Assembly: GCF_045037415.1 (NCBI RefSeq)
Contig: NZ_CP173439.1
Source: Escherichia coli
GTDB lineage: Bacteria > Pseudomonadota > Gammaproteobacteria > Enterobacterales > Enterobacteriaceae
Length of the DNA stretch: 64,000 nucleotides
Direction: 5' to 3' (one strand)
Every line of letters begins with the position of its first letter. Positions within the stretch are counted from its first letter, which is position 1. Made by a program: the position numbers and the translations under genes. The notes beneath the pieces were generated by a model. That model did no database searches. It worked only from the letters and a program-made list of their open reading frames with translations, and was not told the origin of the DNA. Positions 1 to 64,000 of this stretch are shown piece by piece.

Positions 1-291
1 CAGCAGCGGTTTCGTTTTCAACTGACGTTCGGCAAGGCGCTGCTCCGCCGTCATTCCCCTTATCTCTGCCTCGATGGCGTACAGTTCGCCGATCCGTTTC
101 AGCGCTTCCTCCGTCAGGGTTGACGGGGTGCGAACGTGCACATCGTGGATTTTACGGCGGGCGTGAGCCCAACAGGCGGCTTCCGTTATCCGGTCATCCC
201 GGTACAGCTCGTTGAACCCGGCGTATGCATCCGCCTGCAGTACACCACTGAACCCCGCAAGATGGGTCTGCGGATGGATGCCTTTTCTGTG
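1..291 (-). pseudogene. IS66-family transposase (TnpC) internal fragment
   Basis: Minus-strand translation reads ...[46 protein letters not shown]...[14 protein letters not shown], with the CWAHARRK hallmark of IS66 TnpC; stop at 292-294 upstream, runs off the window at position 1. Confidence 0.6.
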
Positions 292-349
292 TCAACGCCA
301 CGATGTTTGACCGTTATTTGCCATTTTCATGCCCGCTAAGATACTTTCG

Positions 350-2319
<1,970 letters not shown>

Positions 2320-2366
2320 GTTGATGTCCTTTCTGGTGTGAGAACCTTAAGGAAACAACATGTTGG

Positions 2367-2666
2367 GTGGAGCGGACAATCCAAATGGTGAATTACCGTC
2401 TTATATCACTGGCGCTGACAAACAGGGATATTGCGACAATTCACAGCAATATCGTGCAGGAATACAACACCCTTAAAGGGTATAGCTGGAAATGGCTGGG
2501 TGGGGTGTCAGTGGCTTTTCTGGTTATGTTCTGTGTGCTCGGATGGGGAATGAAAACAATACTCGACAGGAACTACAACGCCACAGCGGCGGTGTATCAG
2601 AAAGTTGTGACACTGGAAGATAAACTGGTGGAGAAACCTGTCACGGGGAAGAGCCGGAAAAACTGA
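2367..2666 (+). CDS. hypothetical small membrane protein
   Basis: 99-aa ORF with one hydrophobic segment (GGVSVAFLVMFCVLGWG); start uncertain, may overlap the IS end. Confidence 0.3.
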   Translation: MERTIQMVNYRLISLALTNRDIATIHSNIVQEYNTLKGYSWKWLGGVSVAFLVMFCVLGWGMKTILDRNYNATAAVYQKVVTLEDKLVEKPVTGKSRKN

Positions 2667-2731
2667 CGCGCTTCGCTTGTCCAACGCCTCACGACCCGCG
2701 AAAGAATTTCGCGAACCGTTCACTGTTTTTT

Positions 2732-2941
2732 TCAATATGATTCTGTCTGCTTTGGTCGATAAAGCAGACGATAGTATTCCAGCCTTCGTATATATAACGG
2801 TACGTGCTCATCAGTAAGAGCTGGCGGTATTGTGTTATCAGGGGGAAGTTTTTTCAGATACTCACGAAATGCCTGGCTTGATGCCATAAAATCTACAGCT
2901 GCATCGATAATATGTGGGATATTTTCATCTAATTTTGTCAT
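2732..2941 (-). CDS. hypothetical protein
   Basis: 69-aa ORF, convergent with 2367..2666; no recognised motif. Confidence 0.25.
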
Positions 2942-3450
2942 GATGATTGATCTGATATTATCACGGTTCGTGAATTATAGTATGTCACTATTATTTATGC
3001 TTTAGTGAACCAGAAAAAATCCCCCGTTGGTATAGGGGGATATGTAAGGAGAAATAACTTCGCAGGTGTTCTTGTTTGTATTATAACGTGAAAAGAATGC
3101 ACGCAACTTAATTAATCTGCCGTACTTCCTTTCAGTTTTCAAGATAAGGTTTATAATAAAACATGGAATGGAAGCAAGCTTTAAGGTTTCAGCTCTAAAA
3201 TTTTTAATATCTATTAACTAGCTAGTTGTTGTCCTTGTGAGCATGTTGTATATAAAAGCTAGGATAATATCCTGACCGGAGTATTCATATTCCTTATCCC
3301 CTCTGTGTTCTCAGAGGTTTTTTTCTGTATTTAATGATATGAGCTGGAATGCGATTCCGGCCCCCCCCGTTTACATAATTCTCCCTGACATACGGCACCG
3401 GAATCGCATTGATTTTGCATTGCTAATGTCTAACTGTGCTGGTGAATGTT

Positions 3451-3488
3451 GGGGGCAGTTTGGATATCGAAAATTATTGTACGTTAAG
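3451..3488 (+). repeat. 38-bp Tn3-family-type terminal inverted repeat (copy A)
   Basis: Starts GGGG, ends ACGTTAAG as in Tn3-family IRs; related copies at 5787, 13586, 27905. Confidence 0.75.
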
Positions 3489-3554
3489 GTTGTTTTTTGA
3501 CCTTGTCGGGGTCCGCCTGCGGGCAGTAGAGATCATATAAGGTATTCAATAACG

Positions 3555-3830
3555 TCATGATGCGGTTATCCCCGATACGGTAATATACCATTTTACCTGC
3601 CCGTCGGGTTCGACCAGCTTCAGGCGACGCATGACACCCAACTGCTGAGACAGGGTCGGCTGAGTGATACCGACCGCCGCTTCCAGCTCGGTCACATTCG
3701 CTTCCCCCTGGCTTAACTGACACATCAACAATAGCCGGTCGCTGTTGGCCAGTCCCCGTAGGACATCTGCTGCCCCCAGGGCTGCATTTTTCATATCAGT
3801 CTGACGTTTTGTGTCTTCATTCATGGGCAT
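3555..3830 (-). CDS. ArsR/SmtB-family transcriptional regulator (BigR/YgaV-like)
   Basis: Winged-HTH region LLLMCQLSQGEANVTELEAAVGITQPTLSQQLGVMRRLKLV; divergent from the CoADR-rhodanese gene; start codon uncertain. Confidence 0.7.
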   Translation of the reverse strand: MPMNEDTKRQTDMKNAALGAADVLRGLANSDRLLLMCQLSQGEANVTELEAAVGITQPTLSQQLGVMRRLKLVEPDGQVKWYITVSGITAS

Positions 3831-3990
3831 TGCTGGTTTCTTATATTATGTATTTTTATATAATATTGTTCAGTATAATGATAGTGGCGTAATTTTGCCA
3901 CCGTGATCTTCAGGTCTGCAGCGTCCAGCTGGACCGGGTAACTAATTATATATGGCAGATATTTTGCCCCGAGTGAACAGAGAGGATGTA

Positions 3991-5649
3991 ATGAAAATAG
4001 TGATTGTTGGTGGTGTTGCCGGGGGAGCATCCGCTGCAGCCAGGGCTCGTCGGTTATCAGAGGATGTCAGTATTGTTGTGTTTGAGCGGGGAAGCGATGT
4101 CTCTTTCGCCAACTGTGGATTGCCTTATCATATAGGCGGAAAAATTCCGTTACGGCAGTCGCTGATTCTGAAAACCCCGGAGGATTTTAAATCCCGTTTT
4201 AACATAGACGTCCGTATCCGTCATGAAGTGATGTCAGTAGACCCGGTTAATAAGATGGTGACGGTTAAAAATCTGACCTCCGGGGAGGTCTATACCGAAG
4301 AATGGGATCGTCTGCTCCTCAGTACCGGTGCCGCTCCGGTTGTTCCCCCCTTGCCCGGACTACAGGAAGCGGGTGTCTTTACACTGCGAAATCTTACTGA
4401 CATGGATGCTATCCAGGCGTGGATTGAGCAACATAATATCGCTCACACCACGCTTGTCGGGGGGGGATTTATCGGGCTCGAAGTGATGGAGGCACTGAGC
4501 GAAAGGGGGATCAGTGTGACCCTGCTGGAGATGGGGGAACAGGTTATGGCTCCGGTTGATCCTGAAATGGCATCGGCCCTGCATCAGGAAATCAGGAGTC
4601 ATGGCGTGGATCTGCGTCTCAGAACGGCGCTCACCGAGGTACTGCGGACAGAGACGGGATTCCGCGTTGCACTGTCTGACGGTGGGTTTCTGCAGACCGA
4701 CATGGTTATTCTCGCCATCGGGGTAAAACCTGAGAGCAGCCTTGCCACAGGAGCCGGGCTCGCCGTGGGTAAACGGGGAGGCATAAGTGTCAATGCCTGT
4801 ATGCAGACAAGTATCCCTGACATCTATGCCGTGGGGGATGCAGTTGAAACACCTGACCTTGTCTTTCAGGAACCCGCTAATGTTCCTCTGGCAGGGCCAG
4901 CCAACCGCCAGGGACGCATTGCTGCTGATAATATGCTCGATCGTCACAGCCTTTACCATGGCAGTCAGGGGACATCCATTTGTAAGGTATTTTCGCTGAG
5001 TATTGGCAGTGTCGGGGCGAATGAAAAGCAGCTGAAAGCCCATGGTACCCGATACGAGAAGGTTTACGTCCATGCCGCTGATCATGCCAGTTACTACCCG
5101 GGGGCAACAATGATCAGTCTGAAACTGCTGTTCAGCCCCGATACCGGTAAAATTCTCGGGGCCCAGGCGTCAGGGAAAAAAGGGGTTGATAAACGCATCG
5201 ATGTCCTGGCTGTCGTACAGCGCGCGGGGCTTACCGTTAACGATCTCGAGCATCTGGAGCTGACCTATGCTCCGCCTTTCAACAGTGCAAGGGACGTCGT
5301 TAACCAGGCTGGAATGGTGGCGGCAAATGTTATCAAGGGTGATACGGTCATCTGTCATGTCCGCGATGTGTTACAACGGGAACCGGGCAGTTATTGTTTA
5401 CTTGATATTCGTTCTCCTGCAGAACTGAAACAATTTGGTGAATATCCTGACGCGCTATCCATCCCTCTTGATTCCCTGCGGGAGAATCTTGATAAGTTGC
5501 CTGAAGATAAAGAGATTATTATCGGGTGTCAGAGTGGTCTGCGGGGGCATGTGGCATACCGTATGCTTCAGTCTCACGGCTTCCGGACATATAATCTGAG
5601 TGGTGGTTTTATAACTTGGCAGGCGGTTACGGAATCAATGAGTCAATAA
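3991..5649 (+). CDS. CoA-disulfide reductase-like flavoprotein with C-terminal rhodanese domain
   Basis: N-terminal FAD motif IVGGVAGGASAA, redox Cys in SFANCGLPY, second Rossmann fold GGGFIGLE, C-terminal rhodanese with active-site Cys in IGCQSGLRG; AGAGG RBS before ATG 3991. Confidence 0.8.
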   Translation: MKIVIVGGVAGGASAAARARRLSEDVSIVVFERGSDVSFANCGLPYHIGGKIPLRQSLILKTPEDFKSRFNIDVRIRHEVMSVDPVNKMVTVKNLTSGEVYTEEWDRLLLSTGAAPVVPPLPGLQEAGVFTLRNLTDMDAIQAWIEQHNIAHTTLVGGGFIGLEVMEALSERGISVTLLEMGEQVMAPVDPEMASALHQEIRSHGVDLRLRTALTEVLRTETGFRVALSDGGFLQTDMVILAIGVKPESSLATGAGLAVGKRGGISVNACMQTSIPDIYAVGDAVETPDLVFQEPANVPLAGPANRQGRIAADNMLDRHSLYHGSQGTSICKVFSLSIGSVGANEKQLKAHGTRYEKVYVHAADHASYYPGATMISLKLLFSPDTGKILGAQASGKKGVDKRIDVLAVVQRAGLTVNDLEHLELTYAPPFNSARDVVNQAGMVAANVIKGDTVICHVRDVLQREPGSYCLLDIRSPAELKQFGEYPDALSIPLDSLRENLDKLPEDKEIIIGCQSGLRGHVAYRMLQSHGFRTYNLSGGFITWQAVTESMSQ

Positions 5650-5786
5650 GAGATGAGGTGCCATACACATGGCACCTCATCTTCCAGATTCATTGAAAAC
5701 GTATTATATGGAATAGAAATCTACAAAAATAATTAACACCCTGGATGGTACCCTATTGCGATAATGTGGACTGTTCAAAAAACAGG

Positions 5787-5824
5787 CTTACCGTACAATA
5801 ATTCTCTATATCCAAACTGACCCC
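5787..5824 (-). repeat. 38-bp Tn3-family-type inverted repeat (copy D, inverted partner of A)
   Basis: Reverse complement GGGGTCAGTTTGGATATAGAGAATTATTGTACGGTAAG. Confidence 0.75.
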
Positions 5825-6880
5825 AATGTTCCTGAATGTAAATCTCCGTACAAAGATATCGTTGAGTTTTATATAATTCATTGTTTTTATTGTGTTTTGT
5901 TTTTTTTGGTTGTGCTGGTTTGTAGTTATAAAAAACCCCTGGGAATCCAGGGGTAGGTAAGGAAAACAAATGATACTCAGTTAGTGTTGCACTTTAAACG
6001 GGTTGAAGTATAACTCGTATTAAATGAGATGTTGAAAATAAGTGAAAACCATTGCTGGTTGCAATAGGGCAGTATGCGTAAAAAATAAATTTGTGATGCT
6101 TTTCAAAAAAACAATTAATACATGAATATTACAGCTCATATATTACAGTTTATAAAAAACTGTGTTTTATCTATTACATAGAGAAAAATTCTTATCCTGA
6201 GCTGTGAACTTGGTTGTTTCGTTTGATATATATCTTTGTAAATGTGGTTTATTATGCGGGCATTTTTTATTGAGTATTGAATCAGAATAAGTGATGCAGC
6301 TAAATTTATTTGCGTAACTATTTCATTGTCAATATTCTGACTCAATCTGACACCTATCGTTTCTCTTGGATTCCCCACTTTTGTGGTTTTTTATCCGGAA
6401 CGGGATAGTGCCAGTTGTTTTTTATCAGCCTCAGGGTATTTTGGGGCGGTTGCGAACATTGACGCATTCCACAACTAAAAAAAATTTCTCACAGACTCTG
6501 ATTCTTGCCCCGACCCTTGGTCGGTTTTTTTTTGTCCTGGCGAAACGTGAAGCTCTGAAACAGGAAACCCCGTCAGAGCGCCACGCACCAGGGGAGAAAA
6601 CTTGTCGTTTTGAGCCGTTCGGTGTTCAGAACGCACGAAACCGATCGCACATCGCTTTCGTGCATAGTTATGCAACGCCCTGAAAACGATTCTGACGCGT
6701 TTTTCTGGTTTGGCCTGGTGTTTTCTTGTCTTTTTGCGTTTTTTGCGCCAGAAAGCGATTGAGGGCGTTTTACATGGTACGTACAACGGGAGTTATGGTA
6801 AATGGATCGGGTTTTCGGGAAGGTTCGACAGGATTTGCCGTTGGGTGTAGTGTAAGCGACTGAAAAACAAACGCCCCTGA

Positions 6881-7579
6881 AATCATGTCCAGATCCGGCA
6901 GAACCAGCCTCATGCGCAGTTCTGGCTGGTTTTTGACGTTGATCGCGAGGGGGCAGCGATTGACTGGAGCGACCGGAACGCTCCCGCGCCGAACATCACC
7001 GTAAAAAATCCTGTGAACGGTCATGCTCACCTGCTCTACGCGCTCAATATCGCCGTGAGAACCGCGCCGGACAGCTCGGTTAAGGCGCTGAAATACGCCG
7101 CTGCGATTGAACGTTCGCTGTGTGAGAAACTTTGTGCTGATGTGAACTACAGCGGACTGATTTGTAAAAATCCGTTCCACCTGGAATGGCAGGTGATGGA
7201 GTGGCGAGAGGAAGCCTATACCCTCGATGAACTGGCTGATTATCTCGATTTGAGCGCCTCAGCGCGCCGTAGCATCGATAAACATTACGGGATGGGGCGA
7301 AACTGCCACCTGTTCGAAATGACGCGCAAATGGGCTTACAGGGCGATTCGTCAGGGCTGGCCCGAATTCTCACAGTGGCTTGATGCCGTGATTCAGCGTG
7401 TCGAAATGTACAACGCATCGCTTTCCGTTCCGCTTTCACCGCCTGAATGTCGGGCTATTGGCAAGAGCATTGCGAAATACACGCACAGGAACTTCACGCC
7501 GGAAACTTTCGCACAGTATGTGGCTGATACGCACACATTAACGTACGTTTTCGTTCCATTGGCCCTCACCCCCCGATAA
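6881..7579 (+). pseudogene. ColE2-type (primase-like) Rep initiator homolog with no recognisable N-terminus
   Basis: Frame is open from 6881 with no ATG until a GTG at 7013; motifs FWLVFDVD, KNPVNGHAHLLYAL, NPFH, GMGRNCHLF recalled as Rep/primase-like; preceded by about 1 kb of AT-rich non-coding DNA. Confidence 0.4.
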
Positions 7580-7747
7580 CGACCCAGGTAGCGCGCCGTA
7601 TTCCCCCCGCCGGCCGTTTTCTTCGACATGTACATCAGGCGCGGAACTCATCGGGGCGCGGGAATGAAATCCCATTCAGACTCCGGATAGATTCAAGCAA
7701 GCCCACTTATCGTCAAAATCGGTGTTGCAAAAACGGGAGTGACCATA

Positions 7748-7770
7748 GATCCGTTTTCCAAGCGGACCCC
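7748..7770 (-). repeat. Partial Tn3-family IR (outer 23 bp) matching the IR of the miniature element at 63603
   Basis: Reverse complement GGGGTCCGCTTGGAAAACGGATC equals the first 22-23 bp of the IR at 63603-63640. Confidence 0.6.
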
Positions 7771-7816
7771 ATAATATCGGCTGGTAAACATCACTCGCTA
7801 GTGCATTCTTTTTGTT

Positions 7817-7835
7817 GGTAATGATAATCATTTAC
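7817..7835. promoter_or_regulatory. Fur box upstream of chaN-like operon
   Basis: GGTAATGATAATCATTTAC resembles Fur consensus GATAATGATAATCATTATC. Confidence 0.6.
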
Positions 7836-7911
7836 ATTCATTCTTTGATGTTTTATCATAATTAATGTTTTGTCAATAAATATATGGAAACATATTGTTT
7901 CAGATGGGAAT

Positions 7912-8787
7912 ATGAGAAAGTTCATCCTTATTTCTATGATAACGTTAGCTAGTGTTAGTCTGGGAGCCTGCAGACAGAATGTCACCATAAAGCAGGATGC
8001 GCCAGGGCAGAAAGCTTTCCTGACTGACGGGCAGATTTACGATTTGCACAGTGGCAAAATTATTTCTAGCAGCGAGCTTTTGGCGGATCTTGCTACCGCT
8101 CAACATCTTATTATTGGTGAAAAACACGATAATGCCGAGCATCATCAGATTGAGCTTTGGCTTATTCAAAATTTGCTCATCCAGCGACCACAGGGGAGTG
8201 TGTTGCTTGAGATGTTGACGTCAGAGCAACAGCCCCGAGTTAACCAAGTTAAATGTTGGCTGAAAGATAATCCTGTGGTTCGAGATAGCCGTGTTCAGGA
8301 ACTACTTAACTGGCAAAAAGGGTGGTCCTGGGAGATGTATGGCGACATCGTCATGCAGCTATTACGTGGGCCTTACCCGCTGCTCAATGCCAACATTGGC
8401 CGGGAGCAGATATTGGCACTGTACAAAAAAAACGAATTTCCTAAAGGAAAAAAATCCACTGCACCTGTGGTACAAGAAGCTCTGCGTGAAACCATCATAT
8501 CTATGCATGAAGGCAACCTTGAAAGCCAGCAACTGACGTCAATGCTCTCTATTCAGCAGCAGCGGGATCGCTACATGGCCCGCCAGCTTCTGAGTGCCCC
8601 GGTACCGTCGTTGTTGATTGCAGGTGGTTATCACGCGTCAAAAAGCATGGGCGTACCGTTACACATGGAAGATCTTGCCACCGGCACCCATCCAGTGGTG
8701 TTGATGCTTGCAGAAAAAGGAATGAACATCACAGTAGATCATGCTGACTACGTGTGGTTTGTAGCGCCAGATACAACAAAAAGGTAA
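7912..8787 (+). CDS. ChaN-family (heme/iron-associated) lipoprotein
   Basis: Lipoprotein signal LASVSLGAC; GEKHD...EHH motif region typical of the ChaN family. Confidence 0.55.
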   Translation: MRKFILISMITLASVSLGACRQNVTIKQDAPGQKAFLTDGQIYDLHSGKIISSSELLADLATAQHLIIGEKHDNAEHHQIELWLIQNLLIQRPQGSVLLEMLTSEQQPRVNQVKCWLKDNPVVRDSRVQELLNWQKGWSWEMYGDIVMQLLRGPYPLLNANIGREQILALYKKNEFPKGKKSTAPVVQEALRETIISMHEGNLESQQLTSMLSIQQQRDRYMARQLLSAPVPSLLIAGGYHASKSMGVPLHMEDLATGTHPVVLMLAEKGMNITVDHADYVWFVAPDTTKR

Positions 8788-8794
8788 ACCATGG

Positions 8795-9571
8795 ATGATG
8801 AATATTCTCCACTTCTCACAGTCGGTAAAATGGAGCAGCTGGTTTATCTGTTCTCTACTGCTTCATGGACTGATTTTCCTTGCGTTTATCTGGCGTTTTT
8901 CCGAAGTTCAGCCCGCTATGTCTCCTGCACCGGCGATCATGCTGCAATGGGCAGAAATTATAGAGGCTCCTTCTTCTCCACTTTCGCTTCCGGTGGGAAT
9001 CGCTCAACAGGAGTCCGCAGTGACAGAAGAAAAGCAACAAACTGAGGACAGACAACAACGTCCTGTCACTGAAGACAGTGATGCAACCATTGAAATAACT
9101 AGGAAGAAAAAGTCATCCGATGGAGAAAAGAAAAAGACACGTCCACCTCGTAAGATAAAGGCTCAAACCAGCGACAGCAACCCCACAGCCGTTTCCAGTA
9201 ATGCTGCACCTCAGGCTCTGGTCGAATCGTCCCGTATTGCTGCGCCTTTTAACAGTGACTCAACAAAGCGAGATAATTCTGAGGCATCTTGGGAAAGCAG
9301 AGTAAAAGGCCACCTAAACCGTTATAAACGTTACCCTGGCGATGCCAGAAAACGTGCACGAACCGGCACAGCCGTCGTGACTTTTACCGTAAACACGGAA
9401 GGCACTATTGTCAGTAGTTTCTTGGAAATCTCTTCAGGAACCTTTTCTCTTGACCGCGAAGCTATTGCTGTTTTAGAACGCGCTCAACCACTTCCCAAAC
9501 CACCGCCTGAAATATTGGAGGGAGGATTATTTAAAGTAAAAATGCCGATTACCTTTAAGTTGAAGGAGTAA
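8795..9571 (+). CDS. tonB: TonB-family energy transducer
   Basis: N-terminal anchor with S...H motif (SLLLHGLIFLA), Pro/Lys/Glu-rich spacer, C-terminal TonB domain. Confidence 0.7.
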   Translation: MMNILHFSQSVKWSSWFICSLLLHGLIFLAFIWRFSEVQPAMSPAPAIMLQWAEIIEAPSSPLSLPVGIAQQESAVTEEKQQTEDRQQRPVTEDSDATIEITRKKKSSDGEKKKTRPPRKIKAQTSDSNPTAVSSNAAPQALVESSRIAAPFNSDSTKRDNSEASWESRVKGHLNRYKRYPGDARKRARTGTAVVTFTVNTEGTIVSSFLEISSGTFSLDREAIAVLERAQPLPKPPPEILEGGLFKVKMPITFKLKE

Positions 9572-9739
9572 AGGGATAATTGGCCGTTCAAGTTCATTTA
9601 ACTGAAATTTAATTTTCATTTTTATGCTGAACATTTTATCAAACTTTTCCACTGTCAAAAAAATCAAAAAGACAGTAGAACATAATTAATAAACAAATAG
9701 TTATACTTATCTTTATTAATATTATACCCAAGGAAATTT

Positions 9740-12001
9740 ATGAACGTTATAAAACTGGCTATCGGCTCAGGCATATTATTGCTCAGCTGCGGTGCTTACT
9801 CACAATCCATCAGTGAAAAAACTAATTCCGACAAAAAAGGAGCGGCAGAATTCAGTCCGCTCAGCGTTTCTGTCGGGAAGACGACCAGTGAGCAGGAAGC
9901 TCTCGAGAAAACAGGCGCGACCAGTTCCCGGACAACGGACAAAAACCTGCAATCACTTGACGCAACAGTGCGTAGTATGCCTGGTACTTATACTCAAATA
10001 GATCCTGGTCAGGGAGCAATCAGTGTGAATATTCGAGGCATGAGCGGATTTGGTCGTGTAAACACTATGGTCGATGGTATTACCCAGAGTTTTTACGGAA
10101 CCTCTACCTCCGGAACAACGACGCATGGTTCAACTAACAATATGGCTGGCGTACTTATAGATCCTAACTTACTGGTAGCAGTTGATGTTACACGCGGTGA
10201 CAGCAGTGGCTCTGAAGGGATCAACGCCCTTGCCGGTAGTGCAAATATGCGTACTATTGGCGTTGACGATGTAATATTTAACGGTAATACATATGGCCTT
10301 CGTTCACGTTTCTCTGTCGGTAGTAATGGGCTGGGACGCAGCGGAATGATCGCCCTTGGTGGAAAAAGCGACGCTTTTACGGATACGGGAAGCATTGGCG
10401 TTATGGCTGCTGTGAGCGGCAGTTCTGTGTACTCTAATTTCTCAAATGGTTCTGGAATTAACAGCAAAGAGTTTGGTTATGATAAATATATGAAGCAGAA
10501 CCCCAAATCCCAACTGTATAAAATGGATATCAGACCAGACGAATTTAACAGCTTCGAACTTTCCGCTCGAACCTATGAAAATAAATTTACACGTCGTGAT
10601 ATAACCAGTGACGACTATTACATTAAATATCATTACACCCCTTTTTCTGAATTAATTGACTTTAACGTAACGGCCAGTACCAGTCGCGGTAATCAAAAGT
10701 ATCGTGATGGCTCGCTGTATACTTTCTACAAAACCTCAGCGCAAAATCGTTCTGACGCGCTGGATATCAACAATACCAGCCGGTTCACTGTCGCGGACAA
10801 TGACCTGGAGTTTATGCTGGGCAGCAAACTGATGCGTACCCGCTATGACCGGACCATTCACTCAGCGGCGGGCGACCCGAAAGCGAATCAGGAATCGATC
10901 GAGAACAATCCGTTCGCACCCTCCGGCCAGCAGGATATTTCAGCGCTGTATACCGGGCTGAAGGTTACGCGCGGCATCTGGGAGGCAGATTTCAATCTCA
11001 ACTACACACGTAACAGGATCACAGGGTACAAGCCCGCCTGCGATTCACGCGTTATCTGCGTGCCACAGGGTAGCTACGATATTGACGATAAAGAGGGTGG
11101 CTTCAACCCTTCAGTTCAGCTTTCTGCTCAGGTAACACCATGGCTTCAGCCGTTCATTGGCTACAGCAAATCCATGCGCGCCCCGAACATCCAGGAGATG
11201 TTCTTCTCTAATTCAGGAGGCGCATCCATGAACCCATTCCTGAAGCCTGAACGTGCAGAAACCTGGCAGGCGGGTTTTAACATTGATACCAGAGATTTAC
11301 TGGTCGAACAGGATGCCCTGCGCTTTAAGGCTCTGGCGTACCGCAGCAGGATCCAGAACTACATCTACAGCGAGTCTTATCTGGTTTGTTCTGGAGGTCG
11401 TAAATGCAGTCTGCCTGAGGTGATTGGCAATGGCTGGGAGGGCATTAGCGATGAATACAGCGACAATATGTACATCTACGTTAACTCGGCAAGCGACGTT
11501 ATCGCAAAGGGCTTCGAACTGGAGATGGATTATGATGCAGGTTTTGCTTTTGGTCGACTCTCTTTCAGCCAGCAGCAAACAGACCAGCCAACCTCCATCG
11601 CCAGCACCCACTTTGGCGCAGGGGATATAACCGAACTGCCCAGAAAATACATGACGCTGGATACTGGTGTTCGCTTCTTCGATAACGCGTTGACCCTGGG
11701 CACTATCATAAAATACACAGGCAAGGCTCGTCGCCTGTCGCCTGATTTTGAGCAGGACGAACATACCGGCGCAATAATCAAACAGGATTTGCCGCAGATC
11801 CCAACGATTATCGATCTCTATGGTACTTACGAGTACAACCGCAACCTGACACTGAAACTTTCGGTACAAAACCTGATGAACAGAGATTATTCGGAGGCGC
11901 TGAATAAGCTCAACATGATGCCAGGTCTTGGTGACGAAACCCACCCAGCCAATTCCGCGCGTGGCAGAACATGGATATTTGGCGGGGATATTCGTTTCTG
12001 A
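9740..12001 (+). CDS. TonB-dependent outer-membrane receptor
   Basis: Signal peptide, plug and barrel layout, C-terminal aromatic residue (RF); MRAP...NPFL region resembles the heme-receptor FRAP/NPNL motifs but lacks the conserved His. Confidence 0.75.
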   Translation: MNVIKLAIGSGILLLSCGAYSQSISEKTNSDKKGAAEFSPLSVSVGKTTSEQEALEKTGATSSRTTDKNLQSLDATVRSMPGTYTQIDPGQGAISVNIRGMSGFGRVNTMVDGITQSFYGTSTSGTTTHGSTNNMAGVLIDPNLLVAVDVTRGDSSGSEGINALAGSANMRTIGVDDVIFNGNTYGLRSRFSVGSNGLGRSGMIALGGKSDAFTDTGSIGVMAAVSGSSVYSNFSNGSGINSKEFGYDKYMKQNPKSQLYKMDIRPDEFNSFELSARTYENKFTRRDITSDDYYIKYHYTPFSELIDFNVTASTSRGNQKYRDGSLYTFYKTSAQNRSDALDINNTSRFTVADNDLEFMLGSKLMRTRYDRTIHSAAGDPKANQESIENNPFAPSGQQDISALYTGLKVTRGIWEADFNLNYTRNRITGYKPACDSRVICVPQGSYDIDDKEGGFNPSVQLSAQVTPWLQPFIGYSKSMRAPNIQEMFFSNSGGASMNPFLKPERAETWQAGFNIDTRDLLVEQDALRFKALAYRSRIQNYIYSESYLVCSGGRKCSLPEVIGNGWEGISDEYSDNMYIYVNSASDVIAKGFELEMDYDAGFAFGRLSFSQQQTDQPTSIASTHFGAGDITELPRKYMTLDTGVRFFDNALTLGTIIKYTGKARRLSPDFEQDEHTGAIIKQDLPQIPTIIDLYGTYEYNRNLTLKLSVQNLMNRDYSEALNKLNMMPGLGDETHPANSARGRTWIFGGDIRF

Positions 12002-12069
12002 TGACAATTTCCGCTAGGTTCAGACAATACGTTTTCTCTCTTATGTCAATTTTATTGCAGGAACGAAAA

Positions 12070-23970: not shown

Positions 23971-24007
23971 ACGTATCCTCTCGTCTAAAACAACGGCTAT
24001 ACAACGA

Positions 24008-25954
24008 TTATGGGTTATTTTTTATCGTCTCCCCGGGAACCGCGCTTTTGCGCCGCATCACCCACAGCGCCACCAGCGCCGCGAGCAGCAATACGACCTG
24101 CGGTAACAACGTTTCCACGTAGGGATAAATCCCCAGCCAGCTGATTTCAGGGAAGCCGTTAATCAACGTAGGCTGGAACAGTTTGCCTTCCACCAGTTCC
24201 AGAACGCCTTTGCCCGCAAAGACGAAGGCCATCAGATACATGAAACTGCCGGTAAACATAAAGAAGGGTTTCAGCGGCAGGCGCACTACTGAGTAACGCA
24301 TCACCAGCCAGGCGAGCAGCAGCACCACGCAGCCAATCACAAAACCGGCGCCAATCGCCATATGGCCGGATACCGTGTTTGCATCGCCAATCAGAGCGTA
24401 ATAGAACAGCACCGTTTCCGCCCCTTCGCGGTACACCGCCAGGAAGCTGGTCAGCCATAGTCCGACCAGGGAGCCTCGCGACAGGGAATGAGACAGTTTG
24501 CCTTCCAGCCAGGCTTTCCAGTGGCGCGCTTCCACTTTGGACAGCAGCCAGTAACTCATAAAGAACAGCATCACGACGGCAATCAGCATCGTTATGCCTT
24601 CCAGCAGTTCACGGCTGGCGCCGGAGTTAGTAAACAGCATCTGGAAGATAGCGGCGGTGATGACGCTGGCGATCAGCGCCACAATTACCGACTGACGAAT
24701 AAGCGGCAGCTTATCCTGATGGTTGTTTTTCACCATGTAGGCCACGATTGCCGCAACAATCAGCAGCGCTTCCAGCCCCTCGCGCACGATGATCATCAGA
24801 CTATAGAGCAGCAGACTCCACTGGGTTTCTTCGCCTTCGCCCAGCATCGTCACGGCTTTTTGCAGATCCTGCGCCAGCGCGCTGGCCTCTGCATTCAGGC
24901 GCTCAACCGGCTGACCGGCCTTCATCAGACTGACCAAGCGGGTAAAATACGCCTCCAGCGTGGTTTTAAATGCCGAATCGCGAGAGCCGATTTTGTTTTC
25001 CATGCCGCTGGCTTCGAAGCGGTCGAAGTAGGTATCCTGGATATCCAGAATCGCATTCTTCGCATCGCCGCCCTGATAGCGCGCTATCGCGTCCTGAATG
25101 CTCTGGTTAATTCCCGTCGTCACCTCAGCCCAGTCGGTGCGGTTATTTCCCTCGTCCGCCGCCGGAATGTTGTCTGCGCTTTGCGCTGCGGCAACCTGCT
25201 GATCGTCACGGGTGGTTGGCAAGCCGGGTAAGATATCCTCGATATCCTGTAGCAGCGTAGTGACCTGATAGGAGACATCGTTGAGATGGTCAGGTTGCGC
25301 GGTCAGCGCAATCAGGGATGAGAATTGTTGGTTAATGGAGGCGGCATCTTTTGCAGAACGGTTTTGTCTGAGGGACATCTCCATCTCAGAGTTTTTAAAG
25401 CCCTGATAGTGCGCCTGTTGAACGTGCTGACTGGCAACGCTGTAATTCCCGGCCTGATATTCAGTGACCGCCTGCGCCAGCAGATCGTCGATCGTCCTGA
25501 AACTCTCCTGCCAGTGAACGGCAATGTCGTCCCTGGACAGCGCGTTGTGCTGCTCTTCGGCCACCAGACGATGTCCGCCATCCAGCACCGGTTCCACTTC
25601 GCGCAGTGCGGCTTTCAGCCAGTCAATGCGCGCCTGGACGTCAGCGAGCGGTTTTTTCTCGCCAATCATTCGACGGATCTCGCCGAATGCGCTCTCCATC
25701 TCGTAACTTTTGCGCGCGGAAATGTTGATGCGGATCGGCCCTTCCAGGTTCTCGAACACCTCAAAATAGGCCATTTGTACCGTGCGGCGCGCCTCGTCGG
25801 CATGCTGTTGCTGATAAAGTTCCGCTGTTTTATCAAGACGTTGCTCGATATCTTCAATCAAAGGCGCATAATTCGTCGACGCCCAGACACTCATGCTTAT
25901 AAACAAGCCAAAGAGAGTAACCAACAAAGAGTTACGAAAGTTACGCACGTGCAC
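24008..25954 (-). CDS. Ftr1-family iron permease with N-terminal periplasmic domain (FetM-like)
   Basis: Signal peptide, about 350-aa periplasmic domain, then permease with two REGxE motifs (REGLEA, REGAET). Confidence 0.75.
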   Translation of the reverse strand: MHVRNFRNSLLVTLFGLFISMSVWASTNYAPLIEDIEQRLDKTAELYQQQHADEARRTVQMAYFEVFENLEGPIRINISARKSYEMESAFGEIRRMIGEKKPLADVQARIDWLKAALREVEPVLDGGHRLVAEEQHNALSRDDIAVHWQESFRTIDDLLAQAVTEYQAGNYSVASQHVQQAHYQGFKNSEMEMSLRQNRSAKDAASINQQFSSLIALTAQPDHLNDVSYQVTTLLQDIEDILPGLPTTRDDQQVAAAQSADNIPAADEGNNRTDWAEVTTGINQSIQDAIARYQGGDAKNAILDIQDTYFDRFEASGMENKIGSRDSAFKTTLEAYFTRLVSLMKAGQPVERLNAEASALAQDLQKAVTMLGEGEETQWSLLLYSLMIIVREGLEALLIVAAIVAYMVKNNHQDKLPLIRQSVIVALIASVITAAIFQMLFTNSGASRELLEGITMLIAVVMLFFMSYWLLSKVEARHWKAWLEGKLSHSLSRGSLVGLWLTSFLAVYREGAETVLFYYALIGDANTVSGHMAIGAGFVIGCVVLLLAWLVMRYSVVRLPLKPFFMFTGSFMYLMAFVFAGKGVLELVEGKLFQPTLINGFPEISWLGIYPYVETLLPQVVLLLAALVALWVMRRKSAVPGETIKNNP

Positions 25955-25970
25955 ACCGCCAAAGAATACA

Positions 25971-25988
25971 AATGATAATTATTATCAT
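25971..25988. promoter_or_regulatory. Fur box upstream of the Ftr1/P19 operon
   Basis: AATGATAATTATTATCAT, 17-35 bp upstream of the permease start. Confidence 0.55.
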
Positions 25989-26240
25989 ATCTTTTTGTCG
26001 CGTTGTACATGACCTGGATCATAAAAATGTCAGCAGACGACAAGTTATGTAAACTTATTTCATCAAATCGTGATGAACACACACATTATGCGTTGATAAA
26101 AGGGACGTTATCTCCCTGTTTTTCTCATGGAATTAACGGCAAGGCAGGCGCGGTAACAGAGGAATAAATCCCCCTGCCGACAGTGATATTATTCATTATC
26201 GGCAGGCAGAAATAAAACGCGTTATTGCGTACAGCAATAT

Positions 26241-27002
26241 TCAAAGATTAAGGTTATTTCGATCGCTGGCAAGACGCTGTAAGAATTGACCATATCCCTG
26301 CGGCCCCATCCAGTAGTTAATACTTTTCTCAACGCCGGTTGATGTCAACGTCGCACCGGAAATACCGTCAACGGTATATTCATCGGCATGTTCAGGTTTA
26401 TCCTGTACTATTTTCAATGCAGGATGTCCGCTGTTATCTAATAATCGTTTCCCTGGCCACTGTTTGCGCCAGTTGGCGTCTTCCACCCTAGCCCCCAGAA
26501 ACGGCGTTTCCCGTTGCTGATAATAATACAGATTTCTCACCGTACGACCGTCCAGCCCCAGAGCAAGAAACGCATGCATCATGGATTTCGCGCCCTTACC
26601 GGTAACTGGAATGATAACCTGCTGAATTTCATTATTTTTATCTTTCACAAAGAACACATCCGCCACCGTACAGCGCTGACGAACCTGCGCTGGGTCGCGT
26701 TCAGGGGCAAGTTTTTCACACTTCTGCCGCGCGGTGTCCGCGCTGCTGCCAGCCACCAGTTCGCCGGAATCTAAATTAACATGGCGTTGAATAATATAAC
26801 GATGATAGAGCGTTTCGACTGATTTTTTATCCTGGGTCTCTGATTTCATCAGGCCCGCAGCGTGTAAAATTGCCGCCTGTTTTTCCTCCTCTGTCGGCTC
26901 CGTCATTTCTCCCTGGAACAGCATAAACCATGCCGCCGCCGCAACAAAAATAAGGACACAAAGCACCATCATTGATGCAACAATAATTTTACCCTTGCGC
27001 AT
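26241..27002 (-). CDS. FMN-binding-domain protein (NqrC/RnfG-like), membrane-anchored
   Basis: N-terminal TM anchor; flavinylation-type motif VDGISGATLTSTGV. Confidence 0.6.
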   Translation of the reverse strand: MRKGKIIVASMMVLCVLIFVAAAAWFMLFQGEMTEPTEEEKQAAILHAAGLMKSETQDKKSVETLYHRYIIQRHVNLDSGELVAGSSADTARQKCEKLAPERDPAQVRQRCTVADVFFVKDKNNEIQQVIIPVTGKGAKSMMHAFLALGLDGRTVRNLYYYQQRETPFLGARVEDANWRKQWPGKRLLDNSGHPALKIVQDKPEHADEYTVDGISGATLTSTGVEKSINYWMGPQGYGQFLQRLASDRNNLNL

Positions 27003-27238
27003 TGAATTGTTATCCCTGTCAAAATGGAAATCGAAAAAATCGCCTGAACGTATCACAGACTTTCATTCAATTAAAACAGATATGCCATTATCAATTCAGG
27101 TTTGCAACGTCAGGCAGCGGTAAAAAATAATAACTGGCGTCGGTAAAAAAGCAGCAAAAATAACAGAAAACACGCTCTCCGCTCGTTTTACACATCCTTA
27201 CAATGGGTTAAAAAATGCCGGGTTTCCCCGGCACGCTA

Positions 27239-27745
27239 TCAAAACATGGCTGCCCGCCACAGACGTAACTTCATGCCCCAGTAGCTGGTCCAGCCGCTGG
27301 TCGTAGTTACCACCTGCCCCTTCGACACCACCACCAGCGTTGGCGTGACGCTGATTTCCCAGTTTCGTGATATCTCACCGCCGCTATCATTCACGACGGG
27401 GAACGTCACCCTTTTACGCGATAACCAGCGGGAAACCTCCCCGTCATTACCGGAACGCAGCGCGATGGTCATGACGCTCTCCCCTTCCGACTGCAAACGG
27501 GCGACATCCGGCGTGGTGAAACGGCAGATACCGCACCAGCTCGCCCAGAAGTAGAGCAGCACCGGGCGTTCTTCACTGATCGACGCCAGCGTTACGGTTT
27601 CCCCGTCCAGCGTATGCAGCGGCGTGCTGTCAAACATGGCCGGCATCTGCGGAGAACGCCAGACATCCAGCAGGATTATCACGCCAGCCAGCAGAACCAG
27701 TAAGATCGCGCCTTCACGCAGCCAGCGGCGCAGTTTACTGAGCAT
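27239..27745 (-). CDS. ScsD/TlpA-like thioredoxin-fold protein
   Basis: TM anchor plus WASWCGIC motif; rho-independent terminator (GCCGGGGAAACCCGGC then T-run) downstream. Confidence 0.7.
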   Translation of the reverse strand: MLSKLRRWLREGAILLVLLAGVIILLDVWRSPQMPAMFDSTPLHTLDGETVTLASISEERPVLLYFWASWCGICRFTTPDVARLQSEGESVMTIALRSGNDGEVSRWLSRKRVTFPVVNDSGGEISRNWEISVTPTLVVVSKGQVVTTTSGWTSYWGMKLRLWRAAMF

Positions 27746-27904
27746 GGGCCACCGCCAGTTTTTCTTTCACCACCGCCTCAAGGGTCTCCCACGATACCGC
27801 GCCGGGGATCATCTCGTCGCCAATGATGGTTGCCGGCGTCCCCTGAACGCCAACCAGCCGGGCGAGTTGCAGATTGGTGCTCAACGTCTCCATGCTTTTC
27901 TCAT
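27735..27904 (-). pseudogene. DsbA/ScsC-like thiol-disulfide oxidoreductase, C-terminal remnant
   Basis: C-terminal DsbA-like sequence GVQGTPATIIGDEMIPGAVSWETLEAVVKEKL overlapping the scsD-like start; 5' portion replaced by IR copy C. Confidence 0.6.
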
Positions 27905-27942
27905 CGGGGTCAGTTTGGATATAGAGAATTATTGTACTATAA
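27905..27942 (+). repeat. 38-bp Tn3-family-type IR (copy C, solo)
   Basis: GGGGTCAGTTTGGATATAGAGAATTATTGTACTATAAG, 36/38 identical to copy D. Confidence 0.75.
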
Positions 27943-28198
27943 GGGCTTCCCCGGCATGTCAACGCCGGTGTTTACGGTTTCTGTCTGCACTATAGTAAAA
28001 AAATAAAGGGGAGAGACTGCGGTACTATAAACGGTCATGATGAATCGTCATCGATTCGGACCCTGATGAAAGACGCTCGTGAGGCTCTAGTTCGTTAGTC
28101 GGGTACACTTGCCCTGTACAATAAGCAGATATACCTCACGGGGTCTAACCCTTTATCATCAACGAGTTGCAGATCAGATGGTCATACAGCTTTGTACT

Positions 28199-28512
28199 TT
28201 AGCTGGCTGAGTACAACCTGAAATCATCACCGTAATGCAATGATGCCCAGCACAGTCTTGCATTTTTGGCAGCGATGGCAACAACAGCGCGCCAGTATCC
28301 TCTGCGTTCGACCAGTGAGCAGACCCAACGACTGAATAAATCAGTCCTTTTCTCCGCCCCGATCAGTACCGAGCGGGCACCCTGAACCAGAAGTGTTCTC
28401 AGATACGAATCGCCAGCTTTCGTTATCCTGCCAAGCTTCGACTTTCCGCCGCTGCTGTACTGCGATGGTGTCAGTCCCAGCCAGGCTGCCAGCTGGCGCC
28501 CATTCTTAAAAT
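28199..28512 (-). pseudogene. IS110-family transposase C-terminal fragment, cut by IS26
   Basis: LGRITKAGDSYLRTLLVQGARS is typical of IS110/IS1111-family transposase C-termini; abuts the IS26 end at 28513. Confidence 0.55.
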
Positions 28513-29332
28513 GGCACTGTTGCAAAGTTAGCGATGAGGCAGCCTTTTGTCTTATTCAAAGGCCTTACATTTCAAAAACTCTGCTTACCAGGCGCATTTC
28601 GCCCAGGGGATCACCATAATAAAATGCTGAGGCCTGGCCTTTGCGTAGTGCACGCATCACCTCAATACCTTTGATGGTGGCGTAAGCCGTCTTCATGGAT
28701 TTAAATCCCAGCGTGGCGCCGATTATCCGTTTCAGTTTGCCATGATCGCATTCAATCACGTTGTTCCGGTACTTAATCTGTCGGTGTTCAACGTCAGACG
28801 GGCACCGGCCTTCGCGTTTGAGCAGAGCAAGCGCGCGACCATAGGCGGGCGCTTTATCCGTGTTGATGAATCGCGGGATCTGCCACTTCTTCACGTTGTT
28901 GAGGATTTTACCCAGAAACCGGTATGCAGCTTTGCTGTTACGACGGGAGGAGAGATAAAAATCGACAGTGCGGCCCCGGCTGTCGACGGCCCGGTACAGA
29001 TACGCCCAGCGACCATTGACCTTCACGTAGGTTTCATCCATGTGCCACGGGCAAAGATCGGAAGGGTTACGCCAGTACCAGCGCAGCCGTTTTTCCATTT
29101 CAGGCGCATAACGCTGAACCCAGCGGTAAATCGTGGAGTGATCGACATTCACTCCGCGTTCAGCCAGCATCTCCTGCAGCTCACGGTAACTGATGCCGTA
29201 TTTGCAGTACCAGCGTACGGCCCACAGAATGATGTCACGCTGAAAATGCCGGCCTTTGAATGGGTTCATGTGCAGCTCCATCAGCAAAAAGGGATGATAA
29301 GTTTATCACCACCGACTATTTGCAACAGTGCC
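28513..29332 (-). mobile_element. IS26
   Basis: 14-bp terminal repeats GGCACTGTTGCAAA at 28513-28526 and inverted at 29319-29332; 820 bp; Tnp26 ORF. Confidence 0.95.
28565..29269 (-). CDS. tnpA: IS26 transposase Tnp26
   Basis: 234-aa ORF starting MNPFKGRHFQRDIILWAVRWYCKYGISYRELQEM. Confidence 0.95.
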   Translation of the reverse strand: MNPFKGRHFQRDIILWAVRWYCKYGISYRELQEMLAERGVNVDHSTIYRWVQRYAPEMEKRLRWYWRNPSDLCPWHMDETYVKVNGRWAYLYRAVDSRGRTVDFYLSSRRNSKAAYRFLGKILNNVKKWQIPRFINTDKAPAYGRALALLKREGRCPSDVEHRQIKYRNNVIECDHGKLKRIIGATLGFKSMKTAYATIKGIEVMRALRKGQASAFYYGDPLGEMRLVSRVFEM

Positions 29333-30505
29333 ATTCTGAGCACTGTCGCGCTCGACGCTGTCGGCATCGGCCTGATTATGCCGGTGCTGCCGGGCCTCCT
29401 GCGCGATCTGGTTCACTCGAACGACGTCACCGCCCACTATGGCATTCTGCTGGCGCTGTATGCGTTGATGCAATTTGCCTGCGCACCTGTGCTGGGCGCG
29501 CTGTCGGATCGTTTCGGGCGGCGGCCGGTCTTGCTCGTCTCGCTGGCCGGCGCTGCTGTCGACTACGCCATCATGGCGACGGCGCCTTTCCTTTGGGTTC
29601 TCTATATCGGGCGGATCGTGGCCGGCATCACCGGGGCGACTGGGGCGGTAGCCGGCGCTTATATTGCCGATATCACTGATGGCGATGAGCGCGCGCGGCA
29701 CTTCGGCTTCATGAGCGCCTGTTTCGGGTTCGGGATGGTCGCGGGACCTGTGCTCGGTGGGCTGATGGGCGGTTTCTCCCCCCACGCTCCGTTCTTCGCC
29801 GCGGCAGCCTTGAACGGCCTCAATTTCCTGACGGGCTGTTTCCTTTTGCCGGAGTCGCACAAAGGCGAACGCCGGCCGTTACGCCGGGAGGCTCTCAACC
29901 CGCTCGCTTCGTTCCGGTGGGCCCGGGGCATGACCGTCGTCGCCGCCCTGATGGCGGTCTTCTTCATCATGCAACTTGTCGGACAGGTGCCGGCCGCGCT
30001 TTGGGTCATTTTCGGCGAGGATCGCTTTCACTGGGACGCGACCACGATCGGCATTTCGCTTGCCGCATTTGGCATTCTGCATTCACTCGCCCAGGCAATG
30101 ATCACCGGCCCTGTAGCCGCCCGGCTCGGCGAAAGGCGGGCACTCATGCTCGGAATGATTGCCGACGGCACAGGCTACATCCTGCTTGCCTTCGCGACAC
30201 GGGGATGGATGGCGTTCCCGATCATGGTCCTGCTTGCTTCGGGTGGCATCGGAATGCCGGCGCTGCAAGCAATGTTGTCCAGGCAGGTGGATGAGGAACG
30301 TCAGGGGCAGCTGCAAGGCTCACTGGCGGCGCTCACCAGCCTGACCTCGATCGTCGGACCCCTCCTCTTCACGGCGATCTATGCGGCTTCTATAACAACG
30401 TGGAACGGGTGGGCATGGATTGCAGGCGCTGCCCTCTACTTGCTCTGCCTGCCGGCGCTGCGTCGCGGGCTTTGGAGCGGCGCAGGGCAACGAGCCGATC
30501 GCTGA
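29294..30505 (+). CDS. tetA: Tet(A)-type tetracycline efflux MFS transporter, 5'-truncated by IS26 and in frame with an ATG inside IS26
   Basis: Sequence from LSTVALDAVGIGLIMPVLPGLLRDLV to GQRADR matches class A TetA; native first ~10 codons replaced by IS26-derived MISLSPPTICNSAI; function not established. Confidence 0.7.
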   Translation: MISLSPPTICNSAILSTVALDAVGIGLIMPVLPGLLRDLVHSNDVTAHYGILLALYALMQFACAPVLGALSDRFGRRPVLLVSLAGAAVDYAIMATAPFLWVLYIGRIVAGITGATGAVAGAYIADITDGDERARHFGFMSACFGFGMVAGPVLGGLMGGFSPHAPFFAAAALNGLNFLTGCFLLPESHKGERRPLRREALNPLASFRWARGMTVVAALMAVFFIMQLVGQVPAALWVIFGEDRFHWDATTIGISLAAFGILHSLAQAMITGPVAARLGERRALMLGMIADGTGYILLAFATRGWMAFPIMVLLASGGIGMPALQAMLSRQVDEERQGQLQGSLAALTSLTSIVGPLLFTAIYAASITTWNGWAWIAGAALYLLCLPALRRGLWSGAGQRADR

Positions 30506-30536
30506 TCGTGGAAACGATAGGCCTATGCCATGCGGG

Positions 30537-31295
30537 TCAAGGCGACTTCCGGCAAGCTATACGCGCCCTAGGAGTGCGGTTGGAACGTTGGCCCAGCCAG
30601 ATACTCCCGATCACGAGCAGGACGCCGATGATTTGAAGCGCACTCAGCGTCTGATCCAAGAACAACCATCCTAGCAACACGGCGGTCCCCGGGCTGAGAA
30701 AGCCCAGTAAGGAAACAACTGTAGGTTCGAGTCGCGAGATCCCCCGGAACCAAAGGAAGTAGGTTAAACCCGCTCCGATCAGGCCGAGCCACGCCAGGCC
30801 GAGAACATTGGTTCCTGTAGGCATCGGGATTGGCGGATCAAACACTAAAGCTACTGGAACGAGCAGAAGTCCTCCGGCCGCCAGTTGCCAGGCGGTAAAG
30901 GTGAGCAGAGGCACGGGAGGTTGCCACTTGCGGGTCAGCACGGTTCCGAACGCCATGGAAACCGCCCCCGCCAAGCCCGCTGCGACGCCGACAGGATCTA
31001 GCGCTGCGTTTGGTGTCAACACCAACAGCGCCACGCCCGCAGTTCCGCAAATAGCCCCCAGGACCGCCATCAATCGTATCGGGCTACCTAGCAGAGCGGC
31101 AGAGATGAACACGACCATCAGCGGCTGCACAGCGCCTACCGTCGCCGCGACCCCGCCCGGCAGGCGGTAGACCGAAATAAACAACAAGCTCCAGAATAGC
31201 GAAATATTAAGTGCGCCGAGGATGAAGATGCGCATCCACCAGATTCCCGTTGGAATCTGTCGGACGATCATCACGAGCAATAAACCCGCCGGCAA
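30537..31295 (-). pseudogene. pecM: EamA/PecM-like DMT-family transporter, 5' end abutting IS1
   Basis: Ten-TM EamA-like protein convergent with tetA as in Tn1721-type contexts; the reading frame stays open into IS1 with no ATG. Confidence 0.5.
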
Positions 31296-31312
31296 CGGGT
31301 AATGACTCCAAC

Positions 31313-31816
31313 TTATTGATAGTGTTTTATGTTCAGATAATGCCCGATGACTTTGTCATGCAGCTCCACCGATTTTGAGAACGACAGCGACTTCCGTCCC
31401 AGCCGTGCCAGGTGCTGCCTCAGATTCAGGTTATGCCGCTCAATTCGCTGCGTATATCGCTTGCTGATTACGTGCAGCTTTCCCTTCAGGCGGGATTCAT
31501 ACAGCGGCCAGCCATCCGTCATCCATATCACCACGTCAAAGGGTGACAGCAGGCTCATAAGACGCCCCAGCGTCGCCATAGTGCGTTCACCGAATACGTG
31601 CGCAACAACCGTCTTCCGGAGCCTGTCATACGCGTAAAACAGCCAGCGCTGGCGCGATTTAGCCCCGACGTATCCCCACTGTTCGTCCATTTCCGCGCAG
31701 ACGATGACGTCACTGCCCGGCTGTATGCGCGAGGTTACCGACTGCGGCCTGAGTTTTTTAAATGGCGGAAAATCGTGTTGAGGCCAACGCCCATAATGCG
31801 GGCGGTTGCCCGGCAT
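31313..31816 (-). CDS. insB: IS1 InsB (expressed as InsAB' fusion by frameshifting)
   Basis: 167-aa ORF overlapping insA in the -1 frame. Confidence 0.9.
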
Positions 31817-32010
31817 CCAACGCCATTCATGGCCATATCAATGATTTTCTGGTGCGTACCGGGTTGAGAAGCGGTGTAAGTGAACTGCAGTTGCCATGTT
31901 TTACGGCAGTGAGAGCAGAGATAGCGCTGATGTCCGGCGGTGCTTTTGCCGTTACGCACCACCCCGTCAGTAGCTGAACAGGAGGGACAGCTGATAGAAA
32001 CAGAAGCCAC
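31735..32010 (-). CDS. insA: IS1 InsA
   Basis: 91-aa zinc-finger/HTH protein [21 protein letters not shown]. Confidence 0.95.
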
Positions 32011-32065
32011 TGGAGCACCTCAAAAACACCATCATACACTAAATCAGTAAGTTGGCAGCATCACC

Positions 32066-32461
32066 CACTTTCTCCTGCCAGAGACGCCGGATATCCTTTT
32101 CATCCCGACCAGTCAGTTTTTTACCGGACAGCAGACGGTTAAGCAGTTCCTGTCTCGCATCCGGTACGTCTTCAGTCAGACGCATAAGCCGGAGTAATTC
32201 CTGACGACTGAGTACCATGCGTGATTCCTCCGGTACGCTGTAATAATTAAAAATACGACTGAATACCCCACAACAGCAGGCAACGGACAGGCACAGGGAT
32301 TTCAGATACAGGCCAGAAACACAGAATGTGGCAACACCACAAAGAATAGCTATAACTAAAAATCCCTTACCCAGTGCCATACACAAAGAACCCTGTTTTC
32401 TGGATATCCGCTCATGCTCATCCAGAATAAAATCTATTTTTTCATTTTCTGATTTATGCAT
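32066..32461 (-). pseudogene. Small membrane protein downstream of traR, C-terminus replaced by IS1
   Basis: ORF 32039..32500 runs 26 nt into IS1 before stopping; hydrophobic segment GFLVIAILCGVATFCVSGLY. Confidence 0.45.
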
Positions 32462-32675
32462 AGTGTTTCCTCTGCCTTTCCTGATACGCCTGACATTCAA
32501 CGCACAACGTCACACCGGGAAATATTTTCCGCCGGGCTTCCGGAATAGGATTTCCGCATGCTTCACAGAGATAAACAGGAATACCATGAGCATTTATTTT
32601 CTGGCGTATCCGGTTTATTCCTGTCATGGTCAGTTGTTCTGTTACTGAATATGCTTCATCGGCTTCATCACTCAC
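32454..32675 (-). CDS. traR: TraR (DksA-like zinc-finger protein)
   Basis: 73 aa, C4 zinc finger CEACGNPIPEARRKIFPGVTLCVEC; position after traV. Confidence 0.9.
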   Translation of the reverse strand: MSDEADEAYSVTEQLTMTGINRIRQKINAHGIPVYLCEACGNPIPEARRKIFPGVTLCVECQAYQERQRKHYA

Positions 32676-32809
32676 GGAATATTCCTCCCGACATGTTCTG
32701 ACACGCTACCGCCCATCCCTTTTCACGCACAGGGCACTCGTTTTACAGGCAGATTTTGAATACAGAAAGCCCGCCGGCATTGCCGGCTGATATACAACTT
32801 CAGGGCCAG

Positions 32810-33325
32810 TTAATTAATACGTGGTTTTCCCCACGCAGACGGTTTAATAACAAAAAACACACTGGATGGTTGATGATAAACATCCTGATTATCAATATAA
32901 GGCGCTATCCATAATGCTGCCGTCTGCTCACCCGTTCTTAGCGGGCGGGGAGGTGTTACCGACGCAACTGAACTGACCGGAATAATCGTTTTCACTTCCC
33001 GGGCAGCCGTAAACAACGGACGTGGTGCCAGCAGTTTCTGCTCCGGAAGTGCAGTCACAGCAGGCCTGCTGCGGGACGGCGTTGTCGCCGCAACGGCCTG
33101 CACCGACGTGGTCCGGAAGTTCCCGTCAGCCAGGCGCGGCAGTGATGCCGCAGCCGGCTTTGCTTCTGAGGACTGCTCCAGTTTTTTGGCCTTCTCATTG
33201 GCCTGCTCCATAGTCATACAGGTATCGGATGTGGTGGCATCACACTCAAAATCGGAGTTCGTTCCGGCACAGCCGGAAAGTAATAACGTCCCCAGCAGCG
33301 GAATAAATAAAGAAATCTGTTTCAT
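32810..33325 (-). CDS. traV: TraV lipoprotein (T4SS outer-membrane core)
   Basis: 171 aa, lipobox LLLSGCAG; F-like gene order. Confidence 0.9.
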   Translation of the reverse strand: MKQISLFIPLLGTLLLSGCAGTNSDFECDATTSDTCMTMEQANEKAKKLEQSSEAKPAAASLPRLADGNFRTTSVQAVAATTPSRSRPAVTALPEQKLLAPRPLFTAAREVKTIIPVSSVASVTPPRPLRTGEQTAALWIAPYIDNQDVYHQPSSVFFVIKPSAWGKPRIN

Positions 33326-33573
33326 TGTCCCTCACCTTTCTCATCGCAGTTCACAAAATCATTCTTCAAATCCCTGACCGTACAGTTTTTTACAATGTCA
33401 GGATTTTCAAAAACCGTATTCCGTGATGATTTATAAACATATGCCACAATGCGTTCTTCCCCCGCATCAGCTTCTGGTGCACTGACTTCACATAACGGAG
33501 GTGTTATTCCGGACTCATACAGCACCGGATAATTTATTTTTTTGACGCTGCCATCAGAAACCAGCTTATTCAT
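33322..33573 (-). CDS. trbG: TrbG
   Basis: 83-aa ORF between trbD-like and traV as in F. Confidence 0.7.
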   Translation of the reverse strand: MNKLVSDGSVKKINYPVLYESGITPPLCEVSAPEADAGEERIVAYVYKSSRNTVFENPDIVKNCTVRDLKNDFVNCDEKGEGQ

Positions 33574-33817
33574 CGAAGGGTTCCTTATATTTCTGAATAA
33601 TTCTGTCGATTAGTTCTTTCACCGGAACAGATTTTCCGCCACCGGATTGTCCGGCAACCACAATATGCCCCGGAGAAGAAAATAAACGCATCGACATTCC
33701 CTCCTTCATCACACCGACAGCAGCCATATTAAAATTGTGCGGCAATGATTCAGAACCGAATTTCTTCAGTGCAGGAAGAACTATCCTTGTGGTGCAGTTA
33801 CTGAGAACAGCATGCAT
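33566..33817 (-). CDS. trbD: TrbD-like small protein (start uncertain)
   Basis: ORF between traP and trbG; several candidate starts. Confidence 0.4.
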   Translation of the reverse strand: MHAVLSNCTTRIVLPALKKFGSESLPHNFNMAAVGVMKEGMSMRLFSSPGHIVVAGQSGGGKSVPVKELIDRIIQKYKEPFDE

Positions 33818-33872
33818 AAAATCATCTGATACGTTTTTATCCGGCACAGCGCGGGCAGTAATAACATTAATA

Positions 33873-34463
33873 TTACGCATGTTCATTTTTATCTCCGTTG
33901 CTTCTGTTTGTTCTGTCATCATGGAAATAAACAGGGCATTTCCTGATTTTTTCCGGCAGGGAAGCGTCTTCCGTATAAACTTCCTTCAGATGTTCATCTG
34001 CGGTTCCCACCCGGACACATTTCATTTTTCCGGGCCACATCGGATATTTCCCGGTGCCTGCCGCAAACGACATATACATCAGTGCCAGCGTTGCCCAGAA
34101 TGCGGTGACCAGTTGCATCAGTGACCGGTCAGTCTCCCTGACATAATCTGCAGCATCAGCCGCGCGGTAATGGCAGATATCCTGTATTTCTGATCTGCCT
34201 GAAGAATCAGAGGAAGAAAACCAGCATTCACTGACCGGGAACTGTCCGGCAGGTGCTGTTTGTCTTACGAAGTTAATCTCCTTAACCAGTAATTTCCCCG
34301 GCGTGGTGTTGTCCTTCCATAAAACAAACAGAGCCATCAGGGCCATTGTGGCCAGTGGCAGAATGACGGTGTACTTCAGACACCAGAACAGTCCTCGCAG
34401 AACCCGGGCGACAACATACCGGGCGGCATGGCACGCCTGACGGGACGACATATTATTTGCCAT
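33873..34463 (-). CDS. traP: TraP
   Basis: 196-aa membrane protein between traB and trbD. Confidence 0.8.
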   Translation of the reverse strand: MANNMSSRQACHAARYVVARVLRGLFWCLKYTVILPLATMALMALFVLWKDNTTPGKLLVKEINFVRQTAPAGQFPVSECWFSSSDSSGRSEIQDICHYRAADAADYVRETDRSLMQLVTAFWATLALMYMSFAAGTGKYPMWPGKMKCVRVGTADEHLKEVYTEDASLPEKIRKCPVYFHDDRTNRSNGDKNEHA

Positions 34464-35880
34464 CGTTGCCTCCTCCCTGGCTGCCGGACATAAACTGCTG
34501 CGGATTCAGGTTGCCCAGCTGCTTCAGCATCTGGTCAGTATTAAAGCCGTTAAGATGACTTTCAGCTGATGGCGGAACAGGAACCGGACTTTCCGGATTA
34601 TCTTCTTCCGCTCTGTTCTGCGTGCGCTCCAGCGCCATCTCTTCCACGGTTTTCAGCTGGAAGCCGTCCTGGAACACCACGGTCACTTCGTTGCCCGCAC
34701 CAATCGGTATCACCGGGTGATACTGTTCGGCACGTTTGATGTAGTAGTCACTGAGCGTCTGTGCGGCTTTCGATGCGCCGCCACCGATACCCATTTTCAG
34801 GACATCACCAGCCCCGTAAGCGGCTGTGGCACCCAGCCCGACAGCCGGCTGGGAGGCGCGCTCCATTCCCTGACCGATACCGTCAACAAATCCCGCGCCC
34901 CATGCCCAGCCGAGGATTTTGCCGTTACGCATCACCACTTCGCCCTTGATACCGTTTTTACCCCGGAAGCTGACATGCCCCTTAATCGGCATATCAATAG
35001 TTTTGCCGTCCTTCAGGCAACTGATATTGCGGGTGCGTACAATGGCACGCTCACTGGACACATCCCCCCAGGCTTCCAGCCCCACAAAACATCCCGTTGC
35101 GTCATACGTCTTGCTGTTCGGCATTTCCACCAGGCCGGTGATACGCAACTGCATCGGCACCGTGGATTCATTACCGGTGACTGAGGCATTGGCATCCGCC
35201 CCTTCAATCAGCATGGCTTTCGCAAAACTTCCTGACGGAATGTACGGCAGCGATGTTCCCTGTTTTCCCTCATTACGGGTAAACACCTTACGCTGTATCC
35301 GGTTAGGCACCGGCACAGACTGGTACGTCACCTGTGGTGGTGGCGTGACACCATTCCCGGGATAAAACGCCGTCGGCGGTGGAACAGCAACGCTGCCCTG
35401 CGGCGGGAAGGATACGGGGGTGTTTCCTGGCTGTGGTTCGCCTTCCGGCCCGGGCGGTGAGGCAGGCATCTGAGGTACAGGCTCACCGGTCGCCGTGACG
35501 GGATTAGCACCCAGGGCTTTTACCTGCTCTGCCAGGGCAGCATTATCCTGTCCCAGCTTTTCAATACGACGCTGGTCATCACCGCGCTGTTTGTTCAGGA
35601 CATCCAGTTCACGACGGATTTCCTCATACTGCTTCTGCATCTGCGCTGCCGTCACCTGCATCTCTGTGGTGGCATGCTGACGCACCTTGTCATCAAAGGT
35701 CGTATCCACCACACCGGTCATATCCGGCACAGGCTCCTGTTCAGCCACGGTTTCACCGTTACCGGACATGTCCACATCAGACAGATACAGTGCCCCACCA
35801 ATCGCGGAGGCTGCACCGACAACCACAATCCCCAGCCACAGGTACTGCTTGCGTTTCACAATGGTATTGATACTGGCCAT
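34453..35880 (-). CDS. traB: TraB (VirB10-like T4SS core)
   Basis: 475 aa, N-terminal TM, Pro-rich region, C-terminal VirB10-like domain. Confidence 0.9.
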   Translation of the reverse strand: MASINTIVKRKQYLWLGIVVVGAASAIGGALYLSDVDMSGNGETVAEQEPVPDMTGVVDTTFDDKVRQHATTEMQVTAAQMQKQYEEIRRELDVLNKQRGDDQRRIEKLGQDNAALAEQVKALGANPVTATGEPVPQMPASPPGPEGEPQPGNTPVSFPPQGSVAVPPPTAFYPGNGVTPPPQVTYQSVPVPNRIQRKVFTRNEGKQGTSLPYIPSGSFAKAMLIEGADANASVTGNESTVPMQLRITGLVEMPNSKTYDATGCFVGLEAWGDVSSERAIVRTRNISCLKDGKTIDMPIKGHVSFRGKNGIKGEVVMRNGKILGWAWGAGFVDGIGQGMERASQPAVGLGATAAYGAGDVLKMGIGGGASKAAQTLSDYYIKRAEQYHPVIPIGAGNEVTVVFQDGFQLKTVEEMALERTQNRAEEDNPESPVPVPPSAESHLNGFNTDQMLKQLGNLNPQQFMSGSQGGGNDGK

Positions 35881-36608
35881 CAGTTGCCCTCCCCGTCACG
35901 GATGACATACACATCCATGCGCGCACCTGCCAGTAACTGGCTGGCAGGCTGGCTGAACATCACGGCACGGGTTCCCGGCTGCCAGAAATCACTTTCCCGG
36001 ATATTCAGGGCAGACAGCGTTTTATTTTCCACGGCAAAGCGGACCATCTTCAGGTGATTCCCCGTCCATACGGCATCTGCCACTGAAGACAGCCCCGCCG
36101 GGGCCTGCAGGGTTTCCTTTGTCACAGGAACCTGATACCAGCCGGCGGGTAATTTTCCGCCACGGACAGCCTGGCTGATGGTCACAAGCAGGGATTCGTA
36201 AGGCGTGGACGTTTCCCACGCGCCGGCTTCTTCTCCGGTTCCGCGCAGGTCACTGACCAGCTGAATGGTACGCCCCGCGCCTTCACGGGGAACAGCCTGA
36301 ATGGAAAGGTTCAGACCACGTTCTGTTTCCAGAATGAACGTAAAGGGCTTTTTGTTGACGGTGGCCACCACCACACCGCCGGAGGCGGTCTGCTCATTAT
36401 TGGTCAGGGCACCATCCAGACTGTTCACGGCGATAATCCGGTCACCGGGAACGGTAAACAGATTCGGGCTGGTATTGCTGATGGCAATACTGGCCTGACC
36501 ACCGTTCACCATTGGCACCACGGTGGGGGCCAGCGTACCGTTTGCGGCCATCACGCTGCAGGAAAAAAACAGGCTGCCGAATATTATTGCCGTATTATTT
36601 TTTCTCAT
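35880..36608 (-). CDS. traK: TraK (VirB9/secretin-like)
   Basis: 242 aa with signal peptide; gene order. Confidence 0.9.
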
Positions 36609-37161
36609 CGTCTGTTTCCCCGAAATTATCCAGCCAGGTCACCCCGTTTTCCCGCTTCAGAATAAGGATGTAATGTTTGATATCAATAAAAGGTTCGGAG
36701 TTACCAATCCATGTTTTCCGAATTCCACGGATTTCCACACGACCATACTGAGGCCAGACACGGACACTGGTCTGGAAAAAAGCAGAATTCACGTTATCTT
36801 TTTTAATGAGTTTCGCTTCTTCAGCCAGAATAACTTTCATCTGGTTCTGTGCGCCCGGGCGGATATATTGCAGAAGCGCCTGATGTGAGGCATCGACGAT
36901 TTCCGGTGAGACATTCAGACGGAGGGCAATAAATGACAGCGCCATCTGCTGCAAATAAGAGGCATCGGCACTGTTCTGTGACACGGCAAAGGGCACATTA
37001 AATCCCATTGGCGTCACGGCAGTGCGTTGCTCATTCTGAAGGCGGTAGTTATTCACCCCCTGAATGACGTTAACAGAGAGGCTGAGAACAATAAGCACTG
37101 ACATAAATATAAAGGCGATGGCCATTACACGACTGGTACTTAAACGGGCACCGTGTTCCAT
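36595..37161 (-). CDS. traE: TraE (VirB5-like pilus assembly)
   Basis: 188 aa with N-terminal TM. Confidence 0.9.
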
Positions 37162-37182
37162 ATAACAATCCTGGTATCAGTT

Positions 37183-37494
37183 CTATTTAATCCACTGCCG
37201 GAAACACGAATCGGGAACATTATGAAAAATACCGCGCAGCAGGGCTGTTGGCATATACCAGTAAATCAGGTCACGTAACCAGGAACTGCCTCGCCCTTTT
37301 TTCAGTTTTTTAATCCCGAAATAAACCAGAACCGCTGCACCAATACCGAACAGATATTTCGATGTTGTGATACCCCAGCCAACACAGATTGCTGCGGGGA
37401 TCAGTTCATCCAGTGGCAGGCCAAACCAGCGGCTCTGGTTGGTCAGTGTTTCCGGGAAACGATATTTCTTAAGTTTATTCTCGTCTCCCGACAT
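37183..37494 (-). CDS. traL: TraL
   Basis: Small membrane protein following traA. Confidence 0.85.
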
Positions 37495-37508
37495 CGTTTT
37501 ATTTCCTG

Positions 37509-37868
37509 TCAGAATCCGGCAACAGACATACCTACTGCAATAAATACAGAGAGTATGGCAAAGCCGACCAGGAACTTGACGTTTTTGGTCATCATGTACA
37601 TGACCGCACCGACCAGCACCTCAGCCAGAACAACCCATTTAACGATACTGGAGTCCTTACCGAAGGTCGCCTTAACCGTATCGTTACCTTTAGCCATCAG
37701 GTCGCCTTTACCAGCAGCCATAGCTAACTCAGGGAACAACATCATCAGAACAGCAACCGGGATCACTGCACGAACCAGGCGAAGCATATTCAGACGAGTG
37801 AATTTAGAAAAAAACGACTTCTTTTTGACGGGCGCAGAAGCACCCTGAACACTTAAAACAGTATTCAT
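37509..37868 (-). CDS. traA: TraA propilin (F-pilin)
   Basis: 119 aa with long leader and pilin core [48 protein letters not shown]. Confidence 0.95.
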
Positions 37869-37901
37869 ATGATTCCTCTGATTAATATTGACAGATGAAA
37901 A

Positions 37902-38129
37902 CTAAAGTTCTTTAAATGTTGACTCGTTCTCTTCGATCACCTCCCTGAATATTTCTTCATTATAGAAATCAGGAAACCGTTTCAGATGATCTCTGAGACG
38001 GATCTGAACCTCTATAGTTTTACTTCTACCGCTACGATCTTTGGCCCGAATAAGTCGGTTATTTGTATCTTCATCGAGATACACTGAAACTGTTCTGCTT
38101 ATCCCGCCTCTCGCGTTACGCCTCCTCAC
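37902..38129 (-). CDS. traY: TraY (relaxosome accessory, RHH)
   Basis: 75-aa basic protein between traJ and traA. Confidence 0.85.
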   Translation of the reverse strand: MRRRNARGGISRTVSVYLDEDTNNRLIRAKDRSGRSKTIEVQIRLRDHLKRFPDFYNEEIFREVIEENESTFKEL

Positions 38130-38222
38130 TCAATTCACCTCTGTTTCCCGACTAATAAAATCATGATTGCACAGAAACCGACGAAAAAAAACACGCCAAA
38201 ATTGGCGTGCCTTGTTTAACAT

Positions 38223-38909
38223 TTACTTAACACCATAAAATTCACGAATTATACTTAATAGCGAATCTATTTCTCCTTTATAGATACATGACACTCTGAA
38301 TAAATCAAAGTGTTCAAAAAATCCTTTTATTTTCCGTTTAACTGGTTTAATTCGATCCTCAGATGCTCTGTCTGTAATACCCAACTCTCTGGCAATTGTT
38401 GCGTGACCAACACCCAGCATATAAAAAGAGAAAACAACCAATGTCCCTGGAGAAAGATCATTCCATATCGTTAATTTATCAGAAGTATTTGTATTACTTC
38501 CACTCTGATTTAACGCAAAAAATGGATAATCAGGAAACGGATTAATTTGCCATAAAACAACAGATTCGTCATTATAAAAAGAAACATTCTCCATCCTTAT
38601 CTGATAGATTTCGCCATGAAAATTAAAACGACGACAAAATGCAGAGCCATGTCCAAGAGCCTGGCATTCCAGTTCAAGTGATGAAAGAAAAATTTCAACC
38701 TGCAGACGTATATAACTCTCTCCGGATAAGGGTTTATCTTCTCTGGAAAAGAGTTCAATAAAAGCCCCATTGGCATAAAGGATTTTCCGGTTGTTGTTAC
38801 GGACACAAACCGGAACGGGAGAATTTCTGTAGATATTCTGAACGTTAAGGATGTATTTATTTACAGATTGACTGTTAAGTGGCCTTTCTCTACGATCCAG
38901 CGCACACAT
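38223..38909 (-). CDS. traJ: TraJ transfer activator
   Basis: 228 aa from ATG 38909 with GGAGG RBS; C-terminal HTH. Confidence 0.85.
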
Positions 38910-38979
38910 AGGAACCTCCGTTAAGGATTCTATGGACAGTCGATGCAGGGAGGTCTGAACTCCCTGCATCGGCGATTTT
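38900..38979 (+). ncRNA. finP: FinP antisense RNA (candidate)
   Basis: Opposite strand of the traJ RBS/start; hairpin GATGCAGGGAGGTCTGAACTCCCTGCATC followed by GGCGATTTT. Confidence 0.55.
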
Positions 38980-39102
38980 CAGTTTCAATTTTTAACGTGG
39001 CATTAACCACGTAATTAATATAACCTTTATGCGGTTAATTGTCATCAAATTGAACCAGATCAAAATCCTGTTATTTGAAGCAAATCAACTTTTAATTCCT
39101 TT

Positions 39103-39486
39103 TTATTCCTCATCATTTTCTGGAAAGAACCTCTCCATCTCAGATGACACCTTATCCCTGATATCTTCGACCATATTCGCATATTCAAACTTTGGATTCC
39201 CGGAAACATGAGGGCTTAGTGACTCAATACCTAAAATCTTAGCAACTGTTGACTGTGTTTTTACCGCACATTCAAGAAGTACCTTATTAAACTCAGCCTG
39301 ATTGAACGCTGACTCTTTACGCTCCATCTGAGCCTCATGTACACGAAGCCCTAATTCGAGAAGCATAGTGGATATGCTTGAGAAACTTACATCTGTACTT
39401 TTAGCTCCTTCTGCACGTCTTCTTTCCACAATTTTATTTATTTTATAGACAATTTCGTCACTGACATAAGCCTGCACTTTCGCCAT
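39103..39486 (-). CDS. traM: TraM relaxosome protein
   Basis: 127 aa, MAKVQAYVSDEIVYKINKIVERRRAEGAK. Confidence 0.95.
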   Translation of the reverse strand: MAKVQAYVSDEIVYKINKIVERRRAEGAKSTDVSFSSISTMLLELGLRVHEAQMERKESAFNQAEFNKVLLECAVKTQSTVAKILGIESLSPHVSGNPKFEYANMVEDIRDKVSSEMERFFPENDEE

Positions 39487-39499
39487 ATGTATACCTCTT

Positions 39500-39900
39500 T
39501 ATTTTCTTATCGCATCAAATTTATTTCACATATAAAAAAATGACAATTCATCGATGAATCGAATCGTGACGCAAGTTACGAAAATTACGATTCATGCAGC
39601 AAATCACATCACGAATTGAATCTAGAGTCAATTCGCTTTAACTCGTTGTTTTATTATTACTGATTCATCTATGAGTTGCGTTAAATTCATAGGTGAATCA
39701 TATGCGATTCACCTATGAATCCTTTTTATAATGTAAAATAAATTAAAATACATTATTTAAAACATAAGTTAATGATTCAAATAGCAAATCAGCAAAAACT
39801 TGTTTTTGCGTAGTGTGTGGTGCTTTTGGTGGTGAGAACCACCAACCTGTTGAGCCTTTTTGTGGAGTGGGTTAAATTATTTACGGATAAAGTCACCAGA
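39500..39900 (+). other. oriT: oriT region with F-like nic site
   Basis: Between traM and gene X; GCGTAGTGTGTGGTGCTTTTGG at about 39810-39832 resembles the F nic region; AT-rich tract and inverted repeats upstream. Confidence 0.7.
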
Positions 39901-39909
39901 GGTGGGAAA

Positions 39910-40419
39910 ATGAAAAAATGGATGTTAGCCATCTGCCTGATGTTTATAAATGAGATCTGCCAGGCCACTGATTGCTTTGATCTTGCAGGCCGGGATTACA
40001 AAATAGATCCTGATTTACTGAGAGCAATATCATGGAAAGAATCCCGTTACCGGGTTAATGCCATCGGTATTAATCCGGTAACGGGATATGGCAGCGGACT
40101 GATGCAGGTAGATTCCCAGCATTTTAACGAACTGGCCCGCTATGGAATTAAGCCGGAACATCTGACAACAGATCCCTGCATGAACATTTATACCGGTGCT
40201 TATTATCTGGCAATAGCCTTTAAAAAATGGGGCGTCTCCTGGGAGGCCGTTGGTGCATACAATGCCGGATTCAGGAAGACCGAACGCCAGAACCAGAGAC
40301 GTCTTGCCTACGCATCAGAGGTTTACCGGATTTATACCGGGATAAAAAGCAGTAAAGGTATCCGGATTCCGGTCACGAAGAAATCACTTCCGGAAATCAA
40401 CAGCGTGCAGAACAATTAA
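39910..40419 (+). CDS. Lytic transglycosylase (F gene X / orf169-like)
   Basis: 169 aa, signal peptide, SLT motifs ISWKESRY and AYNAG. Confidence 0.85.
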
Positions 40420-40713
40420 TCTTACAGACATTGTCAGATACCGGTTATGCCGCAAAAGCGGCATGAAGGCCACACACAAAAATATCATATGAGTGACAAT
40501 GCTGACTGGCCGAAGCCCCGCGAAGCGGGAACCCATCTTATATATACCCGGTAACTGCGCAGCCTCCTGCCAGACCATTTTTCGCGGGCACAATATTTAC
40601 AGACAACCGGAAAGCCGGTTGATGGAATTGAGGTATATCAGACGACACAGCGATGCCGAAGAATGATAATATAAGTAAAGCCCCGAAAAATTTTCGGGGC
40701 TTTACTTATATTA

Positions 40714-41535
40714 TCATGACTTCCACTTTCTGAACTGTTCGGCAATCACCCATAACGCCTTGTTGATTCTTATATCACCATCAATACCTGTAATGGCTCT
40801 TGTCCTGGTATTTTTCCCGGAGGCACTTCGCCCCGATAATCCACCTTTTATCATATTCTCCTGAACCCGCTGCCAGGTTGTCCAGAGATCGTTCTGTTTG
40901 TCTTCCCGACGACGGGGAGTAATTATCTGTTCAGGTGTCACTGGCGTTTTATTTTCATCTTCATACCTGACCATCAGTGCAGCTCTGCCAAATAAATGTT
41001 GCTCGTCACTGTTAAGATGAATTTCTTTCATCGCCTCCATATTATCAGTGACCTTATCAAAGACACCGAGCACTTCATACGCTCCCTCGATAACCTGCCC
41101 GACAATATCACCTTTATGTGGAACGCGGATTTCGCCAAAATTATTTCCGCACACCAGGCCATTTGTGCAGACAAAACGAAAAATTCCGGGGATCATCTGA
41201 TAACTGGATGAACCATCATGTGAATTAAGCAGGATAATTTCAGGAACTTCCTGTCCGTTAATATGCCCTTCCCTGCGAAGACGTAACATATGTTTACTGT
41301 ATTCGCGACGTCCCAAATCACGAACCCGACTCTGACAGGCAAAGAATGGCTGGAAACCTTCATCACGTAACTTATTGATGATATTGATTGTTGGAATATA
41401 CGTATAACGTTCACTCCGGGACTCATGTTTATCACCGGAAAATACCGAAGGCACGAACTGCATTAATTCATCATCCGTTAAAGGACGTTCACGGCGGATG
41501 GAATTATACCGACCAAAACGGGAAGCTAATCGCAT
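40714..41535 (-). CDS. Leading-region conserved protein of unknown function (273 aa)
   Basis: AAGGAG RBS before ATG 41535; position typical of F-like leading regions. Confidence 0.6.
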   Translation of the reverse strand: MRLASRFGRYNSIRRERPLTDDELMQFVPSVFSGDKHESRSERYTYIPTINIINKLRDEGFQPFFACQSRVRDLGRREYSKHMLRLRREGHINGQEVPEIILLNSHDGSSSYQMIPGIFRFVCTNGLVCGNNFGEIRVPHKGDIVGQVIEGAYEVLGVFDKVTDNMEAMKEIHLNSDEQHLFGRAALMVRYEDENKTPVTPEQIITPRRREDKQNDLWTTWQRVQENMIKGGLSGRSASGKNTRTRAITGIDGDIRINKALWVIAEQFRKWKS

Positions 41536-41655
41536 AACAGCTACTCCTTTATGAAAGAATAAATTTAATAAAAAATTTTTCCGCTTAATATCATCCCCCC
41601 CCCGATCTCCATTAACAAGATTGCAACAATCAGGAGGGATATTCATCACATCCGG

Positions 41656-41943
41656 TCAGCAGATCGCCCGGATATCGAGGCCGGCACGCTTAATCTGACG
41701 CAGGAACTGTTTGAAGTGATCGGCTTCCGCAATGTTGATATGGCGGAACTGCTTATCCACACCCTGACTGAGCGCGTAGCTATAACTGAAGGCCATCTTT
41801 TCCGGGTGGCTTTTGCGATATTTTTTCAGCTCAGTCAGGCTGCTGAATTCCAGGACGTCCCACTCTTCCCCGGTGTTTTTTTTCTTCCCGGCAACAAGAA
41901 GCGTGTACGACGCGGTGTTAACGTGGATATTTCGGGTACTCAT
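41656..41943 (-). CDS. Leading-region small protein (95 aa)
   Basis: ORF directly downstream of repeat copy 1. Confidence 0.45.
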   Translation of the reverse strand: MSTRNIHVNTASYTLLVAGKKKNTGEEWDVLEFSSLTELKKYRKSHPEKMAFSYSYALSQGVDKQFRHINIAEADHFKQFLRQIKRAGLDIRAIC

Positions 41944-41964
41944 CCTGCTTTCTCCTCTCTCTGG

Positions 41965-42317
41965 TTTTCAGCCCCCATCATCTGTTGAGTTTCGGGACCC
42001 GCCGCAACGACGTGAAGCGCGGTTTGCGAAACGGCGTTGCGCCTTACATCCCGGCGGCCTTTTGCCGGGATGCCAGGAGCGCAGGCCACGGCGCGACAGA
42101 GGCGGCGCGACCGGAACGGTCGCTGCAAGCCCGGGGTTTTCACGCATCGGACCGTAGCGACAGCCCGAAACCGCGCCAGCGGGTTCGGCGGAGACTGGCA
42201 GGTGCGCCAGCAGCTGCCAGTCGGAGTCGGGCCTGACGACCGGATGCCGCCAGGCAGCCGGGAGCCGAAGGTGCGCCCGGCAGACAGGACAACACTGCAG
42301 TAGTCAGAATCAGAGCA
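41965..42317 (+). repeat. Structured GC-rich leading-region repeat, copy 1 (short form; ssi/Frpo-like)
   Basis: About 350 bp near-identical to the outer parts of copies at 47113 and 50479; many hairpins (CCCGGCGGCCTTTTGCCGGG). Confidence 0.7.
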
Positions 42318-42589
42318 GGAAGAAAAAGAGAATAATCACAGGGAAGGTGATGTGATTTCTGACAGGCCATAACCAGAGAAGGCGGGGGAAAAGAACGGGC
42401 GCCGCAGGCGCACGTTCATCCCCGTTCCTGAAGGGAAACGACCTTCCTGAAGTCAGGTTGTTCATGCCCGTACAACATCAGCAAGGAGAAAGGGGCTACC
42501 GGCGAACCAGCAGCCCCTTTATAAAGGCGCTTCAGTAGTCAGACCAGCATCAGTCCTGAAAAGGCGGGCCTGCGCCCGCCTCCAGGTTG

Positions 42590-42748
42590 CTACTTACCGG
42601 ATTCGTAAGCCATGAAAGCCGCCACCTCCCTGTGTCCGTCTCTGTAACGAATCTCGCACAGCGATTTTCGTGTCAGATAAGTGAATATCAACAGTGTGAG
42701 ACACACGATCAACACACACCAGACAAGGGAACTTCGTGGTAGTTTCAT
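42590..42748 (-). CDS. hok: Hok/FlmA-family membrane toxin
   Basis: 52-aa [55 protein letters not shown]. Confidence 0.9.
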
Positions 42749-42806
42749 GGCCTTCTTCTCCTTGCGCAAAGCGCGGTAAGAGGCTATCCTGATGTGGACT
42801 AGACAT
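42594..42806 (-). CDS. mok: Mok/FlmC overlapping leader ORF
   Basis: 70-aa ORF overlapping hok in another frame. Confidence 0.6.
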
Positions 42807-42860
42807 AGGGATGCCTCGTGGTGGTTAATGAAAATTAACTTACTACGGGGCTATCTTCTT
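42780..42860 (+). ncRNA. sok: Sok/FlmB antisense RNA (approximate position)
   Basis: Inferred from hok/mok architecture only; ends not determined. Confidence 0.3.
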
Positions 42861-43027
42861 TCTGCCACACAACACGACAACAAACCACCTTCACGTCATG
42901 AGGCAGAAAGCCTCAAGCGCCGGGCACATCATAGCCCATATACCTGCACGCTGACCACACTCACTTTCCCTGAAAATAATCCGCTCATTCAGACCGTTCA
43001 CGGGAAATCCGTGTGATTGTTGCCGCA

Positions 43028-43747
43028 TCACGCTGCCTCCCGGAGTTTGTTCGGCACCATCCACCGCTCCATCTCACGGACAGCGTGACCGGCCTCTCTT
43101 GCTGCAAGACTGGCTTCCGCAATAACCTGCCAGAACGGCATATCCTGCCACTGCCAGCGTTCCATTCCGGCCAGTGACGGAAAACGCTCGCCCCACTGCC
43201 AGAACAGGGTTTCCAGGTCATGCTCTGCCACCCGGTCACTCCAGCGTGCATGCCAGCTTCCGACTGTTTCCGGTGAATGGAACGCCAGTTCGATTTCAGC
43301 CTGGGCGACCAGCGCCTGGTACGCACGGGCTTTCTGCTCTGCCTCCCGTGCCTGCTGGCGGCTGTACTTCTGCATGACCAGCGCGGATTTATGGCGACTG
43401 CGTTCCCTGACACGAAACCGCACCGACGGGAACAACCGCTCTGCTGCATCACCGGGAAGGGGAAGGAGGCAGACCTCGCCCTGTGTTTCAATCAGCACAT
43501 CGATGGCATACAGCCACTGAAGACGGTTGCCGTGCAGTTCTTCTGCGGTCAGGGACGGCATGAAAAATCGCAGGTCAGACAGCGATATCCTGCGGCTTCC
43601 GTTCAGACAGCGGAAAAACGCCCCCGCATACGGATATTCAGCCAGCGTGTTACCCTGATGGCGGCGTTTTTCGGTCTCCGCCACCGCCCGCCATGCGGCC
43701 TGTTGCTCTGTGCTGAGAGGAACCAGTGCCTGTGAACGTGCGCTCAT
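43028..43747 (-). CDS. psiA: PsiA
   Basis: 239 aa, overlaps psiB stop. Confidence 0.9.
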
Positions 43748-44178
43748 GCCTGACCCCCTTCCGCCATCAGGATATGGATGATGTCACTGACGCTGTACCC
43801 CTGCGCGTCCAGTGACGCCGCCAGTGCCAGTGAATGGCTGACGGCTTCCGGTGCAAACCGCCGCTGTACCTGAACCACCGCAAACGGCTCACCACCGGCA
43901 TTCACCAGAACCAGCACCCAGACCTGAGAGACATCGCCCGGTGAACATAACGCCAGGTGAAAACGTTCGTGGGCAGGCGTGAAACGGACCTGGACGGGGA
44001 AAAATCCGCCAAACTCGCTGCCGTACTCGCCGTTCATCGTCCAGTTGTCCGGCGCATCCAGCTCCCGCATCACGGCGTGTGTCAGCTCACGGCGTTCATC
44101 ACTTCCGGCAGCCCGGATATCTTCATATTCCTGTGCGTTCATGGTCTGTAATACATTCAGGGTCAGTTCAGTTTTCAT
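43744..44178 (-). CDS. psiB: PsiB (SOS inhibitor)
   Basis: About 144 aa, [20 protein letters not shown]. Confidence 0.9.
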
Positions 44179-44232
44179 CACGGTATCTCCCTTGCTGCCG
44201 CCCCGTCTCCGGCGGGGCGGTGTGGTTGTTCA

Positions 44233-46191
44233 TCAGGCGGCATCAGCCAGGTTATCGGTACGTTCAGTGGCATCCGTCTGTGGGCGTGGTGCACACATCC
44301 AGCCAGGCACCCAGCGGTTGTCTTTCATGTGGAACTCTGCATGTTCAGCCGCATCGCCTTTCTTCATCTTCTCCGCGTCCCGTGCAGCACCGGACAGTCC
44401 GGCCTCATTCAGGGCTGCGATAATCTGCGGCTTTTTCAGGTGTCCGAAGAAGTTTGCTTTTGTCGGCTGCCACCAGTCGCGCATGTGGAATCCGATAGCG
44501 GTTTCCAGCGGGTCAAGCGGACTGCGTGACGTGTGACCACACTCGCGGGTCTGAACGCCGTGGATGCTGCACGCAGTGCAGAAACTGAGCAGGGATAACA
44601 GCACCTCCTGGCTGAGTGACAGGAACGTCGTCATGTCCCGTGACCATCCCTCCGGCAACAGGGCGACCAAACGTGCTTTTTCTGCCATCAGCGCCATGAA
44701 TGCGGCACCTTCCTTCCCTGACGGCGCATCGCTGGTCAGCGAATAATGTTTACATTCCAGGCTGATTTGTGCTGGTTTACTGTACGCCCCGCTGCCAAAC
44801 ACATTCAGGCAGAGCGTCCATGCCAGCAGTGCCAGGGATTTGTCCGGCTGCTGCATCAGTGCTGCCTGGACTGCCAGCGTGCGCTCTGAGGACATTTTCG
44901 TCAGCAGTGGCAGACTGATTTCCTCCACGGAGGCTTTCTCCTGCACCTGTTCCGTGTGGTCAGCGTCGTCAGCCACATCATCCTCACTGCGTAACTGCAC
45001 ACCACGCTGGACACATACGTTTCCATAACGCCAGGACACCACCACGCCACTTCCGGCACGCATCTCCGGCGTCCACGCCCTGACCTTCGCCATGCAGTCA
45101 ATCAGCTTCATTTCTGCTTCCAGCAGGTCGGATTCCTCACACTGGTTTTCCAGCGCATCGTAACGTGCCATCAGTTCGTTCAGGCGTTCTTCTTCTGCCT
45201 CCGTCAGCACCGCTTCCGGCTCCGGCAGACTGCGGTATGTTCCGGCATCCTCACGGCACTCACCAACGGCCTCCATGCGTCCGGCACACCATCTCCAGCC
45301 CTCGGCTTCCCGAAGGTGTTCAGCAACAGCCTGGAGTTTTTCCAGCAGGGCAGCATCGAGCGCAACACAGTCCACATAGCCACCCTCGTCGTCGCTGAAC
45401 AAATCGGTGCGCAGTTCATCTGGCGAGAAGGCATCAGCCCCCACAAAGCGGAATTTAGTGTTCCCCACCACCGCCACTTCACTTTCGGTCACCAGACGAC
45501 GAATGGTCTGTACTTCCGGTTTTCCGCCCCATCCCGACTGACAGGCAGCTTCAAACACCTGCACCTGACGCGCGGTGTCGTTCTCCAGCGCCAGCGCCTG
45601 ACAGTGCTCTGTGGTGATGCGGTCTTCTGCCAGCGCATCGAGGATGACAGGCGCAAGGTCTGCCAGTTTCAGCATTCGCTGAACGTGGCGGGGTGAATAG
45701 CCCAGCAAATCACCGATTTGTGCAGGCGTTTTGCCTTCCTGCGCCATTGCACGGAATCCGGCAATCTGTTCGGCAGGGTGCATATCCCGACGATGACCGT
45801 TTTCAGTCATTGATGCGGCAGTCGCCAGTTCCTGCGGAATAACCTTCACGCGGACAGGCCAGTCAGCCGGAAGGATGTTGCGCTCTGCCAGCATGTTGAG
45901 TGCTGCCAGTCGGCGACCGCCTGCGGCGACACCGTAACGGTCACCTGGCAGGGCATGAACAACCAGATTCTGCAGCAGGCCGACGCCCTGAATGGACTCT
46001 GCCAGTTCGCTGACGGACTCCGCAGAATACGGCACCGTGCGCACATTCAGCGGTGACTTAATCAGCGAGGCCAGCGGCACGCTCACTTCAGCCGTCTCCG
46101 CCAGCAGGGCCGACAGGACTGTTTCCTGCGTTTTTGCAGGTTTACGGCTGGATTTACGCTCCGTTTTTACCTTAGACTCTGTAACTGACAT
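44233..46191 (-). CDS. ParB-like nuclease domain protein (leading region, 652 aa)
   Basis: N-terminal ParB/Srx-like domain; AGGAG RBS before ATG 46191. Confidence 0.75.
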   Translation of the reverse strand: MSVTESKVKTERKSSRKPAKTQETVLSALLAETAEVSVPLASLIKSPLNVRTVPYSAESVSELAESIQGVGLLQNLVVHALPGDRYGVAAGGRRLAALNMLAERNILPADWPVRVKVIPQELATAASMTENGHRRDMHPAEQIAGFRAMAQEGKTPAQIGDLLGYSPRHVQRMLKLADLAPVILDALAEDRITTEHCQALALENDTARQVQVFEAACQSGWGGKPEVQTIRRLVTESEVAVVGNTKFRFVGADAFSPDELRTDLFSDDEGGYVDCVALDAALLEKLQAVAEHLREAEGWRWCAGRMEAVGECREDAGTYRSLPEPEAVLTEAEEERLNELMARYDALENQCEESDLLEAEMKLIDCMAKVRAWTPEMRAGSGVVVSWRYGNVCVQRGVQLRSEDDVADDADHTEQVQEKASVEEISLPLLTKMSSERTLAVQAALMQQPDKSLALLAWTLCLNVFGSGAYSKPAQISLECKHYSLTSDAPSGKEGAAFMALMAEKARLVALLPEGWSRDMTTFLSLSQEVLLSLLSFCTACSIHGVQTRECGHTSRSPLDPLETAIGFHMRDWWQPTKANFFGHLKKPQIIAALNEAGLSGAARDAEKMKKGDAAEHAEFHMKDNRWVPGWMCAPRPQTDATERTDNLADAA

Positions 46192-46255
46192 ATATTTCTC
46201 CTTTGACCGGGGTGGTTGTATGTCTGCCGGACGTGATCCCCGTCCGGCACCTCTC

Positions 46256-47740
<1,485 letters not shown>

Positions 47741-47757
47741 GCAGGAAAAAGAAGAGC

Positions 47758-47813
47758 AGTAGCAGTAGCAGTAGCAGTAGCAGTAGCAGTAGCAGTAGCA
47801 GTAGCAGTAGCAG
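47758..47813 (+). repeat. Hexanucleotide tandem repeat (GCAGTA)n, about 9 units
   Basis: Perfect AGCAGT/GCAGTA repeats; not present at the equivalent position of copies 1 and 3. Confidence 0.9.
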
Positions 47814-47992
47814 GAACAACAACATCATCAGTAACAGACAAATGACAGGTCTGAAAAGACAGAAGCCCCCATCAGAACGTCCGCGTAATGAAAGGGGCGG
47901 CGCGTGAGCGCAGCCCCTTTCAGCGCCACCGGCGCGCGGTCTTTTCCCGGCGCGGACAGACGGGCATTTATCCTCCCGCCAGCCCTGTGTCA

Positions 47993-48556
47993 TCAGGCAC
48001 GCAAACGAATAATCATCGTCGGGACATCGGTATAAGCAAACGTGCCGCGCGGCAGCTCCTCGCGGACGTCAGAAAACGGTAACAGCTTCTCCTGCTGGCG
48101 TGGCCCGTTGAGACAGACGGCAACCAGAACGCCCCCCGGACGCAACAGGGAAAAAGCCCGCAGGATATGCCGGATATCCTGCCCGTGACTGAACGGCGGA
48201 TTCATAATGATCCGGCTGTAATACTGCACCGGCTGCCATTCCATGAAGTCGCCACACTGAACCCTGACACCGTTAAAATTTTCCCGCAGATACCGGACCA
48301 GCCCGCTGTTAATCTCCACCGCATCACACATGGCCTCCGGCGCGGTATCCCGAATAGCCCGCAGTATGGCCCCGGTGCCGGCAGAGGGTTCCAGAATGTG
48401 ATCACGGTTGCTGATTTCCGCCAGCGTCACCAGGCGATCACAGACCGGGGCAGGAGTCACAAAAAGCTGAGATTCAGCCCGGATTTCAGCAACCGGCGCG
48501 GCGTTATCCAGCCTTGCGCGCATCAGCCGGATACGTTCTCTTAACTGACTGTGCAT
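47993..48556 (-). CDS. Orphan SAM-dependent DNA adenine methyltransferase-like protein
   Basis: SAM-binding LEPSAGTGAI and NPPF catalytic motif; no adjacent restriction gene. Confidence 0.7.
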   Translation of the reverse strand: MHSQLRERIRLMRARLDNAAPVAEIRAESQLFVTPAPVCDRLVTLAEISNRDHILEPSAGTGAILRAIRDTAPEAMCDAVEINSGLVRYLRENFNGVRVQCGDFMEWQPVQYYSRIIMNPPFSHGQDIRHILRAFSLLRPGGVLVAVCLNGPRQQEKLLPFSDVREELPRGTFAYTDVPTMIIRLRA

Positions 48557-48602
48557 GTCATTATCTCCGTCATCCCCCGGGGATTTCCCGGGGGGATATA
48601 CC

Positions 48603-49964
48603 TTATTTCTGTGGGATTTCCGTGATTTTCATGTCGGTGATATACACATTCACCAGACGGAAATTATTGTCCATTGTGCGGCGGTAGCGGTATGCCCCGT
48701 GGTCTTCTGCTTCTTCCACACTGCGCACGGCCTTACAGTCCCGGGGCAGGGCGGCCCACTGCGCCTTTGTCATTTCCCGGAAACCTTCCCCCGGATAGTT
48801 GACTACCGGCGGACGCTTCGCGGCCTGACTGGCGACGGCAGCCTCTTCTGCCGATGGTGCTTTGTAGTCCGTGATGCGATCGGGCGTCACTTTCATCGTG
48901 CCGCTGTACCCGAGAAAACTGTAATTTGGCGTTGTGACTGAACTCACCGCCCCGTTGCTTTTGTTCACGCGGATGATAGTCAGCCACTCGCCCCGGCTGA
49001 AAACCTGTCCGCCCGGCTCAAAATCCTGTGTCCGGGTAACCACGCCGCCGCTTTCGTCCAACATGGCACGCTCATAGATCAGGCGGTTCTGATAGTGGTT
49101 AACCCAGCGTTGCTGATGCTGAATCTGCCGTTCATGACAGCGGATCGCAATTTCGCGGGCCTGCTCCGTGGTGATGATGTCATCATCCAGGGCCGACCAT
49201 AACGACCGGCTCCCTTCATACTGGCTTTTTTCTGCCGGGCGCGGATACGTATCCAGCGGGAAACAGGCGCTGATATGGTCATGACTGCTGATGAGTTTTG
49301 CCATATTCAGATCCAGCGATTCAGCCCGCCACATCGTCAGATATTTCTGCGACTGTGCGATGGTCTTTTCAGCCTTGCGCAAATCAGCTTCGATTTTTTT
49401 GATACGACGCCAGCGAACGTCCGGGCGTTCTTTATACTTCGCGTGAAGCAGTGCCGACCGCGCCCGTTCTTCCCAGTATTCCGCACGTTCAAAGAGCATC
49501 ACGGCACGTTTCATGCCGTTTTCAATACGCTGCGCATCACGACGGGCGCGGCGTTCGCTGTGATGCCCCACAAGAATGGGCTGACCGGGCGGGATCATCG
49601 CGGCCAGTCTTTCCACTTCATCAAGTGCCTGTGCGGATTCACTGGCCCGCTTTCCGCTGTATCCGGTAAACCGCTCCGCCCGTGCTTCCTGACGTTCAGC
49701 GAGCGTGCTGTCTTCATCCTCAATCTCTCCGGCAAGTGAGAGGAGCACGTCTTCCCGGCCCGGTGTCCAGGCTGGCGCGACAAACAGCGCCTGTCTGGGT
49801 GCCCAGCGAAAACCGGCATCATGCACTTTTTTATACGTTTCCTGGTCAAGACGTGACGCGGCATACAGGCGCAGTTTGTTGTCATCCGGTGAGTAGGTCG
49901 CGCGGTACATCTGCACAGGGCTGGCGGCTTCCGGGGCGGTCATGGTGATTGCTGCTAATGTCAT
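48603..49964 (-). CDS. Leading-region protein of unknown function (453 aa)
   Basis: Long ORF with Arg/Glu-rich coiled-coil-like centre; no recognised catalytic motif. Confidence 0.5.
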   Translation of the reverse strand: MTLAAITMTAPEAASPVQMYRATYSPDDNKLRLYAASRLDQETYKKVHDAGFRWAPRQALFVAPAWTPGREDVLLSLAGEIEDEDSTLAERQEARAERFTGYSGKRASESAQALDEVERLAAMIPPGQPILVGHHSERRARRDAQRIENGMKRAVMLFERAEYWEERARSALLHAKYKERPDVRWRRIKKIEADLRKAEKTIAQSQKYLTMWRAESLDLNMAKLISSHDHISACFPLDTYPRPAEKSQYEGSRSLWSALDDDIITTEQAREIAIRCHERQIQHQQRWVNHYQNRLIYERAMLDESGGVVTRTQDFEPGGQVFSRGEWLTIIRVNKSNGAVSSVTTPNYSFLGYSGTMKVTPDRITDYKAPSAEEAAVASQAAKRPPVVNYPGEGFREMTKAQWAALPRDCKAVRSVEEAEDHGAYRYRRTMDNNFRLVNVYITDMKITEIPQK

Positions 49965-50015
49965 AAAATGTTCTCCTTCCGTCTGTTGCCGCCCCTCGCG
50001 GGGCGGCTCACCTCA

Positions 50016-50246
50016 TCAGTTAAAAGCGCGTTTCAGTTCGAGTGTGCGGAGCACCTGCCCGAAGGCCGTGTTTTTCATGGCGGGGATGTGTACACCACGC
50101 CCCCGGTGAAAACTCCGGGCAATGTGTCGCCCGAAGGCTTTCAGCACGGGGTCAATTTCCGGCGCGGGGATGTCTTCGCGTCTGAAACGGGGATGACGGC
50201 GGGGCTTTACAGCCGCTGCGGAAGGTGAAACAATACTTACTGTCAT
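50016..50246 (-). CDS. hypothetical small basic protein
   Basis: 76-aa ORF between repeat copy 3 and ORF453. Confidence 0.3.
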   Translation of the reverse strand: MTVSIVSPSAAAVKPRRHPRFRREDIPAPEIDPVLKAFGRHIARSFHRGRGVHIPAMKNTAFGQVLRTLELKRAFN

Positions 50247-50478
50247 AAATGAAACTCCTTATGACAAATTGGTTAATAATGCCGTCAAAATTGGTTGCGC
50301 AATTCTTACGGCGTGGATTAAGCAGGTCCCTGACCTGCTTTTTTCATATCTGCGTCTGACGTTCTCCGGTGTTTTCCTCCTTCTGTTCCTGCGTTCTCAT
50401 TACCTGCCAGCCGGATGACTGACAGAACAAATAAATGCATATTGCCGGAGCCTGAAATAAATCCTGATTTTTAAAGAA

Positions 50479-51092
50479 CATCACCCGTTGAGTTTCGGGA
50501 GCCGCGGTTTTGACGTTTCGCGGGAACCTGCTGCTGTATTCCCTGTGGTATGAACTTCACCCGTTTGAGAACCTTCGCCGCAAGGGGCATCACTGCCACG
50601 GCCTGACGCACCTGTCCTGGGCAGAACGCAAAATTTTTTACCGGGTTTTGGGTAAAAAATTTTGTGGGCTGTTCATTTACCCTGGACAGTCAGTGCGGCA
50701 GGTTGTGGCTGTATCAGCCCCCGGCGACAGGGACTCATACGGGTGTGTGGCACCGGCAGGCAATGAGCAGGGACCCGCCGCAACGACGGAGAGCGCGTGC
50801 GCGAAACGGCGTTGCCCCTTACATCCCGGCGGCCTTTTGCCGGGATGCCGGGAGCGCAGGCCACGGCGCGACAAGGGTGGCGCGACCGGAACGGTCGCTG
50901 CAAGCCCGGGGTTTTCACGCATCGGACCGTAGCGACAGCCCGAAACCGCGCCAGCGGGTTCGGCGGAGACTGGCGGGTGCGCCAGCAGCTGCCTGTCGGA
51001 GTCGGGCCTGACGACCGGATGCCGCCAGGCAGCCGGGAGCCGAAGGTGCGCCCGGCAGACAGAACAACACTGCAGTAGTCAGAATCAGAGCA
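50479..51092 (+). repeat. Structured GC-rich leading-region repeat, copy 3 (long form; ssi/Frpo-like)
   Basis: About 615 bp near-identical to copy 2. Confidence 0.7.
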
Positions 51093-51283
51093 GCAGATAA
51101 AGGAACAACAACATCAGGAACAGTTCCATAACATAAGAAAGAAACACTCCTGAGTCAGACACATCACAGACGGGAAGGGTAACGGGCGACGCGCCAGCGT
51201 GGCCCGCTTCCCTTCCGGCAGGCGTCAGCCTGCCAGGGGTTTTCGCGCGGACTGACAGGCGGCCTCCACCGCCTGCCCCTGTA

Positions 51284-51475
51284 TCACCTGTTTCTGCTAC
51301 CCTGTAAGATGTAGTGACCGCCCAGGAAAACCGCCTGCTGATTCACCACAAAATCGCAGATTTCATCAACAATCTGCGCGGTGGTGAGCGGTTTCTGCCC
51401 CATTTCACGACGCCGCGCATTAATCACGGCCCTGTAATTACGCAGAATTTCGCGGGTTTCTGTGCTGATATTCAT
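51284..51475 (-). CDS. hypothetical small protein (63 aa)
   Basis: ORF with 4-bp overlap to the upstream ORF140. Confidence 0.35.
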   Translation of the reverse strand: MNISTETREILRNYRAVINARRREMGQKPLTTAQIVDEICDFVVNQQAVFLGGHYILQGSRNR

Positions 51476-51894
51476 GACATCGTCTCCCCGTCCAGCGCCT
51501 GTAACACAACGTCCATTGCTTCGCGTTCCTCCCTGACGAATGCGTCACCGTCGCCCCCGTTCTCACTCCCGACGGCATACAGGCGCTTCATTTCACTGCC
51601 TGCCAGCGCCATCACTTTTTCCAGCATCACCGCCGGGACTGTCACCTGACGGCTGGCGCGCTTTTCTTCCATCAGTTCACGAACAACGCCGTGAACAACG
51701 CTGACATCCGCACCATATTCAAAGGCATCGTCCAGCCGCTGCATGACGGTTTCCAGCTCATCGTCTGACAGGTTCCAGTCCTGGGCTATGTGACGCACAT
51801 CCCCACGGGTCAGCACTACGGCAAAAACGCATTCACTGTCCGGCACGTCTGTATCCAGCACTTCGCGGATAATTTCTTTAACAGTACAGTACAT
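51472..51894 (-). CDS. Leading-region protein, paralog of 53597..54031
   Basis: Shares MY(C/G)T...RQVTVPA...L layout with ORF 53597..54031. Confidence 0.5.
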   Translation of the reverse strand: MYCTVKEIIREVLDTDVPDSECVFAVVLTRGDVRHIAQDWNLSDDELETVMQRLDDAFEYGADVSVVHGVVRELMEEKRASRQVTVPAVMLEKVMALAGSEMKRLYAVGSENGGDGDAFVREEREAMDVVLQALDGETMS

Positions 51895-51940
51895 GTTCTC
51901 GTCTCCTTTACAGGGGCGGCATTGCCGCCCCGTCCGTTAA

Positions 51941-52366
51941 TCAGTCCAGTGCCGCGTAAATCGCGTTGCATTCGGGGTGAAATTCGATGTGACGCCACAA
52001 CTGCGCATCGCGCATCCGGTAAAGATGGGTCAGTCCTGCATCCCCGCTGTCGTGGTACAGCCACAACTGGCGGTTAATCACAAGGGAAGTCAGAATGATG
52101 CCTGCGGCATCGGCGCTGACCGTACGGTCAAACCAGTTTGCACCGTTCACCATGTGGAAACGGTCGCCATCCGGCATCATGTAACCGCCACCGTCCGGCA
52201 GGCGGATGAAGTGCCAGAATCCGCCTTCATATTCCGGCATCATTTTTTTCGCCAGCGCGTATACAGACGCTTCGGCATACAGAAAATCCAGGCCAAACAG
52301 GTAAGGCAGAAAGGAGAGACGGTCGCACTCTTCAACATTCAGAGTGACAGGTTTCGCATATTGCAT
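51941..52366 (-). CDS. KlcA/ArdB-like antirestriction protein (candidate)
   Basis: 141-aa acidic protein of ArdB/KlcA size in a leading region; assigned from recalled family features. Confidence 0.45.
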
Positions 52367-52781
52367 GATGTTTTCCTCCGTTGTTCACATATTCCGCGAC
52401 ACCGGGCGGTGCCGTGCCTCCATCTTTGCCGGGCCTGCAGGGTTGCAAGGGCGCAAGGGAAGCCGCAGCCTGACGCGCACGGCTGACGGGAGTTGGAGGG
52501 TGAGACCGCGAAATCTGAGCGGGTGAACGACCGGAAAATCACGGCAGACGGGAAGGAGGGACCGGGTGACCGCAGCGGTTCACCTTACCTTGCAACCCGC
52601 CCGCAGAAGCCCGGCTACGATGGAGGCACGGCACAGCCCGCACACGACGCTGAGGCCACATAACTGAAAACCCACAAGGCCATGCCCCGCATGGCCGGGT
52701 AAAGCGGAGCCTGCGGCGACATCCTTTTGCTCTTTCCGGGGACCGGCTGGAAAAGGCGGAGATTTTTCCCCGCCAGCGTCA

Positions 52782-53552
52782 TCATTTCCGGATTTTCGCC
52801 AGTGAATCCGCCATGCTGCGGATTTCGTTCCGGGCTTCCCGGACCACCTCCCGCAGAACACCACGGTCAAACCAGCGGCGGGGCGGTTCATCCGGTATAC
52901 GCAGCATATCGCAGGCCAGCCCACTGGACAGGATATGCTCCACACACTCACTGACCAGATACATTTCCACCGACGAAAAACGAGCGCCCCGGTTCAGGAT
53001 GGCATCGAGCACCACGGGCAGGTTTTCGTCGTCTTCATCGAGCCAGCAGGGGTGATCGCTTTCCTTCACCACCAGGCGAAAGCGGCGCGTCTGGCGGGTC
53101 AGCAACGTCTGACCGGTGGTGGTCAGCGCCGCACGGATACGCCGCGCATCTTCTGCCACCTGGTAACTGACACTGCATACTGCATCGCGTACCGCACCAA
53201 GAACGGCCCTGATTTCGTCCTCTGCCAGCCACTCACCGGCATACGGGAAAGACACCTGCGTTCCGTCTGCCGGAAGTACCGGCAGCGACTGCCACTGACT
53301 GCCGGACAGAACAAGTTCCGCTCCGGTTCCGGTCAGTTTCTGAATGGCAGAGGCCAGGAGCGGCGGCAGTACGCCGCCGTGACGGTTGATAAGTAACGTC
53401 GCCAGCCGGGGCGCATCCAGCCGCACGTAAATGCTGATCCAGCCCGGATACTTCGGGTTACGCTGGTCAACATCCGTCTCTTCCGGCCAGCCCTGCGCCA
53501 GCAACAGGTTGCTGGCGTGGCGATAAATCAGTGCATTCAGCGTTTCATTCAT
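52782..53552 (-). CDS. Leading-region protein of unknown function (256 aa)
   Basis: ORF with no recognised motif. Confidence 0.45.
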
Positions 53553-53596
53553 AATTCATGAACTCCCTGTATCGCCGCCCGGAGGCGGCGATAACA

Positions 53597-54031
53597 TCAG
53601 TCGTTTTCGTGTGTGTTGTTTTTCAGCAGGATGCGGACCTGATTAACCACCGCCTGACGGCGGGTGACGCATTCCGGGACGGCGAGGCCATGATCCCGGG
53701 CGGCCCATTCACGTTTCCACAATGCCTGTTCAGCGGTCTGAATCAGGGACGCCAGCAGTTCAGCAGGGACGGTCACCTGGCGGTTTTCTCTCACGTTATT
53801 GATGATCTCCATCGCCGCACCGGAAGAAATACCGGATTCAGTCCGCTGGTCTTCCGGGATGTCCTCCAGGCGCGCCAGGACAGTCCTGATTTCATGATCG
53901 GACAGGGAAATATCCATTCCGTCAGCGAGGGCCTGAATTTCTTCCGGGGACCAGATAACCAGCATCAGCGGCGTGTCTCCCGGATACTTTGCTGCCAGCT
54001 CCCGGCATAGCGTTTCGCATGTTCCGTACAT
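53597..54031 (-). CDS. Leading-region protein, paralog of 51472..51894
   Basis: 144 aa; shared RQVTVPAELL motif with ORF140. Confidence 0.5.
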   Translation of the reverse strand: MYGTCETLCRELAAKYPGDTPLMLVIWSPEEIQALADGMDISLSDHEIRTVLARLEDIPEDQRTESGISSGAAMEIINNVRENRQVTVPAELLASLIQTAEQALWKREWAARDHGLAVPECVTRRQAVVNQVRILLKNNTHEND

Positions 54032-54044
54032 TCTCGTCTCCTTC

Positions 54045-54266
54045 TCAATCTTTGAAGCAGGAATCCAGTTCCAGAATTTCGGTATACGCCTCCATGAACA
54101 GGCGATTGGCGCGATACAGCGTCTGGCGTGTCAGGCGTTCAACAAGCACATCGGAATCAAAGCGACAGCGATGCTCCATATCATTCAGCCTGGCCCGAAG
54201 GTCACACATGGTGTTGGCCACCTCCGCCACGTCGGCGCGAAGTTTTTCGTGTCCGGCATAGTTCAT
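54045..54266 (-). CDS. hypothetical small protein (73 aa)
   Basis: ORF ending 1 bp before the methyltransferase start. Confidence 0.35.
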   Translation of the reverse strand: MNYAGHEKLRADVAEVANTMCDLRARLNDMEHRCRFDSDVLVERLTRQTLYRANRLFMEAYTEILELDSCFKD

Positions 54267-54950
54267 TTACGCAGCCTCCGGTTCAAACCAGTTATCATTC
54301 GCGGCCCCCTGCTGCATGGCCCGTTGCACGGCGGCCAGTCGTTGCTGTCCGGCACGGTGATACTGTTCAAGCAGCTCGATACCGATATACCGGCGTCCGG
54401 ACTGAAGGGCGGCCACGCAGGTTGAGCCGCTGCCTGCAAACGGGTCCAGCACAATCGCGTTCGGGTGTGTGAAGCTCTCAATCAGCGGTTGCAGGCTGGT
54501 AACGGGCTTTTCAGTCGGGTGATGACGATTGCCTGAATATTTCCAGCCCAGCACGTCGGGCAATGGCTTCTGAGGCAGCGCCGGACGTCCTTTTGCCAGG
54601 ATGTAGGCGCATTCGTGGCGATAGCCCACATATGCGGCCTTCGATGTGTAGGTTTTGGTAAACACCAGGTGGCCAACCACGCTGAATCCCGCATTTTTCC
54701 AGGCGGCCATAAAGCGATCGACGCGGTTCCAGCCGTAGAAGCTGACCATCAGCGCATCTTTTTTCAGCACGCGGTACATTTCATTACAGGCCGGTTGCAG
54801 CCATTCATCGGTTTTATCGCCGGCGATGGTGCGCCCGGAACGGTCACGGAAACCGACGAGATACGGCGGGTCGGTGAGGATGAAATCGACAGCATTGCCC
54901 GGAAACGTGGCCATAACACGCACGCAGTCACCCAGGATAAAACGGGACAT
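54267..54950 (-). CDS. Orphan DNA methyltransferase (N6/N4 class, DPPY motif)
   Basis: Catalytic DPPY and SAM-binding DPFAGSGST motifs. Confidence 0.8.
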   Translation of the reverse strand: MSRFILGDCVRVMATFPGNAVDFILTDPPYLVGFRDRSGRTIAGDKTDEWLQPACNEMYRVLKKDALMVSFYGWNRVDRFMAAWKNAGFSVVGHLVFTKTYTSKAAYVGYRHECAYILAKGRPALPQKPLPDVLGWKYSGNRHHPTEKPVTSLQPLIESFTHPNAIVLDPFAGSGSTCVAALQSGRRYIGIELLEQYHRAGQQRLAAVQRAMQQGAANDNWFEPEAA

Positions 54951-55799
54951 AACACAGCACTCCTTCTCTTACAGAGGACACCGGGAGGGCACCCCTGTGG
55001 TGCCCGTTCCCCGCTGCCTGTGGGCTGTTCACCGCGTCCGGTAACGGGTCAGGCCGACCGTGGAATACCGCAGCCGTCGTCTTTTTGACGGCAAGGCTAT
55101 GCCGCGAAAGCGGCTTGAAGGGCGTTCATCAGAAAAGGGCGACGGGCTGGCGTACACTGTCACCGACGCCAGCCGGGAGCGGTAAAAGCGCCCGTCCCGT
55201 GCCCGCCGGACGCGGGACACTGACCACAGGCAGCGTTCCTGCCGCGCCGCGTCAGCCGGCGCAGTAAAAAGAGGAGCACGGCGACATCCTTTGTCGGAAA
55301 AGAAACGGGCGGTTGCCCGCCCGTCTCCGTCATACTTCATCCGCCATAATGCGCCACATTGTCGACTATCCACGCAGGTCCGGTGACTTCCGGCAGCTCA
55401 TCGTCATCTGTCGGGGAAGACCATTCCAGCTCCCCCCACAGCACATCAACAAGCTCGCCACGCTCATATCGCTGCCAGCCACAGAAATTGCAACCCTGTT
55501 CGGCATACCAGTGCTCCAGTGTGCAGCTGAAACGGCGGCTTAATTCTGCAATAACGTCGCTTTCCGGCTGACACCACGGCGTGTCGAAATCCACCTGAAT
55601 GAATTTTTCCCCTGACTGCTGATATTCAGGTCATACCCACAAGGCCACTTCACGCCATACCGTTCTGTATACCAGTGATATGCAGAAGGAACACCGTTCA
55701 GAACACCACCGTTAAAGCCATTCACTTCAACATCCAGGCGGGTGGGCAGAACCGTCAGCAGGTCAAACGGCATGGTTAAGTAGTTTCCGTCTCAGTTCG

Positions 55800-55990
55800 T
55801 GACGCAAAATGAGAAACCAATAAGAACTCAAAACGAGTCACAACAAGAACATAAAGAGACTCTAAAAGAGCAACGCCGCTTGACATAGACTCAAAACAAG
55901 ACACAATAAGAAACAACAAAAACTCAAAAAGATGCACCGACATAAAAGATGCTCAATTTGAGACAAATACAAACTCAAAACGAGGCAAAA
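55800..55990 (+). promoter_or_regulatory. parC: parC-like centromere/promoter iterons
   Basis: Repeated (A/G)ACTCAAAA(C/A)(G/A)AG-type motifs spaced about 11-22 bp upstream of parM. Confidence 0.55.
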
Positions 55991-55993
55991 AGA

Positions 55994-64000: not shown

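Follow-up and report, generated by a model that had tools for sequence, protein, structure and literature searches.

The stretch of Escherichia coli DNA analyzed here (contig NZ_CP173439.1; 64,000 nucleotides, hereafter the window) very probably belongs to a conjugative plasmid of the F-like type (MOBF/MPF_F) and contains the oriT-distal half of its leading region, which is the best overall explanation of the gene island between parMR and ssb. Ahead of each operon, the intergenic gap carries a long hairpin of the transferred strand (T-strand), and each hairpin matches a published single-stranded DNA (ssDNA) promoter. The KlcA protein and the methylases encoded behind these hairpins are expected anti-restriction functions, while orf256, orf73, orf63, orf76 and the DUF1380 proteins are candidate anti-defence proteins only through guilt by association. 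The leading-region finding is correct but already described. Likewise, the anti-defence hypothesis for leading-region unknowns, with these families included, has been published (Samuel et al., 2024; PMC11541004, Supplementary Table 1).

On comparative evidence, the island genes are real, conserved genes and not chance ORFs, because more than 5000 plasmid records, typed as IncF, MOBF and MPF_F, match the island at 90–99% identity, and its DUF1281 end is present in 3097 of 5426 complete E. coli genomes. The island proteins are 77–98% identical (most above 90%) to their counterparts in F and in the IncI1 plasmid pESBL, and the gene order matches both plasmids as well. The orientation as a leading region is supported by synteny with F and by the F nic motif GTGTGGTGCTTTTG on the + strand at 39812–39828, the leading genes lying on the opposite strand in the window and F alike. 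This bears out the preliminary description, which had the genes encoded by the strand complementary to the transferred one and had correctly named the flanks (ParM/ParR at 55949..57348, ssb at 46551..47129). All ORFs that it listed exist, and all are on the minus strand in the ORF list of the window; its limits of 50016–55773 did not hold for the 453-aa ORF and the 187-aa methyltransferase, which lie outside them (Table 1).

Table 1. Features of the leading-region island, in order of decreasing coordinate
Feature	Position	Strand	Remarks
DUF1281 (YubB/YfdA-type) pseudogene remnant	55337..55773	-	tblastn with intact 300-aa protein, two frames
Predicted class-3 ssDNA promoter (T-strand hairpin)	54951..55336	+	upstream of methylase operon; stem 55012-55041 / 55206-55235
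Orphan beta-class DNA methyltransferase, 227 aa, DPPY motif	54267..54950	-	M.EcoGIX ortholog
orf73 (YfcA-type)	54045..54266	-	phrog_4830
DUF1380 paralog 1 (YcgB/YubF-type), 144 aa, pI 4.8	53597..54031	-	PF07128
orf256 (YchA/YubG/YffB-type)	52782..53552	-	phrog_8919
Predicted class-2 ssDNA promoter (T-strand hairpin), F ssp2 homolog	52367..52781	+	upstream of klcA; stem 52403-52434 / 52609-52640
KlcA/ArdB anti-restriction protein, 141 aa, F yfgB ortholog	51941..52366	-	PF03230
DUF1380 paralog 2 (YcgC/YubJ-type), 140 aa, pI 4.3	51472..51894	-	DUF1380 family match
orf63	51284..51475	-	4-nt overlap with stop of upstream gene
Predicted class-1 (Frpo-type) ssDNA promoter, ~300-nt hairpin at 50501-50800	50479..51124	+	upstream of orf76-ydbA-ydcA
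AS-pc01 antisense RNA gene	50241..50343	+	Rfam RF02875, 91.2 bits (gathering score 79)
orf76 (YdaB), 76 aa, pI 11.9	50016..50246	-	Pfam PF14908 HU-CCDC81
YdbA, 453 aa, DUF3560 domain residues 89-206	48603..49964	-	PF12083, E 1e-36
YdcA, 187 aa, gamma-class N6-adenine-type SAM methyltransferase domain (EPSAGTG ... NPPF)	47993..48556	-	

The hairpins are 88–98% identical to F or pESBL promoters, a type that has been mapped by 5' RACE and sorted into three classes (PMC12672017). The class-3 hairpin (DNA fold −111 kcal/mol, z −7.3) contains inverted repeat I2 and shares 96.4% identity with F and 97.7% with the pESBL sequence ahead of M.EcoGIX, where the start site of the promoter was mapped by 5' RACE (PMC12672017). 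The class-2 hairpin (−105 kcal/mol, z −4.2) contains inverted repeat I1, with 32 nt at 91% complementarity, and is 88.7% identical to F and 88.4% or 87% to the pESBL copies upstream of klcA and ardA, respectively. Across four sequences, 92% of cells stay paired, versus 33–41% when the 3' partners are slid; in an alignment of so few sequences, covariation is nearly absent (one pair). Its F homolog ssp2, upstream of yfgB, is both a promoter and a replication roadblock, and is required for transfer into EcoKI, EcoGIII and non-isogenic recipients (bioRxiv 10.64898/2026.01.09.698686). The window holds three class-1 copies: the one ahead of orf76, another at 47124–47772 upstream of ssb, to which it is 91–96% identical, and a partial one at 41994–42329. 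The hairpin of the first copy (−93 kcal/mol, z −9.2) shares 92.5% identity with F Frpo2 and 79% with Frpo1. The hairpin arms showed no sigma-70 consensus at the usual linear spacing, and promoter boxes therefore cannot be placed here. Both the hairpin promoters and the antisense RNA had been missed in the earlier reading.

Transcription from ssDNA, transient expression, start sites, methylation and restriction protection are extrapolated to the window from experiments on F and pESBL. By this analogy, the + strand would be the transferred strand, passing into the recipient with its 5' end leading, from oriT at about 39.8 kb. Before complementary-strand synthesis, the long imperfect hairpins would fold in the intergenic gaps and mimic double-stranded promoters, allowing RNA polymerase to read the downstream genes with the transferred strand as template. 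Four operons would be served in this way: the M.EcoGIX-type methylase, orf73, DUF1380 and orf256 from the class-3 hairpin; KlcA/ArdB, DUF1380 and orf63 from the class-2 hairpin; orf76 (YdaB), YdbA and YdcA from one class-1 Frpo hairpin; and ssb with the genes beyond it from another. The products would work in the first minutes after entry, when the M.EcoGIX-type enzyme would methylate the incoming single strand, KlcA/ArdB would block type I restriction, and YdbA with YdcA would most likely act as a second methylase in two polypeptides. Complementary-strand synthesis would then abolish the hairpins and switch the operons off; AS-pc01, made only from the newly synthesized strand, would probably add a second lock on operon 3. 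In F, leading genes are undetectable in donors.

Family assignments within the first two operons range from firm to sparse. The KlcA/ArdB-like candidate was confirmed by PF03230 (E 3.7e-26) and phrog_10132 (anti-restriction), and is 94–96% identical to its F and pESBL orthologs. The two proteins of about 140 aa that had been called paralogs are indeed so, sharing 32% identity (E 2e-11) and the DUF1380 family, with PF07128 present on all homologs of the 144-aa protein. For the latter, no PDB relative was found. The label of DUF1380 as an 'adenine-specific methyltransferase' (PMC11541004) is unsupported: the 144-aa protein showed no similarity to the methylase, and the profile comparison gave a probability of 0.1%. 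Both phrog_4830 and phrog_8919, the families matched by orf73 and orf256, are annotated as of unknown function; Pfam searches gave no match for orf73, nor did Pfam, NCBIfam and PADLOC for orf256. The latter has 429 homologs, with all 120 listed at least 83% identical, and its AF2 model (pLDDT 53.7) was not usable. Family profile searches with orf63 gave no match.

In the third operon, orf76 matches PF14908 (i-E 7e-4), a family carried by several of its homologs, and its very basic composition makes an HU-like DNA-binding character possible. The AS-pc01 RNA is complementary to its Shine-Dalgarno sequence and start codon, and on the + strand has a sigma-70-like promoter (50206–50234) and a terminator (50320–50340). 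The 453-aa ORF downstream had been counted as a separate unknown, a reading that its relatives make improbable. YdbA has 3895 of these; among the best 150 cluster representatives most are 620–800 aa long, about 95 are fused to a YdcA-like domain, and this domain is C-terminal in 93 of the 100 that reach at least 560 aa. Conserved motifs are present in each of the two halves. The fusions suggest that YdbA and YdcA interact, and it is because of them that the pair is read as a split N6-adenine methyltransferase, with YdbA most likely the non-catalytic partner of YdcA. A model of the concatenated proteins was confident, its C-terminal domain matching adenine methylases; the DUF3560 part obtained no structural match in the fold search, because all fold matches fell on the methylase domain. 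No functional work on ydbA or ydcA was found in the searchable literature. Zygotic induction of this operon would be predicted from its Frpo copy only, because F and pESBL do not carry the operon.

It is highly improbable that some of the small ORFs (63, 73 and 76 aa) are mere open frames in GC-rich DNA. The island has 55–63% GC and is packed with overlapping chance ORFs, and one annotated frame, the 103-aa RefSeq 'hypothetical protein' at 55029..55340 (minus strand) within the class-3 hairpin, is probably no gene, with variable sites distributed 6/5/5 by codon position and a 1-nt indel that shifts its frame in F. By contrast, orf63, orf73 and orf76 are constant in length and 75–97% identical in F, pESBL and plasmids of Salmonella and Klebsiella (orf63 being 97% identical to both F and pESBL, orf73 96% and 77%, respectively), and they abut or overlap their neighbors in operon style. 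In addition, orf73 matches its PHROG family over its full length (E 1e-36), and for orf76 both a Shine-Dalgarno sequence and an antisense RNA of its own are present. Improbable too is the proposal that both methyltransferases are restriction-modification remnants or epigenetic regulators of established cells, not entry protection. In its favor, PADLOC profiles of type II and type I methylases match the two proteins, and the fold of YdcA also resembles that of RNA methylases such as METTL5, KsgA and Erm. Against it, both genes lie downstream of ssDNA promoters and no restriction gene adjoins them. The description of two orphan methyltransferases was upheld by NF010253 for the 227-aa enzyme (497 bits, cutoff 244) and by PHROGs and PADLOC methyltransferase profiles for YdcA; apart from the methylases, no restriction enzyme or other defence profile was matched among the island ORFs. 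Furthermore, the 227-aa enzyme is 98.2% identical to that of F and 90.7% to M.EcoGIX of pESBL, an m6A methylase specific to the single strand, which stays silent during vegetative growth and shields the plasmid against EcoGIII on entry (PMC7736820).

A more serious alternative, given somewhat less than an even chance, is that orf256, orf73, orf63, orf76 and DUF1380 serve establishment otherwise, through ssDNA handling, priming or timing of the complementary strand, operon regulation or host reprogramming. Searches with anti-defence and defence profiles gave no match for any of these five, and orf76, extremely basic and weakly HU-like, suggests nucleic-acid binding over enzyme inhibition. Leading regions do encode non-defence proteins, such as SSB, PsiB and the ParB-like YfjB, described as host reprogramming (PMC13370423), and the F ssp2 hairpin itself affects the timing of DNA conversion (bioRxiv 10.64898/2026.01.09.698686). 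On the side of anti-defence, these proteins share operons with the protective methylase and KlcA, and their families rank in the top 30 for enrichment in leading regions, which is where known anti-defence genes are concentrated (PMC11541004). The DUF1380 and DUF1281 proteins are acidic (pI 4.3–4.8). Many DNA-mimic inhibitors are acidic, and the resemblance is only suggestive.

The DUF1281 ORFs are a gene remnant and do not count as an anti-defence candidate. The suspicion that the two overlapping ORFs (77 aa, 55540..55773; 85 aa, 55337..55594) were one frameshifted gene proved right: by tblastn, a single intact 300-aa DUF1281 protein from L004 aligns in two frames, over residues 155–212 and 210–300. 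One G is missing, a G5 run having become G4 at 55609–55612, and this deletion produced the two ORFs. Only residues ~155–300 are kept and residues 1–154 are gone, so that on sequence grounds the pair is one gene and a remnant. RefSeq calls the gene a pseudogene ('incomplete; missing N-terminus') in the closest relative, pSCU-105-1, and it is intact in L004, L005 and pESBL.

Compared with known systems, the F leading region (ssp1/ssp2/Frpo2 operons; yfdA...yffB, yfgB...) has the same order from methylase to ssb (92–98% protein identity), the same three hairpin classes (89–96%) and the same nic-site orientation. However, F lacks the Frpo-orf76-ydbA-ydcA module, which the window carries between orf63 and the ssb promoter, and where the DUF1281 remnant is joined to parMR in the window, F has other neighboring sequence. 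In pESBL, synteny is identical over DUF1281, methylase, orf73, DUF1380, orf256, klcA, DUF1380, orf63 and ssb (77–97% identity), and three classes of ssDNA promoter were mapped experimentally (Wen et al., 2025; PMC12672017). Its conjugation system differs (IncI1, NikB relaxase), it adds ardA, its orf76 homolog (46% identity) sits in another operon, and ydbA/ydcA and an AS-pc01 match are lacking. The anti-defence islands of Samuel et al. (2024) embody the same concept, with DUF1380, orphan methylase, KlcA-HS, YchA, YfcA, YdaB, DUF1281 and DUF3560 among the most enriched families, and include Frpo-like promoters; as a statistical survey, that work gives the unknown families no mechanism (PMC11541004). 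Fused DUF3560-methyltransferases of betaproteobacterial MOBF plasmids (e.g., pALIDE201, WP_013723335.1) are 40–57% identical over both halves with the same motifs, and also adjoin ssb and DUF932 genes. They form a single polypeptide of 620–800 aa, whereas the window has two cistrons 46 nt apart, the second with its own GGAG ribosome-binding site. The ydaB-ydbA-ydcA module is shared with ColV pS88 and R100-type F-like plasmids. The order in pS88, namely yubI (antirestriction), two hypotheticals, ydbA, ydcA (putative adenine methylase), ssb, yubL, a ParB-like gene, psiB and psiA (PMC3438092), is that of the window, which also has colicin V export genes nearby.

Leading regions decide the survival of resistance plasmids in the first minutes inside a new host, so their uncharacterised genes are legitimate study targets. 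Samuel et al. (2024; PMC11541004) showed that such regions are anti-defence islands in which orphan methylases and promoters resembling Frpo occur, and put forward their uncharacterised families as anti-defence candidates. Supplementary Table 1 of that work gives the 30 families most enriched there, including YdaB, DUF905, DUF1380 (two families), adenine methylase, KlcA-HS, YchA, YfcA, DUF1281 and DUF3560. The island between parMR and ssb is therefore a known and very common structure, which the preliminary description recognised correctly. Its architecture, promoters, methylase and KlcA were already worked out in plasmids F and pESBL (2020-2026), and the anti-defence hypothesis for these families is likewise already published. 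The additions made here are modest: the diagnosis of one locus as a pseudogene that is truncated, an ORF in a promoter hairpin that is probably mis-annotated, evidence from fused relatives of YdbA and YdcA, and the logic of where the antisense RNA AS-pc01 is placed.

All ORFs named in that description are present, each on the minus strand, and the flanks are parMR and ssb as proposed. The interval assigned to the island, 50016-55773, holds most of the listed ORFs but leaves two of them outside (see table). For the surrounding 12 kb (46000-58100), over 5000 plasmid records showed 90-99% identity; almost all come from Escherichia, Klebsiella, Salmonella or Shigella, the majority have conjugative typing, and the two closest records examined were typed as IncF, MOBF and MPF_F. 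Furthermore, 3097 of the 5426 complete E. coli genomes contain the distal island end. Because of this spread, the island ORFs are regarded as conserved genes and not chance frames.

Beyond the island, the gene order is ssb, DUF905, ParB-like, psiB, psiA, hok, a 95-aa ORF, DUF932, SLT transglycosylase and traM, and plasmid F has the same order (oriT - DUF932 - hok - psiA - psiB - parB - ssb - island). In the window, an oriT nic-region motif, AGTGTGTGGTGCTTTTG, was located at 39812-39828 (+), with traM on one side and the SLT transglycosylase gene on the other. The F nic-region motif GTGTGGTGCTTTTG forms its 14-nt core and matches F exactly on the equivalent strand, the one opposite the leading genes in F; a longer version of the motif carries two mismatches, and synteny is the stronger argument for orientation. 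From the synteny with F and the strand of the motif, the + strand is the transferred strand, which enters 5' first from ~39.8 kb and serves as template for every island gene. Together with the minus-strand orientation of the genes, this places the island on the first-transferred side of oriT, in the first-entering leading region, where it had been put before. As a separate observation, the 99.8% identical match in plasmid pRHBSTW-00177_5 (CP056798.1, 1-1387) ends inside the ssb promoter region and is followed by ltrA (group II intron reverse transcriptase); this plasmid has therefore lost ssb and the proximal leading region.

Features of the leading-region island and its flanks, in window coordinates
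Feature	Coordinates	Strand	Remark
Class-3 hairpin gap	54951-55336	+	DNA fold -111 kcal/mol, z -7.3
Class-2 hairpin gap	52367-52781	+	DNA fold -105 kcal/mol, z -4.2
Class-1 (Frpo) hairpin gap	50479-50800	+	DNA fold -93 kcal/mol, z -9.2
YdbA, 453-aa ORF	48603..49964	-	outside 50016-55773
YdcA, 187-aa second methyltransferase	47993..48556	-	outside 50016-55773
ParM/ParR	55949..57348		flank of island
ssb	46551..47129		flank of island

Each intergenic gap of the island, when folded as single-stranded + strand DNA, forms a long hairpin far more stable than shuffled controls, and such a hairpin stands upstream of each operon with 88-98% identity to the mapped promoters of F and pESBL. The class-3 gap shares 96.4% identity with F and 97.7% with pESBL (upstream of the methylase), and the class-2 gap shares 88.7% with F, 88.4% with the pESBL element upstream of klcA and 87% with that upstream of ardA. 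The class-1 gap combines 92.5% identity to Frpo2 and 79% to Frpo1 of F with a stem-loop of ~300 nt on the transferred strand. For the pESBL elements, transcription starts were determined with 5' RACE, and the elements were divided into class 3 (M.EcoGIX), class 2 (klcA, ardA) and class 1 (Frpo/ssi) (Wen et al.; PMC12672017). Judged by sequence, the island gaps are homologs of the promoters characterised in F and pESBL, the only plasmids for which immediate transient expression from the entering single strand was shown (pESBL: PMC12672017). In addition, Fraikin et al. (bioRxiv 10.64898/2026.01.09.698686) found that the F class-2 element ssp2 roadblocks complementary-strand synthesis and that transfer requires it when the recipient carries EcoKI or EcoGIII or is non-isogenic.

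Pairing in the class-2 hairpin was compared among the window, pSCU-105-1, F and pESBL, a set of four sequences that is too small for covariation to be measured; 92% of cells remained paired, versus 33-41% when the 3' partners were slid. No consensus -35/-10 boxes with normal spacing were found in the hairpin arms. The class-2 3' arm contains TTGCAA (52590-52595) and TACGAT (52616-52621), 20 nt apart, and it may be speculated that these could be used as promoter boxes only in a helix shortened by bulged bases. An Rfam hit to 'Erse small RNA' (RF02757) at 54994-55189 (+), in the class-3 hairpin, was dismissed as chance, with 19 bits against a gathering threshold of 138, though the full model was spanned.

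Three class-1 Frpo copies, 91-97% identical and in direct orientation, occur in the window (41994-42329, 47124-47772 and 50479-51124). The last two enclose the orf76-ydbA-ydcA genes, whereas F has two copies and lacks these genes; the Frpo-orf76-ydbA-ydcA module is likewise missing from pESBL. On sequence, the module looks like an insertion that is bounded by Frpo and separates orf63 from the ssb promoter, and the copy pattern suggests its gain or loss by recombination between Frpo copies. At 47755-47813, a hexanucleotide is repeated perfectly in tandem, (AGCAGT) x 9.8; this repeat separates the ydcA stop from the Frpo copy that precedes ssb. It does not occur at the counterpart site beside the other Frpo copy (51089-51116), and in some records small ORFs are annotated across it.

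The two distal genes of this module, for which the pS88 names YdbA and YdcA are used, probably encode a split form of one methyltransferase, a reading that draws on comparison with fused relatives and on a structural model. YdbA carries a DUF3560 domain at residues 89-206. In the representative library it has 3895 relatives, and the majority of the 150 best are 620-800 aa long. Among these 150, 93 of the 100 relatives of at least 560 aa contain a C-terminal domain homologous to YdcA, with a median of 41% identity to it and ending a median of 15 residues before the C-terminus. When concatenated YdbA+YdcA was aligned with 64 fused relatives, invariant or nearly invariant positions were found in both halves, including the motif I G-x-G, NPPF and a nearly invariant GHHS in DUF3560. 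YdcA itself has the features of a gamma-class N6-adenine methyltransferase, namely SAM-binding motif I (xPxxGxG) ahead of catalytic motif IV (NPPF/Y) and a Rossmann-type fold; its fold matches include DNA and RNA methylases alike. The AlphaFold2 model built on the YdbA+YdcA alignment (mean pLDDT 89.3, pTM 0.62) predicts a small N-terminal alpha/beta domain, long helices (DUF3560), beta-rich domains and a Rossmann-type C-terminal domain. A sequence search of the PDB with YdbA returned nothing credible. The MOBF plasmid pALIDE201 encodes a fused YdbA-YdcA homolog among ssb and DUF932 genes, a neighbourhood read from the plasmid record, since metagenome contigs were too short to inform. Because the DUF3560 family had already been tagged 'Methyltransferase domain protein' by structure comparison (Samuel et al.; PMC11541004), the split-methylase reading is a refinement. 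Regarding the gene junction, ydcA has its own ribosome-binding site (GGAG, 8 nt ahead of the ATG). Directly 5' of this site, in the 46-nt ydbA-ydcA gap, lies a GC-rich palindrome, CCCCCCGGGAAATCCCCGGGGG (48574-48595), which might affect the coupling of the two cistrons.

The first gene of the module, orf76 (YdaB), is 75-100% identical across enterobacterial plasmids and encodes a very basic protein (pI 11.9). It matches PF14908 (CCDC81-type HU domain) weakly over 38 residues (i-E 7e-4), a family also recorded on a few homologs. The antisense RNA AS-pc01 (Rfam RF02875) was identified at 50241-50343 (+) with 91.2 bits against a gathering threshold of 79, covering model positions 1-99 of 99. A sigma-70-like promoter at 50206-50234 (TTTACA-17-AACAAT) ends 7 nt upstream of the RNA, a terminator lies at 50320-50340, and the first stem-loop complements the Shine-Dalgarno sequence and AUG of orf76. 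An Rfam scan found no AS-pc01 homolog in pESBL. A 9-codon mini-ORF, MKKAGQGPA (50346..50317, minus), overlaps the terminator stem. Because the template strand of AS-pc01 is absent from the recipient until conversion, we infer that the RNA could act as a shut-off specific to the double-stranded state. By extension, and only tentatively, Frpo-YdaB-YdbA-YdcA may form a self-contained entry module, in which a two-subunit adenine methyltransferase is combined with AS-pc01 as a state-sensing off switch, although we consider this rather unlikely. In such a module, YdbA, with its helical bundle and small beta domains, would direct the catalytic YdcA towards the single strand as it comes in, or towards the replisome. 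AS-pc01, transcribed only once the complementary strand exists, would then silence the operon after double-strand conversion, adding to the loss of the hairpin promoter.

The other methyltransferase, of 227 aa, is a beta-class enzyme of the M.EcoGIX family, with DPPY at residues 27-30, 497 bits to NF010253, 90.7% identity to pESBL M.EcoGIX over 227 aa and 98.2% to the F protein. M.EcoGIX methylates adenine in single-stranded DNA non-specifically, is expressed on the entering strand and shields pESBL from restriction on entry in an orientation-dependent manner (PMC7736820). No restriction enzyme or other defence profile was matched among the methylase neighbours in NCBIfam and PADLOC, which justifies the term 'orphan' given to the methyltransferases. 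The proposed KlcA/ArdB-like candidate, of 141 aa, has the Antirestrict domain PF03230 at residues 45-141 (E 3.7e-26) and shares 94-96% identity with F YfgB (94%) and pESBL KlcA. F YfgB is in turn 93% identical to R64 ArdB (Fraikin et al., bioRxiv 10.64898/2026.01.09.698686), and by analogy with these homologs the 141-aa protein may inhibit type I restriction in vivo.

For the remaining ORFs, named here by length in aa, profile searches were less informative. The search with orf256 found no match in Pfam, NCBIfam, PADLOC or the PDB and only a PHROG of unknown function; 429 homologs were found, all 120 of those listed being at least 83% identical, and an AF2 model with 34 close homologs was unusable (mean pLDDT 53.7). 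Neither orf73 nor orf63 gave an informative profile match. The two ~140-aa proteins described as paralogs (51472-51894 and 53597-54031) are indeed so, as DUF1380 members with 32% identity (E 2e-11); both are acidic (pI 4.3 and 4.8), and all-against-all blastp revealed no further paralogy among island proteins. Single-sequence and profile searches of the PDB found no credible DUF1380 relatives. The name 'adenine-specific methyltransferase', carried by DUF1380 in UniProt-derived names and in the Samuel et al. table, was rejected with an hhalign probability of 0.1% against the adjacent methylase and seems to be a propagated annotation. Altogether, orf256, orf73, orf63 and DUF1380 yielded nothing beyond unknown-function families in Pfam, NCBIfam, PHROGs and the PDB, with no anti-defence family among them, and no match in the PADLOC defence library. 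Homology to housekeeping or partition functions, which would speak against the anti-defence proposal, was not found for them either; their position is the one positive argument for a possible anti-defence role.

Two loci at the parMR side call for a different reading. The 103-aa 'hypothetical protein' of RefSeq at 55029-55340 (minus) lies wholly within the class-3 promoter hairpin. Its variable sites among six plasmids fall on codon positions 1/2/3 as 6/5/5, without codon-position bias, and both F and pO157 have an internal 1-nt indel. The ORF is probably mis-annotated and not a gene.

The overlapping ORFs at 55337-55773 had been suspected to be one frameshifted gene. This holds, as both align to one 300-aa DUF1281 protein, encoded by an intact gene at the equivalent position in related plasmids: residues 155-212 are matched in one frame and 210-300 in another. 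The frame changes at a G4 run (55609-55612), where the 99.2% identical pSCU-105-1 reads through in a single frame (SQGEKF), which therefore implies G5 there. The missing G may be a homopolymer sequencing error, but the first 154 codons are absent in either case. The locus is not a candidate gene, since only residues ~155-300 of the ~300-aa reading frame are left, split over two frames; RefSeq annotates the same pSCU-105-1 gene as an incomplete pseudogene with a missing N-terminus. From its sequence, 55337-55773 is best described as a pseudogene, truncated at its 5' end and situated at a mosaic junction. DUF1281 homology stops at ~55777, where GC drops from 0.63 to 0.40-0.45 and the parC-like repeats and parMR start. 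The junction (55777-55990) contains three 43-nt direct repeats ahead of parM (55801, 55897 and 55948), which presumably form the parC centromere.
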